In this document: positions 1 through 63,409 of the stretch, piece after piece
How the letters are laid out: every line of letters begins with the position of its first letter
How positions within the stretch are numbered: the stretch's first letter is position 1
Notes under the pieces: generated by a model
Told to the model about the DNA's origin: nothing
What the model saw: only the letters and a program-made list of their open reading frames with translations
Database searches by the model: none
Position numbers and translations under genes: made by a program
DNA from: an uncultured Bacteroides sp.
GTDB taxonomy: Bacteria > Bacteroidota > Bacteroidia > Bacteroidales > Muribaculaceae
DNA: 63,409 nucleotides
Direction: 5' to 3'
Assembly: GCA_964651295.1 (NCBI GenBank)
Contig: CAZYYV010000001.1
Location: forward strand, 1 to 63,409

Positions 1-100
1 GGAAGTACTCGAATACATCGACGTTGTCTTTCTTTCCCCAGAAGATTCAGAGGAAAAATCCCCGCCTCCCAATAAACTCTTAAACCCTAAACTTCTAAAC

Positions 101-121
101 GAGTACGGCGAAGCCGTACTC
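101..121. repeat. Perfect 9-bp palindrome (REP-like hairpin)
   Basis: gagtacggc-gaa-gccgtactc, preceded by four tandem taaac units (73-100). Confidence 0.6.
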
Positions 122-449
122 CCCCAAGCGGCAGCTGCCCCCGCGGTTAACAGCCAAATCGGCAGCAAGAGTACATTGACATTTTGGAAAAATTGGGATA
201 GCGAAATCCGTCAGACTCCTCCGACAGGTCCGACTTGTCCTATTGTAGTATCAGGCATCAAGCCTTGGCGGAGACCACATGTACATGGATTGCAACATTA
301 CGTCGAGCAACATAGCGTGCGATGTCGTGATAGTTACGGAAACTCTCGACTATTTCGTGTAAGCGTCTGTCGCGATAGTTATGACGAATTAGCCCTATGC
401 AGTTGAATGAGTTAGGGTAGTGGTTTAGATTTTAATGTTTGAAGGCGTG

Positions 450-1172
450 TTATAAGCTCGAATCGTCATAGTTATGTGTGCGAAGATATTGGCACACGGG
501 TATAGGCTTAAATGCAAAATCACTAACTGCAGCGTCTGACGAGAATGTACGGTTGGTGGTATAGCGTGCATACCGTTTACGTCCGTATACTAAACGTCCA
601 AACCACTGTTGTGGTCCGGTGCTGAGGTTCGATATTCGTTTATCCTTCATGCGGTATGATAGAGCTTCGGCATAGTCGTGAATTGTGGGGTGTTCGCCAT
701 CGGTAATGTTGTAAATTACTCGTTCGTTTAGTTGTACGTCTCCTGCTGCGATGGCGCGAATCAACTCGGCTACATCGCTTGCATGAATCACACTGCGGCG
801 AGCTTCATTATTCGGAAAATGATAAAATACTCCACGCCATATTTCCTCTGCAAGGTCGCGTGGATATCCATTCATCCCCGTGCCGATTATATCTGCGCAA
901 CGGAGTATGATGCCTTTGATGCCTTTTTGCGCTACTGCTTTGGTAAATGCCGCTTCACGTGTTGCCCAAACAGACGTTGGGTCAATCGGTGTTTCTTCTG
1001 TTGCCAGAGTGTATGCACCGGGGCCATATATATCAGTGCTCGAAAGCATGATGGCAAGAGCCGGGTTCGATGCACTTTCAAGGTTGGATAGCAATACTCC
1101 TGCAAGGGCTTGCTTTATGTATGGCTCGACAAATGTTGCCTCGGGCATATATATTATTACTTCGTCTATCAT
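450..1172 (-). CDS. Extended-SDR (NAD-dependent epimerase/dehydratase)-like protein lacking the N-terminal Rossmann motif
   Basis: SDR-like motifs LSSTDIYG, ILRCADIIG, RRSVIHASDVA, YNITDG; likely ATG at 1172 overlaps the upstream stop (ATGA). Confidence 0.7.
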   Translation of the reverse strand: MIDEVIIYMPEATFVEPYIKQALAGVLLSNLESASNPALAIMLSSTDIYGPGAYTLATEETPIDPTSVWATREAAFTKAVAQKGIKGIILRCADIIGTGMNGYPRDLAEEIWRGVFYHFPNNEARRSVIHASDVAELIRAIAAGDVQLNERVIYNITDGEHPTIHDYAEALSYRMKDKRISNLSTGPQQWFGRLVYGRKRYARYTTNRTFSSDAAVSDFAFKPIPVCQYLRTHNYDDSSL

Positions 1173-1909
1173 TTGTTTCTGAGTTTTAGATATGTTAGAA
1201 ATCTGCAAGCAATTGTGGCGGTTGATACTTTTAGTCCGTTTTCATGTAGTGCTTGCACTTTTTCTCGTGTGTTGGTCACTAGTTTAGCGTAGAGCGTATT
1301 CGATGCTCCTCCGCACTCCATATTGGTAGTTACTCCGGGCATATATCGACCTTTGTACTTTTTCTTTCCTAAGAATAAACGGATAAATAGTTCGAAATCT
1401 GCTCCGATTGAATATTTTTCTTTATATGGTCCTACATCCCACATTGTCTTACTCGATATAAAAAGCGAGGGGTGTGGTGGTGCAAAGCCTCCGAGTAAAT
1501 GCTCGGGGCGGAATCTCTCGGATGTATAGTGGCGAAAAATGCGTCCAGGTTCTGACGCCTTAATATAGTTTACGTTACCATATACAAAGTCTGGAGATTC
1601 GCTCTCAAATATCTTTACAATTCGTTCGATAACGTAATCATCGGCTAGTTCATCATTGCCGTGAATGGTGCCGATAATATCGCCCGTTGCTTGAAATATG
1701 CCCTCATTAAGGGCATTATACACTCCGCGAGCCGGTCGGTTTAGAACCCTAGCACCTCCGACATCGATTCCGGTCAATGGCGTTGAGCCATTAACGATGA
1801 TGTGTTCTATTTCAACATTCGATGGTAGTACTTGTCTGTGGATGCTGTCTATTGTGCGTTTTAGCAGCATGCCATCGTCTTTGGTTATGGTGATTATTGA
1901 TACTCGCAT
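1169..1909 (-). CDS. Glycosyltransferase family 2 (WcaE/PGL-like)
   Basis: MRVSIITIT, EHIIVNG, GVYNALNEGI, PPHPS, ADFEL; ATG at 1909 overlaps the upstream stop (TAATG). Confidence 0.88.
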   Translation of the reverse strand: MRVSIITITKDDGMLLKRTIDSIHRQVLPSNVEIEHIIVNGSTPLTGIDVGGARVLNRPARGVYNALNEGIFQATGDIIGTIHGNDELADDYVIERIVKIFESESPDFVYGNVNYIKASEPGRIFRHYTSERFRPEHLLGGFAPPHPSLFISSKTMWDVGPYKEKYSIGADFELFIRLFLGKKKYKGRYMPGVTTNMECGGASNTLYAKLVTNTREKVQALHENGLKVSTATIACRFLTYLKLRNK

Positions 1910-3321
1910 TATAATACGTCCCATCCGTGTGGGGAATAATGATTAAGTGTTGCAAATATGACAACTAGTGCAACTGCTAACGTTGCCATATAGCAGAGGC
2001 TCCATCGTTTGAACAACAATGTTTGCCATTCGCCGCTGTCATATACCCAGATTGCTGCTGGTATGAAGAATGGCAACCAGGGAAGACAGTAGCGCGATAC
2101 TGTGCCTCCGGTTACGAACGCTGTCGCTATCGTTGCTAGCACCGCAAAAATAAACGGATTGACTACTCGCATCGGCGAACGCCTTATGCAGAATATCATG
2201 AAGTATAGCAAGACACCTCCGAGGCAATACCATGGAAAACTGAAATGTGATATCGCACTCGACGGGCCGAAAACAATATCTCGTCCGAATGCCCACGGCA
2301 GTGGTGTAATATATTGCACCGCTAATGAAAATGGAAGGCGGATAATGCGCTCAAATGTCGTGAGGTACATATAGTCGCCCGCTACTGCGGTATATGCATT
2401 GAGTCGGGCTGTATTTCCGTTAGATAATTCAAAATTTGTGGTATCTGTAGCTATATCGAGTGGAGCATTACTGATTTCAAAGTAATGCAATGTCGCGCAA
2501 ATTCCTAGCGCAACAACTAAATGAGAGATGCCACGTACTAAGCTCTTGTGGTCCGACTTGATGAGCGACAATGCAATTGCTATAGCTATAAATAGTGGCA
2601 ACCAACTGCGTATTAAAGCTCCGACGCATATCGCTATTAGTGGCAATGTCCAACGGCTCCACTCGTGCCTAGCTCCGTAGAGCCCATATAGCGACATGGC
2701 CATCATCAAACAGCACATCGCATCTTTTATCAATAGGCAACCTGTATTGAGAAAGTATGTAATCGATCCCAATACAATTATCGATGTCGTTGCAACTGAA
2801 GCCTTTGGATGCTTGACTGCAAGTAGTTGTGTTGTCGTCGCTCCTGTCAATATTATAGCGGATATTATTGCTAGCAGATTAGTAATAAGCAATCGATTGA
2901 GTGTCGGTTGAAAACCGAAGCAATTAAGTGCCAATAACAACCCATACCCGCGACGTGAAACGTGAACTCCGCTTTCCGTCGTATTACCTTCTAGGCTTGA
3001 ATTCATCTGAGTCCAAGCGGTAGAGGCATCATTATTTAGGAGTACGGGATCGGTTAGGCTGCCTCCGCTGTATTCGGTATAGTACCAGATGTTAATTATC
3101 TGTCCTATTGCTACTACGGTACACAACACAACTACCGCTATCTCTCCAAATAAGTTGGTTGGGCATAGACGTCGGTATAACAATATTAGTATTGCCGATA
3201 CACCTGTGTAGTATAATAATTGCTCAATGATTGATCCAGGATATAGAGCTAACAAGAAGAATCCAATCAATAACACTGCACAAGCTTTTATGGCAAGTAA
3301 TGCAGGTAATTTCCTTTTCAC
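1909..3321 (-). CDS. Polytopic membrane protein, Wzy/GT-C-like polysaccharide polymerase or transferase candidate
   Basis: About 11-12 hydrophobic segments with two large loops; LIKDA and SRYCLPWLP motifs; coupled to the GT2 gene; likely GTG start at 3321. Confidence 0.6.
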   Translation of the reverse strand: MKRKLPALLAIKACAVLLIGFFLLALYPGSIIEQLLYYTGVSAILILLYRRLCPTNLFGEIAVVVLCTVVAIGQIINIWYYTEYSGGSLTDPVLLNNDASTAWTQMNSSLEGNTTESGVHVSRRGYGLLLALNCFGFQPTLNRLLITNLLAIISAIILTGATTTQLLAVKHPKASVATTSIIVLGSITYFLNTGCLLIKDAMCCLMMAMSLYGLYGARHEWSRWTLPLIAICVGALIRSWLPLFIAIAIALSLIKSDHKSLVRGISHLVVALGICATLHYFEISNAPLDIATDTTNFELSNGNTARLNAYTAVAGDYMYLTTFERIIRLPFSLAVQYITPLPWAFGRDIVFGPSSAISHFSFPWYCLGGVLLYFMIFCIRRSPMRVVNPFIFAVLATIATAFVTGGTVSRYCLPWLPFFIPAAIWVYDSGEWQTLLFKRWSLCYMATLAVALVVIFATLNHYSPHGWDVL

Positions 3322-3325
3322 AATG

Positions 3326-3333
3326 CAAATGTA
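3326..3333 (-). promoter_or_regulatory. Bacteroidota -7 promoter box
   Basis: TACATTTG on the minus strand, ending 5 nt before GTG 3321. Confidence 0.6.
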
Positions 3334-3459
3334 CGAAAAATGATAAATATTCCAAATTATAAGACGATTTTCTAAACACCAACGACTAATCGCCATTTTG
3401 CCTTACCCTATCTTTACATCTTTTAGCCTGGCAAAAAAGGTTTCTTTGCTTTTTTTTAG

Positions 3460-3467
3460 TACATTTG
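3460..3467 (+). promoter_or_regulatory. Bacteroidota -7 promoter box of fabG
   Basis: TACATTTG matches TAnnTTTG. Confidence 0.7.
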
Positions 3468-3500
3468 CAGTCAATTTGAATTAAACACACTTAAATAGAT

Positions 3501-4247
3501 ATGAAATTACTCGAAGGAAAGACCGCCCTCATCACCGGAGCGGCTCGTGGCATCGGCAAAGCCCTTGCTATCCGTTTCGCCCAGGAAGGCGCTAATATCG
3601 CATTTACCGACCTCGTTATCGACGAAAATGGCCTTGCTACTCAGGCTGAAATTGAAGCCCTCGGAGTGAAAGCTAAAGGTTATGCTTCTAATGCAGCTGA
3701 CTTCAACCAGACTAAAGAAGTTGTTGCTCAAGTTCACGCCGATTTCGGTTCTATCGATATCCTCGTTAACAACGCCGGTATCACAAAAGACGGTCTTATG
3801 ATGCGTATGACCGAAGCTCAGTGGGACGCGGTTATCAATGTTAACCTCAAGAGCGCGTTCAACTTCATCAACGCTTCGCTTCCCATCATGATGCGTCAGC
3901 GTTCGGGATCTATCATCAACATGGCGTCTGTTGTTGGTGTACACGGCAACGCCGGCCAGGCTAACTATGCTGCTTCTAAAGCTGGTCTTATCGCTCTCGC
4001 TAAGAGTATTGCTCAGGAAGTTGGTTCTCGTGGTATCCGTGCAAACGCTATCGCGCCCGGCTTCATCGAAACTGCAATGACTGCTGCTCTCCCCGACGAA
4101 GTTCGTGAAGACTGGAAGAAGAAAATTCCCCTCCGTCGTGGTGGTCAAGTTGAAGACATCGCTAACGTTGCTACATTCCTCGCTTCTGATATGTCGAGCT
4201 ATGTTACCGGCCAAGTTATTCAGGTCGATGGCGGTATGAATATGTAA
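3501..4247 (+). CDS. fabG: 3-oxoacyl-ACP reductase
   Basis: TGAARGIG, NNAGITKD, GNAGQANYAASK, VDGG. Confidence 0.97.
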   Translation: MKLLEGKTALITGAARGIGKALAIRFAQEGANIAFTDLVIDENGLATQAEIEALGVKAKGYASNAADFNQTKEVVAQVHADFGSIDILVNNAGITKDGLMMRMTEAQWDAVINVNLKSAFNFINASLPIMMRQRSGSIINMASVVGVHGNAGQANYAASKAGLIALAKSIAQEVGSRGIRANAIAPGFIETAMTAALPDEVREDWKKKIPLRRGGQVEDIANVATFLASDMSSYVTGQVIQVDGGMNM

Positions 4248-4269
4248 TCCATACAGACATACGAAATAG

Positions 4270-4299
4270 TCGACAGCCGAGCTTTTGCTTGGCTGTCGA
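4270..4299 (+). terminator. Hairpin after fabG (no U-tail)
   Basis: tcgacagccgagc-tttt-gcttggctgtcga. Confidence 0.55.
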
Positions 4300-4390
4300 T
4301 GTGTATTAAGAGCTAAAATTGCGATACTGCTTGTAAGTGTCGCAATTTTTTAGTTACTTTGATGAAATTTTCACCTTTATCGAAGCCGAA

Positions 4391-5542
4391 ATGGAAAAAC
4401 AGTCGGAATATAGTTATTATGCATTTATAAGTTACAGTTCAAAAGATGCTAAATGGGCCAAATGGTTACTTCGGCGTTTGGAAAACTATAGCTTGCCTTC
4501 TGTGACGTGGAAGCAGATTTTAAAAACTCGCAAGTTCAATCAGATTTTAAAAATGCGAGAGCACCCGATACAGCCTGTTTTCCTTGATTGTGCCGAGATA
4601 CAACCGGGTGTATTGGAAGAAGTCCTTAGGGAGAATCTGCGAGAGTCGCAATATCTGATTGTTATCGCGTCGCCAAATTCGGCTAAGTCTAAATGGGTTG
4701 GTGATGAAATTAAGTACTTCCATAGCCTCGGTCGCGAAAAGAATATTTTCTTTTTAATCGTTGATGGCGATAAACCGGAAGAATACTTCCATCCGGTTTT
4801 GAAAGAGTTGGGTATGCCCGAAATGCTTGGGGCTGACGTCAACTATAAGTATTCAAAGTTCAAGAAGATTAATCGCGATCGTGCCTACATTCAGATTATA
4901 TCGAAGTTACTCGGTTTAAAGTTCGATGACCTGTGGAAACGTCATCGTCGGCGCTTGATCAAAAACATCTCTATGTCGGTCGTTGGGGCTATTCTTGTAA
5001 TTGCTGCTCTTATTGGTGTTTGGGTCGCTAATCGCCCCGTCGACATTGATGTGCAGTTAACTGAGAAATCGTTTCACAACGAGAATCTTCCGCCTCTAAA
5101 AAATGCCATCGTAACTCTCTGTCTTGATGATGAAATAAAGATAGATACGATTTCTGACCTCGATGATTTTGCTTCCTTTGTCAACGTTCCACATTTTAAC
5201 CTAGGTACAAAAGTGGGCTTATCGATTGTTTGTCGCGATTGGCAAACGATAGATACTACAATAGTCCTCGCTCGTCAAATGAATATCGACATGCAACGCA
5301 ACGTTCATGTATACGGCGATGTCGATTTCAGCGTTTGGAATAGTTCTACCGAGCGTTCGGTGCCGAATTTCGCTATAACGGTGGATAAGTATGACGTCGT
5401 TTCTGATGATAAAGGTAGGGTGCGATTATTTATCCCTCTCGAGGAGCAACGAACTGCCTATAAGGTTAAATCTTCAATCCCATTAGTTTATGATTTCGTA
5501 CACCTTCCCCATGGTGAGAATGATGTAGTTATAATTAAGTAA
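4391..5542 (+). CDS. Membrane-anchored TIR-domain protein with C-terminal periplasmic beta domain
   Basis: YAFISYS, VFLD, LIVIASPNSAKSKWVGDEI (catalytic Glu); KRHRRR then one TM helix; beta-rich C-terminus; likely start ATG 4391 rather than GTG 4337. Confidence 0.9.
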   Translation: MEKQSEYSYYAFISYSSKDAKWAKWLLRRLENYSLPSVTWKQILKTRKFNQILKMREHPIQPVFLDCAEIQPGVLEEVLRENLRESQYLIVIASPNSAKSKWVGDEIKYFHSLGREKNIFFLIVDGDKPEEYFHPVLKELGMPEMLGADVNYKYSKFKKINRDRAYIQIISKLLGLKFDDLWKRHRRRLIKNISMSVVGAILVIAALIGVWVANRPVDIDVQLTEKSFHNENLPPLKNAIVTLCLDDEIKIDTISDLDDFASFVNVPHFNLGTKVGLSIVCRDWQTIDTTIVLARQMNIDMQRNVHVYGDVDFSVWNSSTERSVPNFAITVDKYDVVSDDKGRVRLFIPLEEQRTAYKVKSSIPLVYDFVHLPHGENDVVIIK

Positions 5543-5545
5543 GCC

Positions 5546-8500
5546 ATGAGAAGCTTATTTTCGTTTTTATTCGCTGTTGTCGCAGTATTTGCGATCTCTG
5601 CCCAGACACAGATCGGTTATGTAAAGACTAAGGGCAGATTGCTTAGCGATGGTAAGATCGTCGCTGGTAGTCGTATCAGTGGTGCAACGATTCAAGTGAA
5701 GAATCGTTCGGCTGTTGTGAGTGATCAAACCGGCAATTTTTCATTTCCGCTATCCGAATCAAATTATTACTTGCAATCTGTAAGCAAAAATGGATATGTA
5801 TTGACCGACCGAGATATTCTCTCAAAGCAGTATGAATATTCAATCAATCCGCTGGTTATTGTACTCGAGACTCCGGACGAACTACTTGACGAACAACTAG
5901 CTGCCGAACGTAAAATCCGTCGAACTCTTCAACGCGATCTTCAAAAGAAAGAGGACGAAATCGAAGCTCTTAAGGAACAAAACCGCATTTCTGCCGAAGA
6001 TTATCGCCAACGTCTTCAAGATCTATACAATCAGCAAGAAAAGGACGAAAAACTTATTGCCGAAATGGCTGAGCGATATGCAAAAATCGACTATGACCAA
6101 CTCGATGATTTTAATCGCAAAATAAACGAGTATATTCTCAACGGCGAACTTTCAAAAGCCGATTCGTTGCTTAATACAAAAGGCGATATCGTCGACGAAA
6201 TCAATAATTTAAAGCGAATTGGTGAAGCTAATGTAAAGGAAGCTCAAGAACTATCGTTGCGCCAATCTAATCTCGCAAAAAGCAAGGCTTACGAGGATCT
6301 TCGTAAAGTAGAACTCGCTCAGTGGTGTATGAGTAAGCACGAAATATGCAAAACTCAACACGACCTCGATTCTGCGGCCCATTATATAGAACTTCGTGCA
6401 TCTATCGACCCGACAAATGGTCTGTGGTTATTTGATGCGGGGCGCTTTTTAGATGAGTATAAAGGCGACTATGATAAAGCGTTAGATTATTATCAAAAGG
6501 CTTTGCCTTTGAATATATCGAAATATGGTCAGGCGAGCCCGGATGTGGCTATGTGCTATAGTAATATTGGTCTGGTTCTATACTATCAGGGTAATTATCA
6601 TGAGGCTTTGTGCTACCATCAAAATGCCATGACAATTCGTTTGGAAATATATGGAGAACAGCATCAGAGCGTGGCAAATACGTATAGTAATATCGGCTTG
6701 GTATATGATTGCCAAGGTCTATATGCCGAGGCCATGGATTACTATCAAAAGGCGTTGAAAATCAGAAAATCTATCTATGGCGACAACCACATCGACCTAG
6801 CTATGGGATATAACGATATTGGTCGTAATTTGTGTTCTCAAGGAGCTTATTCGAAGGCTCTGGAATATCATAAAAAGGCTTTGGAGATTTATGTGAGGGC
6901 CTATGGCGAAGAGCATCCCGACGAAGTCGAAAGCTATAATAGCATCGGCAATACATATTACTTCCAAGGTCGCTACTCCGAGGCTCTCGAGTACTATAAG
7001 AAAGCTTTAGCGATTATGCTTGAGGTATATAATGATTCTCATCCACATATTGCTTCGAGCTATAATAATATTGGTAACGTTCTGGTTGCGCAAGGGTATT
7101 ACTCGGAAGCTATGGACTATTATCTAAAGGCTTTGAATATCTATTCGACTGTATTGGGCGAAAAGCATACAAACGTAGCTATGTGTTGGAACAATTTAGG
7201 TCGTACATATGACGATCAAGCTCAATACTCCGAAGCTTTAGATAGTTATAGTAAAGCCTTAGCCATATACCTGGATGCCTATGGCGAAACGCATCCCGAT
7301 GTCGCTGATAGCTACAATAACATTGGTAATGTCTATAAGTCTCAAGGTCGTTACACTCAGGCTCTCGAAAGTCATCAAAAAGCGTTGGCGATAAGTTTGG
7401 CTCTTTCTGGTGATAAACATCCCGATGTTGCAACTAGCTACAATAATATGGGGCTCGTTTACTGTTCTCAAGAACGGTATCTCGAAGCCTTGGAAAGCTA
7501 TCAAAAGGCATTGGAGATTTTCCTTGACGTTCATGGTAAAGATCATCCCGATATTGCAATGTGCTACAACAATATCGGTAGTGTTTACGACGACGAGGAG
7601 AGCTATACCGAGGCGTTAGACTTCTATCGCAAGGCTTTAGCGATATATAAGGCTGTTTATGGCGAAAAGCATCCTTATGTAGCAAAATCGTATGATAATA
7701 TGGGTGTAGTACTATGTAAGCAAGGACAATATACCCAAGCGTTATTTTATCACCAGATGGCTTTATCGATAAAAACCGGTATATATGGTAAAGATCATCA
7801 GTTTATTGCAGATAGCTATTATAAGATTGGCGCTGTGCAGCAGTGTCAAAATAATTATGCTGTTGCACGCGATTACTATACAAAAGCATTAGATATTTAT
7901 AAACGTACATTAGGTGATGATCACCCATTGTGTTCCATGCTCGAAAATGAAATCTCTGGTAATTCGGCAGTCTCTGCTGAAACTATGAGGTCGATGATGA
8001 GTCGTTTTGCGGCTGACGACAAATTGGTTGCGGCAAAACTAGTTACCGAAGCTACCATTATGTTGAACAATCGTGCTACTGTGGTGAGTGTGATAAGTCG
8101 CGATTCTTCATTGCCTACTGTTTTTGCATTCAAAATGCCGAATGGTAGTAACGATGATTTTAATCGAAAAGTAAGCTCGTATATTATCAGCGGCAAGATC
8201 CCCGAAATTGAAACCACAACAAAATCCCTCGATAACAATCGCGAATTAAAGGGCATCGATCGTACGATGGATGTTATTTGGAGGGATATGGATCGAACTC
8301 GCAAGGCTGTCGATAGAAGTATGGGCACTGAGAAATTGTTCACCGCGGACGCTGCACAAGGTTGTTATGCAAAATACGTTATATGCAAGACCTTGAATCA
8401 ACTAGACTCTGCTGCTTATTATATCGAATGTTGTGCTTCAATCGATTCAACTAATGTAACTTGGCAGGTCGATGCCGGTAATATCAATTACCAATATAAG

Positions 8501-8755
8501 TCAGATTACGATATGGCTTTAAAATATTACCGCACTGCACTCCGAACTGCAATCAAGCAATATGGAGATGCGCATGTAGATAATGCCGCTATTTATAACA
8601 ACATAGGCAACGCGTACTATTCGAAAGAGAATTATGCCGATGCTTTGAAGTTTTATCGCAAAGCTTTGTCGATCTCGGGTAAAAGACAGCCATATTTTGA
8701 CACGCTAAATACACAGATAGAACGAATTTCTAAAAAGAAGAGTAGAGTGCGATGA
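5546..8755 (+). CDS. Secreted TPR-repeat protein (beta-sandwich + coiled coil + 42-aa TPR array + second degenerate module)
   Basis: Signal peptide ending AISA|QTQ; 11 tandem repeats of HPxVAxSYNNIGxVYxxQGxYxEALxYYxKALxI. Confidence 0.92.
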   Translation: MRSLFSFLFAVVAVFAISAQTQIGYVKTKGRLLSDGKIVAGSRISGATIQVKNRSAVVSDQTGNFSFPLSESNYYLQSVSKNGYVLTDRDILSKQYEYSINPLVIVLETPDELLDEQLAAERKIRRTLQRDLQKKEDEIEALKEQNRISAEDYRQRLQDLYNQQEKDEKLIAEMAERYAKIDYDQLDDFNRKINEYILNGELSKADSLLNTKGDIVDEINNLKRIGEANVKEAQELSLRQSNLAKSKAYEDLRKVELAQWCMSKHEICKTQHDLDSAAHYIELRASIDPTNGLWLFDAGRFLDEYKGDYDKALDYYQKALPLNISKYGQASPDVAMCYSNIGLVLYYQGNYHEALCYHQNAMTIRLEIYGEQHQSVANTYSNIGLVYDCQGLYAEAMDYYQKALKIRKSIYGDNHIDLAMGYNDIGRNLCSQGAYSKALEYHKKALEIYVRAYGEEHPDEVESYNSIGNTYYFQGRYSEALEYYKKALAIMLEVYNDSHPHIASSYNNIGNVLVAQGYYSEAMDYYLKALNIYSTVLGEKHTNVAMCWNNLGRTYDDQAQYSEALDSYSKALAIYLDAYGETHPDVADSYNNIGNVYKSQGRYTQALESHQKALAISLALSGDKHPDVATSYNNMGLVYCSQERYLEALESYQKALEIFLDVHGKDHPDIAMCYNNIGSVYDDEESYTEALDFYRKALAIYKAVYGEKHPYVAKSYDNMGVVLCKQGQYTQALFYHQMALSIKTGIYGKDHQFIADSYYKIGAVQQCQNNYAVARDYYTKALDIYKRTLGDDHPLCSMLENEISGNSAVSAETMRSMMSRFAADDKLVAAKLVTEATIMLNNRATVVSVISRDSSLPTVFAFKMPNGSNDDFNRKVSSYIISGKIPEIETTTKSLDNNRELKGIDRTMDVIWRDMDRTRKAVDRSMGTEKLFTADAAQGCYAKYVICKTLNQLDSAAYYIECCASIDSTNVTWQVDAGNINYQYKSDYDMALKYYRTALRTAIKQYGDAHVDNAAIYNNIGNAYYSKENYADALKFYRKALSISGKRQPYFDTLNTQIERISKKKSRVR
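6524..7909 (+). repeat. 11 x 126-bp coding tandem repeat (42-aa kinesin-light-chain-type TPRs)
   Basis: Exact 42-aa period from YGQASPDVA to YKRT. Confidence 0.92.
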
Positions 8756-9876
8756 AACACTTATCGTTTGTACTATTGTTTTGTGTCTCGGCCTTTGCCC
8801 TCTGTGCTCAGACTCAAGTTGGTTATGTAAAGACTAAGGGTCGATTGACTTCCGATGGAGAAGTTGTTTCTGGTAAACGAATTGGTGGTGCGACTATACA
8901 GGTGAAGGACCGATCGGCAGTCGTGAGCTCTGTGAATGGCGATTTTTCGTTTCCGCTTGTTACACAGAATTTCTATCTTCAGTCGGTAACGAAAAATGGC
9001 TATGTAGTGGTCGACAGAGACATCCTTTCAAAGCAGTATGAGTATTCTGCCAATCCACTTGTCATTGCTCTCGAAAGCGCAAGCGATCAACTTGATGAAC
9101 GACTAGCTGCCGAACGCAAAATTAGACGCACTTTGCAGCGCGATTTGCAGAAAAAGGAGGCTGAAATCGAATCTCTTAAAGAACAGAATCGAATTACTGC
9201 CGATGAGTTTCGTCACCGTCTCCAAGATATTTACGAGCAGCAAGAGAAAGATGAAAAGCTAATCGCAGAAATGGCTAAGAGATATGCTAAAACCGATTAT
9301 GACCAAATTGATGAGTATAATCGTCAACTAAACGAATATATCCTTAATGGCGAACTCTCGAAAGCTGACTCGCTTATCAATACTAAAGGCGATATTCACG
9401 CTGATGTATCAGAATTACGCCGACTAGAAGCTGCGATGGCTAAAGAGGCGTCGGATATTGCTCAAGCGAGAACGATGGTTGATAAGAGCGTTGGATATGA
9501 ACAATTTATGATGAATAAAACTGCTCAAGAGTGTTATGCGAGATTTGAGGTATATAAGGCGAAGAATCAGATGGATTCCGCAGCTTTTTATATAGGTCTT
9601 CGTGCGGCTCTTGATACGGTGAACGTCGATTGGCAATGTGATGCCGCCGACTTCTATCGGACTGTCGATGATTACTCCCAAGCGATCGATTGCTTTAGTC
9701 GTGCGTTGCGCATCGCCGAACGTGAATATGGCACTGAGTCGGTTGAACTTAAATTGGCTGTTCGAAAATTAAACGATTGTTATCTTGGTATAATCGACTC
9801 TAAAGATGTGGCAGATGACATCCGTCGTGAGTATAGAGACTTCACTCATAAATATGGCAGATTTATTAAAGAATAG
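8752..9876 (+). CDS. Secreted short TPR protein, paralogue of 5546..8755
   Basis: Signal peptide ending ALCA|QTQ; 196-aa N-terminal module colinear with the upstream gene; ATGA overlap. Confidence 0.9.
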   Translation: MKHLSFVLLFCVSAFALCAQTQVGYVKTKGRLTSDGEVVSGKRIGGATIQVKDRSAVVSSVNGDFSFPLVTQNFYLQSVTKNGYVVVDRDILSKQYEYSANPLVIALESASDQLDERLAAERKIRRTLQRDLQKKEAEIESLKEQNRITADEFRHRLQDIYEQQEKDEKLIAEMAKRYAKTDYDQIDEYNRQLNEYILNGELSKADSLINTKGDIHADVSELRRLEAAMAKEASDIAQARTMVDKSVGYEQFMMNKTAQECYARFEVYKAKNQMDSAAFYIGLRAALDTVNVDWQCDAADFYRTVDDYSQAIDCFSRALRIAEREYGTESVELKLAVRKLNDCYLGIIDSKDVADDIRREYRDFTHKYGRFIKE

Positions 9877-9964
9877 AGTTTTGAACGCTTTGAGCTCAAT
9901 CATTTCACTTGCATTTTACGCCAAGAATAGTTAATTTTGCAGAAAAATAGACGCAACAACAAAT

Positions 9965-11323
9965 ATGGCACAGAAACCTTCTACCCCTAAGGGTACGCGC
10001 GACTTTACTCCCATTGAGATGGCGCGCCGAAATTATATATTTGGTACTATCAGCGAAGTATTCCGTCTTTTTGGATTCCGCCAGATCGAAACTCCTGCAA
10101 TGGAGAACCTTTCTACCCTTATGGGTAAATATGGCGAGGAGGGTGATAAACTCCTCTTTAAAATCTTAAACTCAGGCGATTTCCTTAAGGGCGTTGACCA
10201 TACTCTCATCGAATCCGGCGACACAACTCGTTTGGCTGCTAAATTGTGTGATCGCGGTCTTCGCTACGACCTTACCGTCCCCTTTGCCCGTTTTGTTGTT
10301 CAGCATCGCGACGAGTTGCAATTCCCCTTCAAGCGCTATCAGATTCAACCCGTATGGCGTGCCGACCGTCCTCAAAAAGGTCGTTATCGCGAGTTCTATC
10401 AGTGTGATGCCGACGTTGTTGGTTCTGATTCGTTGATGAATGAAATCGAACTTCTCCAGATGGAGGATATGGTGTTCGATCGTCTTGGTATTCGCGTAGC
10501 AATCAAACTTAATAACCGTAAAATTCTCGCCGGTATCGCAGAACTAATCGGAGAACCCGATAAACTCATCGATATCACCGTTGCGATTGACAAAATCGAT
10601 AAGATTGGTCTTGAAAAGGTTAACGAAGAACTTGCCGAACGTGGACTTTCTGCGGATGCAATTACAGCACTCCGTCCTATCCTCGAAATTGATGGTACTA
10701 TCGAAGAACGCATAGAGAAACTTGCAACTCTTCTTGCTCCGACTGAAATCGGTTCGAAGGGCGTAGAAGAACTCCGTACAGTTGTTGAAGGAACTCTTGC
10801 TCTTGGTTTGAAAGCGCGTCTCGATATTGATGTGTCGCTCGCTCGTGGTCTTAATTACTACACTGGCACAATCATCGAAGTTAAAGCTCTCGATGCCGAA
10901 ATCGGTAGCATTTCGGGTGGCGGTCGCTATGATAACCTTACCGGTGTATTCGGTCTCGATGGTATTTCAGGTGTTGGTATATCATTTGGTGCCGACCGTA
11001 TCTACGACGTTCTCTTGGCTCTTAACCTTTTCCCCGAAAGTGCAGTATCGGCTACTCGAGTTCTCTTTGCAAACTTTGGAACCGCAGAGGCTGCAGCATC
11101 GCTTCGCTTGATTAAAGAACTTCGTCTTGCCGGTATTTCGGCAGAGTTATATCCCGACTCATCGAAGATGAAGAAGCAAATTAGCTATGCTAATGCTATT
11201 GGAGTTCCCTATTTTGCCATTATTGGTGAAAGCGAACTTGCCGAAGGAAAAGTTACCCTCAAAAATATGACAGAAGGCACACAAAGTACCGTAGCGATGT
11301 CGGAGCTTGCTTCGCATCTTTAA
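9965..11323 (+). CDS. hisS: Histidine--tRNA ligase
   Basis: [44 protein letters not shown]; TAATTTTG promoter box at 9932-9939. Confidence 0.98.
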
Positions 11324-11363
11324 ACTCTCGAAAAATATATCCCATAATGGGTTAAATTTGTCC

Positions 11364-11402
11364 GATTGCCACAAAAATCATCTGTTTTTGTGGCAATCTT
11401 TT
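11364..11402 (+). terminator. Intrinsic terminator after hisS
   Basis: gattgccacaaaaa...tttttgtggcaatc followed by tttt. Confidence 0.8.
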
Positions 11403-11457
11403 CTGTGGGTATTGAATATTTGCGATAGAATTAGTATTTTTGCTTAAATTTTAGCGA

Positions 11458-12099
11458 ATGGAGCAGTTGTTATACATATTGCCGCGTGGCTTAGCGATAG
11501 GCTTGCTAGTATCAGCACCGATGGGTCCCATCGGCATGTTGGTCATTCAGCGTACCCTTGGCAAAGGCCGATGGCCCGGATTCTTTTCAGGAGTTGGCGC
11601 CGCGATGAGTGATTTGTTCTACTGTCTTCTTACCGGGTTTTGCTTAAGTTTTATTACAGATTTCCTTGATGCCCATCAGTTAGTGATACAGTTGTTGGGC
11701 AGTGTAGTGATTGCCGGTTTTGCTGTATACCTACTTCGAAAGAATCCGACTCGCTCGTTGCGCACCGCTGAAGTTAAAGCTACGAATTATTGGAGCGATT
11801 TCGTAACAGGCTTTTTGTTGACAGTCTCTAATCCTCTGATACTCTTCTTTATCGTCGGTCTCTTTGCTCGTTTTAATTTTATTCAACCTGAATATACATT
11901 CTATCACCATATAGTAGCGTATGTTACGATTTTTCTTGGCGCATTATGTTGGTGGTGGGGTATAACGAGTCTAGTCAATCGGTTGGGCAAACGCATCAAT
12001 GTGCGCTCGCTCAAGCTTATCAATCGTATCATAGGACTACTATTGATGGCAATGGCTGTTTTTGGACTAGTCATGGCTCTTCAGGATATTTTTAAATAG
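11458..12099 (+). CDS. LysE-family exporter
   Basis: GLLVSAPMGPIG, GFLLTVSNP, about 6 TM helices. Confidence 0.9.
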   Translation: MEQLLYILPRGLAIGLLVSAPMGPIGMLVIQRTLGKGRWPGFFSGVGAAMSDLFYCLLTGFCLSFITDFLDAHQLVIQLLGSVVIAGFAVYLLRKNPTRSLRTAEVKATNYWSDFVTGFLLTVSNPLILFFIVGLFARFNFIQPEYTFYHHIVAYVTIFLGALCWWWGITSLVNRLGKRINVRSLKLINRIIGLLLMAMAVFGLVMALQDIFK

Positions 12100-12103
12100 G
12101 ATT

Positions 12104-12754
12104 ATGGAAGCAAAGACACTTCGTATACCGCGAATCGATAGTCTTGATTCGCTCTCGGATTCATCTGATATTCGAGCTACTCTAGATAAAAGAGGCGCAC
12201 ATACGCTTGTGGACGTTGTTAATTGGGTTCAGTATCCGGCAAAACCGCAAACCATGCTTCGTGCTGCGTATTCTTCGACCGGGTTGTATCTAGATTTCGA
12301 AGTTGAGAACGACTATGTAGGAGCCGAGAATACGGAAAATCAGTCGCCGGTAAGCAAGGACGAATGTGTTGAAGCTTTTTTACAGCCACAGATAGATGGT
12401 GAGTATTGGAATTTCGAGTTCAATTGCATTGGTGCTATCAACGCCTCGCATCGTCTTGTTCGCCCCGAACCCGTTCGCCTTACAACCGATGAGTTGGCCC
12501 TCGTACGCCGAGATTCCACTTTGGGTGCAGAGCCATTCGCAGAACGACGAGGCGATTTTCGTTGGCGTCTCCTAATTGTGATTCCGTGGTCGCTGATGGC
12601 GGTTACTCCCGAAGCCGACACTGCTATTAGAGGAAACTTCTACAAGTGTGCATCGGCTTCGCAGCGTCCTCACTATCTAAGTTGGAATCCGATAGAAACA
12701 GAAAAACCGGACTATCATCGTCCCGAGTTCTTCGGCACACTTATTCTCGATTAA
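12104..12754 (+). CDS. Carbohydrate-binding family 9-like (DOMON-like) protein
   Basis: DECVEAF, YWNFEFNCIG, GNFYKC, PHYLSWNPI, PDYHRPEFFG. Confidence 0.85.
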   Translation: MEAKTLRIPRIDSLDSLSDSSDIRATLDKRGAHTLVDVVNWVQYPAKPQTMLRAAYSSTGLYLDFEVENDYVGAENTENQSPVSKDECVEAFLQPQIDGEYWNFEFNCIGAINASHRLVRPEPVRLTTDELALVRRDSTLGAEPFAERRGDFRWRLLIVIPWSLMAVTPEADTAIRGNFYKCASASQRPHYLSWNPIETEKPDYHRPEFFGTLILD

Positions 12755-12756
12755 TT

Positions 12757-14283
12757 ATGAAGCAAGTCGGAGCATTACTTGCTGCCGTTGCGATGAGTAT
12801 TCTTCCTGTTACGGCAGAAGTTGATATCGAATATCGTACATCGGTATCTGCTAATATCTCGTCTGGTAGATTGGCTCCATATATGATAGGTTCGTGGAAT
12901 TACGGACGTATAGATGGAGCTTCTGGTATTTGGCACGCAGGAGGTCTCTTCAAATCAATCGACTTTGGTCGACGTCTTGATTGGGGCGCAGGAGTGGAGT
13001 ATATTGTAGGGTATGGATCGGCAGCTAACTATGATTTGTATCAAGCAGAGACCGCTTCGTGGACCACGCAGTCGAATCGACAAGCTCCATTTCGACTTCA
13101 ACAACTGTACGGAGAATTGAAGTATCGTAGCGTATTCCTTCTTGCCGGAATGAAAGAACGTCCGTCTGCTGGTATCGTTGATGATTCGATGTCGTCGGGA
13201 GATTTAACTCGAAGTAATAATGCTCGTCCGATACCTATGATTTCAGCCGGATTCAATGATTTTGTAGACATCCCATTTACCAATGGATGGGTGCAAATCG
13301 ATGGAGAAATCGGTTATGGCAAGTTCTTTGATAAAGGATATCGCGAAGAGACGTTCAACTACTATTCAGGAGTATTCGATTATAATAGCTACTATACTTA
13401 CAAACGCTGTCATTTTCGCTCAAATCCTGATAAGCCGCTGATAATTACTTTTGGTATGCAGACTGCGGGTGAGTTTGGCGGCGTTGGTCGCATATATACT
13501 CAAGGTCGAGTTACCGCTGAAGAGAATCGGCCTTTCAAGTTAGGCGATATATTTGAAATGTTTTTTCCACAAGAGGGAAGTGGAGAAGGCTATTATAAAG
13601 GCAATTCACTCGGCTCGTGGGACCTCAAAGCTCAATATCGATTTATCGACGGCTCTACTCTTGCTGCTTACTTCGAAGGACCTTGGGAAGATGGTTCAGG
13701 CATCGGTCGTAAAAATGGTTGGGACGGCCTTTGGGGCGTGCAGTATAATTTTGCCAAACGCGGACCGGTAAATAAAGTGGTGGTTGAATATTTCGACTTT
13801 ACCAATCAATCCGGACCAATCCATTGGGCACCCTCCGATAACTTAGGTACGACTATTGACTTTAATTGTACCGGAGGCGATAACTACTATAATAATGATT
13901 TCTATGGTCCGTACTCCAACTACGGATTGAGTATTGGTTCTCCTTTTGTCGTGTCGCCTCTCTATAACGAGAATGGCTCGCCAAGCTATAACCACAATCG
14001 AGCTCGTGGTGTTCATGCAGCCGTTTCAGGCGACCTTACGCCGGAGTGGTCATACGTGGTGAAGGCAAGCTATCAAGAAGCTGGTGGCTCAGGGCGGAAT
14101 CCGGCTCCTGAAATAATCCATAATACGTCAGCAATGACCCAAGTATCGTGGACTCCCGGCATTATTCCCGGCTTGCAAGTGAAAGCGATGTTGGCATTCG
14201 ATGCCGGCAAACTCCGAGGGGATAATGTAGGCGGAATGGTGTCGATTTCGTATTCCGGAAACTTTAATATTGGTAAGAAATGA
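12757..14283 (+). CDS. Capsule assembly Wzi-family outer-membrane beta-barrel
   Basis: Signal peptide at ATG 12757; SSGDLTRSNNARPIP, GNSLGSWD, GGDNYYNN motifs. Confidence 0.8.
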   Translation: MKQVGALLAAVAMSILPVTAEVDIEYRTSVSANISSGRLAPYMIGSWNYGRIDGASGIWHAGGLFKSIDFGRRLDWGAGVEYIVGYGSAANYDLYQAETASWTTQSNRQAPFRLQQLYGELKYRSVFLLAGMKERPSAGIVDDSMSSGDLTRSNNARPIPMISAGFNDFVDIPFTNGWVQIDGEIGYGKFFDKGYREETFNYYSGVFDYNSYYTYKRCHFRSNPDKPLIITFGMQTAGEFGGVGRIYTQGRVTAEENRPFKLGDIFEMFFPQEGSGEGYYKGNSLGSWDLKAQYRFIDGSTLAAYFEGPWEDGSGIGRKNGWDGLWGVQYNFAKRGPVNKVVVEYFDFTNQSGPIHWAPSDNLGTTIDFNCTGGDNYYNNDFYGPYSNYGLSIGSPFVVSPLYNENGSPSYNHNRARGVHAAVSGDLTPEWSYVVKASYQEAGGSGRNPAPEIIHNTSAMTQVSWTPGIIPGLQVKAMLAFDAGKLRGDNVGGMVSISYSGNFNIGKK

Positions 14284-14732
14284 AAACATCTCGACTATCC
14301 ATATTGGCTTCGTTGCTACTTGCCATCGTATCGTTGACCGGATGTACGCAGAATAACGGGCATATTGGCAAACTTTTCGGCTCGTGGGCGCTTGTTGAGA
14401 TGACATGCGACAATGAGACTATGGCAGTACCTACGGGTTCAATGAGTTTTCAGAGTTCGATGGTATGTTTCACGTTGCGACATGATGCCGATTACAGAAC
14501 GATAAATGTAGGTACTTGGCAGCAAATTGATGATTTTCTGATCTTCGATTTCAGTCATCACTCCGACGGAACTGCATCGGGAGTGGGCGTCTATGCACCG
14601 CCTTCGTGGATGCACCTCGAAGGCATAACAATACAAACAGATTTGGTAGAACTTTCGGGTAAACGTCTCGAATTACTATGGGTTGACCAAGAAGGACATA
14701 TATACAGCTATAAGTTCGACCGTACATGGTAA
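14280..14732 (+). CDS. Lipocalin-like lipoprotein
   Basis: Lipobox LTGC; GxW motif (LFGSW); C-terminal YKFDRTW. Confidence 0.8.
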   Translation: MKTSRLSILASLLLAIVSLTGCTQNNGHIGKLFGSWALVEMTCDNETMAVPTGSMSFQSSMVCFTLRHDADYRTINVGTWQQIDDFLIFDFSHHSDGTASGVGVYAPPSWMHLEGITIQTDLVELSGKRLELLWVDQEGHIYSYKFDRTW

Positions 14733-14742
14733 ATCATATAAC

Positions 14743-15060
14743 AAACTCGCATTAGTCATCGGTGCCGACGCTTTTATCGGATAACTTCACACCGAGTCCC
14801 TTCTTGATAAGGGTTATCCTATATATCTATAATGCGTTTGTCCCCTTGTTAGTGCTAGTCCGTTCAATACCTACGGTCCGCGTCATGGTGTTATCATAAT
14901 TATTGTTGCAGCGCGCCATAAACAAGCCGGAGAAGTTTTTACCGAAGAAAATATAACAGTCAAACGTCCAGATAATGGTATCTCTCTGATGCTATGGATT
15001 TCACTCCTTGGCAAAGTAGCAAGTCGCACTTTGGGTGCGGATGAGTTAATCGAGCTTTAA
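14743..15060 (+). pseudogene. Fused remnant of a LegB-like NDP-sugar dehydratase and the NeuB/LegI C-terminal SAF domain
   Basis: One frame reads KLALVIGADAFIG*LHTESLLDKGY...PFNTYGPR...IVAARHKQAGEVFTEENITVKRPDNGISLMLWISLLGKVASRTLGADELIEL*. Confidence 0.8.
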
Positions 15061-15114
15061 TTAAGCAAGTCTAAGTATTTGTCTCTTGTTTGAAAATTTT
15101 GGTTGATATAAGGC

Positions 15115-15153
15115 AAAAAATAAGCGAGGTAGGCTGTGTGGCTTACCTCGCTT
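15115..15153 (-). terminator. Intrinsic terminator of the nagB-like gene
   Basis: aagcgaggtaggc/gcttacctcgctt stem with an A-run (U-tail on the minus strand). Confidence 0.75.
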
Positions 15154-15173
15154 TATTGAGTGGTGTCTAAATA

Positions 15174-17150
15174 TTAGAGGGGTTTGTATTCAACGAAAGC
15201 TTCGATTGCTTCGTAAGAAGCGAGGCCGAGGTTTTCGTAGAGCTGAGCGGTAGCGCGGTTACGTTCTTCAGCACGCTGCCAGAAGAGACGGTCGTCATCG
15301 CCAAGGAAGGGCGCATTTTCCATCTGGCTCTGGTGTTTGAGGATAGAATTGCGTTTAGAACGGAGTTCTTCGGGGCTAATGGGTACAGCCATTTCGATGT
15401 GGTCGATTTCCCATTCAGCCCAAGCGCCGCGATACATCCAGATGCGGCAGTCTTTGAGCCATTCTTCGCCTTTGAGTTCGTCGATAGCGGCGAGTACAGC
15501 ATCGGTACAAACTTTGTGAGTGCCGTGGGGGTCTGCGAGGTCGCCTGCAACGAAAATCTGGTGAGGTTTCACGTCCTGAAGAAGAGCTTTAACGATGTCA
15601 ACGTCGCGCTGTTCGAGGTCGCCTTTCTTGATAGCACCAGTTTCGTAGAAGGGGAGGCGGAGGAAGTGGATGTTGCCGGGTTTTACGCCGATGTAGTTGC
15701 AAGCGATGGTAGCTTCAGCCTGGCGAATCATAGTTTTGATTTCGCGGATTTCAGCGCTATCCATATCACCTGCCTTTTTAGCAGCAACGAATTCGGTAAC
15801 GCTCTTCGAGAGGTTTTCGTAACCACCCTCTTTGAATCCAAAGAGGGGAGCGATTTTGTCCATCATCAAGAAGTAGCGCATCATGTCTTCGTCGCCAACA
15901 GCGATGTTGCCGGATGTTTCGTATGCTACGTGTACATCGTGCTTCTGGTCAACGAGGCGCTTGAAAGTACCGCCCATTGAGATAACGTCGTCATCGGGGT
16001 GGGGAGAGAAAACGATAACGCGTTTGGGATATGGATTAGCACGTTCGGGACGGTAAGTGTCGTCGGCGTTGGGTTTGCCGCCGGGCCAACCGGTGATAGT
16101 GTGCTGGAGTTCGTTGAATACTTTGATGTTAACGTTGTAAGCCGAACCGAAGAGCGCGAGGAGTTCGCCGAGGCCCCAATCGTTGTAGTCTTTGTCAGTG
16201 AGTTTGAGGATGGGCTTGCCGGTCATGTTGCAAAGCCAAACAATAGCACGACGGATGAGTTTATCGTTCCATTCGCAGTTTGTTACCTTCCAGGGGTGAG
16301 AGATGCGAGTGAGTTCTTCTGCACCGGCGAGGTCGGTAACCACTTTAACGTGGGGATGACCTTGGAGGTTAGAAGCGGGAACAGAAGTGTTTGCAGCTTC
16401 TTCAACTGCTCGGCGGATTATACCGGCGTTGTTTTCGCCCCAAGCCATAGCGAGGACACGGCGAGCGCTGGTGATGTTAGCGAGACCGAGAGTGATGGCA
16501 GTGGTAGGAACTTCGTCGCAAGAGTATTCTTTGCCGATAGTGTGACGGCTTTCATTGCCGAGGAGAACGAGACGGCAGTAGCTAGAAGCCTGGCTACCGG
16601 GCTCGTTGAAAGCGATAGAACCGTTAGCCGCGATTTCACAGAGTGCTACGTCGATACCGCCTTCGTCAGCAATAGCTTGTTCGTAAGCTTGGCAGTATTC
16701 GTACATTTTTTCCTTTGTAGTAGCGGGGTTGATTGTACGAATGTTTTCGGGGCGGATGTTAACGTGGTTGAGGAATACTTCCTGAAGGCGAGCGATGGTC
16801 GAAGGACCTTCGGGGTTCAAGGGGAAGAATTCAGAGATGTTGAATACGATTACCTTGTCGAAGTCAACTTCTCCTTGTTTATATAGGTTTATAAGACTAG
16901 CGTAAACGCGGTGAGTCGAAGTTCCGGCTCCAAGGCCAAGTACGCATTTACCGTTAAGCGCAACGTAGCGTTTGATGTAGCGCACGATTTCAGAAGCGAG
17001 GAAATCAGCGCCGTCGGTAGCAGTTTCAAAAACGCGAGTGTCGATTTTTTCTTCGCGGCGAATCGCTGCGAGCTCGATTTCGCTGTCAGGATTGTAATAC
17101 CTGCGGGGGATTGTTACCAGTTTAATCTGGCTGCTTAAATCTTTTCTCAT
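15174..17150 (-). CDS. Glucosamine-6-phosphate deaminase-like domain fused to a PIG-L deacetylase domain
   Basis: N-terminal NagB fold (IAFNEPGS, AITLG); C-terminal SPHPDDD and DPHGTH metal ligands; strong codon bias. Confidence 0.92.
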   Translation of the reverse strand: MRKDLSSQIKLVTIPRRYYNPDSEIELAAIRREEKIDTRVFETATDGADFLASEIVRYIKRYVALNGKCVLGLGAGTSTHRVYASLINLYKQGEVDFDKVIVFNISEFFPLNPEGPSTIARLQEVFLNHVNIRPENIRTINPATTKEKMYEYCQAYEQAIADEGGIDVALCEIAANGSIAFNEPGSQASSYCRLVLLGNESRHTIGKEYSCDEVPTTAITLGLANITSARRVLAMAWGENNAGIIRRAVEEAANTSVPASNLQGHPHVKVVTDLAGAEELTRISHPWKVTNCEWNDKLIRRAIVWLCNMTGKPILKLTDKDYNDWGLGELLALFGSAYNVNIKVFNELQHTITGWPGGKPNADDTYRPERANPYPKRVIVFSPHPDDDVISMGGTFKRLVDQKHDVHVAYETSGNIAVGDEDMMRYFLMMDKIAPLFGFKEGGYENLSKSVTEFVAAKKAGDMDSAEIREIKTMIRQAEATIACNYIGVKPGNIHFLRLPFYETGAIKKGDLEQRDVDIVKALLQDVKPHQIFVAGDLADPHGTHKVCTDAVLAAIDELKGEEWLKDCRIWMYRGAWAEWEIDHIEMAVPISPEELRSKRNSILKHQSQMENAPFLGDDDRLFWQRAEERNRATAQLYENLGLASYEAIEAFVEYKPL

Positions 17151-17417
17151 TGAATAGTCGTCCTATTTATGATGGTATCGAGTTGGTTAATTGTCGTATT
17201 AATAACGCGGAGGAATAGGTGGATTCATTCGCACCACAAAATTAAACACTTTTTTGTGATTAGTAATCTTTTTTCGTGAAAAAATTTGTTTGAAATCGTT
17301 ACTTTATCTAACTTTCGCGGTTAATAATGTTTAAATCCGGCATTAATCGTTTTTGAGGCATTTATAACTGTCGCTTTTTACGAATTGTTGCCTCTAGAGT
17401 TGCGTAGAGAGATTTTT

Positions 17418-17509
17418 TTGTCAATTCAACAAAAAGTTGCTCGAACAACAAAAAACAATTTTTTTTGCTGTTTTGGCAATTTCTAAGTAGGTCGGGTTTC
17501 CTAATTTTG
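17418..17509 (+). promoter_or_regulatory. Operator + promoter, copy 1 (upstream of the amidase)
   Basis: 55-bp block 47/55 identical to 18836-18890; TAATTTTG box starts 84 nt after the block start. Confidence 0.75.
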
Positions 17510-17565
17510 CGATGTCCCGATGAAGGGAGGTGTGATTTATATTTACTAACCATTATAACAATAGC

Positions 17566-18807
17566 ATGATTTTCAACTATTACTCTTTTATTCGAAAAGT
17601 GCTAGTGATTGCCGTTATATATATAGTTACATCAATTGCAACGACAAGTTGCAACGATGACGATGAACCGACCACGACACCCGAACCGGTTCCGACAATC
17701 AACGATGCCGCGGCAATAACCAATAATGATAAGTTAGCGATGATTTATTCGCTTGTTGACCTTGAAGGTAGCGGCGGAAGATTTTATGAAATGTACTACA
17801 CGGTAGATTATAAACTTGATGAAGCATTAAACTATGGTATTGACGGAGCTGATAAATTGAATGAATTTGTCGCCGTAAAGCTCTTTGATAGGTTGCCGAA
17901 TATCAAAGCCACAACGTCATATAAAGCAGGTTGTAGTGCATTTGCTGCAACTGATATTAATACCGGAAACTTTCTTATGGGACGAAATTTCGATTTTAAT
18001 CATTTAATTAATGGAAATCGCATCCCGATTCCTGTTATTGCGGTGCATACAGCTCCTAAAGACGGTAAAAAATCAGTGTCGTTTGTCGACGGACTGATGG
18101 TTGGCTATACAAATGGGTTTTATAACGATAAGAAGAGTCTTGCTGATAAAGAATCGTCGGACCTTTCGTTGCTAATGGCTTTGCCGTACATGCTCCTTGA
18201 CGGTATTAATGAAGATGGATTTGCTGTCAGCGTATTGAAACTCGATGGAAAACCAACACGGCAGGAATATCCCGGTCGAAAAACAATTTTCACTACCGTT
18301 GCTATGCGTATGTTGCTCGACCGAGTTTCAACTGTCAAGCAAGCGGTGAAGATGCTCGACGAATATAATATGTGTATGGATAAAGACGAAGCAAGCTATC
18401 ACTTTTTTATGGCTGATGCGAGCGGAGATTATGCCATCGTTGAATACGTTGAAGCAAATCTTGATAAGAATCCTTGGAAGATGAAGGTTTTGACCGGAGA
18501 TGATGCGTATCGCTACGTTACTAATTTCTATGTTTCTCCCGAAATGGCAGATACCGAGCATGGAATTAATAAATCCGACCATGGAAAAGACAGATATAAC
18601 GATTTGACGAAACTCCTCAACGCATATAATTTCAAGATGACAAAAGAGCAGGCTATGCAAGCGCTTAGTGTGGTCGCTCAGGGGCCGGATGCTCAACGTT
18701 CGACTGGCTTTACTCAATGGTCGGAAGTGTTTGACCTTACTGAAAGAACTGTCAAAATGTCGATTCTTCGTGAGTATGACAAAATATTCTGGTTTACAGT
18801 GAAGTAG
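17566..18807 (+). CDS. Lipoprotein Ntn-hydrolase (choloylglycine hydrolase / acid-ceramidase-like amidase)
   Basis: Lipobox TTSC followed by acidic NDDDE; G|CSAF nucleophile, GRNFDF, LDGINEDG, VTNF, TQWS. Confidence 0.85.
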   Translation: MIFNYYSFIRKVLVIAVIYIVTSIATTSCNDDDEPTTTPEPVPTINDAAAITNNDKLAMIYSLVDLEGSGGRFYEMYYTVDYKLDEALNYGIDGADKLNEFVAVKLFDRLPNIKATTSYKAGCSAFAATDINTGNFLMGRNFDFNHLINGNRIPIPVIAVHTAPKDGKKSVSFVDGLMVGYTNGFYNDKKSLADKESSDLSLLMALPYMLLDGINEDGFAVSVLKLDGKPTRQEYPGRKTIFTTVAMRMLLDRVSTVKQAVKMLDEYNMCMDKDEASYHFFMADASGDYAIVEYVEANLDKNPWKMKVLTGDDAYRYVTNFYVSPEMADTEHGINKSDHGKDRYNDLTKLLNAYNFKMTKEQAMQALSVVAQGPDAQRSTGFTQWSEVFDLTERTVKMSILREYDKIFWFTVK

Positions 18808-18835
18808 CTTCGTTTTATGGAATTAGAATAGCGGC

Positions 18836-18927
18836 TTGTCAATTTGATAAAAAATTACTCAAACAACAAAAAACAACTTTTTTTGTTGTTAAGTCAACTC
18901 AGTTAGTATGACAACTGCATACTTTTG
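18836..18927 (+). promoter_or_regulatory. Operator + promoter, copy 2 (upstream of araC)
   Basis: Palindrome aacaacaaaaaa-N5-ttttttgttgtt; TACTTTTG box starts 84 nt after the block start. Confidence 0.75.
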
Positions 18928-19062
18928 CGTTGTGAACCTCAAAGGTATAACTAAAGAAGAATATAGACTAACCATTGTAACCAATATATAATTAGATGTT
19001 TTATAAGTGGCATAAGATAATGATGCATTTTGAATCCAATTAGACTACATTAGGGTTTCCAA

Positions 19063-19101
19063 GCCGCGAGGAGTCGACCGACTCTTCGCGGCGAACTTTT
19101 T
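19063..19101 (+). terminator. GC-rich hairpin + T-run immediately before the araC start
   Basis: gccgcgaggagtcg-ac-cgactcttcgcggc-gaac-ttttt. Confidence 0.7.
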
Positions 19102-19103
19102 CC

Positions 19104-20327
19104 ATGAACCATAATCCAAAAATCAGGATGATTATGTTGTTATTTCCGACTTTTTTAACGACCTTTGCTATCACCATTTACATAACATCTAATCTAGGAA
19201 TGAATTTCGATATATATAATGAGGCACTATGCGCGTCGTTGCCATTGATGCTCTTTTTCGGCTTTTATTTTTTGTTCGGAAAGACGTCAAATAAATCTAT
19301 CTTTGATAACTACCTCAAGTCGCGTCGTCGAATCGGTGTGGCTATGCTTCTTTTGTGTGCCAATTACATGGTGCATCTTTTTTACGGCATTCGTTTTAAA
19401 GATGTCGAAGCCGCGATTGTGATGAATCTAGCTACTTACTTTTTGTGTTATTGGTTGTTTAGCTCGGCATTGACCACATTGCTAAATCGATTCTATATCA
19501 CTCGTAAACGTGAGGTTTTACATGCAATTCTTGGAGGCGTATTTATTGTCTTAGCCATAATAGCATTGATATGTGCCCCTATGAGTGGAAGTCGATTAGC
19601 GTTGATTATGATTATGGCGTCGCTGTTATTGCTATATGGCATAGTGCTATCGGTTCGTCTGATGGTACTATATTACAGAGCCGAACGAATGTTTGAAAAT
19701 ACGCATTCAGATGATATCGGGGCTTACATCAGGTGGATGTCTAAATTCACCTATTGTATCCTTATATACGGAGTCGGGTGTGGATTGCTTACATTCTTGA
19801 ACGATGAATATGTATTTTGTTGGATACTTACGTCGATTCCGTTATATATCTACCTATTCTGTTGCTATCAGAACTATTTGTTATTCTACGAAAAGGTTGA
19901 GATGGCATTTATGCGAGAATTGCCAGAGGAAAAAGAACGACCATTCGTAGATGATGCTCTTGACACAACGACGGGAAAGAATTATCAGCCAGATTATTCG
20001 GATCTCGCTGAAAAAGTAAACAAGTGGATTTCGGAAAATAAATATATTACCCCCGGATTGACTATTAAAGATGTAGCCGACCAATTGCTTAGCAATCGTA
20101 CATACCTTTCCGGTTTTATAAGTTCTCGATATGGCATGACATTTCGTAATTGGGTAACAAATTTACGATTGGAATATTCAAAAAATTTGATGAGAGATTA
20201 TCCCGATAAGAAAATTACCGAAATTGCCGAGTTGTCGGGATTTATGTCGTTGAGTAATTATATGAAGAATTTCAGCGAAAAAGAGGGCTGTTCTCCGGCA
20301 AAATGGCGTAAAGCTCTGCGCGAATAG
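19104..20327 (+). CDS. Membrane-bound AraC-family regulator
   Basis: 6-7 N-terminal TM helices; C-terminal LTIKDVA..L.SNRTYLS, FRNWV..LR, IAELSGF, GCSPAKWR. Confidence 0.92.
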   Translation: MNHNPKIRMIMLLFPTFLTTFAITIYITSNLGMNFDIYNEALCASLPLMLFFGFYFLFGKTSNKSIFDNYLKSRRRIGVAMLLLCANYMVHLFYGIRFKDVEAAIVMNLATYFLCYWLFSSALTTLLNRFYITRKREVLHAILGGVFIVLAIIALICAPMSGSRLALIMIMASLLLLYGIVLSVRLMVLYYRAERMFENTHSDDIGAYIRWMSKFTYCILIYGVGCGLLTFLNDEYVFCWILTSIPLYIYLFCCYQNYLLFYEKVEMAFMRELPEEKERPFVDDALDTTTGKNYQPDYSDLAEKVNKWISENKYITPGLTIKDVADQLLSNRTYLSGFISSRYGMTFRNWVTNLRLEYSKNLMRDYPDKKITEIAELSGFMSLSNYMKNFSEKEGCSPAKWRKALRE

Positions 20328-20409
20328 TAATGTATTTTTAGTAAAAAATGCTAAAGGGTTTGGACTCTGACGTCTTTTTCGTAACTTTGACGAGAAATCA
20401 ACATGACCT

Positions 20410-20976
20410 ATGGCAGAAACAAAAGAAATAGAGTTGCTAGTAGAGCAGTTGCGCGATCCGTCGATGGTGCGTAGCGCTTTCAGTCGTGTTGTAAAGATGT
20501 TTAGCGAACAGTTGTATTGGCAAATTCGCCGCATGGTCGGGTCGCACGATGATGCAAATGATTTGCTTCAGAATACTTTTCTGAAGGCGTGGGGCTCTTT
20601 AGAGTTATTTCGAGGCGATGCTAAACTGTCGACATGGCTATATAAAATAGCAATTAATGAGAGTCTTAGTTTTCTTGAACGTGAACGCAAGCGTAGCTCC
20701 CTCTCGCTAGATGCCGATGATGAAGGCGCAGCCGCAGCCGCGGCAACGATAACTGCTGAAGAAGGCATCGTTGATGGCGAGGAATTGGCTGCCAAGTTGC
20801 GTGCTGCTGTGGCTACGTTGCCCGATAAGCAACGGTTGGTGTTCAATATGAAGTACTACGATGATATGAAGTACGAAGATATGTCGGAGATATTAGGCAC
20901 ATCCGTCGGTGCATTGAAAGCCTCATATCACTTGGCGACAAAGAAAATTGAGCAATTTTTTGAGAATGACGATTAA
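20410..20976 (+). CDS. ECF sigma-70 factor
   Basis: DANDLLQNTFLKAW, LSTWLYKIAIN, LPDKQRLVF, YEDMSEILGTSVGALK. Confidence 0.95.
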   Translation: MAETKEIELLVEQLRDPSMVRSAFSRVVKMFSEQLYWQIRRMVGSHDDANDLLQNTFLKAWGSLELFRGDAKLSTWLYKIAINESLSFLERERKRSSLSLDADDEGAAAAAATITAEEGIVDGEELAAKLRAAVATLPDKQRLVFNMKYYDDMKYEDMSEILGTSVGALKASYHLATKKIEQFFENDD

Positions 20977-21026
20977 ACCTTAAGTCGTTTTTTAAGTCAA
21001 AATAGCAAATAATTCTGAAATCTTAT

Positions 21027-21524
21027 ATGGTAAACCCTAAAGATAGCATACTCGAGCAAGCTCGTCGCGCCGGTGTCGCCAAGCCATCAGCAGGATTGAC
21101 AGTCCCTGAAGGATACTTTGATGATTTCTGCGCAGAGCTAGAGCAATCGCTGCCCGAGCGGCCCGAAATCGAGATTGCCGGATATGCCGAAGAGCAGGAA
21201 GCTCCTCGCACTTTGTGGCAAAAAGTGAGGGCGTATGTGTATATGGCAGCGATGTTTGCCGGTATCTGGTGTATGCTTCAGATGTTTGCATCGATTGGTA
21301 GTTTCGGATCTCTACAGCCAATGAGCGATAATCCCGTTCTAGCGAAAGCGCTTGCAAGCGATGCATTTATGCAAGATTATATCTACGATGACCTTAATGC
21401 ATGGGAATTGGTAGATGAAATGATAGACGATGGCTCTATCAATGAAGACGGTGAGTTTCTCGAACAAGAACCAGAATTTAAAACAGATACCGAAAGCGTA
21501 TCCGACTATATACTCCCTGAATAG
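21027..21524 (+). CDS. Putative anti-sigma factor (single TM)
   Basis: VPEGYFDDF motif, one TM (YVYMAAMFAGIW), directly downstream of the ECF gene. Confidence 0.7.
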   Translation: MVNPKDSILEQARRAGVAKPSAGLTVPEGYFDDFCAELEQSLPERPEIEIAGYAEEQEAPRTLWQKVRAYVYMAAMFAGIWCMLQMFASIGSFGSLQPMSDNPVLAKALASDAFMQDYIYDDLNAWELVDEMIDDGSINEDGEFLEQEPEFKTDTESVSDYILPE

Positions 21525-21543
21525 TATCATTATATATTAAACT

Positions 21544-22020
21544 GTGATGACATCTCCAAAGATTCGATATATTGTTGCATTTGCTATCCTATTTGTGATA
21601 TCAAGTTTTGGTCGTGTGGCAGCTCAACAGCCGCTTAATGAAGGCGACCGTACACGTGCTTTAGCAGAAATGCGTGCTTATAAACACGAAGTACTTGCAG
21701 AAGTGCTCGAGTTGACAGACGAACAGAAAGAGCCATTCTTTGCTGTCTATGATGAGATGGATGCCAAACTCGTGCAGATCAATAATGAGACTCGCGAGTT
21801 GGAACGCAAGGTGATAGCTGATGACGCCGCTTCGGATACAGAAGTTGAAGCTGCGGTATTGGCTATTTTCTCGCAGAAAGAGCGTGAAGGCAAACTTGAA
21901 ATGGAGTATCTTGAAAAATTAAAAGAAACCATCTCTCCTCGTCAATTGCTCAAACTCAAAAATGCAGAGAAATTATTTACTCAGAAACTAATCCGTCAGC
22001 ATCGTCGCATACGAAAGTAA
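21544..22020 (+). CDS. Secreted helical protein, Spy/CpxP-like
   Basis: Signal peptide; LELTDEQKEPF and ISPRQ motifs; third gene of the ECF operon. Confidence 0.65.
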   Translation: MMTSPKIRYIVAFAILFVISSFGRVAAQQPLNEGDRTRALAEMRAYKHEVLAEVLELTDEQKEPFFAVYDEMDAKLVQINNETRELERKVIADDAASDTEVEAAVLAIFSQKEREGKLEMEYLEKLKETISPRQLLKLKNAEKLFTQKLIRQHRRIRK

Positions 22021-22059
22021 GATGATGCAATGAAATAAACGATAACGCAAACGAACGAC

Positions 22060-22839
22060 ATGTCCGTCCGTCCACCATCAGAAACACTTCAAACGGCATT
22101 AGATGCCGGACTTTCGAAATTACAATCGCGCACCCTGCCCAAGCTGTTGGTCGCCGGAATATTAGCCGGAGCCTACATAGCTCTCGGTGGGGTTCTTTCT
22201 ATTATTATTGGATATGGTTTTCCGGGTATAACGGCAGAAAATCCCGGGTTGCAGCGTCTCCTGAGCGGTATGGTGTTCCCTATCGGGCTTATGCTTGTAG
22301 TGATACTCGGGGCCGACCTTTTCACCGGAAATAACGCGTTGCTGATGCCCCCGCTTATAAAAGGACGAACAAGTATATGGGACGTGTTGCGCAACTGGAC
22401 GCTCGTTTGGCTTACCAATTTTATAGGATGTCTTGCTGTAGCATATTTTCTTGTCTACTTAACGGGATTATGCGCATCAGGACCATATCCGGCAGCAATT
22501 GAGGCGATAGCTGTAGCAAAAACAACGGCTTCGCCGTGGGTTGTTTTTCTTAAAGGCATAGGTGCTAATTGGTGTGTTTGCTTGGCTGTTTGGTTGGCTC
22601 TTAGTGGGAAACATCTTGGCGAAAAGCTCCTTGCGTGCGAAATCCCTGTTATGGCATTCGTTGCTCTTGGTTTTGAACACTGTATAGCAAATATGTTCTT
22701 TATACCGCTTGCTATAATGCAGGGCGCCGATATATCGATTGTCGATATGTTTGTTGCTAATCTACTGCCTGCAACGATTGGAAATATCGTGGGTGGAGCG
22801 CTGTTTGTTGGTGTAGCCCATACCTATCTAAATAGTTAA
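22060..22839 (+). CDS. Formate/nitrite transporter (FNT)
   Basis: GADLFTGN, GIGANWCVCLA, GFEHCIANM, GNIVGG. Confidence 0.95.
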   Translation: MSVRPPSETLQTALDAGLSKLQSRTLPKLLVAGILAGAYIALGGVLSIIIGYGFPGITAENPGLQRLLSGMVFPIGLMLVVILGADLFTGNNALLMPPLIKGRTSIWDVLRNWTLVWLTNFIGCLAVAYFLVYLTGLCASGPYPAAIEAIAVAKTTASPWVVFLKGIGANWCVCLAVWLALSGKHLGEKLLACEIPVMAFVALGFEHCIANMFFIPLAIMQGADISIVDMFVANLLPATIGNIVGGALFVGVAHTYLNS

Positions 22840-22841
22840 GG

Positions 22842-23534
22842 TTAGTAGCCCATGAGACTGAGAATCAAAGGTGTAAGTAGAGCAGTAAAAAGACCGTTAA
22901 TGGTCAATCCTAGCGAAGAGAATGCGCCGTAGCGGTCGCTTCGTTCCATTGCAACAGAAGTTCCGACGGCGTGTGCGGCAGTGCCAATCGAAAGTCCTCC
23001 TGCAATAGGACTCTTTACGCGGCTATATCGTAAAATGTGAAAACCAGTTATGCCACCGAAGATGCCGGTAGATACCACAACGGCGGCGGTTAGTGGAGGT
23101 ATACCACCAACAACAGATGCAATTTCCATAGCAATGGGAGTTGTTACTGCTTTCGGTGCAAGCGACATAATCACTTCGTGGCTCGCGCCAAGTAGTTTGG
23201 CAATCAAAACAACCGATACGATGCCACTAATGCATCCGGCAAGTTCGGCTAATATAAGCGGTAGAATCTGTTTCTTAATGGTAGATAATTGCTTGTAGAG
23301 AGGTACGCCGAGTGCTACGACAGCCGGTTTTAGCCAAAAATCGATGTATTCGCCGCCTGCTTGGTAAGTGGCGTAGTCGATGTTGAAAATCGATAAAAAT
23401 ACAATCATGCAGGCAATTGTGAGAAGTATGGGATTGAGCAGTCGAATACCTGTATGGCGTTGTAATCTTTGTGCACCAACGTAAATCGCAAACGTCAATG
23501 CTATAAGGAAATATTTGTTAGTAATAAAATCCAT
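22842..23534 (-). CDS. lrgB: LrgB-family membrane protein
   Basis: PAVVALGVPLY, SLAPKAVTTPIA, AHAVGT; start ATG 23534. Confidence 0.93.
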   Translation of the reverse strand: MDFITNKYFLIALTFAIYVGAQRLQRHTGIRLLNPILLTIACMIVFLSIFNIDYATYQAGGEYIDFWLKPAVVALGVPLYKQLSTIKKQILPLILAELAGCISGIVSVVLIAKLLGASHEVIMSLAPKAVTTPIAMEIASVVGGIPPLTAAVVVSTGIFGGITGFHILRYSRVKSPIAGGLSIGTAAHAVGTSVAMERSDRYGAFSSLGLTINGLFTALLTPLILSLMGY

Positions 23535-23542
23535 TTTTTCGA

Positions 23543-23893
23543 TTATCTGCGGTTTGCAATAGCTTTGCGTACCCATTGATGAACACGTCCGGTGATTGCC
23601 ATGATTATTATAGTGCTCCCGACCGAAGCTCCAACGATAGGCACCCATTGGTCGGCGATAAAACCTAGGTAGTTGATAAGTCCGACACCGGCAGGAACAA
23701 AAAAGAAACCGAGGTTGTGCACTAAAAAGCTCGATAAAGCATCTACTTGATGCAGTTTTACGATTCGGAAATGAAGCGAAACCGTAAGCAGAAGCATTCC
23801 TATAATGCTAGACGGAAATGGAAAACCCGTACATTTTACAATAAATTCGCCGATAGCGAGGAATCCCATAAGGATTCCGAATTGCAGTATCAT
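23543..23893 (-). CDS. lrgA: CidA/LrgA-family holin-like protein
   Basis: PSSIIGMLLL, FFFVPAGVG; upstream of lrgB. Confidence 0.93.
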   Translation of the reverse strand: MILQFGILMGFLAIGEFIVKCTGFPFPSSIIGMLLLTVSLHFRIVKLHQVDALSSFLVHNLGFFFVPAGVGLINYLGFIADQWVPIVGASVGSTIIIMAITGRVHQWVRKAIANRR

Positions 23894-24021
23894 AAATCTT
23901 GATATAAAGACAATAAAAATGACAATCCATAAAAGCTATACTTTCCATGGATTGTCGAAATGTGTCGCAAAGTTAACCACTTCATCCGATTTATCCAAAA
24001 AATAAACCGGGAAGTGTGCGA

Positions 24022-24396
24022 TTAGCGAACTGCGATAACTTCTATTTCAACCAAAACGCCTTTTGGAAGTTCGCGAACGGCAACAGCCGAGCGAGCGGGG
24101 TAGGGTTCGGTGAATACTTTGCCGTATACTTCGTTCATGGCGCCGAAGTTTGCCATATCAGAGAGGAATACAGTGGTCTTAACAACGTTGGCTACAGTGA
24201 GTCCGGCAGCGTCAAGAATAGCACAAACGTTAGCAAGCGATTGTTCGGTCTGTGCTGTAATGCCTTCGGGAATTTCGCCGGTTGCGGGATTCAAAGGAAT
24301 TTGACCAGAAGCGTAAACAAACGAACCTGTGTCGATAGCTTGGCTGTAAGGGCCGATAGCGCCTGGAGCTGCTGTGGTAGCGATTACTTTTTTCAT
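24022..24396 (-). CDS. ridA: RidA (YjgF/YER057c/UK114) enamine deaminase
   Basis: APGAIGPYSQA, SGQIP, PARSAV, VEIEVIA. Confidence 0.95.
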   Translation of the reverse strand: MKKVIATTAAPGAIGPYSQAIDTGSFVYASGQIPLNPATGEIPEGITAQTEQSLANVCAILDAAGLTVANVVKTTVFLSDMANFGAMNEVYGKVFTEPYPARSAVAVRELPKGVLVEIEVIAVR

Positions 24397-24404
24397 CGTG
24401 ATGA

Positions 24405-25790
24405 TTAGTGTTTGGGTTGTTGTTGTGAATCGGCATCGTCGACTGGTAGTAGCTGTGAAATGAGCATATTGCCGGCGATGTCGTTGAATTTATGTTCTAT
24501 TTGATTATATGCAGATACTACGTGGTCGAATCTTTGCCCAAAATGAGGTATGAAATTCGAAGCACCGAGAGTGTATAGTCTTTCGGCAAGAGAGCCGATA
24601 GTAAAAGTAGATGGATCAACAGCCAACTGAAAACCGTATACTTCCTTTTCTCCGGGTATCAAGACTCGATTGAATATCGAAGCGGCGCATAGGCGGTCGG
24701 TGATTCCTGTTACTAATCGTGCCGGGAAATCGTAATAGTTCATCAAATCGCGAGCAGAGGCTGGCTCTTTGCCTTCGATAAAACGTCGAGTAACTAAAGC
24801 TGTGATTGCGAGTGTAACTTGCCCTTCATATCGCTTAGAGATGCCGGCTACTTCTCGGTCGAGATTAAAGGCGAATACGTTTTGCGATGAATAGCATATC
24901 ACAGCACCTGCGAGGCATATTACCCATACCAATTGTAACCAAAGCAACATTAGTGGCAAGAATGCAAACGAACCATAGATAGCGTTATATTTCGTTACGT
25001 ATACAGTACCGGAAATAAAAAGCCATTGGAGTATCAAGAAGCCAGTGCCGGCTATTATGCCGGAGACGAATGCGTTGGTGAATTTTACTTTAGTGTTAGG
25101 TATTAAGATATATACAGCTGTAAAGAAGAGAAATGTCATTAATACCTTCGCTGATTCGAGCATGATGCTTATTAAGGGCGTCATGAATTCGAATTTGAAA
25201 ATTGTGTTTAGCGTCGAGCTAAGCAATATCGAAATACCGCTCGAACAGAGCATCAAAACCGGCAATATCAGCATCATGGCAGTGTAGTCGCTGATTTTGC
25301 GCCAAATGCTACGTCCGGCTTTCTGTCCCCAAATGAAGTTGAATGTATCTTCGACATTACCGAGAAGGGATATCAATGTATAAATGAGGAACACAATTCC
25401 AACTCCTAAGAAAATGCCACCGGATGCTTGCTCAAGGTACATATCTACGAAGTTCATGGCGTATTTAATAGCCGTCGCTTGAGCCGGGAAAAGCTTGTAT
25501 AACTCTTCTTTTAGTACTGATTGCATACCAAAACCGCGGCCAATGGCTAGAAGAAGAGCTAGAGCCGGTACGATGGCAAGCATTGTGCGGTAAGTCATGG
25601 CGCATGCTTGAGTCTGGATGTCGCGGTTGAGAAAGGATTTAATCGAGAGATTGATGGTACGCAGGCCGTTGAGCCACCACAAACGACGTGTGTCGCTCCA
25701 GATTCCCGTGCAGACATAAGCACACAACGCCTTGGTAGATTCAACAAGGTGTCGGATTCCTAACGTGTGCTTGATAGGCTGTTTGTTCAT
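24405..25790 (-). CDS. YihY/BrkB-family membrane protein
   Basis: AMTYRTMLAIVP, EDTFNFIW, YNAIYGSFAFLP. Confidence 0.9.
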   Translation of the reverse strand: MNKQPIKHTLGIRHLVESTKALCAYVCTGIWSDTRRLWWLNGLRTINLSIKSFLNRDIQTQACAMTYRTMLAIVPALALLLAIGRGFGMQSVLKEELYKLFPAQATAIKYAMNFVDMYLEQASGGIFLGVGIVFLIYTLISLLGNVEDTFNFIWGQKAGRSIWRKISDYTAMMLILPVLMLCSSGISILLSSTLNTIFKFEFMTPLISIMLESAKVLMTFLFFTAVYILIPNTKVKFTNAFVSGIIAGTGFLILQWLFISGTVYVTKYNAIYGSFAFLPLMLLWLQLVWVICLAGAVICYSSQNVFAFNLDREVAGISKRYEGQVTLAITALVTRRFIEGKEPASARDLMNYYDFPARLVTGITDRLCAASIFNRVLIPGEKEVYGFQLAVDPSTFTIGSLAERLYTLGASNFIPHFGQRFDHVVSAYNQIEHKFNDIAGNMLISQLLPVDDADSQQQPKH

Positions 25791-25936
25791 TGTACGGGAG
25801 TTTCGTTAAGGCAAAGTTAATGCAAATCGAGAGTATAAACAACAAACTTGCTCAAAAAAGAGAAATTCCTTACTAAAAAAATTGAACAATCTATTTTTTC
25901 TCGCTACCTTTGCAGAAGAAAAGCACGCGCGCTTAA

Positions 25937-26794
25937 ATGGAATTAAAACCTATATCACAAACAACTGCTTTGCCCAATACGGCTTCCGACGCTAAAAAGT
26001 ATCGTCTTGGAGTAGCGTTAAGTGGGGGTGGTGCCAGAGGTATCGCTCACGCAGGTGCGTTGTTGGCTATCGAGCACGCCGGATATACGCCCGAAGTGGT
26101 GGCCGGAGTAAGTGCCGGTTCGGTTGTCGCTGTGCTTTATTCAGCCGGAATTCGTCCGATTCAAATTGCTGAGATGTTTGCGACTACCGGTTTCCGTGAT
26201 TTTGCAAATGTTAGTTTTGGTGGTGGCGGATTGTTTGATATCGAGAAGTTTAAGAACTTTATTATGCGCCGCATTGGTAAGTATCGTAATATCGAAGATC
26301 TACCGATACCTACATATATTTGCGCCACCGATCTCGATCATGCTTGCCCGGTAGCCTTCGATAGTGGAGCTATTGGTCCGCGAATGATTGCATCGTGCTC
26401 AATTCCGATTGTATTTCGCCCGGTTGTTATCAATGGAGTTCACTACGTAGATGGAGGCGTGCTTCGCAATCATCCCGCATGGGTGCTCCGAGATAAATGT
26501 GAAACCTTGATAGGTGTAAATGTTAGTCCGCTCAAACCGGCAGAGGACTATAATTCAATAATCTCGGTAGCTATGCGCACGTATAACTTGATGGCAAAAG
26601 CCAATCAGGTTGCCGATATGGCGATTTGTGATGTGTCGGTATCGACTCCCGAGATTGTCAATAACGCTGTTTTCAGCCTCAAAAATATTAAAGAATTATT
26701 CCTCGCCGGCTACTTTAACACTCGAAACGCTCTTATTGACGCTAATATGTGGAAAGTTGCCGATGATCTAAATAACGCTCAATTACCTCGTTGA
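25937..26794 (+). CDS. Patatin-like phospholipase
   Basis: GGGARG, GVSAG nucleophile, DGG. Confidence 0.95.
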   Translation: MELKPISQTTALPNTASDAKKYRLGVALSGGGARGIAHAGALLAIEHAGYTPEVVAGVSAGSVVAVLYSAGIRPIQIAEMFATTGFRDFANVSFGGGGLFDIEKFKNFIMRRIGKYRNIEDLPIPTYICATDLDHACPVAFDSGAIGPRMIASCSIPIVFRPVVINGVHYVDGGVLRNHPAWVLRDKCETLIGVNVSPLKPAEDYNSIISVAMRTYNLMAKANQVADMAICDVSVSTPEIVNNAVFSLKNIKELFLAGYFNTRNALIDANMWKVADDLNNAQLPR

Positions 26795-26795
26795 T

Positions 26796-28592
26796 ATGTC
26801 ACAAACCAAGCCTGTTATATACCAGCTTATTCCGCGTCTGTTCACAAATTATTGCGAAACACTCGTTGTTGGCGGCTCTATTGAGCAGAATGGTTCCGGC
26901 AAACTGAATGATATCAACGATACTATTCTCAACTCAATTCGCGATCTCGGTGTTACTCACGTTTGGTACACCGGAGTAATTGAGCATGCGCACAATGCCG
27001 ACTATACAAAGTATGGTATTGCGCGTCATAATCCGCACGTCATTAAAGGTCAAGCAGGCAGCCCGTATGCTATTTGTGATTACTACGATATAGACCCCGA
27101 TGTGGCCGTTGATGTGCCTAATCGTATGAAAGAGTTTGAGGCTCTCGTTAAGCGCACTCATGCAGCGGGAATGAAGGTAATTATCGATTTCGTGCCAAAT
27201 CACGTAGCTCGTGAGTACCACTCCGATGTAGCCCCTGAAGGCGTAGAAGATTTTGGAGCACACGATAATAAGTCGATGTTCTTCTCACCGAGTAACAATT
27301 TCTATTATATCACCAATCAGCACTTTGCGCCACATATCGACTTGGGTCATGGCGCCGGTGCATATTCGGAGTATCCGGCAAAAGCGTCTGGCAACGATTG
27401 CTTTAATGCCTATCCCGGGCAGAACGATTGGTACGAGACCGTAAAACTAAACTATGGTGTAGATTACGGCAATGGCTCGCAGCACTTCTATCCAATCCCT
27501 GATACATGGCACAAGATGCTCAGTATTCTTAAATATTGGGCCTCAAAGGGTGTCGACGCATTCCGCTGCGATATGGCCTTTATGGTGCCTCTCGACTTTT
27601 GGCATTGGGCAGTGCCTCAGGTGAAGCAATTATATCCGACTGTTACATTTATAGCTGAGATATACGATGTAAACCTCTATCGTCCGTTTATCGACTATGG
27701 CGGTTTCGACTATCTCTACGATAAAGTTAATCTCTACGACACACTCCGCGACATCGAGACTCAAAACCACTCAGCTGCACGCCTTACCGGTTGCTGGCAG
27801 ACTGTTGATGGTATAGGCTCTCGTATGCTTAACTTCTTGGAGAATCACGACGAGCAGCGTTTCTCTTCGCCATTCTTTGCCGGAGACGCTAATAGAGTAT
27901 TGCCTTCTTTAGTCGTAAGCACAATGCTTTCGACAGGTCCGATGATGATATACTTTGGCCAAGAACTCGGCGAGCCCGGTACTGATGCCGAAGGATTCAG
28001 CGGCTACGATGGTCGTACGACAATTTTCGATTATTGGAGTGTGGCTACTGTACGTCGTTGGCTCAACGGAGGCGACTGTAAAGGTGTGCTCACAGAGTCA
28101 GAGCAGCATCTTCGCGATACATATCGCAAGGTACTGCGCATGGCGAATCTTGAACCGGCAGTTTCCGAAGGCTCGTTTTTCGACCTAATGTATGTCAACT
28201 ACGAGAACTCCGGGATTAATCCACATCGTCAGTATGCGTTCATTCGATCGCACGGCGATGATACATTGCTCGTAATAGTCAACTTTGACTGCAACGAGGC
28301 TTCAATTTCACTCAATCTCCCTCGTCATGCTTTCGATGTACTTGGCCTTACCGAGGGCATAGACCCTAAAGCTGAAGAATTGCTTTCGGGTAGCGTAGAG
28401 CAGAAGATTTTCTCATCTGCATTACCTTTTACAACTGTTGTAGATGCCCACGGAGCCGTTATATGGAAACTTTCGCGCCGTCGTATTGAAGAACAGAAGT
28501 TGAAGAAGGTTAAAAAGGCCACAACGAAGAAAACAACGACCCAAAAGGCAAAAGCAACAGCAAAGCCTCGTAAGTCGAAAACAGATAAGTAA
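26796..28592 (+). CDS. GH13 alpha-amylase family protein (cytoplasmic) with a Lys-rich tail
   Basis: DFVPNH, AFRCDMA, AEIY, FLENHD; no signal peptide. Confidence 0.93.
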   Translation: MSQTKPVIYQLIPRLFTNYCETLVVGGSIEQNGSGKLNDINDTILNSIRDLGVTHVWYTGVIEHAHNADYTKYGIARHNPHVIKGQAGSPYAICDYYDIDPDVAVDVPNRMKEFEALVKRTHAAGMKVIIDFVPNHVAREYHSDVAPEGVEDFGAHDNKSMFFSPSNNFYYITNQHFAPHIDLGHGAGAYSEYPAKASGNDCFNAYPGQNDWYETVKLNYGVDYGNGSQHFYPIPDTWHKMLSILKYWASKGVDAFRCDMAFMVPLDFWHWAVPQVKQLYPTVTFIAEIYDVNLYRPFIDYGGFDYLYDKVNLYDTLRDIETQNHSAARLTGCWQTVDGIGSRMLNFLENHDEQRFSSPFFAGDANRVLPSLVVSTMLSTGPMMIYFGQELGEPGTDAEGFSGYDGRTTIFDYWSVATVRRWLNGGDCKGVLTESEQHLRDTYRKVLRMANLEPAVSEGSFFDLMYVNYENSGINPHRQYAFIRSHGDDTLLVIVNFDCNEASISLNLPRHAFDVLGLTEGIDPKAEELLSGSVEQKIFSSALPFTTVVDAHGAVIWKLSRRRIEEQKLKKVKKATTKKTTTQKAKATAKPRKSKTDK

Positions 28593-28626
28593 ACCATCCA
28601 CATTACTCATAAAGTAAAACATCCCA

Positions 28627-29571
28627 ATGGATTCATCACTTCCCCCTTTCAAAATTTTCTCAGGCACTAAGTCGCGCTACATGGCCGAGGAAATTTGCAA
28701 AGAACTCGGTGTTGAGCTCGGCTCAATGAAAATCGAACACTTCGCTGACGGCGAATTCGAAGTATGCTTCGAAGAATCAGTGCGTGGCTGTGAGGTATAT
28801 CTCGTACAGAGCACCTTCCCCAACTGCGACAACCTTATGGAGCTTCTTCTTATGATTGACGCTGCTAAGCGTGCTTCGGCTAAATCAGTTATTGCTGTTA
28901 TCCCTTATTTCGGCTGGGCTCGTCAGGACCGCAAAGACAAACCCCGTGTTTCTATCGCTGCAAAACTCGTATCTGATATGCTTACTGCAGCAGGTGTCGA
29001 TCGCGTAATCACCATGGACCTCCATGCCGACCAAATCCAGGGATTCTTCAATGTCCCCGTAGATCACCTCTACGCTTCATCGGTATTCATCCCCTATATC
29101 CAGAGCCTCAACCTCCCCGATATGGTTATTGCTACTCCCGACGTAGGCGGTGCTAAGCGTGCTAACAACTATGCTAAGTATCTCGATGTACCTTTGGTAC
29201 TTTGCCACAAGCAGCGTGCTAAAGCAAACGTAGTAGCAAACATGACTGTTATCGGTGATGTTCAAGATAAGAACGTTATCCTCGTAGACGACATGGTTGA
29301 TACTGCAGGTACTATCACCAAGGCAGCAGACCTTATGATGGCTAACGGTGCTAAGTCGGTTCGCGCTCTTTGCTCTCATGCTATTATGAGCGACCCAGCT
29401 ACCGATCGTGTAAATGAATGCTCGCTTTGTGAAATGATTTTCACCAACTCGATTCCTTATACCAAAGATTCGAAGAAGTGTACTATCATCTCTGTTGCAC
29501 GTCTCTTTGCCGATACTATCCATCGCGTACACTCTAACGAGTCAATTTCGTCGCAGTACCTTATTAAATAA
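28627..29571 (+). CDS. prs: Ribose-phosphate pyrophosphokinase
   Basis: FADGE, PYFGWARQDRK, DLHADQIQGFF, VDDMVDTAGT. Confidence 0.98.
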   Translation: MDSSLPPFKIFSGTKSRYMAEEICKELGVELGSMKIEHFADGEFEVCFEESVRGCEVYLVQSTFPNCDNLMELLLMIDAAKRASAKSVIAVIPYFGWARQDRKDKPRVSIAAKLVSDMLTAAGVDRVITMDLHADQIQGFFNVPVDHLYASSVFIPYIQSLNLPDMVIATPDVGGAKRANNYAKYLDVPLVLCHKQRAKANVVANMTVIGDVQDKNVILVDDMVDTAGTITKAADLMMANGAKSVRALCSHAIMSDPATDRVNECSLCEMIFTNSIPYTKDSKKCTIISVARLFADTIHRVHSNESISSQYLIK

Positions 29572-29591
29572 TAAGTCGACTAATACACATT

Positions 29592-29630
29592 AAGGCAAGT
29601 CCGCACCCGATTTTTGGGCGGGCTTGCTTT
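29592..29630 (+). terminator. Hairpin after prs
   Basis: aaggcaagtccgc...gcgggcttgcttt. Confidence 0.6.
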
Positions 29631-29646
29631 GTTTAATGATAATTCT

Positions 29647-30603
29647 ATGAAGATTGTTTGTCTTGACGGTCATACGCTTTATCCTATAACAGACTCTGTA
29701 TGGGCGCAGTTTGCCGATATAGCTGATTTCGAAATCTACGACCGCACATCGCGCGATCAAATTGTGAGTCGTGCCGCAGGAGCAGATGTTGTGCTTACCA
29801 ATAAAGTGCCTTTTGATGCCGAAACTATCAACGCGCTTCCGGAACTTAAATGTATCTGTGTGCTAGCAACAGGTTATAATATCGTTGATACTGTGGCTGC
29901 ACGTCAAGCCGGTGTTACCGTCTGCAACATTCCGGCGTATAGTACTCGCTCAGTTGCTCAGCAAGTATTTGCGCTTATTTTGGCATTGAATAATAGAGTA
30001 GAGGACTATGCACACCGCGTTACCGATGGTGCATGGGCTTCATCGCCCGACTTTACGTTCCGTATTGCCGAATGGACGGAACTCGCCGGTAAAACTATCG
30101 GTATTGTCGGTTATGGTGCTATTGGTCAGGCTGTTGCTGCCATTGCAGATGCTTTCGGAATGAAAGTAGCTCTCTATACCTCAAAATCGGCTGATATACT
30201 TCCATCACACTTCGAAAAGATGGATTTAGATGAAATTTTCGCAGTTTCGGATATCGTATCGCTTCACTGTCCGCTTGCGGCAGATACCAAAGGTATGGTT
30301 GACGCTCATCGTCTTTCACTAATGAAATCGTCTGCGATACTTATCAATACGGCTAGAGGACCGTTAGTTGATGAAGAAGCTCTTGCAGAGGCATTAAACA
30401 GTGGTAAAATAGCAGCAGCCGGACTTGATGTGCTATCGTCAGAACCACCGGCAGCCGATTGTCCCCTTCTCAGTGCTCGGAATTGCTACATCACTCCTCA
30501 TATCGCATGGGCATCGACTGAAGCACGTCAGCGTCTATTTGCCATAGCACTTTCGAATGTTAAAGCATATGTGTCAGGAAATCCCATTAATGTAGTGAAT
30601 TAA
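29647..30603 (+). CDS. D-2-hydroxyacid dehydrogenase (glycerate dehydrogenase-like)
   Basis: GYGAIG, HCPL, INTARG, LDVLSSEP, TPHIAW; start ATG 29647. Confidence 0.92.
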   Translation: MKIVCLDGHTLYPITDSVWAQFADIADFEIYDRTSRDQIVSRAAGADVVLTNKVPFDAETINALPELKCICVLATGYNIVDTVAARQAGVTVCNIPAYSTRSVAQQVFALILALNNRVEDYAHRVTDGAWASSPDFTFRIAEWTELAGKTIGIVGYGAIGQAVAAIADAFGMKVALYTSKSADILPSHFEKMDLDEIFAVSDIVSLHCPLAADTKGMVDAHRLSLMKSSAILINTARGPLVDEEALAEALNSGKIAAAGLDVLSSEPPAADCPLLSARNCYITPHIAWASTEARQRLFAIALSNVKAYVSGNPINVVN

Positions 30604-31546
30604 AACTTCTAAGAATAGACGCGTTCGCACGATCGATAATAGCAGTGTCGAGTGATGCTAAGTAGATGCGCGTCGTTGACTCGGAGTCGTGCCCCAACCC
30701 TTCGCTGATAATCGCTAAAGGTATGTTTTTCATTCGGGCGATATTTGCCCAAGAATGCCGGGCTACATACATGGTGAGAGGAATCGGCAAGTTGAGGCTA
30801 GCTCCGATTTTTTTTAGATAGCGATTAGTACGGTGCGACATATTGAGGTATTGTACTCGCAGCGAGCGTTTATCTGCCAAAGAGAGGATTGGCAGTAAAA
30901 ATTGAGAATTTTCTTGAGTGTGTCGAGCTACAATCGATTGCATACATGGTTCCCATTTGATGTTGAGCATTTGTCCGGTTTTGCGACGGCGATAGGTGAG
31001 TATATTGCCTTTAAGGTTATTTTTTTGCAGAAACGCCATATCGACAAACGACATTCCTCGAGTGTACAACGAGAAAAGAAAAAGGTCGCGCGCAAGTGCT
31101 TCTTGCTCATTATCGGATATTTTGAGTTGTTTGAGACGTTGGACATCTTTGAGAGCCAAAGCTCGTTTCGAAGTCTTATCGACACCTGTATAAACGTGTC
31201 TGAATGGATTGCTATTTTCGATTAATCCGTTTTCAATAGCTCGGTTATAGGTTGCTCGAATAATGCGGATATAGAAAGAAGATGTATTTGAGCAGATTCC
31301 GTTGGCTTTTAGATGTGCTTCGTAAGCAAGCATTAAGTCGGAGGTGATTCCCATTAGGGAGATATCGGTATCTGAAAGTCGTTTCTTAGTTTTAGCTGCA
31401 AGAAATCGGCGAAAGTTAGCCAAGGTGGTCTTGTATGTTTCTGCAGTTCGTTCTTTGCCAAGGGAGTTTAATTGATATATAACTGCTTCCATAAATTGAA
31501 TAAATGAATGTTTGGTTGTAGTTCTCGTAGATGTCGGTAGAATCAT
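30587..31546 (-). CDS. Tyrosine recombinase / site-specific integrase
   Basis: RGMSFVDM, RRKT, YVARHSWA, LGHDS...TRIY catalytic set. Confidence 0.92.
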   Translation of the reverse strand: MILPTSTRTTTKHSFIQFMEAVIYQLNSLGKERTAETYKTTLANFRRFLAAKTKKRLSDTDISLMGITSDLMLAYEAHLKANGICSNTSSFYIRIIRATYNRAIENGLIENSNPFRHVYTGVDKTSKRALALKDVQRLKQLKISDNEQEALARDLFLFSLYTRGMSFVDMAFLQKNNLKGNILTYRRRKTGQMLNIKWEPCMQSIVARHTQENSQFLLPILSLADKRSLRVQYLNMSHRTNRYLKKIGASLNLPIPLTMYVARHSWANIARMKNIPLAIISEGLGHDSESTTRIYLASLDTAIIDRANASILRSFNSLH

Positions 31547-31569
31547 ATTTTAAGTCTTGTAGGAAATTC

Positions 31570-31611
31570 TAACGCCCCTTAGTGCTTCTCAAAAGCAGCT
31601 AAGAGGCGTTA
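31570..31611 (-). terminator. Hairpin between the dehydrogenase and integrase genes
   Basis: taacgcc..ttag...ctaag.ggcgtta imperfect stem. Confidence 0.5.
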
Positions 31612-31632
31612 TATGTTTGAGATTGTTGGTGT

Positions 31633-32664
31633 TCAACCGGGATAGATAGCGGTCTTGATAACTTTGTCGCGGCGGTGCTCGAAAAGGTCGTAAGCTTCTT
31701 CAATTTGGCTTAACGGATAGCGGTGGGTGATTAAAGGAGTTGTGTCAAGTCGTCCTTCGCTAATTAGCCTGAGTATTTCTTTGCAATCGCATCCATCGAC
31801 GCCACCTGTTTTGAATGTCAAATTTTTGCCATACATATCGGGCAAAGGAATTACTTGACTCTTGTCATACAAAGCAACAATGGTAACGATGGCATTGGCA
31901 CGAGCGCAGCGCCATGCAAGTTCGAAAGTAGAGTCGCTTCCAGCTACTTCGAGAACTCGATCGGCACCACGGCCATCGGTAAGGTTATCTAAAGTTGTAC
32001 GGCAATTGTCGGGAGTGGTTAGGTGTACTGATGGATAATGACGATTGACAAAATCTCTACGTTCGTTGTCGATTTCACATACTACGATATTTTGAGGGTT
32101 GTGTAGCATTACACATTGGAGTGTACACAAACCGGTAGGTCCGGCTCCTATTATCAAAACGGTGTCATCGGAAGTAATTTCTGAAATTTTAGCGGCCCAA
32201 AATCCGGTGGCAAGAATATCACCAACGAAAAGTGCTTGTTCGTCTGTAACATTTGCAGGGATAGGCGTCAAACCATTGTCGGCAAAAGGAACTCGTACAT
32301 AATCGGTCTGACCTCCATCAATGCGGCAGCCGAGCATCCATCCGCCATCAGAGCAGTTGTTTACATATCCTCGTTTGCAAAAGAAACATTCTCCACAGAA
32401 TGTCTCAACATTCACCGCTACGCGGTCGCCAGGCTTTACATGTTTAACATCGGAGCCAACCGATTCTACTATACCAACCATCTCGTGGCCGACTGTTATG
32501 CCTTGTTGTGCCATTGGTACCGATCCGTGCTTAATATGAAGGTCGGAGGTACAAATGCTCGAAAGGGTAACCTTAACGATAGCATCTTTAGAATCAATGA
32601 CTTTCGGTTTTGCTTTGTCGACTAGTTTAAATTCGCCGTGATTGATATACGTGAGTGCTTGCAT
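31633..32664 (-). CDS. Zinc-dependent alcohol dehydrogenase (MDR family)
   Basis: ICTSDLH, GHE, CGECFFCKRGYVNNC, GAGPTG; likely ATG 32664. Confidence 0.93.
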   Translation of the reverse strand: MQALTYINHGEFKLVDKAKPKVIDSKDAIVKVTLSSICTSDLHIKHGSVPMAQQGITVGHEMVGIVESVGSDVKHVKPGDRVAVNVETFCGECFFCKRGYVNNCSDGGWMLGCRIDGGQTDYVRVPFADNGLTPIPANVTDEQALFVGDILATGFWAAKISEITSDDTVLIIGAGPTGLCTLQCVMLHNPQNIVVCEIDNERRDFVNRHYPSVHLTTPDNCRTTLDNLTDGRGADRVLEVAGSDSTFELAWRCARANAIVTIVALYDKSQVIPLPDMYGKNLTFKTGGVDGCDCKEILRLISEGRLDTTPLITHRYPLSQIEEAYDLFEHRRDKVIKTAIYPG

Positions 32665-32792
32665 ATATAAAGTGTTCAAAATCGACTATCGCCACCGCAG
32701 CGATACTAATGCAAAAATAATAAATATTTCCAAATAGAGCAAGAGCCTAACAAAAAGCGAGGCTGTATCAAAATGTACAACCTCGCCGAAAA

Positions 32793-34337
32793 TTATTTAA
32801 CAGTCAAAGTAACTATTGAAAGAGGCGGGAGAGTAGTGGTAATCGTACCTTTTTTGATTTTAGCATTGGAAAAAGGCGCGATGTTTACATCGTTGGGATG
32901 GTCGAAGTTGTTATGACTGTCGACGCTCGTTGCTGTAAGTATTTCACCAGAGACCTTCGATACTTTGAGGTTGCCGAGGGGGATTGAGATGTCGGCGACT
33001 TCTGTGAGGTCGGTGTTGGTGAGAGTAATAGTTGTAATACCGTCTTTCGTGGATGCGGTGGCGCTAACAACAGGTACTGAGCGGTTATCGCCTACTGAGC
33101 GGTGTCGTGTATTGATGTCGAGTGGAATGTATGTGGCATTTTGGTGCGCGGTGTAGAGGTGAAATACATGGTAGGTGGGCGTGAGCACCATCTTGTCGTC
33201 GCGTGTGAGTACCATTGATTGAAGTACATTGGCAAGTTGGGCTATGTTAGCCATCTTTACGCGGTCGATATGATTGTGGAATACGTTGAGGCTCAGCGCG
33301 GCTACCATGGCATCGCGCATCGTGTTTTGTTGATAGAGGTGGCCGGCGATAGTGCCAGGTTCTTCATCCCACCATGTACCCCATTCGTCGACGAGGAGAG
33401 CTACGCGTCTGTCGGGGTCGTACGAGGTCATGATAGAATCGTGGCGTGCTATTACTTTGTCTATTTCGAGACATTTGCCAAGTGTCCAGTAGTAATCGTC
33501 GTTGGTAAAATTAGTTGCAGAGCCTTTACTGCCCGACCAAGTTTTTACTGTGTAATAGTGAAGCGAAAGACCTTTCATATGTCCGCGAGCACGTTTCATA
33601 AGTACGTCGGTCCAATTATAGTCGTAATCGCTTGCTCCCGATGCTATTTTATATAGATGATTGCCATTGAAATCGCGGCAGTAGGTCTGATAACGGCGAT
33701 ATTCGTTAGCGTATGCTTCTGGGGTGAAATTACCTCCGCAACCCCAGCTTTCGTTGCCAACGCCGAGATACTTCAATTTCCATGGCTTTTCGCGTCCGTT
33801 TTTGCGACGTTGTTCGGCCATCGGACCGTCTTCTGCAGTGATATATTCGACCCATTTAGCCAGTTCTGCGACGGTGCCGCTACCAACATTTCCGCTCAAA
33901 TACGGTTCGCAGCCAATGAGTTCGCAGAGATTAAAGAATTCGTGTGTACCGAAGCTATTATCTTCCACAGTGCCGCCCCAGTTGCTATTAACCATCCGAG
34001 GACGAGATTCGCGTGGCCCGATACCGTCTTCCCAGTGGTATTCGTCGGCAAAGCAGCCTCCGGGCCAACGGATTACGGGTACTTTGAGGTCGCGAAGTGC
34101 GTTGAGTACGTCATTTCGATAACCGTTGGTATTGGGAATAGGAGAATCTTCGCCCACCCAAATACCTCCGTAGATACAAGTGCCAAGATGTTCTGCAAAT
34201 TGGCCATATATATCTGCCGGAATTACTTGTGAAGAGTCGATGTCAGTCCATCTGGGGGTAACTGTAGCTTTCTCTGCTACGGCTGTCGCCGATATGCCCA
34301 AAAGGGCTCCGGCAACGAGAATGTTTGAGAATTTCAT
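32793..34337 (-). CDS. GH51 alpha-L-arabinofuranosidase (secreted)
   Basis: Signal peptide; [31 protein letters not shown]. Confidence 0.95.
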
Positions 34338-34355
34338 GTTGGATTTATGGTTATG

Positions 34356-35495
34356 TTATTTAATGGAAAATACGAGTCTTAGCACTGCATCGATAGTGCG
34401 ACTGAGATTAATCGCTGCTGTTTCGGGCTTTTGAGCTTCTTCTGTTGATAGAGGACAGGGCGATATCGGAAGTACGGCACGGAATCCGGCTTCGATGAGA
34501 GTTTCATAGTCATCAATTTGTCCGCCGAGTCCTATGACGGGAATCCGGTGTTTTGCTGCTGCATGAAGTACTGCCATTGGAGTTTTGCCACAAATAGTGG
34601 TAGAGTCCATTCGTCCTTCACCTGTGATAATGAGGTCGGCATCGGCTATTGTGGCATCGAAGTTCGTCATTTCAAGTACGGCTTTGGATCCAGGCTCCAT
34701 TGTTGCGCCTAAAAAAGTTGCCATAGCCCAACCGATTCCTCCTCCGGCTCCAGCTCCGGCAATTGTCGGAGAGGTTATAAAGCCTGCATCTGCAGCAATG
34801 CGGCAAAACGATTTGGCACCCTTGTCGAGGAGTGTTACCATCTCAGTATCGGCTCCTTTCTGTGGTCCGTATCGGTGAGCGGCTCCGTCGACTCCGTAGA
34901 GTGGATTATTTACATCATGAAGAATGGTGAAACGAGTGTCGCTGAGGGCAGGATGCCTCATCGAATCGTCGATATGTGCAACTCTACCTACAATTTTGCC
35001 ACCGGAACTAAGAAGTACTTTATTGGTATCAAAGAAGCGATAACCCAAAGCTTGGAGGATCCCTGTGCCATAGTCGACCGAAGCCGTACCGCCAACTGCC
35101 AATACGATATGTCGGCAGCCACGGTTGAGAGCGTCGGCTATCTGCATTCCTGTGCCAAACGATGATGTGTGTAGTGGATTACGCTCTGATGGTGGTACGA
35201 GGGGGAGTCCGGTCGAATCTGCGCAATCGATTACTGCACAAGATGCGTCTGAAGCCATCGCGTATCGACCTTTATGGCAATTGCCGAGTGGATCGACTGA
35301 TACTGTTGGTATCCACTGATATTTTAGTGCACTAACGAATACGGCAGCAGTCCCTTCTCCTCCGTCGGCAACTTCAACCTCTTTTAAAGTACTTCCTGGC
35401 ATCAATTTATGAGCCACTGAAGAGGCTATCGAGTTAGCTTCTGCCGATGTGAGCGAGCCTTTAAACGAATCGAATGCAAATACGATTTTTGCCAT
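34356..35495 (-). CDS. Glycerate kinase
   Basis: DSFKGSL, ADGGEGT, GPQKGA, GAGAGGG, TGEG. Confidence 0.95.
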   Translation of the reverse strand: MAKIVFAFDSFKGSLTSAEANSIASSVAHKLMPGSTLKEVEVADGGEGTAAVFVSALKYQWIPTVSVDPLGNCHKGRYAMASDASCAVIDCADSTGLPLVPPSERNPLHTSSFGTGMQIADALNRGCRHIVLAVGGTASVDYGTGILQALGYRFFDTNKVLLSSGGKIVGRVAHIDDSMRHPALSDTRFTILHDVNNPLYGVDGAAHRYGPQKGADTEMVTLLDKGAKSFCRIAADAGFITSPTIAGAGAGGGIGWAMATFLGATMEPGSKAVLEMTNFDATIADADLIITGEGRMDSTTICGKTPMAVLHAAAKHRIPVIGLGGQIDDYETLIEAGFRAVLPISPCPLSTEEAQKPETAAINLSRTIDAVLRLVFSIK

Positions 35496-35559
35496 AGCTT
35501 AGGGTATGAAAAAAGTGCGGTGTTGCCCGCACTTTTTATAAGTATTAAGCTAACGGATA

Positions 35560-36891
35560 TTAGTCGTTAACGGGGATGTCTTTGTTTACGTTCTTGCAAC
35601 CGATTACACCATAGTAGAAGAGGTAAGCGAGCATTGCAATAACTAGCCAGTAAGAAGTCATATAGCCAGCGCTCTGTGCGATAGCATTTTGGATAAGGGG
35701 CATAACGCCACCACCTACTACCATCATCATGAAGATACCCGAAGCCTGAGCGGTGTATTTGCCAAGGCCTTCAACAGCAAGGTTGAAGATGCCGCCCCAC
35801 ATTACTGATGTGCAAAGACCACAGAGTACGAGGAAGAGTGCCTTAGCAGGAACAAGTGCCATTGAGAAGCCGTTAGCTGCGCTGTAAGAAGGCATCGATA
35901 CGCGGATGTCGCCGGGAAGGAAGATTGCAATAACGATGAAGAGGATTGCTGTTGCTGATACAACGATGAGCTGTGCGCGGCTCGATACTTTACCTGAAAT
36001 AAGGCTTGATACGAGACGACCAACAAGCATGAGGAGCCAGTAGATAGCTACGATACCACCTGCAACTGCTGCTGCATTTTCCATAATGCCCGACGCTGTG
36101 CTATCGCTGAGGTAGAAGTTGAGCACACCGGGGATACCGATTTCGATACCTACATAGAAGAAGATACCAATAACACCGAGTACGGTGTGACGGAAGTTCC
36201 AAGGGCTGTGCTGATATTTAACTTTCTGAGCGTTTTTCTGAAGGTTGGGTTCGGGGATGCTAACAGCTGTGATGATAACGAATGCAACTGCGAATACGCC
36301 CATAGCGATGAAGAGGAGGGGAGCAACGTCGCCCATTGAGGTCTTGTCGCTTACCTGACCGATAAGCATACCTACGAAGAGGGGAGTAAGTGTACCAGAG
36401 AGTGAGTTGAATGTACCGCCGGTCTGCACGAGCTGGTTGCCGGTGTTACCGCCACCACCGAGGAGGTTGAGCATGGGGTTAACAACGGTGTTGAGCATAC
36501 ATACGCAGAAACCGCAGATGAATGCACCGAGAAGGTAGATGATGAAGTTGAGAGTTACAACCTGACCGTCATAAGTAAATACGCCGGTTTCAGCACCAAC
36601 GATGCCTGAAAGCCACTGGAAAACAAGACCGATGATACCAACGATCATTGCGTAGAGTGCGGTTTTCTTGTAGCCGATACGTACGAGAAGGTTGCCGGCA
36701 GGAATACCCATAAAGAGGTATGCCAAGAAGTTCATCATGTTGCCGAGCATGCCCGACCATGAGTAATTATTTTGCCAAATGTTGCCGAGAGGGGCAGCCA
36801 AGTTGGTAACGAACGAAATCATTGCGAAGAGGAAGAACATAGCCACAATAGCTACGATATTGCCTCTTTGCGCCTTTGCAGATGTTGCCAT
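35560..36891 (-). CDS. MFS sugar transporter (FucP/GluP/NagP family)
   Basis: 12 TM; LNTVVNP, FFYVGIEIG, CTSVMWG, MMVVGGG. Confidence 0.88.
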   Translation of the reverse strand: MATSAKAQRGNIVAIVAMFFLFAMISFVTNLAAPLGNIWQNNYSWSGMLGNMMNFLAYLFMGIPAGNLLVRIGYKKTALYAMIVGIIGLVFQWLSGIVGAETGVFTYDGQVVTLNFIIYLLGAFICGFCVCMLNTVVNPMLNLLGGGGNTGNQLVQTGGTFNSLSGTLTPLFVGMLIGQVSDKTSMGDVAPLLFIAMGVFAVAFVIITAVSIPEPNLQKNAQKVKYQHSPWNFRHTVLGVIGIFFYVGIEIGIPGVLNFYLSDSTASGIMENAAAVAGGIVAIYWLLMLVGRLVSSLISGKVSSRAQLIVVSATAILFIVIAIFLPGDIRVSMPSYSAANGFSMALVPAKALFLVLCGLCTSVMWGGIFNLAVEGLGKYTAQASGIFMMMVVGGGVMPLIQNAIAQSAGYMTSYWLVIAMLAYLFYYGVIGCKNVNKDIPVND

Positions 36892-37115
36892 TTGTGTTTT
36901 AAAATAGTTTTAGGTTATTTTGATATTGTTGATTTCAAGGTCGTATAGTGACTCACAGGTGCACTTTGTCTTGCAAAGTTACTAAATATTTTAAAAATTC
37001 AAACTGAAGGCCTATAAAAAAAGCCGAAAGTGCAAGAGTTTTATACAAAGTTCACATAATTGCCAAGCTGTTTATTGAAATTTGATGAATCGACTACGGT
37101 TGGTAAAAGTGTGAG

Positions 37116-38591
37116 TTACGCGAGTTTTCGCCCTCTGATGTATGCAAACACGTCTTTTTGTATCTTCGAACCAAAGAGGGTGTTGCCAATTATATAGAGG
37201 CTGATGCCGACAATGGCTTCGGCTCCGAGTTGGAACCATGGTGACTCAAACGCTTGGGATGCAATGTACATTATAGGCACAATGACGATAGTCTGTGTTA
37301 GGTATGGGAGCATATCAACGATAAATCGAATCAGAGGTATGTCTGTACGACGGGCTGTCGCGATGAGTGTTACAATCCAAGTGATGACGGCAACGGCAAT
37401 TTGTCCCCAAAGCATTATTTCAATGCCGTAGACGGGAGATTCTGGAGTGGCTAAGGTCATAAATGGGAATGTAATGGCAAGTGCTATTGCAGCAACGCTA
37501 TCGCGGATGATTTCCAATCGTACTATCGAACCACCATGCCCGAGGGCTAGGATATAGTTGTTATACAAAGATGTAAATACTACGAATAAGCCACGAAAGA
37601 GAAGTAGCTGGAAGATGATTATTGCTTGGTCCCACTTGGTGCCGAAGAGGGCGTGGAATATGGGTGTTGCCATAAGCATTAAGCCACCAAGAAATGGGAA
37701 TGCGATGTAGGATGTAAAGCGATTCATCTTTGATACCATCGCCGCAAATCGCTTGGCAGAGTCTTGCATTGCAGATAGCGCAGGTAAAAACGATGAGGTA
37801 AGCATCTGTGAGATAGATGTTATTCCCATTTTACTCCATTTATCTGCTTGAGTATAGTCGGCTAATACACCGAGGCTAACGAAGTGCCCGATTAAAATTG
37901 AGTAGATGTTAAGGAAGAGAGTGTTTAGGAAGGAGGTAAACATCATCTTCGATCCGATGCCGAAGTATGATTTAAGCGATGTCCATGAGAATTGAAAAAG
38001 CGGTCGCCAATGACTCGTTATCCAAAGTATCAGTGATTTGACTGCCGCCGTGGTTAAAGTTTGCCATACAATCGCCCACGCTCCGAATCCTGTTAGTGCG
38101 AGGGTGATGCCAACGATACCGCCTAGTGTAAGTCCGATAGAATTCGAGACTGCCACCATACGCACATCCATGCGTTTCATCAGACGATTGGTCTGCACGA
38201 TTGCTGATGCATTGAGGATTATGGCTAAGAAAAGTACTCGCGAAATTGGTATGAGTCGTTGGTCGCCCTGGAAAATATCAGCTATCCATGGCGCGCTCAC
38301 ATATAACAATCCGTAAAGAATTACAGCAAGGGCTATATTGAACCAAAGAACGGTTGAATAGTCGAGATGTGTGGGATTCTTGCGTTGGATTAAGGCATAT
38401 GAGAAACCACTATCAACTAGCAACGATGCAAATGCCTGAAAGACCAATGCGGCACCAACGATGCCAAAATCGACTCGAGGTAGCACTGCTGCGAGCACAA
38501 AACCAGTTACCGCATAGAGCACTTGCGTGCCTATGCGGTCGATAAGGTTCCACTTTAGGGAATCTGCAGTTTTGGTCTTGAGGTCTTTCAG
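37116..38591 (-). CDS. Wzx/WzxC-type polysaccharide flippase
   Basis: DFGIVG, DSGFSYALIQ, GFGAWAIVWQ; frame open upstream of the GTG to CTG 38591 giving LKDLKTKTADSLKWN. Confidence 0.88.
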   Translation of the reverse strand: MKDLKTKTADSLKWNLIDRIGTQVLYAVTGFVLAAVLPRVDFGIVGAALVFQAFASLLVDSGFSYALIQRKNPTHLDYSTVLWFNIALAVILYGLLYVSAPWIADIFQGDQRLIPISRVLFLAIILNASAIVQTNRLMKRMDVRMVAVSNSIGLTLGGIVGITLALTGFGAWAIVWQTLTTAAVKSLILWITSHWRPLFQFSWTSLKSYFGIGSKMMFTSFLNTLFLNIYSILIGHFVSLGVLADYTQADKWSKMGITSISQMLTSSFLPALSAMQDSAKRFAAMVSKMNRFTSYIAFPFLGGLMLMATPIFHALFGTKWDQAIIIFQLLLFRGLFVVFTSLYNNYILALGHGGSIVRLEIIRDSVAAIALAITFPFMTLATPESPVYGIEIMLWGQIAVAVITWIVTLIATARRTDIPLIRFIVDMLPYLTQTIVIVPIMYIASQAFESPWFQLGAEAIVGISLYIIGNTLFGSKIQKDVFAYIRGRKLA

Positions 38592-38644
38592 GATAGGTAT
38601 TTAGGTGAAATAGATTAGCGTATTATTGTTGCTTGGATATCCTG

Positions 38645-39379
38645 TTATTTCGTAGTTTTAGTCGCACGAGGACCTTCGCCGTTGATATATGCTTTTACGC
38701 CGATACTGCGGTTGGCAATCTTCTCGGGTTTATTGTGATAATATACTTTTCCGGATCCGGCACCGAATACTCGAAGTTGTTCGGTGGGTTTGCAGTCAAT
38801 ATCACCTGTGCCGAATACTAGGCACTTAACTTGAGTAGCGTTGAGGCCTGATGCATCGATAGGTCCGGTGCTCACGTTGCTTAAGGTTGCTTTTTCAGTG
38901 ATACCTTCTACATGTAAGCTGCCTTTGCCGGCGGTGATGCCGAAGTACGACGAGGTTGCGTTAATATTATATACTTCAATGCTGCCGTTACCAATTTGGC
39001 GCGCTTTGAAATTCTTAATGCAATTTTCTTTGTTGGCGTATATGCGAACGAGTGAGTCGCCACTATTTTCGAGTTTTGTGAGTTCTGCAGAATATACGCG
39101 TACACGAGGAAGGCCTTTGATAGGTTCTTCGTCGGCATCTGATTGGATGGTAAGGCGTCCGCCTTTGTTGTTAAAAGTAATGCAAGATGCAAGATTAGGT
39201 TCGCAAGAAAATACGATCAAACCGGCTGAGTCGGGTTGGCAGTAGTAATCTACGTTCACGCCATCGACAACGGTCAGCTCACTGAAGTTGCCAACGTTGA
39301 TCTTGTAGTCTGACAGCTGGGCAAAACTAGCCACTGTTGTGAGAACTGTAGTAATTAGGAATAGTATGAATCTCTTCAT
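38645..39379 (-). CDS. DUF2807/GIN-domain beta-helical secreted protein
   Basis: Signal peptide ending FA|Q; repeated G-S-G/G-x-G strand turns. Confidence 0.8.
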   Translation of the reverse strand: MKRFILFLITTVLTTVASFAQLSDYKINVGNFSELTVVDGVNVDYYCQPDSAGLIVFSCEPNLASCITFNNKGGRLTIQSDADEEPIKGLPRVRVYSAELTKLENSGDSLVRIYANKENCIKNFKARQIGNGSIEVYNINATSSYFGITAGKGSLHVEGITEKATLSNVSTGPIDASGLNATQVKCLVFGTGDIDCKPTEQLRVFGAGSGKVYYHNKPEKIANRSIGVKAYINGEGPRATKTTK

Positions 39380-39399
39380 CAGATTGTAAATTATATGTT

Positions 39400-40392
39400 T
39401 TAGTCTTGCATAGCGGGCAAGATGTCGTGTTCGATATGTGCGAGGATTGCTTCAAGGTCGTCGAGTGTTGAAGCCTGTAGCATTGCAATACGGGTTTGTC
39501 GAAAACTTGGGATGCTTTTGAAAAGCGGTGAGGCTGCTAAGTGTCGTCGAATATGTAGGATGCCTCGGTATTCGTCGATACGAGCTACACTTTCGTGAAT
39601 TTGGCGACGTAGAAGTGCAAATTTATCGGAAATGCTAATTTCTGGTATGGCACCTTGGCGCAGCAGACCTGTCATTTCACGGAATATCCATGGAGCTCCA
39701 ATCGATGCTCGCCCAACCATTACGCCATCGACATTATAACGATTGAAAGCATCGACAAGTTTCTCGGGTGTGGTGATATCGCCATTGCCAATAAGTGGAA
39801 GCTTAAAACGAGGATTGTCTTTGATGCGACTGATTTCAGTCCAATCGGCCTCGCCTGTGTACATCTGTGAACGAGTGCGACCATGTACTGTCAATGCGGA
39901 TATGCCGCAATCTTGAAGTTGCTCGGCTAGGTCTACTATGATTTTGGAGTTGCAGTCCCATCCGAGACGAGTTTTAACCGTTACAGGAATTTTTACTGCG
40001 TTAACCACTGCGCGAGTAATCTCGAGCATTTTAGGAATGTCGCGAAGCATTCCGGCTCCTGCTCCTTTGCCTGCAACTTTCTTAACTGGACAACCAAAGT
40101 TAATGTCGAGGATATCCGGTCCGGCTTCTTCGACTATTTTAGCAGCTTCGACCATTGGCTCCACTTCGCGTCCATAAATTTGGATAGCGGTCGGGCGTTC
40201 GGTAGGTTCGATATGAAGTTTGCGTGTAGTCGCGGCAATATTTCTAATAAGGGCATCGGCAGACACAAATTCGGTGTAAGTCATGTCGGCTCCTTGCTCC
40301 TTACATATAAGGCGGAATGAGCTATCCGTTACATCCTCCATCGGAGCAAGCATCACCGGTTTTTCGCCTAAATCTACGTTGCCTATCTTCAT
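39400..40392 (-). CDS. dusB: tRNA-dihydrouridine synthase B
   Basis: LAPMEDVTD, DINFGCP, VTVKTRLGW, VHGRTR, GNGDI. Confidence 0.95.
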   Translation of the reverse strand: MKIGNVDLGEKPVMLAPMEDVTDSSFRLICKEQGADMTYTEFVSADALIRNIAATTRKLHIEPTERPTAIQIYGREVEPMVEAAKIVEEAGPDILDINFGCPVKKVAGKGAGAGMLRDIPKMLEITRAVVNAVKIPVTVKTRLGWDCNSKIIVDLAEQLQDCGISALTVHGRTRSQMYTGEADWTEISRIKDNPRFKLPLIGNGDITTPEKLVDAFNRYNVDGVMVGRASIGAPWIFREMTGLLRQGAIPEISISDKFALLRRQIHESVARIDEYRGILHIRRHLAASPLFKSIPSFRQTRIAMLQASTLDDLEAILAHIEHDILPAMQD

Positions 40393-40585
40393 ATAATTGT
40401 ACCTTTTGCTAAAATTGACTGCAAATTTAACAAAAAATGCTCGTACTTATATATGTATTGCGAGAGATTAAGAATTTTTGACCTATTAATGCGCCAAAAA
40501 GGATAAAAACCGAATAGTAATAGATTTATATTATATTTAAAACTATATTTGCAGACTGACTTTTTGAGAGCGTCCAGGTAGGTAC

Positions 40586-40651
40586 AAAAAAAAATTACTC
40601 GTCGTCTCGACGAATAATCTTTTCACCTTAAATCTAATACCATGAAAAACT
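40586..40651 (-). ncRNA. Candidate ~65-nt sRNA
   Basis: TACCTTTG box (40663-40656), short body, hairpin attattcgtcg-aga-cgacgagtaat followed by a long U-run; no ORF. Confidence 0.55.
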
Positions 40652-40800
40652 GATGCAAAGGTATAACTTTTATGTTGTATAACATAATTATTGAGCAATA
40701 AAATGCAATGTATTAACATGATTTTACTAATGCAGTTAAAAATTCACAGATATTTACTAAGTCTATTATTGAATGCGTCCTCTAAGATAAATTTGCCAAT

Positions 40801-40985
40801 AATAAAGTGGACTATTCTGTAAGTCTTGATCCGAACCATCAAAGTGTTCGATTCGACTTACTGTTGGAATACTCGATTGAAGAAAGAATAAAGCTCAGTG
40901 AGGGAAAAATAGATTTATGATATGGTGTATTATTGCCTAATATATTGCACAAAAAAAGCTCCACAATCTATGATTGGGAGCTTTT
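40801..40985 (+). ncRNA. Candidate structured sRNA convergent with rplT (possible Bacteroidales-1 motif)
   Basis: TAAATTTG box at 40788-40795; interrupted stem gtaagtc/gacttac + cgaac/gttcg (40819-40861); ends at the bidirectional terminator. Confidence 0.45.
40951..40985. terminator. Bidirectional terminator after rplT
   Basis: aaaaaaagctcc.caatc-tat-gattgggagctttt. Confidence 0.8.
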
Positions 40986-41004
40986 GTGAGTTTAAGCGCT
41001 AAAG

Positions 41005-41355
41005 TTATGCGTTCTTCACTTTTTCAACTACAGCTGCGAAAGCTGCGGGGTTGTTGAGGGCGAGGTCAGCGAGGACTTTGCGGTTGATTTCGATGCCGCT
41101 TTTGTGGATAAGACCCATGAGCTTAGAGTAGCTGAGGTCGTGCATACGAGCTGCAGCGTTGATACGCTGAATCCAGAGGGCACGGAAAGTGTTCTTTTTG
41201 TCTTTACGGTCGCGGTATGCGTAGGTAAGACCTTTTTCCCAGGTGTTCTTAGCTACTGTCCATACATTACGGCGGCAGCCATAGTAGCCTCTTGTAAGTT
41301 TGAGGATTTTTTTGCGGCGTGCGCGCGATGCAACGTGGTTGACTGATCTAGGCAT
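41005..41355 (-). CDS. rplT: 50S ribosomal protein L20
   Basis: [32 protein letters not shown]. Confidence 0.99.
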
Positions 41356-41476
41356 TGTTTCTAATGATTTTGAATGACAGCGTCAGCTTGTTTGCTGCTC
41401 TTTGGGCTGTACACTCGGTTAATAATAAAAATTATATAATCACGAATTAAGCTTGTCGACGTGTTCTTCGGGCAAA

Positions 41477-41674
41477 TTACTTCATGCCGAGAAGAGCCTT
41501 AACGTTAGCTGCGTCTACGCGAGCTACGAGACCTGCGTGGGTGAGGTTACGTTTTTGTTTTTTGGTCTTCTTGGTCAAGATGTGGCTCTTGAACGCGTGT
41601 TTTCTTTTGATCTTTCCTGATCCGGTAAGGGCGAACCTCTTTTTGGCACCGGAGTTAGTCTTAATCTTAGGCAT
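41477..41674 (-). CDS. rpmI: 50S ribosomal protein L35
   Basis: [20 protein letters not shown]. Confidence 0.99.
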
Positions 41675-41731
41675 TGTTTTGTTTGTTAATTGTTAATTCG
41701 AGTTGTATAATCGGTAGCCACACGTGGCTGA

Positions 41732-42340
41732 TTACTTCTTTTTGGGCGAGATCATGATGATCATGCGTTTGCCTTCGAGGAGCGGCATTTGCTCAACTTT
41801 GCCATAATCTTCAAGATCGTTAGCGAAGCGGAGGAGTAGAACCTCGCCTTGTTCTTTGAAGAGGATTGAGCGACCTTTAAAGAATACGTATGCCTTTACT
41901 TTGGCACCTTCTTGGAGGAAGCCCATGGCGTGCTTAAGCTTGAAGTTGTAGTCGTGGTCGTCGGTCTGAGGTCCGAATCGGATTTCTTTTACAACGACCT
42001 TGGTTGACTTAGCTTTGATTTCTTTAGCTTTTTTCTTCTGCTGATACAAATACTTCTGATAGTCGAGTATCTTGCATACAGGAGGTTCGGCATTGGGAGA
42101 AATCTCCACAAGGTCAAGCTCGAGCTCATCGGCTATGCTACGAGCCTCTTGAATGGGGTAAATGCCGGGAGTAACGTTATCGCCGACCAGACGCACTTCA
42201 CGAGCGCGGATATGCTCATTGATGTTGTTGGGGGCTTGTTTTTGTTGGCGTGGGTCGCGGCGCTGTTGCTGCTGCGGACGCTGGCCACCGGTATTTGCGG
42301 GGCGCTGGGCTCCGGGGTTATAGGGCGGTTTTTTATCCAT
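41732..42340 (-). CDS. infC: Translation initiation factor IF-3
   Basis: [38 protein letters not shown]. Confidence 0.98.
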
Positions 42341-42379
42341 TCAGGGTGCTTAGTGTAGCAGTTAAATTAATATTTAGGT

Positions 42380-44317
42380 TTATTGGTTAATCATATTATT
42401 GACCTCTTCAGTCAATAATTGTGCAAAGTTACTAATTTTCATCGAACCGAGATCACCTTCGCCGGTTTTTCTTACAGAAACTTCACCATTTTCTGCTTCT
42501 TTTTCGCCAACAACGAGCATATAGGGTACTCGTTTGAGCTGATTATCGCGAATTTTGCGGCCGAGTGTTTCGTTTCTGTCATCGATTGTGAGGCGAATGT
42601 CTGCAGCTTCAAGTTCTTCAGCTACTTTCTTCGCGTAATCGAGATATTTGTCGCTGACGGGGATGATTACTGCTTGTTCGGGTGCGAGCCAGAGGGGGAA
42701 ACGTCCGGCTGTGTGTTCGAGCAATACTGCTACGAAACGTTCCATCGAACCGAATGGTGCACGGTGAATCATCACGGGGCGATGTTTGGCATTGTCGCTA
42801 CCGGTGTATTCGAGTTCGAAGCGTTCGGGTAAGTTGTAGTCAACCTGGATTGTGCCAAGCTGCCAACGACGACCGATTGCATCTTTCACCATGAAGTCGA
42901 GTTTGGGACCGTAGAATGCTGCTTCGCCGAGTTCTGTGCGGGCGTTGATACCCTTCTCTGCACATGCTTCGATGATAGCTTGTTCGGCTTTGTGCCAATT
43001 TTCGTCGGTGCCGATGTATTTTTCTTTGTTATTGGGGTCGCGGAGTGAGATCTGAGCCTCATAGTTTTCAAACTTCAACGCTTTGAAGATGTAAAGGATG
43101 ATATCCATCACTTTGAGGAACTCGTCTTTAATCTGCTCGGGAGCACAATAGATGTGTGCGTCATCCTGCGTAAAGCCTCGAACTCGGGTCAAGCCGTGGA
43201 GTTCACCACTCTGTTCGTAGCGATATACTGTACCGAATTCTGCAAGTCGGAGTGGAAGATCGCGATATGAGCGGGGAAGTGCACGGAAGATTTCGCAGTG
43301 GTGAGGGCAGTTCATTGGTTTGAGGAGGTATTCCTCACCTTCTTCGGGGGTATGAATGGGTTGGAATGAATCCTTGCCATATTTTGCATAGTGGCCCGAA
43401 GTAACGTAGAGCTGCTTGTTACCGATATGTGGAGTGATTACCTGCTGGTAACCATATTTCTTCTGAATTTTGCGAAGGAATTGTTCGAGACGATCGCGGA
43501 GAGCAGCGCCTTTGGGAAGCCAAAGAGGAAGACCTGCACCTACCTTAGTAGAGAATGCAAAGAGTTCCATTTCTTTACCAAGTTTACGGTGGTCGCGTTT
43601 TTTAGCTTCTTCGAGGAGCGCGAGGTATTCGTCAAGCATAGCTTTCTTGGGGAAAGTAATGCCATAAACACGTACGAGCTGATTGCGCTTTTCGTCACCG
43701 CGCCAGTAAGCACCTGCAAGACTCATGATTTTTGCGGCCTTGATAGGAGCGGTGGAGGGGATGTGCGGGCCACGGCAGAGATCGGTGAATGAACCCTGTG
43801 TGTATGTGGTGATGTGGCCATCTTCAAGCTCGGAGATAAGTTCACACTTATATTCTTCGTTACGTTCTCCGAACAGTTTCAAAGCATCTGCTTTGCTGAT
43901 ATCGGCGCGAACAATCTGTTGGTCTTGTTTCGCAAGTTCAAGCATCTTGGCTTCGATTTTGCCAAAATCGTCAGATGTGAGCTTGTTTTTACCCGGATCG
44001 ATGTCGTAGTAAAAACCGTTTTCGATAGCCGGACCGATGCCGAATTTCACACCGGGATAGAGTTCTTGGAGCGCTTCTGCAAGAAGGTGAGCCGAACTGT
44101 GCCAGAAAGCATGTTTGCCTTCAGCATCTTCCCACTTGAAAAGTTTGATAGTTGCATCGGTGTCGACGGGGCGAGTGAGATCCCACTCCTGATCGTTGAT
44201 CGAAGCGGTGAGAACCTCGCGAGCGAGGCGGGGAGATATGGATTGTGCAATCTGAAGTGGAGTAACTCCTGCTTCAAATTCCTTTACACTATTATCGGGA
44301 AATGTGATCTTTATCAT
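42380..44317 (-). CDS. thrS: Threonine--tRNA ligase
   Basis: MIKITFPD start at 44317; [36 protein letters not shown]. Confidence 0.98.
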
Positions 44318-44541
44318 ATCTATTTCTTTAACAATCAGCCCCACCGTCTTTTTGTGTTTAGAGGGCGGGCCCAAAAACAGCCGCAAAGATACGAAAAAGT
44401 TTTCGATTACACTAATATTCATGCTTTTATTTTGTTATTTTTATTTCGTTAACTCAAAATTTGAATGCTTAATGCTATTTATCTCGGTGTTTTCACTGAA
44501 ATTTTGTATTTTTGCGCTTTAAATTAATCAGTCAATAAGCT

Positions 44542-45696
44542 GTGAATACTCCTAAAAGAATAGCAGTGCTTGGTGCTACCGGTTCAATCGGTCGCCAAGC
44601 GCTCGATATAATTGCCGCTCATCCTGAGCGTTATAGTGCTACGGTTCTAGCTGCCGGACGTCGTGTCGACGACCTAATTGCGCTGGCATCGCAGTTTCGT
44701 CCACGTATTGCAATTATTGCTCACGAAGATTTGTTGCCAAAGTTACGTTCAGCTCTCGAACCGCTTGGTATTGCTACTGCTGCCGGAGCTGATGCTCTTG
44801 CGCAGTGTGTTGAAGCCGATGATGTCGATATGGTGCTAACCGCAACGGTTGGCTATAGTGGTCTTGCTCCCACTGTTCGAGCTATTAAAGCAGGCAAAGA
44901 TATTGCTTTAGCAAACAAGGAAACGCTTGTTGTAGCCGGAGACCTCGTTAATCGCCTTCTTAAAGAGTCTAAGTCGCGAATATTTCCAGTCGACTCCGAA
45001 CATTCAGCTATTGCTCAATGCCTTCAGGGAGAGAATCCTACTAGTGTTGAACGCCTTCTTATTACCGCTTCCGGTGGGCCGTTCCGCACTTGGGCTCCGG
45101 AGAAAATAGCAATGGCTACCGCTGCTGATGCACTCCGTCACCCCAACTGGAATATGGGCGCAAAGATTACCATCGACTCCGCTACGATGCTTAATAAAGC
45201 TTTCGAAATCATCGAGGCTCATCATCTATTTGGCATTGCACCCGATCGTATTGAAGCTGTAGTTCATCCTCAGTCGATAGTTCACTCGATGGTGGAATTT
45301 ACAGATGGCGCAGTTAAAGCTCAGCTCGGAGTGCCTGATATGCACTTGCCAATCGCCTTTGCACTCGGCGAACATACTCGATTAGCCGGAGTTTCAGGAC
45401 GTTTGCGTCTTGAAGACTACGCTAACCTTACATTTGAGAAGCCTGATGTTGAACGTTTTCCCTGTCTAGGCTTTGCACATTATTGTCTTCGTACGGGTGG
45501 TACAGCTGCTTGTGCTGTGAATGCGGCTAATGAAATTGCCGTGGCTTCGTTTCTTGCAGGCAATATTAAATTTATTGACATCTATCGTATTATCGAACAA
45601 ACACTTTCGTCTACTACATTTATTGCACATCCCGAGTATGACGACTATGTAGCAGTCAATGCCGAGGCTCGCCGTCGTGCAGCTGAAATGTGTTGA
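44542..45696 (+). CDS. dxr: 1-deoxy-D-xylulose-5-phosphate reductoisomerase
   Basis: LGATGSIG, LANKE, PVDSEH, TASGGPF, HPNWNMG. Confidence 0.98.
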   Translation: MNTPKRIAVLGATGSIGRQALDIIAAHPERYSATVLAAGRRVDDLIALASQFRPRIAIIAHEDLLPKLRSALEPLGIATAAGADALAQCVEADDVDMVLTATVGYSGLAPTVRAIKAGKDIALANKETLVVAGDLVNRLLKESKSRIFPVDSEHSAIAQCLQGENPTSVERLLITASGGPFRTWAPEKIAMATAADALRHPNWNMGAKITIDSATMLNKAFEIIEAHHLFGIAPDRIEAVVHPQSIVHSMVEFTDGAVKAQLGVPDMHLPIAFALGEHTRLAGVSGRLRLEDYANLTFEKPDVERFPCLGFAHYCLRTGGTAACAVNAANEIAVASFLAGNIKFIDIYRIIEQTLSSTTFIAHPEYDDYVAVNAEARRRAAEMC

Positions 45697-45717
45697 TTGC
45701 ATAATTAACTAATAACA

Positions 45718-47148
45718 ATGGAAATAGCTATTAAAGCCGCCCAACTCGTCCTCGCTCTTGTACTTCTTGTTACGGTGCACGAATTCGGGCACTATATCTT
45801 CGCTCGAATTTTCGGTGTGAAGGTTAACAGATTCTATCTTTTCTTCAATCCTCAAGCGTCTATACTTCGTTATGACCCGATGAAAGGGACTCTCGATGTT
45901 TTTGCACGAAATGGTAAACCTGGGCTCATTACTCTTAAAGTTGGTAAGGAGCGTCAACCGCTCGCAAATGGCAAGACTTCATGGCGTGATACTATTTATG
46001 GTCTAGGTTGGTTGCCTCTCGGTGGCTATTGCGATATTGCTGGTATGGTTGACGAAACAAAAGATGCCTCTCAGCTCGAATCAGAACCTCAACCATGGGA
46101 ATTTCGTAGTAAGCCGGCTTGGCAACGTCTATGCGTAATGATTGCAGGTGTTACTTTCAATTTCTTTCTAGCTGTTATCATATATATAGGTATAGCTTTC
46201 CATTGGGGCGATGACGTCGTTCCTTTCCAAGCGATGACCGAAGGTATGGATTTTAGTGAAGAGTTTCAAGCTGCCGGATTTCAAAATGGCGATATTCTTT
46301 TTAGTCTTGATGGCGAACCTCTCGACGCTACCGATTATTCGTTGGCATGGGATATGATTCAACCCGGTGCTCGTATTGGAGTGATTCGTGAAGGCGACAC
46401 TACAGAAGTGGTTGTGTCAGACCAACTCGTACGTCAGATTGCCACCAAGGGCAAAGACTTTGTGCCTATGAGTGCTCGTGTGCCCGTATATGTAGCTAAA
46501 GCCATGAATGGCGATCCTGCTGCAGCTGCAGGTATTGCTGCCGGTGATCGTATACTCACCGTTGGTAACGACACTGTGCCTACTATCACTGAGTTCTTGC
46601 CCGCGCTACAAGCTCATAAAGGCGAGACTGTGCCGATGCGACTCGTTCGAGCCGCCGGTGGTGAAGAAGTTGTGAATGTCGCAATCTCTGATGGCGGTAA
46701 AATTGGTATTCAGATGCTTTCTCCGCTCGAAATTTTCGATCGTCAGCGCATTAATTACACCTTCATAGAGTCGATCCCTCGTGGTTGGGAAATTGGTGTC
46801 GATCGATTGGTAAGCTATGTATCTTCGCTCAAATTAGTATTCACCAAAGAAGGAGCTCAGAGTCTTGGTGGCTTTGGTACACTTGGCGATCTCTTCCCGG
46901 CAAGTTGGAATTGGTTCTCATTCTGGCAGATTTCCGCATTCCTTTCGGTTATTCTTGCATTTATGAATATTATCCCCATTCCTGCTCTTGATGGCGGATA
47001 TACATTATTCCTTCTTGTAGAGATGATTACTCGTCGCAAACCAAGTGATCGCTTCCTAGAAGTAGTCAACACTTGCGGCTTTTTTATATTACTCCTCCTG
47101 TTGGTTTATGCCAACGGAAACGACATCTACCGTTTCTTTATTAAATGA
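45718..47148 (+). CDS. rseP: RIP metalloprotease RseP
   Basis: HEFGH, PDZ region, NIIPIPALDGG; follows dxr. Confidence 0.95.
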   Translation: MEIAIKAAQLVLALVLLVTVHEFGHYIFARIFGVKVNRFYLFFNPQASILRYDPMKGTLDVFARNGKPGLITLKVGKERQPLANGKTSWRDTIYGLGWLPLGGYCDIAGMVDETKDASQLESEPQPWEFRSKPAWQRLCVMIAGVTFNFFLAVIIYIGIAFHWGDDVVPFQAMTEGMDFSEEFQAAGFQNGDILFSLDGEPLDATDYSLAWDMIQPGARIGVIREGDTTEVVVSDQLVRQIATKGKDFVPMSARVPVYVAKAMNGDPAAAAGIAAGDRILTVGNDTVPTITEFLPALQAHKGETVPMRLVRAAGGEEVVNVAISDGGKIGIQMLSPLEIFDRQRINYTFIESIPRGWEIGVDRLVSYVSSLKLVFTKEGAQSLGGFGTLGDLFPASWNWFSFWQISAFLSVILAFMNIIPIPALDGGYTLFLLVEMITRRKPSDRFLEVVNTCGFFILLLLLVYANGNDIYRFFIK

Positions 47149-48371
47149 TGAAAACTACACTTCAACGAACCGCTACGGGTATGCCCGTACTCACCCTAAA
47201 TAAGGGTAAAGAAGAATCGCTCGACCGTTTCCACCCCTGGGTCTTTTCGGGTGCACTTACTTTTATGCCCCAAGATGGCAGTGGAGTAGAGGAGGGCGAC
47301 CTCGTTGCCATTGCAGCTCACGATGGTCGTATCGTTGGTATTGGTCATTTTCAGATAGGTAGCATTGCTGTGCGTATGCTCACTTTCGATGCCAACGAAA
47401 CTATTGACGATGCTTTCTATCGTCGTCGCCTCGAGCAAGCATTCGCTATGCGCCAAGCTCTCGGCTTGCCTAATGTAGATACTGATGCTTACCGCCTCGT
47501 TCATGGCGAAGGCGACTTCTTGCCAGGACTCGTTGTAGACGTTTATGGTGCAACTGCAGTTGTTCAAGCTCACTCTCCCGGTATGCACTTCGCCCGTAAG
47601 GCTATTGCTGAAGCTCTTGTTGCTATCGAAGGTCTTGGTGTTAAGAGTGTATATTATAAATCGGAGACAACTCTCCCTTATAAAGCTCGTCTCGATCCCG
47701 AGAATGGCTATCTTATTGGTAGCTTCATTGCTGATACAGCGCGCGAAAACGGTCTTACTTTCCGAATCGACTGGCTACGAGGTCAGAAAACCGGCTTCTT
47801 TGTCGATCAACGCGACAACCGCTCGCTCGTTGGTAAATATAGTCGCGGACGTTCGGTGCTTAATATGTTCTGCTATACTGGTGGTTTCTCTGTATATGCA
47901 CTCGCCGGAGGTGCGCGTGAAGTTGTATCGGTCGACTCATCGGCTAAAGCAATAACTCTTACAGATGCAAATGTCGATCTCAACTTCCAGGCTTGTACAT
48001 GCCACTCATCACGCGCAGAAGACGCCTTCAAGTATCTCGATGCGATGGAAAAAGGTCGGCACGATCTTATAATTCTCGACCCGCCAGCTTTCGCCAAGCA
48101 TCGTAGTGCGTTGCGCAATGCACTCCAAGGTTATCGTCGCCTCAACGCTAAAGCGTTTGAGAAGATAGCCCCCGGAGGTATTCTGTTTACCTTCTCTTGC
48201 TCGCAGGCTGTAAATAAAGACCAGTTCCGTCTTGCCGTATTTTCGGCAGCAGCTCAGTCGCGTCGTCGTGTGCGTATTCTCCACCAACTTACGCAACCGG
48301 CAGATCACCCTGTAAACATCTACCATCCTGAAGGTGAATACCTCAAGGGCTTGGTTCTGTATGTGGAATAA
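47145..48371 (+). CDS. rlmI: 23S rRNA m5C methyltransferase, RlmI family
   Basis: HPWVFSG PUA domain, GQKTGFF, LNMFCYTGGFS, ILDPPAF, EYLKG. Confidence 0.88.
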   Translation: MMKTTLQRTATGMPVLTLNKGKEESLDRFHPWVFSGALTFMPQDGSGVEEGDLVAIAAHDGRIVGIGHFQIGSIAVRMLTFDANETIDDAFYRRRLEQAFAMRQALGLPNVDTDAYRLVHGEGDFLPGLVVDVYGATAVVQAHSPGMHFARKAIAEALVAIEGLGVKSVYYKSETTLPYKARLDPENGYLIGSFIADTARENGLTFRIDWLRGQKTGFFVDQRDNRSLVGKYSRGRSVLNMFCYTGGFSVYALAGGAREVVSVDSSAKAITLTDANVDLNFQACTCHSSRAEDAFKYLDAMEKGRHDLIILDPPAFAKHRSALRNALQGYRRLNAKAFEKIAPGGILFTFSCSQAVNKDQFRLAVFSAAAQSRRRVRILHQLTQPADHPVNIYHPEGEYLKGLVLYVE

Positions 48372-48389
48372 TTTCACCTAATTAATATA

Positions 48390-50414
48390 ATGAAAAAAAC
48401 AATCATCGCAGCAGCAATGACATCACTTTTGATGGCTTCGTCGTGCTCTCGCACTGCTCAGCGTGCAACCTTTGACGACGATTTCAACTATCATGCCGAC
48501 CGTTTCGCCGACATTGAGGTCCTTCACTATAAAGTACCCGATTTCGAAAATTTGTCGCTTAATCAAAAGATTCTAGTTTACTATCTAACTGAAGCAGCAC
48601 TTTGGGGTCGCGACATCCTTTGGGATCAAAATAATATAAATAACCTTGCTATTCGTCAGCTTCTCGAAGGCGTCTATACAAATTTTGACGGCGACCGCGA
48701 AAGCGACGATTTTAAGGCTTTTGAGGTTTATATCAAGCAGGTGTGGTTTGGTAATGGTATTCATCACCATTACAGCACCGATAAATTCGTGCCCACATTC
48801 TCGCGCGAATTCCTAGAAGCTCGTATCGCAGCCCTCCCCGAAGGAGTTGTGCCAGCTAATTCTGCCGAACTTGTAGAACTTATCTTTAACCCTGAATTAG
48901 CTGCTAAACGCGTTAATCAGGCTGAAGGTGCCGATCTTATTGCTACTAGTGCAAATAACTACTACGAAGCCGGTCTTACACAGAAAGAAGTTGAAGACTA
49001 CTATGCATCAATCAAAAAGCCTAATGATGCCACTCCAATCTCTTATGGCCTTAACACTCGTCTTTGTAAGGTCAATGGCAAACTTGTAGAGGAGCAGTAT
49101 CGTATCGGCGGACTTTACTCTGACGCAATCGAGCACATCGTTGCCAATCTCGACAGCGCAAGCGTGTATGCCGAAAACGATGCTCAGAAGCAAATCATAG
49201 CATCGCTTATCGAGTTCTATACAACTGGCGATCTTGCTACATTTGATAAGTACTCGATTGAATGGGCTGAGGACACCCAATCACAAGTCGATTTTATCAA
49301 TGGATTTATCGAAAGCTATGGCGACCCTCTAGGTATGACCGGTGCGTGGGAATCAATCGTTAACTTCAAAAATATTCCTGCAAGCGAACGTACTGAAATT
49401 CTCAGCTCGAACGCTCAGTGGTTTGAAGATAATTCGCCCGTCGATAGTATTTTCAAAAAAGACAAAGTGAAAGGCGTTTCGGCTAAGGTTATCACCGCAG
49501 CCATTCTCGCAGGTGATTCATATCCTTCTACCCCTATCGGTATCAACCTCCCCAATGCGAACTGGATTCGTGCAGCACACGGCTCGAAGAGCGTAACTCT
49601 CGAGAATATTACCCAAGCCTATGACGCTGCATCGCATGGCAATGGCTTCAATGAAGAATTCGTTATCGACGAAGCTACAAGCAAGCTCCTTGATGATTAC
49701 CTCTTCATTACCGACAACCTCCACACCGACCTTCACGAATGTCTTGGTCATGGCTCAGGCCGTCTTCTCCCGGGTGTAGACCCCGATGCACTCAAGGCTC
49801 ACGGCTCGACTATCGAAGAAGCTCGTGCCGATCTCTTTGCGCTCTATTACCTCGCCGACCCCAAGATGGTTGAAATCGGTTTGCTCGATAATCCTGAGGC
49901 ATACAAGTCAGAATACTATAAATACATCCTTAATGGTATGATGACTCAACTTATGCGCATCGAACCCGGCAAAGACGTTGAAGAAGCACATATGCGCAAC
50001 CGTAAAATTATTGCAGAATGGGCTTATGAGCATGGTAAAGATAACAATGTAATCGAACTTATCAATCGCGACGGTAAGACATTCATTCAAATCAACGACT
50101 ACGAAGCGCTTCGCGGACTCTTTGGCGAGCTACTCGCTGAAATTCAGCGCATCCGATCAACGGGTGACTATGATGCAGCTTGCGCTCTCGTTGAAAAATA
50201 CGGTGTGAAAGTAGATCAAAAACTTCACAAAGAAGTACTCGAACGCTACGCAAAACTCGACATTGCTCCCTATAGAGGATTTGTTAACCCCGTATATACA
50301 GCCGTACGTGACGCTGAAGGTAATATCACAGACGTCAACATCTCTTACGAAGAAGGTTATGTCGACCAGATGCTTCGCTATAGCAAAGAGTATAACGGAC
50401 TTAAACTTAAATAA
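48390..50414 (+). CDS. Dipeptidyl-peptidase III (M49) lipoprotein
   Basis: HECLGH zinc motif, EEARAD; lipobox ASSC. Confidence 0.93.
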   Translation: MKKTIIAAAMTSLLMASSCSRTAQRATFDDDFNYHADRFADIEVLHYKVPDFENLSLNQKILVYYLTEAALWGRDILWDQNNINNLAIRQLLEGVYTNFDGDRESDDFKAFEVYIKQVWFGNGIHHHYSTDKFVPTFSREFLEARIAALPEGVVPANSAELVELIFNPELAAKRVNQAEGADLIATSANNYYEAGLTQKEVEDYYASIKKPNDATPISYGLNTRLCKVNGKLVEEQYRIGGLYSDAIEHIVANLDSASVYAENDAQKQIIASLIEFYTTGDLATFDKYSIEWAEDTQSQVDFINGFIESYGDPLGMTGAWESIVNFKNIPASERTEILSSNAQWFEDNSPVDSIFKKDKVKGVSAKVITAAILAGDSYPSTPIGINLPNANWIRAAHGSKSVTLENITQAYDAASHGNGFNEEFVIDEATSKLLDDYLFITDNLHTDLHECLGHGSGRLLPGVDPDALKAHGSTIEEARADLFALYYLADPKMVEIGLLDNPEAYKSEYYKYILNGMMTQLMRIEPGKDVEEAHMRNRKIIAEWAYEHGKDNNVIELINRDGKTFIQINDYEALRGLFGELLAEIQRIRSTGDYDAACALVEKYGVKVDQKLHKEVLERYAKLDIAPYRGFVNPVYTAVRDAEGNITDVNISYEEGYVDQMLRYSKEYNGLKLK

Positions 50415-50516
50415 AGTTAAAGAATATTGCCGAATCGCTGATTTTCACTAACTTTGCGTCCGAAATGCTGAAAAGCATCCAATTTATATATTATTCACAC
50501 TAAAAAATTTCTAAGA

Positions 50517-50792
50517 ATGCACTTAAATTCTGAAGAAAAAGTACAGATCTTCGAGAAATACGGTAAGGGTAAGACTGACACTGGCTCGCCTGAAGCACAG
50601 ATTGCATTATTCTCGGTTCGTATTGCTCACTTGACTCAGCACTTGAAGTCAAACCACAAAGATCATACAACTGAACGCGCACTTAAAATGCTTGTAGGTA
50701 AGCGTCGTCGTCTCCTCGACTACTTGATGCGTAAAGACATCAACCGCTACCGTGCCATCATCGCTCAGAAAGAGCTCGGTATCCGCAAGTAA
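50517..50792 (+). CDS. rpsO: 30S ribosomal protein S15
   Basis: DTGSPEAQIA, HKDH, GKRRRLLDYL. Confidence 0.99.
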   Translation: MHLNSEEKVQIFEKYGKGKTDTGSPEAQIALFSVRIAHLTQHLKSNHKDHTTERALKMLVGKRRRLLDYLMRKDINRYRAIIAQKELGIRK

Positions 50793-50814
50793 GTCGCAAG
50801 TACTTCAAAGCACA

Positions 50815-50850
50815 GTCGCTCCATTGCATAAGCAATGGAGCGATTTTTTT
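50815..50850 (+). terminator. Intrinsic terminator after rpsO
   Basis: gtcgctccattgc-ataa-gcaatggagcgat followed by a T-run. Confidence 0.88.
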
Positions 50851-50971
50851 ATATATAATCGAAAACACGAAGAGTCTCGGATTTTTTATTTGCATAAGAA
50901 AAAAAATACGATTAATTTTGAGCAACAATATAGAATGTAGCTTCGTTATACCACAATGTAATTCGAATGCC

Positions 50972-52558
50972 ATGAAAGTTAATCTACCTCCTCGTCGCGA
51001 TGGTAAACCGTCGGAGTTTATCGACCTAACCGATGCGTCTAGTTTTATCATAATTGGTGCAAACGGTGCCGGTAAGACTCGTTTTACATCTTCGATTGTA
51101 CGCTCCCTTGGTGAAAAGGCCTTTACTTTATCTGCCCTTGATGCGTTATATAATCGTCGAAGCGATAATGGTGAGTCGCCATCTTCATTGCGTAGTCATT
51201 TTTCGCCTATGGTGGTGTCGCAAGTTGAGAAGGGTAATACAATGCCTACTATTCTCGAACTTCTTCTTGCTCAATTGATGCACGATGAGATGATAAATTT
51301 GATTGGCTATAAATTAGCGCGGGCGAGTGGCGTTGACGCAGAATTGGGAAAGACGCATCTCGATAGCGTTATTAATTTGTGGCAAGATGTTTTCCCAGGA
51401 AATAAGATGCTAATTGATAGCGGTAAAATCTTATTTACCCGTGGTATAGATATGAATACTTATTCGGCACTTCGATTGTCGGATGGTGAACGAGCTGTAT
51501 TATATTATGCCGGTGCGATACAGTATGCACCTAAGGGAGCGGTGATATTCGTTGATACCCCGGAGGTGTTTTTGCATCCTTCTTTGGTTGCATCTTTGTG
51601 GAATCGTCTTGAAGCACTTCGTAGCGATTGTACATTCTGCTATACAACGCATGACCCCGAATTTGCATCATCTCGCAATGGAGCTCCGGTTGTTTGGGTG
51701 CGCGACTGCGACCCTGAACATGGTTCGTGGGACTATGATATAATGCCGGCGCAGACTGAAATTGCACCTGAAATATATATGACGCTCGTTGGTGCTCGTA
51801 AGCCTGTACTCTTTATTGAGGGAGACTCACAGCACTCTATCGATGCTAAGCTATATCCGCTTATTTTCCCCGATTATACAGTTCGCTCGCTTGGAAGTTG
51901 TAATAAGGTTATAGAGTCGACTCGAACATTCAATGATTTGGCATCGTTTCACAAAATGGATTCGATGGGCATAGTCGACCGCGATCGTCGTGACGATACC
52001 GAAGTAGCTTATTTGCGTCGCAAGCGTATTATGGTTCCTGATGTAGCCGAGATTGAAAACTTACTATTGATAGAAGATATAGTTCGCACTATGGCTTCGA
52101 TTAATGATAAAGATCCCAATCGAGTTTTTGTCAAGGTTCGTAAGACAATTCTCGCACTATTTAAAGGCGACCTTAAGCAACAAGCATTGTTACATACTCG
52201 TCATCGAGTGAAACGCATAGTAGAGTATCGAGTTGACGCTCGTTGTGCAAGTATTGATACTCTCGAAGATCATCTTACGTCGCTTGTTGAAGAAATCAAT
52301 GCAGAGCGAATATATAATGATTTTTGTCGTAAATTTCATGAGTATGTACGCGAAGGCAATTATGAAGCCGTTTTGCGAGTTTTTAATCAGAAGTCTATGC
52401 TTTCAAGTTGCAATGTAGCCCAACTATGTGGATATAAAAATAAAGATAGCTACATCCGTGGTATTATTTCGGTGCTTCGTAAAGCTACCCCTGAGGCAAT
52501 GGTAATCAGAAATGCCGTTAAAAAGTGTCTTGGAGCCGATTTACAAAGCGTCTCATAA
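50972..52558 (+). CDS. ABC-type ATPase + TOPRIM (DUF4435 / OLD-like) protein
   Basis: GANGAGKT, LSDGE, FVDTPE..LHP, TTHD, FIEG..D, GIVDRD; likely ATG 50972. Confidence 0.8.
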   Translation: MKVNLPPRRDGKPSEFIDLTDASSFIIIGANGAGKTRFTSSIVRSLGEKAFTLSALDALYNRRSDNGESPSSLRSHFSPMVVSQVEKGNTMPTILELLLAQLMHDEMINLIGYKLARASGVDAELGKTHLDSVINLWQDVFPGNKMLIDSGKILFTRGIDMNTYSALRLSDGERAVLYYAGAIQYAPKGAVIFVDTPEVFLHPSLVASLWNRLEALRSDCTFCYTTHDPEFASSRNGAPVVWVRDCDPEHGSWDYDIMPAQTEIAPEIYMTLVGARKPVLFIEGDSQHSIDAKLYPLIFPDYTVRSLGSCNKVIESTRTFNDLASFHKMDSMGIVDRDRRDDTEVAYLRRKRIMVPDVAEIENLLLIEDIVRTMASINDKDPNRVFVKVRKTILALFKGDLKQQALLHTRHRVKRIVEYRVDARCASIDTLEDHLTSLVEEINAERIYNDFCRKFHEYVREGNYEAVLRVFNQKSMLSSCNVAQLCGYKNKDSYIRGIISVLRKATPEAMVIRNAVKKCLGADLQSVS

Positions 52559-52660
52559 TCAGTCGAGAACGATTTTATTGCAAAAATAGTTGTTTGAAAA
52601 TTTGGTGGAATCGAAAAAAGTTACTACCTTTGCAACGCAAAAGCAAAAAGACACCATAAT

Positions 52661-52747
52661 GGAGAGGTGGGTGAGTGGCTGAAACCACCAGTTTGCTAAA
52701 CTGACGTAGGAGCAATCCTACCACGAGTTCGAATCTCGTCCTCTCCG
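52661..52747 (+). tRNA. tRNA-Ser(GCT)
   Basis: GGAGAGG/CCTCTCC acceptor, loop TTGCTAA, long variable arm, GTTCGAATC; promoter TTTG...TACCTTTG at 52601-52632; CCA not encoded. Confidence 0.97.
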
Positions 52748-52865
52748 CATGACAACAGACAAGCAATCGCTTGTCTGTTGTTGTATATATCTGTGAGTAA
52801 TAATTGTCCATGTGGGTAATGATGGTGTAATACAAAAAAAGCAGACTCTGATGAGTCTGCTTTAG

Positions 52866-52938
52866 TAGCGAATCTGGGAATCGAACCCAGGTCTCCACCG
52901 TGAGAGGGTGGCGTGCTAGGCCACTACACTAAATCGCC
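52866..52938 (-). tRNA. tRNA-Glu(CTC)
   Basis: Anticodon arm CCACC-CTCTCAC-GGTGG, GGTTCGATTCC; TACCTTTG box upstream; terminator at about 52834-52863. Confidence 0.93.
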
Positions 52939-53207
52939 ATTTGCACTGTTTAGAGCATTTCGCTTTTGCGCTGCAAAGGTAATCTGACTTTTTCGATTGC
53001 GCAATAATTCCGGTTTGTTTTAACAGAATTTTAACAGTGTGAACCTGTTGTTCGGAAGTCAATAATATACCAGTTGACCCAGTATTAATTTACTAATAAG
53101 TATCGAGGCTATCACATTTTTGAGTGCTAGCATTTTCTAGAAATTATTAATTTTTGCTATATTATTCCAGTTTGTCGGGTCATTATCGTATATTTAGACG
53201 GACGGAT

Positions 53208-53495
53208 ATGATAGATTGCAGCACTTTTGAGAAGTTTGATAGCCTTGTTTCTCTTACCTCTCCTCAAGAAGTTGATAAAGAACTATCTGAAGTCGTGGAG
53301 TGCGACGAAGCTTATATCGGTGGACAAGAGAAGCACTAACACGCACGGCTATCTGCGCAACGAGAAGGCAAAGTGGTTGCAAAGAAAACGACCAATGTAC
53401 AAGGCAAGCACCTTTGTGGTATTATAAATAAGTTTGTTAAACCAGGTTCTCGCATCTTCACAGACGAATATATTGGCTATAACACCCTTATATGA
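53208..53495 (+). pseudogene. IS1595 DDE transposase remnant
   Basis: VVECDEAYIGGQEKH*HA...QREGKVVAK...FVKPGSRIFTDEYIGYNTL in one frame with an internal TAA and large deletions. Confidence 0.85.
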
Positions 53496-53508
53496 AGAGA
53501 AAAATTTA

Positions 53509-54053
53509 CCTAAATTACCTGTTTTCTTTTCAACCCCAATTCAAAACAAAATGAAATATATTGAGAAATACAATCAAAATAATGTAGACGGTATTTCTCA
53601 ATGGTACGAATATATTGAGAATTTAAAAGATTATATATCAAATAATTCAATAGCATGGGATATGGCAAATAGATATTTTCATTTCTCAAATGGAGCAATA
53701 CATCTAGAAGAATTGTAATATGATGTTACTTTTATTGTTAGGACTAATGAATATAGACAAAAGAATTATGTTTATATATTTCAACTTGACCAAAAAAACA
53801 TCAATTTGGATTAAAAGTACCACCAGCAACGGAGTCGCATTATAGACTAAATCGGATTATCTCGGAAGTTATAAATAAGTATATAGAGAATACATTAAAT
53901 AATAATTCAAAGCGAATAATTAGACTAACAAAATCCGAATTACGGGAAGTAATAAAAGAGTCTGTAAGAACAATACTTAACGAACACAATTGTAAAAGAA
54001 AAAAGGGAGGTAGTGGAGTATCGGCCAGGACTTTAAATTGTGTCCATTCTTGA
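53509..54053 (+). pseudogene. Passenger gene remnant with a phage-type C-terminal motif
   Basis: TAA at 53716-53718 and a frameshift near the A7 run at about 53792; ends FGLKVPP...KRIIRLTKSELREVIKESVRTILNE. Confidence 0.55.
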
Positions 54054-54276
54054 CATTAGGTCAAGAGCTTTTATGATGCTTAGATACACTTCGATGACTG
54101 TTCAAGCGTTTAAACTTCTCGACGCAATCAGCGTTCGGTAAATATTTCAAGCAGAAAGTGGGTATTGGTCCAAAGTAATATCGAATTGATTTAAGATAGG
54201 TATAAAATCGAAGTCTTTTGCCAATTGTTGCGCATATCTAAAAAATATCGTATTTTTGTAGTCTCATCAAAAAACT

Positions 54277-55716
54277 ATGAAACTACATAAAATAGTATCG
54301 ACAATAGTCCTCGGAGCTGCTGCTTTTACGATGGTGGCAGGTCCGATTGACGAAGCTCGAAAGTTATATCATAATGGCGAATATGAGGTTGTAATCGAAA
54401 AATTGAAGACAGCTATCAAACGCCAACCAAAAGATGGTAATGTTACTTTCTTTTATGGTGCATCACTATATGCACTCGGTCGTGTTGACGAAGCTATCAA
54501 ACCGTTGACTGTGGCAGAGGGTAGAGGAGTTGCACAGGCTTCTCAAATATTGACTGAAATAGCGCTTGACCGATATGATGCGGCATCTGCGTCGGCTCAT
54601 CTTGATGAATGGGCGGAGATGCTAGAAAAGAAAGATAAAGAAACTCCGGCAGTTTTCGATGAGTTATCGGCTCGTGCTATGATGATGAGCAATATGCTTG
54701 ATCGAGTGGAACGAATTGAGGTGATAGATTCATTGTCGGTTGATAGCGCTACATTCTTTAGTTATTATCGATTGTCTTCTGCTGCCGGTCGTATCCTTCC
54801 GCCAGATGCCGTTAGTCGTCTAGGTGCGGGTGTAGGTCAGCAAGAATTATCGGTAGCTTATATGCCTGAAAATCGCAGTGAATTGCTATGGGCTGCTGCT
54901 GATTCGACCGGGAATTATCGATTATATAGTGCCGATATTCTCGATGATGGTACGATTGATCATACTATACAACTTGATGAAAGTCTTTGTGGAGGAGGTG
55001 ATGCAATCTATCCATTCTTGATGCCCGATGGTATGACCCTTTACTTTGCATCTGATGGAGAAAATTCCCTTGGTGGTTACGACATATTTATGACGCGCCG
55101 AACTGATTCTGCCGATGGTGGTAAAGAGTTCTATCAGCCTCAAAATGTCGGTATGCCTTATAATTCGCCTTATAACGACTACCTCCTTGCAATAGACGAA
55201 ACTTCTGGTTTAGGATGGTGGGCAACAGACCGTAGTGCAGATGCCGGTCGTGTTACAATATATGTGTTCATACCATCGCAAATGCGAGTGAATGTTGAGC
55301 CCGGCGATCCTAATCTTGCTTCGTTGGCTCGTCTGGATAATATTTCACTTACCCAAAAAGCAGATGTTGATTATCGTGAATTGTTGGGTAATCGTTTGCC
55401 TCCTGAAGATGTCGAAATTAGTGGCGAATTCTCTAAGTCGCCTACATTCGCATTGGATATGGGCAATGGTAAGGTCTATTATCGTCTATCCGACTTTAAG
55501 AACGAACGCGCCAAAGCAGCAATGCTCGAGGCTTTGGCAACAGAATCGGGGCTCCGCAAACACCTAATTCATGAGGAGAATCTACGTTCTCGCTATTCAA
55601 AGGGAGATAAGTCGGTGGCAAGTGCTATTTTGGAGTCTGAAGCTGAGACCGCTCGACTTCGTGCACGATTTGCTTCGCAGCGAAACGATGCTGTCCGTCT
55701 CGAAACTAGAAATTAA
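54277..55716 (+). CDS. Secreted TPR + PD40/TolB-like propeller protein
   Basis: Signal peptide; N-terminal TPR; YPFLMPDGMTLYFASDG, LGGYDIF, PQNVGMPYNSPYND. Confidence 0.82.
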   Translation: MKLHKIVSTIVLGAAAFTMVAGPIDEARKLYHNGEYEVVIEKLKTAIKRQPKDGNVTFFYGASLYALGRVDEAIKPLTVAEGRGVAQASQILTEIALDRYDAASASAHLDEWAEMLEKKDKETPAVFDELSARAMMMSNMLDRVERIEVIDSLSVDSATFFSYYRLSSAAGRILPPDAVSRLGAGVGQQELSVAYMPENRSELLWAAADSTGNYRLYSADILDDGTIDHTIQLDESLCGGGDAIYPFLMPDGMTLYFASDGENSLGGYDIFMTRRTDSADGGKEFYQPQNVGMPYNSPYNDYLLAIDETSGLGWWATDRSADAGRVTIYVFIPSQMRVNVEPGDPNLASLARLDNISLTQKADVDYRELLGNRLPPEDVEISGEFSKSPTFALDMGNGKVYYRLSDFKNERAKAAMLEALATESGLRKHLIHEENLRSRYSKGDKSVASAILESEAETARLRARFASQRNDAVRLETRN

Positions 55717-55734
55717 CACCTTAAATAATACGCT

Positions 55735-56718
55735 ATGGAATTTACAGCAATTCTAATTGTAGTTTTGGTAGTAGTTCTTCTTATAGTATTTTTCTACTAC
55801 TGTCCATTCTTTTTATGGATTTCCGCCCAAGTAAGTGGCGTGCGTATTTCGCTCGTTCAACTTGTCTTGATGCGTATACGTCAAGTGCCTGCAAGTATTA
55901 TTGTGCGAGCGCTTATTGAAGCACACAAAGCAGGATTGAGCGATGTAAGTCGCGATGATCTTGAAGCACACTATCTTGCCGGTGGTAATGTAGAACGTGT
56001 TGTTCATGCTCTTGTTTCTGCGTCTAAAGCAAATATCGACCTTGGGTTGAAGATGGCAACTGCAATCGACCTTGCCGGTCGCGATGTATTCCAAGCAGTG
56101 CAGATGAGTGTCAATCCCAAAGTGATTGATACGCCTCCTGTTACAGCTGTAGCAAAAGATGGTATTCAACTTATTGCCAAGGCTCGTGTAACTGTCCGTG
56201 CAAATATTCGTCAACTAGTTGGTGGCGCCGGTGAAGATACTGTCCTCGCTCGTGTAGGCGAGGGTATTGTCTCGTCGATTGGTTCGGCTGACAGTCATAA
56301 GAGTGTACTTGAAAACCCTGACTCGATTTCTAAACTCGTTCTCAGCAAAGGTCTTGATTCAGGCACAGCTTTCGAAATTCTCTCGATTGATATAGCCGAT
56401 ATCGATATAGGTCGAAACATCGGCGCTACTCTCCAAATCGATCAAGCTCAAGCCGATAAAAGTATAGCACAAGCGAAGGCGGAAGAACGTCGCGCAATGG
56501 CGATTGCGCGTGAGCAAGAAATGAAAGCTCTTGCCCAAGAAGCTCGTGCGAAAGTTATTGAAGCAGAGTGTGAATTGCCGAAAGCTATGGCGCAAGCATT
56601 CCTTAACGGCAATCTTGGCATTATGGATTACTATAAAATGAAGAATATCGAAGCCGACACCAATATGCGTGAAAGTCTTGGTACTCCGAATAACCAAACA
56701 CCCGAAATTCGCGAATGA
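55735..56718 (+). CDS. floA: Flotillin-like protein FloA (YqfA)
   Basis: [42 protein letters not shown]. Confidence 0.95.
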
Positions 56719-58169
56719 CAACTCTTTTAGTTAGTTTGGCAGTACTTGTAGGCGGATATTTCGTCTATGGTATGCTCGTTGAACGAGTGTTTGGAATAGA
56801 TGCCAAACGACTGATGCCGGCTCAAACTAAAGCCGACGGCATCGACTATGTCGAAATGCCTACGTGGAAGGTATTCTTGATTCAATTCTTGAATATTGCC
56901 GGACTTGGACCGATTTTCGGTGCCATTATGGGAGTTATGTTCGGCCCGATGGCATTTATATGGATTGTTGTCGGCACCATCTTCGGAGGTGCTGTTCACG
57001 ATTTCATCTCTGCCATGATGTCGATTCGTAGCGGTGGCGACTCCTTGCCCGAGTTAGTCGGACGAGAACTTGGTCCGGTTATCAAGCAAGTTCTTCGAGT
57101 AGTTTCGCTTGTGCTTTTGATTCTTGTAGGGGCAGTGTTTGTTATCACTCCAGCGCAACTTCTTGCAGGGATGACTCCCGAATGGATGGATGCGATATTC
57201 TGGATTGCCATTATATTCATCTATTATATGATGGCTACATTGTTGCCAATTGATAAACTTATTGGCAGGTTCTATCCTATCTTTGGATTTGCACTCCTCT
57301 TTATGGCGGTAAGCTTACTATATGTTCTTTTCTTCGGTGGTTATACAATTCCCGATGGCTTTACCGATGGACTTTGGAATCGCCATACTAATCCCGATTC
57401 GCACCCTATTTTCCCGATGATGTTTGTCAGCATCGCTTGTGGTGCGATATCAGGATTTCATGCTACACAGTCGCCGATGATGGCACGTTGTTTGAAGAAT
57501 GAAAAACTTGCTCGCCCTGTTTTTTATGGTGCTATGGTTGCAGAAGGTATTGTAGCTCTTATTTGGGCCGCTGCAGCAATCACTTTCACCGGTGGATATG
57601 AGCAACTCTCCGAATATATGGCAAACCATGCAGGTGCAGGCGATCTCGTGAGCGATATTGCTAATACTTGGTTGGGGGCTTTCGGTGGATTTTTGGCATT
57701 GCTAGGTGTGATTGTTGCGCCAATTACAACAGGTGATACAGCTCTCCGTTCTGCTCGACTTATAGCAGCCGATTTTCTTCATATCGATCAGTCAAAATTG
57801 TCGAAACGTCTCCTAGTATCGATTCCGATATTCGCAGTCGCTTTCTTCTTGATGCTTATAGATTTCAATGTCCTTTGGCGCTATTTCGCGTGGACAAATC
57901 AGACTCTCGCAGCTTTTACCTTGTGGGCTGCCACTGTATATCTCGCACGTCATTGTAAGAAATATATTATTTGCCTCGTACCGGCTGTCTTTATGACTAT
58001 GGTTGTCGTTACGTATATCTTCGTAGCGCCTTCGCCCGAAGGATTCGGACTTCCGATGTCGGTAGGTATGTCTATAGGAGCGGCTGTTGACGCCCTCTGT
58101 ATTGGTCTATTTGTACGATATGAGGTACTCCGTCGTGCGGGTCGACTTAATCACGATGTTCCTTATTGA
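56715..58169 (+). CDS. cstA: Carbon starvation protein A family transporter
   Basis: [42 protein letters not shown]. Confidence 0.95.
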
Positions 58170-58171
58170 TT

Positions 58172-58978
58172 ATGAATTTCAAAGAAATCATATCTTCGAC
58201 TCAAAACTATAACTTTCATAGTCATACACAATTTTGCGACGGCCGCGCCGACATGGAAACCATGGCGCGAGCCGCCGTTGCTTGTGGTATGCTACACTAT
58301 GGTTTTTCGCCTCATAGTCCGATTCCCATCGAATCTCCATGTAATATGAGCGCCGACGTAGTAGAAGAATATCTTGCCGAAGTTGCTCGTATTTCAGCTT
58401 TGCCCGAATTATCATCTTGCCGTTTCTATGCTGCTATGGAGGTGGATTATCTGGGTGCTGATTGGGGACCATCTTCCGACTATTTCAGGCAATTGCCTCT
58501 TGATTACATCATAGGGTCTGTGCACTTTATTCCTACACAATCGGGCGAACTTGTCGATATTGACGGAAACTTCAGGAATTTCAAACAGCGTATGGCTGAT
58601 CACTTTAGAAATGATATCGACTATGTTGTGGATACATTCTATTCTCAGTCGAGAGCTATGCTTGTAGCCGGTGGCTTTGATATTCTCGGACACTTCGATA
58701 AAATAGGGCAGAATGCATCTTATTTTGCCCCCGGAATCGAAGATGGCGAGCACTATCAGAGCTTGGTTTCGCAACTTATCGATGATATAATAGCTCGTAA
58801 ATTAACTATCGAATTAAATACAAAGGCACGCCGTGAGCATGGTCGATTCTTCCCGGGTGAACGTTATCTATCTCGCTTAAAAGAAGCCGGAGTGACTATC
58901 CTTGTCAATAGCGATGCTCACCATCCGGATTATATTGAAGCTTCTCGTTTCGAAGCCTTAGCACTGCTTAACTCTTGA
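58172..58978 (+). CDS. PHP-family histidinol-phosphatase (HisJ/HisK-like)
   Basis: HSHTQFCDG, IGSVH, GHFDKI, NSDAH. Confidence 0.88.
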   Translation: MNFKEIISSTQNYNFHSHTQFCDGRADMETMARAAVACGMLHYGFSPHSPIPIESPCNMSADVVEEYLAEVARISALPELSSCRFYAAMEVDYLGADWGPSSDYFRQLPLDYIIGSVHFIPTQSGELVDIDGNFRNFKQRMADHFRNDIDYVVDTFYSQSRAMLVAGGFDILGHFDKIGQNASYFAPGIEDGEHYQSLVSQLIDDIIARKLTIELNTKARREHGRFFPGERYLSRLKEAGVTILVNSDAHHPDYIEASRFEALALLNS

Positions 58979-58981
58979 CGT

Positions 58982-60835
58982 ATGCGAACTATCGAACTAC
59001 TTGCACCGGCGCGAGATGTTGCCGTCGGTCGTATTGCAATCATGGCAGGAGCCGATGCCGTCTATATAGGAGCATCGTCATTCGGCGCTAGAGCTGCTGC
59101 CGGAAATAGCGTTAGCGATATCGCAGAATTGTGTGCCTTTGCTCATCGCTATCGTGCTCGTGTCTATGTGACGATGAATACCATTCTCTTCGATAACGAA
59201 CTTGAAGATGCTCGTCGTTTGGTATGGCAACTTTATCAAGCGGGCGTGGATGCTCTCATCGTTCAAGATATGGCATATCTTGAAATGGATTTGCCGCCAA
59301 TTGCGCTACACGCAAGTACGCAGTGTGATATACGAACACCGGAAAAAGCTCGAGGGTTAGCGCAAGCTGGATTCTCGCAGTTGGTACTCCCTCGTGAGTT
59401 TTCGCTAGAGGATATAAAAGCTTGTCGTGAAGCTGCCGGTGTCCCGGTTGAAATATTTGTTCATGGGGCATTGTGTGTCAGCTATAGTGGCGACTGTCAG
59501 GCTGGATTTGTGGCAATGAATCGTAGTGCCAATCGTGGTGTATGTCCGCAGATGTGTCGATTACCATACGAACTCGTTGACGAGGATGGTAAAGTAGTCG
59601 GTCCCGAAAAACATTACCTCTCACTTCGCGACCTCAATCGAATGTCGGAGCTAAAAGCATTGATAGATGCAGGTGCTTCGTCTTTTAAAATTGAAGGTCG
59701 TCTTAAGGACGCTAGATATGTGGCAAATGTAACCGCGGCATATTCGCAAGCTCTTGATGAAATAGTGTCGGCAAACCCTGATATACAGCGTTCGTCGGTT
59801 GGCCGACGTGAGTGCGGTTTTATACCTGAATTATCTAAGACGTTCAATCGCGGATATACAAATTATTTCCTCCATGGTCGTCCAGTTCGCCAAATATCAA
59901 TGGCATCGCTTGATACGCCAAAGTGGGCAGGCGTACCCGTTGGAAAGGCTGTAACAACATACGATAGCCGCAGACGTTCATTTAAGGCAAAATTGACAGT
60001 CGAACTTGCCAATGGCGATGGTCTTGGCTTCTTCGATTCAACCGGTAAGTTCTGTGGATTCCGTCTTAATAGAGCTACAGGTGATATCCTTTTCCCGGCA
60101 TCGAATCTCGAAGGTCTTGAACGAGGAATGACTATTTATCGAAATAACGACAAATCTTTCTTCGACCTCCTTGACCGTCCTGATGCCGGTTGTCGACGAA
60201 ATATTCAAGTTGACTTCGAACTTCGAACTATCGACGATGCGAGATTTGCTATCACTGCCAGCGATGAGCGTCATTGTTCTGCTACGGTTGTTATTGAAAG
60301 TCCTGCTTCGGTAGCTCGAAACAGTCAAATTGATGCGAGAAAGAATACGCTTTGTAAATTGGGCGGAAGTGGTTTTGTATGCGGAAATGTAGATGATCGA
60401 TTAGCAGATCGCTTTGTGCCTCTGTCAGTATTAGCTGAAGCACGACGCTCTGTGTTGTCAGCCCTTGAGGTCGATGCTGAAGCTACATATTGCTATGATC
60501 GCCGTAAAATATCACAGCTCGCTGTTGATGCTTTTGTCTCAAGCGCTCCGCTGACATATCATGCAAATGTCTCAAATCGTTTGGCTCGAAAATTCTATCT
60601 CGACCACGGTGCAAAGATTGATACTTTGGCTATAGAGGTACAAAAACCGAAAGAAACCGATGTTACGGTGATGACAACTCGCTATTGCATTCGTCGCGAA
60701 CTAGGTGAGTGTCTCAAAGACCGCGAAAGTTCGGCAAAGTTGCCCACACGATTATTTTTACGCAATCCGTCCGGATTATATCGACTGGAATTCGACTGTT
60801 CTCGATGCGGGATGCGTGTTATAAAGACGCGCTGA
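58982..60835 (+). CDS. U32 family protein (RlhA-like RNA hydroxylation) with C-terminal extension
   Basis: ELLAPA, GADAVYIG, HASTQ, HGALCVSYSG.C, NRG.C...CR, KIEGR. Confidence 0.9.
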   Translation: MRTIELLAPARDVAVGRIAIMAGADAVYIGASSFGARAAAGNSVSDIAELCAFAHRYRARVYVTMNTILFDNELEDARRLVWQLYQAGVDALIVQDMAYLEMDLPPIALHASTQCDIRTPEKARGLAQAGFSQLVLPREFSLEDIKACREAAGVPVEIFVHGALCVSYSGDCQAGFVAMNRSANRGVCPQMCRLPYELVDEDGKVVGPEKHYLSLRDLNRMSELKALIDAGASSFKIEGRLKDARYVANVTAAYSQALDEIVSANPDIQRSSVGRRECGFIPELSKTFNRGYTNYFLHGRPVRQISMASLDTPKWAGVPVGKAVTTYDSRRRSFKAKLTVELANGDGLGFFDSTGKFCGFRLNRATGDILFPASNLEGLERGMTIYRNNDKSFFDLLDRPDAGCRRNIQVDFELRTIDDARFAITASDERHCSATVVIESPASVARNSQIDARKNTLCKLGGSGFVCGNVDDRLADRFVPLSVLAEARRSVLSALEVDAEATYCYDRRKISQLAVDAFVSSAPLTYHANVSNRLARKFYLDHGAKIDTLAIEVQKPKETDVTVMTTRYCIRRELGECLKDRESSAKLPTRLFLRNPSGLYRLEFDCSRCGMRVIKTR

Positions 60836-60883
60836 TGCAATAAGACAGCATTAATCGCGTTATTCAAGTATAGACGTTATATA

Positions 60884-62326
60884 ATGAAAATAACATTCAT
60901 AGTTCCACCTTGTACCGATCATAAACAACCAGCAGAACGTACTGCCGGCTGTACTCGTGTTGTATATTTTGCACCTAATATTTATGAGTTGTCTGTGGCA
61001 GCTGTTTTGGAGCAAAATGAAGCAGATGAGGTGCGATACTGCGACTTTGTTTACCATAAGAAAAGTCAGGTCGAGTTCGATTCGTTCTTTGCCACGGACG
61101 ATTCTGATATATACATTATTTGGACTGTTAATCTCTCTATTGCCACTGACCTTAGTGCGATTGGTACAATACGAAGTCATCGTCGTGATGTAAAAGTGGT
61201 ATTGATGGGACCCGGTCCGACTCACTTCACTTCAAAATGTCTTCCGGACGCAAATGTCATTGTAGTCCGCGGTGAACCCGAAGCTACTATTGTAGAGCTT
61301 GTTGAGGCTCTTCGTACAAATGCATCTCTGGATGGTATTCGAGGCATATCTTGGCTTAATGACGAAGGTATAATTATCAATAATCCGCCTCGTCAGCTGA
61401 TTAAAAATCTTGACGAATTACCATTTGTAGCTCGTCATCTTCTAGGTGATGCCGTCTACCATAATCCCAAATTGAAATGCACTCCTTACACGACGATGAT
61501 AACGTCGCGTAACTGCCCGTATAAGTGCATCTATTGTGTGCCTTCATCGCTTACATTTGCGCGAGAAATGGAATTTCGTAGTGAGCACGGTCGCAAGCCT
61601 ACAATTGGTTTTCGATCTCCTGAAAATGTAGAGAAGGAGGTGGCTATGCTTGCTGCCGAAGGCTATAAAGCCATCGGTTTTATGGATGATAATTTCATCT
61701 GGAACGAAGAACGTACAGCAGCTTTGTGTGCCATAATGAAGAAATATGATATCGTATGGGGCTGTCAAGCGCGTGCCGATGCAATTACCGAGCCGATTGC
61801 CAAAATGCTTGGCGAGAGCAATTGTCGATACATCGACCTCGGAGTTGAGTCGTTCAACGATGAAATATTGAAGTATATCAAGAAAGGTGAAACAGCCGAT
61901 GATATCCGTCGTGCAGTTAAGCTTCTTACAAAGTATAAAGTGCCGGTTAAGTTGAATGTGCTTATTGGTAGTAGCCCGCTCGAAACTCGCGAGACTGTAA
62001 TTGATACCCTTCGCGAAACAAAAAAACTTGGAGCCGATCAAGTGATGTTTAACATCGTATCACCATTCCCCGGCACTGAGTTTTATAAGATTTGCAAAGA
62101 GAACGGTTGGCTCGCTACGGAGGATTATGTTCCCACAGACGTTCAGCGTGAATCGATTCTCAACTTACCTCATCTCTCGTCAAAAGAAATGGAGCGCCTA
62201 TTGTATCGCAATAACCTCAGTTTCTTCCTTTCGCCTCGATTTATCGTTAAACAACTTGGCAGATTCCGCTCGTTAAGCGAATTAAGCCATGCTTTTAAAG
62301 CTTTAAAGATTAAGTTATTCGGTTGA
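60884..62326 (+). CDS. B12-binding-domain radical SAM protein
   Basis: RGEPE, SRNCPYKCIYC, DDNF, GVES, PFPGT. Confidence 0.92.
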   Translation: MKITFIVPPCTDHKQPAERTAGCTRVVYFAPNIYELSVAAVLEQNEADEVRYCDFVYHKKSQVEFDSFFATDDSDIYIIWTVNLSIATDLSAIGTIRSHRRDVKVVLMGPGPTHFTSKCLPDANVIVVRGEPEATIVELVEALRTNASLDGIRGISWLNDEGIIINNPPRQLIKNLDELPFVARHLLGDAVYHNPKLKCTPYTTMITSRNCPYKCIYCVPSSLTFAREMEFRSEHGRKPTIGFRSPENVEKEVAMLAAEGYKAIGFMDDNFIWNEERTAALCAIMKKYDIVWGCQARADAITEPIAKMLGESNCRYIDLGVESFNDEILKYIKKGETADDIRRAVKLLTKYKVPVKLNVLIGSSPLETRETVIDTLRETKKLGADQVMFNIVSPFPGTEFYKICKENGWLATEDYVPTDVQRESILNLPHLSSKEMERLLYRNNLSFFLSPRFIVKQLGRFRSLSELSHAFKALKIKLFG

Positions 62327-62327
62327 T

Positions 62328-63080
62328 ATGCTCGATATCTCGCTCGTCATTCTTACGTGTAACCAACGAGACTATACCTTGCGGTGTCTTGACTCGTTAA
62401 GAGCGTTGTTTGACGAGCCGAGATGCGAAGTTATCTTGGTTGATAACGGCTCAACTGATGGTACTGCAGAGTGTATCGAAAAAAAATATCCTAAAGTAAG
62501 GGTAATCCGTCTTGATTCAAACAGAGGTGTTGCAGCCGGTAGAAACGTTGGCCTGAGCCAAGCCAAGGGCCGACATTTAATGATTCTTGACAACGATACT
62601 ATCGCTGATGCCGATACCATTAAAAGTTTATCTGCTTATCTTGATGCTAATGCAGACGTTGGGCTTGTTGCTCCAAAGTTGCTAAGCATTTCCGGAGAAG
62701 TACAGACTAGTTTTCGTCCTTATCCCGGTCTATTGGCAAAAGTAATAAATGTAATCAAAGGAAAAAGACATTCTTCGGTTGCAAATAATGTCCCCAAGAG
62801 ACCAGTTGAGCCATTTTATGTCCTCGGGGCTGCTCAGATGTTTACACGAGAAGTGTATGAAGCAAGCGGAGGCCTTGACGAAAATATCTTTTATGGTCCT
62901 GAAGATGCCGATTTTTGTATGGCGGTACGAGCAGGCGGAAAGAGGGTAGTGTACCTCCCGTCACTATCGATAATTCACGATTGGCAACGAGCTACAACGG
63001 GAAAAATACTGTCCCCGGCCGCTCGTGTCCATATTCGTGCACTTTTATATTTTTACAAGAAACACAGACGATGGCTATAA
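62328..63080 (+). CDS. Glycosyltransferase family 2
   Basis: VDNGSTDGT, GVAAGRNVG, LDND, GPEDADF. Confidence 0.93.
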   Translation: MLDISLVILTCNQRDYTLRCLDSLRALFDEPRCEVILVDNGSTDGTAECIEKKYPKVRVIRLDSNRGVAAGRNVGLSQAKGRHLMILDNDTIADADTIKSLSAYLDANADVGLVAPKLLSISGEVQTSFRPYPGLLAKVINVIKGKRHSSVANNVPKRPVEPFYVLGAAQMFTREVYEASGGLDENIFYGPEDADFCMAVRAGGKRVVYLPSLSIIHDWQRATTGKILSPAARVHIRALLYFYKKHRRWL

Positions 63081-63091
63081 TCGCATCTAAT

Positions 63092-63128
63092 AAAAAATCA
63101 GGCGCTCAGAAATAGGCGCCTGATTTTT
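63092..63128. terminator. Bidirectional terminator
   Basis: aaaaaatcaggcgc...gcgcctgattttt. Confidence 0.85.
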
Positions 63129-63409
63129 CGACGGTGAAATAGTCACAAGTCGAGTTGTTTTATAGATAATTGGTAAGCATAGATAGGATTGTGTATCGTT
63201 GTCTATTATATTGTATTCCATCCGGATAAATAATTTCCCAATTTTTAATACCGGATTAAACAATTACCAAATATTTCTGTTGCAAAGTAAACGATATTTG
63301 CTTGATTGATAAAATAAGTGTAAAATCTACACTAAAAATACAATTTTGATGCAATGTTTTGTATTGTAATGTGTTAGATTGAATATTTGTGTTTTGATAT
63401 AAATATAAA

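What the first reader, a model, noticed from the sequence alone, without database searches (positions are those of the whole stretch)
4391..9876. Three-gene cassette: transmembrane TIR plus two secreted TPR proteins (Toll-like receptor with soluble co-receptors?)
Seen: three tightly coupled genes (3-nt gap, then an ATGA overlap) between the fabG hairpin and the hisS promoter. Gene 1 has a cytoplasmic TIR with the conserved Glu (SKWVGDEI), a basic KRHRRR stop-transfer, one TM helix and a beta-rich exterior domain (..VVSDDKGRVRL..). Genes 2 and 3 are signal-peptide proteins with a similar beta-sandwich motif (..VVSDQTGNFSF..), a coiled coil and TPRs. Established: bacterial TIR domains with this Glu cleave NAD+ on oligomerisation, as in Thoeris, TIR-STING, SPARTA and Pycsar, whose sensors are mostly cytoplasmic. 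Inference: periplasmic TPR proteins bind an envelope-level ligand (phage injection protein, toxin or host factor) and cluster the TIR across the inner membrane. I know of no named system with this split architecture, but could not search for one.
Basis: partly seen in the sequence, partly recalled or inferred. Interest (0 to 1): 0.88.

Follow-up and report, generated by a model that had tools for sequence, protein, structure and literature searches.

The report
Membrane TIR receptor with exported sensors
A gut bacterium encodes a membrane-spanning protein with an immune-type TIR enzyme domain next to two related repeat proteins predicted to be exported, and the two gene types occur together across many genomes, so they likely form an untested Toll-like receptor that would turn an event in the cell envelope into a nucleotide alarm signal.

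Summary
The cassette is real. Gene 1 encodes a TIR domain with an invariant WxxxE motif, one N-in membrane helix and two transthyretin-like beta-sandwiches. Genes 2 and 3 encode paralogous signal-peptide proteins (beta-sandwich, coiled coil, TPRs). A partner gene directly abuts the receptor gene in 33 of 37 well-flanked metagenome loci. Among 134 genus genomes, 19 of 20 with a partner have the receptor and all 19 with the receptor have a partner, clade-matched, even where the genes are unlinked. The same ectodomain also occurs on an anti-sigma/C39 protein, again with a partner. RyR-domain genes (a fold shown in 2026 to bind cADPR isomers) occur in 45 of 80 loci. This genome's only TIR_2 hit is gene 1, and it keeps two RyR-domain genes elsewhere. 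Best reading: a two-part envelope receptor whose TIR likely makes a cADPR-type messenger rather than simply draining NAD+. The RyR link is shared with other TIRs. Ten literature searches found no described system with this architecture; earlier notes of this scan report what looks like the same family.

The parts
4269..4300 (+). Terminator-like hairpin after fabG; left boundary of the cassette
   Evidence: 16-bp stem, -27 kcal/mol, z -6.2; no long U-tail, so it was missed by the terminator scan
4354..4361 (+). Possible Bacteroidota-type -7 promoter element, one mismatch to the consensus (consensus recalled, not from a call)
   Evidence: Pattern scan; the matching elements before fabG and hisS fit exactly. 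Function not tested
4391..5542 (+). Gene 1: single-pass TIR receptor, 383 aa
   Evidence: 1990 hits among 7999 scored candidates, the best 120 near full length
4415..4915 (+). TIR domain (about aa 9-175), predicted cytoplasmic
   Evidence: Pfam TIR_2; Z 14.3, rmsd 3.1, 133 aligned to MyD88 TIR and 13.5, 2.9, 129 to SARM1 TIR
4694..4708 (+). WxxxE motif (W102, catalytic-type E106)
   Evidence: Both residues 61 of 61 in A1; WxxxE in 80 of 80 loci; W or Y in 20 of 20 genus receptors
4970..5029 (+). Transmembrane helix (about aa 194-213) after a basic stretch; N-in topology inferred
5030..5539 (+). Ectodomain: two transthyretin/CnaB-like beta-sandwiches, predicted periplasmic
   Evidence: pLDDT about 90; Foldseek hits to pilin/CnaB/TIE proteins; 452 hits at E<=0.001 among 1.84 billion representatives
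5546..8755 (+). Gene 2: long partner, 1069 aa: signal peptide (aa 1-19), beta-sandwich (20-110), coiled coil (111-180), helical region, TPR array, degenerate second module
6527..7912 (+). Eleven 42-aa TPR_10/TPR_12-type repeats (aa 328-789); the likely ligand-binding array
   Evidence: mean identity between repeats 46% aa
8003..8617 (+). Degenerate internal copy of the protein's own N-terminal module (aa 820-1024)
   Evidence: 38% identical to aa 187-299 over 113 aa, plus a 38-aa beta remnant
8752..9876 (+). Gene 3: short partner, 374 aa; same N-terminal module with only one or two TPRs
   Evidence: beta domain matches the carboxypeptidase D transthyretin-like domain at Z 10.0, rmsd 2.1, 78 aligned

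Best explanation
Gene 1 is a single-pass membrane protein with a TIR domain and a beta-sandwich ectodomain, genes 2 and 3 are its co-inherited partners predicted to be periplasmic, and together they likely form a two-part receptor in which the partners would dock on the ectodomain, sense a protein ligand with their variable TPR arrays and cluster the TIR, which would then convert NAD+ to a cADPR-type messenger likely read by RyR-domain proteins. Shown: architecture, conservation, gene coupling, clade-matched co-occurrence, association with RyR genes. Inferred: periplasmic location, docking through the partner's conserved N-terminal module, activation by clustering, the product, the readers. 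In this genome the candidate readers are an MscS-like membrane protein with an adjacent RyR-domain protein (contig C50) and a stand-alone RyR protein (contig C22), the latter possibly a signal buffer. In relatives an anti-sigma/C39-RyR protein next to an ECF sigma gene would give a transcriptional output. The trigger is most likely a foreign protein in the periplasm (phage or rival-cell origin); that step has the least support.
For: (1) A partner directly abuts the receptor gene (<=100 bp, same strand) in 57 of 80 loci, and 33 of 37 with >=3 kb on both sides; it lies upstream in 27, downstream in 28, both in 2. (2) Genus profile of 134 genomes: ectodomain 17, partner 20, overlap 17; two of the other three have a 367-371-aa receptor. 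Among 50 TIR_2-positive genomes: 19 of 19 with the receptor have a partner, against 1 of 31 without. (3) In G532, G533, G453 and G537 the partners are single genes scattered among other genes and the receptor lies on another contig, so co-transfer alone does not explain the pattern. Three receptor clades match three partner clades (G541, G549 are partner outliers), and G516 has two receptors, each beside its matching partner. (4) The same TM-ectodomain is fused to an anti-sigma/C39 module beside an ECF sigma gene in 3 loci of G026 and G434; a partner is adjacent in 2 and elsewhere in the genome in the third. That module, with invariant Cys and His, is otherwise fused to RyR. (5) Invariant WxxxE; the Trp is needed for ADPR cyclisation (10.1101/2022.05.07.491051, passages). 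(6) RyR-domain genes in 45 of 80 loci, 22 within 150 bp of the receptor gene. Phage RyR domains bind or cut cADPR isomers (PMC13232231; 10.64898/2026.06.04.730250). The C22 protein has His, Trp, His, Asp at the published spacing (0, +3, +25, +42; read). Gene 1 is the only TIR_2 match in G000, G460 and G549, and all three have RyR genes. (7) Conservation falls from TIR (mean distance 0.24) to ectodomain (0.54) to partner N-terminus (0.68); partner distances follow the ectodomain (r 0.45) more than the TIR (0.12). Partner length runs from about 250 to 1473 aa.
Against: No experiment and no complex model. RyR genes go with TIR genes in general (31 of 50 vs 4 of 84 genomes) and not with this receptor in particular (13 of 19 vs 18 of 31, p 0.56); 6 of 19 receptor genomes had no Pfam RyR match. 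WxxxE also occurs in non-cyclising TIRs and in TLR2, which aligns to gene 1 there and is not known as an NADase (recalled). Three of 37 well-flanked loci have no partner and G435 has a partner but no receptor found with A1. The ectodomain-partner correlation drops to 0.19 without close pairs, and partner subfamily labels switch on the receptor tree. No TPR position shows omega significantly above 1 (maximum 1.13). About 8 of 118 nearby proteins, in about 6 loci, hit a PADLOC defence model over most of its length, most of them candidate models. No relatives were found in viral contigs. The window's TIR is a long branch with an altered BB loop. Genomes are kin, so the p-values overstate.
Confidence: 0.45

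Rival explanations
1. Guard model: the partner binds the ectodomain and keeps the TIR off; its removal, cleavage or titration by an invader fires the TIR. Short partners such as gene 3 would be dedicated inhibitors.
For: All 19 receptor genomes have a partner while one partner genome lacks the receptor, the asymmetry expected of an antidote. Short forms nearly devoid of TPRs recur, about 10 among the complete partners.
Against: Three well-flanked loci lack an adjacent partner (the rest of those genomes unseen). An inhibitor does not need several dispersed paralogues with long variable TPR arrays. The anti-sigma version uses the same partner.
Confidence: 0.2
2. One reading: the same two-part receptor, but the clustered TIR is itself the effector and kills or stalls the cell by draining NAD+ (abortive infection).
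For: No effector gene in this operon. Catalytic Glu invariant. 6 of 19 receptor genomes lack a Pfam RyR match. TIR effectors of CBASS, Pycsar and pAgo systems deplete NAD+ (10.64898/2025.12.03.692087, section 5).
Against: Dense RyR association, invariant cyclisation Trp, and substitution of the TIR by a transcriptional anti-sigma output point to signalling.
Confidence: 0.2
3. The pathway is as in the best explanation but has nothing to do with invaders: it reports envelope stress or a dietary or host molecule, tuning ion flux and an ECF regulon.
For: Few known defence genes nearby. ECF sigma, MscS-like and kinase genes are common neighbours. Insertion among housekeeping genes.
Against: Patchy presence (19 of 134 genomes), lower GC, variable repeat arrays, pseudogenes, and CHAT, caspase, trypsin and STAND neighbours are typical of conflict systems.
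Confidence: 0.1
4. The two families do not interact; they merely share mobile TIR/RyR islands.
For: No binding shown. The islands hold many other recurrent genes.
Against: Clade-matched co-occurrence when unlinked, 19 of 19 vs 1 of 31 among TIR-positive genomes, and retention of the pair when the TIR is replaced.
Confidence: 0.05

Closest known systems
Thoeris systems, types I-XI (10.64898/2025.12.03.692087; passages and section 5 read)
   Same: TIR with catalytic Glu; likely NAD-derived messenger read by a separate effector; type X has an ion-channel effector. Weak ThsB profile hits.
   Different: Here the TIR is a single-pass membrane protein with an ectodomain, its operon partners are exported TPR proteins rather than effectors, and no known Ths effector is adjacent. 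The list of 29 putative types (figure and supplementary tables) was not visible to me.
E. coli TIR-II (PMC11350192; passages and section 6) and Bacillus cereus BcTir/BcTpr (10.1101/2023.05.26.542521; abstract)
   Same: TIR plus TPR, fused or on two genes; anti-phage activity shown there.
   Different: No signal peptide or periplasm mentioned in PMC11350192 (0 occurrences), whose authors note that TLR-like membrane features seem partly absent from their systems. BcTpr carries its own glycosidase domain; the partners here have no enzyme domain detected.
DdvA-DdvS of Myxococcus xanthus (PMC11506125; passages)
   Same: Single-pass receptor with a periplasmic TPR region linked to a defence output; the anti-sigma variant found here resembles it in logic.
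   Different: DdvA is one chain (TPR-CHAT) controlling a sigma factor, with no TIR and no separate TPR sensor; its signal is unknown.
Receptor-like ParA systems PCTM and TIR-ParA (10.64898/2026.10.19.760177; passages)
   Same: Predicted type II single-pass immune receptors with variable extracytoplasmic sensors, sometimes with a separate extracellular protein.
   Different: The cytoplasmic domain is ParA; computational only; different ectodomain and partner.
Phage RyR-domain proteins RyDEP and RyR Tad (PMC13232231, parts 1-2 of 6; 10.64898/2026.06.04.730250, passages)
   Same: Same Pfam family and ligand-residue spacing as the host RyR proteins associated with this receptor.
   Different: Those are viral sponges or hydrolases; host RyR domains as readers of a TIR signal were not tested in the parts read.
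Animal Toll-like and IL-1 receptors with soluble co-receptors such as MD-2 and CD14 (recalled)
   Same: Ectodomain, one helix, cytoplasmic TIR, accessory soluble ligand binder.
   Different: Opposite orientation (TIR is N-terminal here), transthyretin-like rather than LRR or Ig ectodomain, and probably an enzymatic rather than scaffolding TIR. Analogy, not homology of the whole receptor.

Membership tests
Thoeris | TIR (ThsB-like) domain with catalytic Glu | tested here: met
   PADLOC ThsB hits are weak and partial (best 32 bits)
Thoeris | Adjacent gene for a signal-activated effector (ThsA, C-L types) | tested here: not met
   Neighbours at this locus are two signal-peptide TPR proteins, fabG and hisS; no effector profile hit
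Thoeris | Soluble TIR protein that senses phage in the cytoplasm | tested here: not met
   One TM helix and a 170-aa ectodomain, conserved in 80 of 80 loci
Thoeris | Produces an ADPR-derived signal and protects against phage | not testable with these tools
   WxxxE and RyR association are indirect
TIR-II / BcTir-BcTpr | TIR and TPR on the same or adjacent genes | tested here: met
TIR-II / BcTir-BcTpr | TPR protein is cytoplasmic (in BcTpr with an N-terminal glycosidase) | tested here: not met
   Hydrophobic N-terminal signal-like stretch in 89 of 93 partners; N-terminal domain is transthyretin-like. Location is predicted, not measured
TIR-II / BcTir-BcTpr | Sequence homology to the described TIR-II or BcTir proteins | not tested
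   TIR-II sequences were not fetched; BcTir structure 8fz9 matches only at fold level (Z 11.7, rmsd 3.9, 125 aligned)
TIR effectors of CBASS, Pycsar, SPARTA, Avs | TIR fused to STING, SAVED, CNBD, APAZ or STAND, with cyclase or Argonaute gene nearby | tested here: not met
   No such domain or neighbour in the window cassette; one relative is an nSTAND1-TIR-TM-ectodomain fusion
DdvA-type TPR-CHAT anti-sigma | Cytoplasmic anti-sigma domain, periplasmic TPR-CHAT, cognate ECF sigma | tested here: not met
   No CHAT or anti-sigma domain in genes 1-3; no hit in G000 for the islands' ECF sigma family

The most novel reading that the evidence does not exclude
Bacteroidales have a Toll-like surveillance pathway for the periplasm: a repertoire of exported, diversifying TPR sensors, encoded beside or far from one shared membrane receptor, fires a TIR cyclase whose cADPR-type product acts on host ryanodine-receptor-type domains that control a membrane channel and an ECF sigma factor.
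Probability: 0.3. Interest if true: 0.92.

Novelty: new variant of a known kind. Interest (0 to 1): 0.74.

Why it matters
In the papers read here bacterial TIR signalling is described as cytoplasmic. A receptor that signals across the inner membrane using separate, exchangeable sensor proteins would be the closest bacterial analogue of a Toll-like receptor with soluble co-receptors. It would give an entry to how bacteria detect invaders before DNA enters. It also makes a long-standing question testable in small proteins: whether RyR (Repeat12-type) domains are cellular receptors for TIR-made cADPR isomers. This genome is a clean test case, with one TIR_2 gene, two partners and two RyR-domain genes.

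Tried and rejected
ESM Atlas: not answered. No RNA holder listed; expression untested. Empty-site search: no joint skipping the cassette in 4 runs laid. fabG and hisS share a contig in only one other of 61 genomes searched (G014), where a different gene lies between them, so insertion at this site is only suggested, together with GC of 41-43% against 46% for the genome. Fused receptor-partner protein as a Rosetta stone: P0292 and two cluster mates join most of the ectodomain to a partner's coiled coil and TPRs, but they lack most of the TIR and an unfused mate exists, so I treat them as a deletion derivative, not evidence. A search for longer ectodomain fusions found none among 403 candidates, which is weak. 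Positive selection on TPR repeats: 7 proteins with repeats over 70% alike; groove-facing positions (numbering recalled) omega 0.58 vs 0.29 elsewhere, none significantly above 1. Viral contigs: none with A1 or A2. Plasmids: 7 records, TIR part only. Genome-contig scan with one protein gave 3 weak loci. Order-wide draw: 8 of 401 genomes matched A1, 5 near full length. Lipoprotein signal: 1 of 94 partners had a lipobox-like motif; rejected. The careful tree did not finish; the quick tree was used. Ten paper searches found no description of this architecture; most subscription papers are outside the library, and supplements of the Thoeris survey and the other preprints were not seen and may list this TIR cluster.
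Full report
Observation. The three ORFs, their spacing and the upstream hairpin are as described. Gene 1 (4391-5542, 383 aa) has a Pfam TIR_2 domain over the cut-off, one hydrophobic helix after a basic stretch and, in an AlphaFold model from 61 sequences, an all-beta ectodomain at pLDDT about 90 that resembles CnaB and pilin sandwiches. Genes 2 (1069 aa) and 3 (374 aa) are paralogues, 65% identical over aa 19-299. Each has a signal-like N-terminus, a transthyretin-like domain, a long helical hairpin and TPRs: 11 regular 42-aa repeats in gene 2, one or two in gene 3. One contig of run X2 spans the region and may be the window's source. Named homologues are from Prevotella sp. and Bacteroidales, so I infer Bacteroidales.

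The receptor family. The best 120 of 1990 hits are near full length. W102 and E106 are invariant in 61 of 61 aligned proteins and WxxxE is present in 80 of 80 metagenome loci. Basic residues lie before the helix in 80 of 80, which implies a cytoplasmic TIR. A profile of the ectodomain found 452 representatives at E<=0.001; of the best 150, the 66 long enough to judge included 61 with a TIR. The same TIR-TM clade also carries beta-propeller, RHS-like or TPR C-termini in other proteins, so it is a family of receptor-like TIRs, of which this is the split form.

Coupling to the partner. A partner gene lies within 100 bp on the same strand in 57 of 80, and anywhere in the locus in 61. With at least 3 kb on both sides the counts are 33 and 34 of 37. 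After collapsing receptors at 75% identity, 27 of 29 well-flanked clusters have one. The profile was first built from database homologues of gene 3 and then extended on the loci themselves to a second subfamily, so part of the count is self-seeded. Gene order varies and 1 to 4 paralogues occur. In 134 genus genomes at least 80% complete, 17 match the ectodomain and 20 the partner, and all 17 overlap. Two of the other three hold a diverged receptor; G435 has none found with A1. Among the 50 genomes with any TIR_2 match, 19 of 19 with the receptor have a partner against 1 of 31 without. By my reading of coordinates, 16 of 19 ectodomain places lie within about 4 kb of a partner, while 16 of 35 partner places are unlinked. 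In G532, G533, G453 and G537 the partners are single genes among unrelated neighbours and the receptor is on another contig (two of these receptors end near a contig edge). Receptors fall into three clades at 45% identity and partners into three matching ones plus two outliers. These genomes are kin, so the statistics overstate, but matched co-occurrence without linkage is hard to explain by co-transfer.

A domain swap. In G026 (two loci) and G434 the same helix and ectodomain follow an anti-sigma-like, C39-peptidase-like module beside an ECF sigma-like gene; a partner is adjacent in both G026 loci and elsewhere in G434. In the TIR islands the same module, with invariant Cys and His, ends in an RyR domain instead. 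So ectodomain plus partner behaves as an input unit that is wired either straight to an anti-sigma output or to a TIR, with RyR as the likely bridge to the same output. This is inference from gene and domain order.

The likely output. Recurrent neighbours include membrane proteins ending in RyR, anti-sigma/C39-RyR, stand-alone RyR, ECF sigma, CHAT-TPR, caspase, trypsin, kinases, other TIRs and nSTAND1. A profile iterated on these loci finds 83 RyR-domain genes in 0.94 Mb, in 45 of 80 loci, 22 within 150 bp of the receptor gene. Pfam RyR gives only 38 places in 35 of 134 genus genomes (a stricter profile and different taxa, so a rough comparison). Two 2026 preprints show phage RyR domains binding or hydrolysing cADPR isomers through His, Trp, His and Asp (PMC13232231, parts 1-2 of 6; 10.64898/2026.06.04.730250, passages). 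The 96-aa RyR protein on contig C22 of this genome has these residues at the same spacing (read; I did not align the phage proteins) and matches the B. thetaiotaomicron-type and RyR structures strongly. A second, diverged RyR domain sits beside an MscS-like gene on C50. Gene 1 is the only TIR_2 match in this 99.8% complete genome. The Trp of WxxxE is needed for ADPR cyclisation in other TIRs but does not prove it (10.1101/2022.05.07.491051, passages). Against specificity: RyR tracks TIR genes in general (31 of 50 vs 4 of 84) and is no commoner with this receptor than with other TIRs (13 of 19 vs 18 of 31, p 0.56).

Is it defence? Presence is patchy, GC is low, partner repeats vary in number and some are recently duplicated (up to 86% mean nucleotide identity), and a decayed partner gene lies on contig C5. 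But no repeat position shows significant positive selection. Of 118 proteins nearest the receptor (of 244 candidates), about 8 in about 6 loci hit a PADLOC model over most of its length. No viral copies were found. An invader-sensing role is likely but weakly supported.

Comparison. It works like Thoeris in chemistry and like a Toll-like receptor or DdvA (PMC11506125, passages) in layout. It fails Thoeris membership on a soluble TIR and an adjacent effector, and TIR-II/BcTir-Tpr membership on the TPR protein's predicted location (PMC11350192, passages and section 6; 10.1101/2023.05.26.542521, abstract). Predicted receptor-like ParA systems are a thematic precedent (10.64898/2026.10.19.760177, passages). 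PMC8195603 (passages) showed no such system in the passages seen. Ten searches found no description; the Thoeris survey's figure and tables of 29 putative types were not visible. Earlier notes of this scan describe what looks like the same family in other Bacteroidales and TIR-RyR links elsewhere; they agree but are not independent evidence, and I reached the RyR link before reading them.

Verdict. A real, conserved and apparently undescribed two-part membrane TIR receptor. The functional link between receptor and partner is well supported by genomics (about 0.9). Binding-induced activation with a cADPR-type messenger read by RyR domains is the best mechanism (0.45); the guard and NAD-depletion models are the main rivals. 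Interest 0.74.

Noticed in passing
window 9798 (gene 3): Runs X2 and X7 have one extra base here; by my reading this ends gene 3 about 24 residues early. Homologues of 374-375 aa suggest the window's form is the older one.
   Followed up: partly
G000:C5 about 43,500-44,200 (L115 about 5,400-6,200): Decayed partner gene: N-terminal piece with stops, joined to a last TPR and a C-terminal domain; the middle is missing.
   Followed up: partly
G000:C50 about 12,000-14,250 (L138 7986-10245) and G000:C22 121-411 (L139): MscS-like membrane gene followed by an RyR-domain gene, and a stand-alone 96-aa RyR gene at a contig end; candidate readers or buffers of the TIR signal.
   Followed up: partly
L104 5911-8017, L137 3426-8081, L136 5600-7727: ECF sigma-like gene plus anti-sigma/C39-TM-ectodomain protein, with the TPR partner: a TIR-free version of the receptor that deserves its own study.
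   Followed up: partly
L015, L039, L046, L050, L051 partner C-termini: A conserved C-terminal domain of about 100 aa after the TPRs in 11 of 84 complete partners; by eye PDZ-like, not tested.
   Followed up: no
L140 6718-13898 and L148 1-10207: Recurring gene string RyR, TIR receptor, RyR-domain protein, trypsin, two kinase-like genes, CHAT-TPR; similar strings in L015, L028, L052.
   Followed up: no
L037, L043, L055 and related loci: The same chromosomal site (DUF4301 gene on one side, a conserved gene block on the other) holds different combinations of receptor, partners and RyR genes; L043 has no partner there.
   Followed up: no
L094 6611-10588, L095 1318-4530, L096 6567-8885, L099 5400-10583: Long proteins of the same TIR clade (650-1730 aa) with beta-propeller or RHS-like C-termini, most with one helix after the TIR: single-chain receptor-like TIRs.
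   Followed up: partly
P0279; L103 703-1428: An nSTAND1-TIR-TM-ectodomain fusion, and a TM-ectodomain protein with no cytoplasmic domain (possible decoy).
   Followed up: no
window 450-3396 (minus strand): Three genes upstream of fabG that look like polysaccharide or glycosylation genes (epimerase-like, glycosyltransferase-like, multi-TM), judged by eye; no link to the cassette seen.
   Followed up: no
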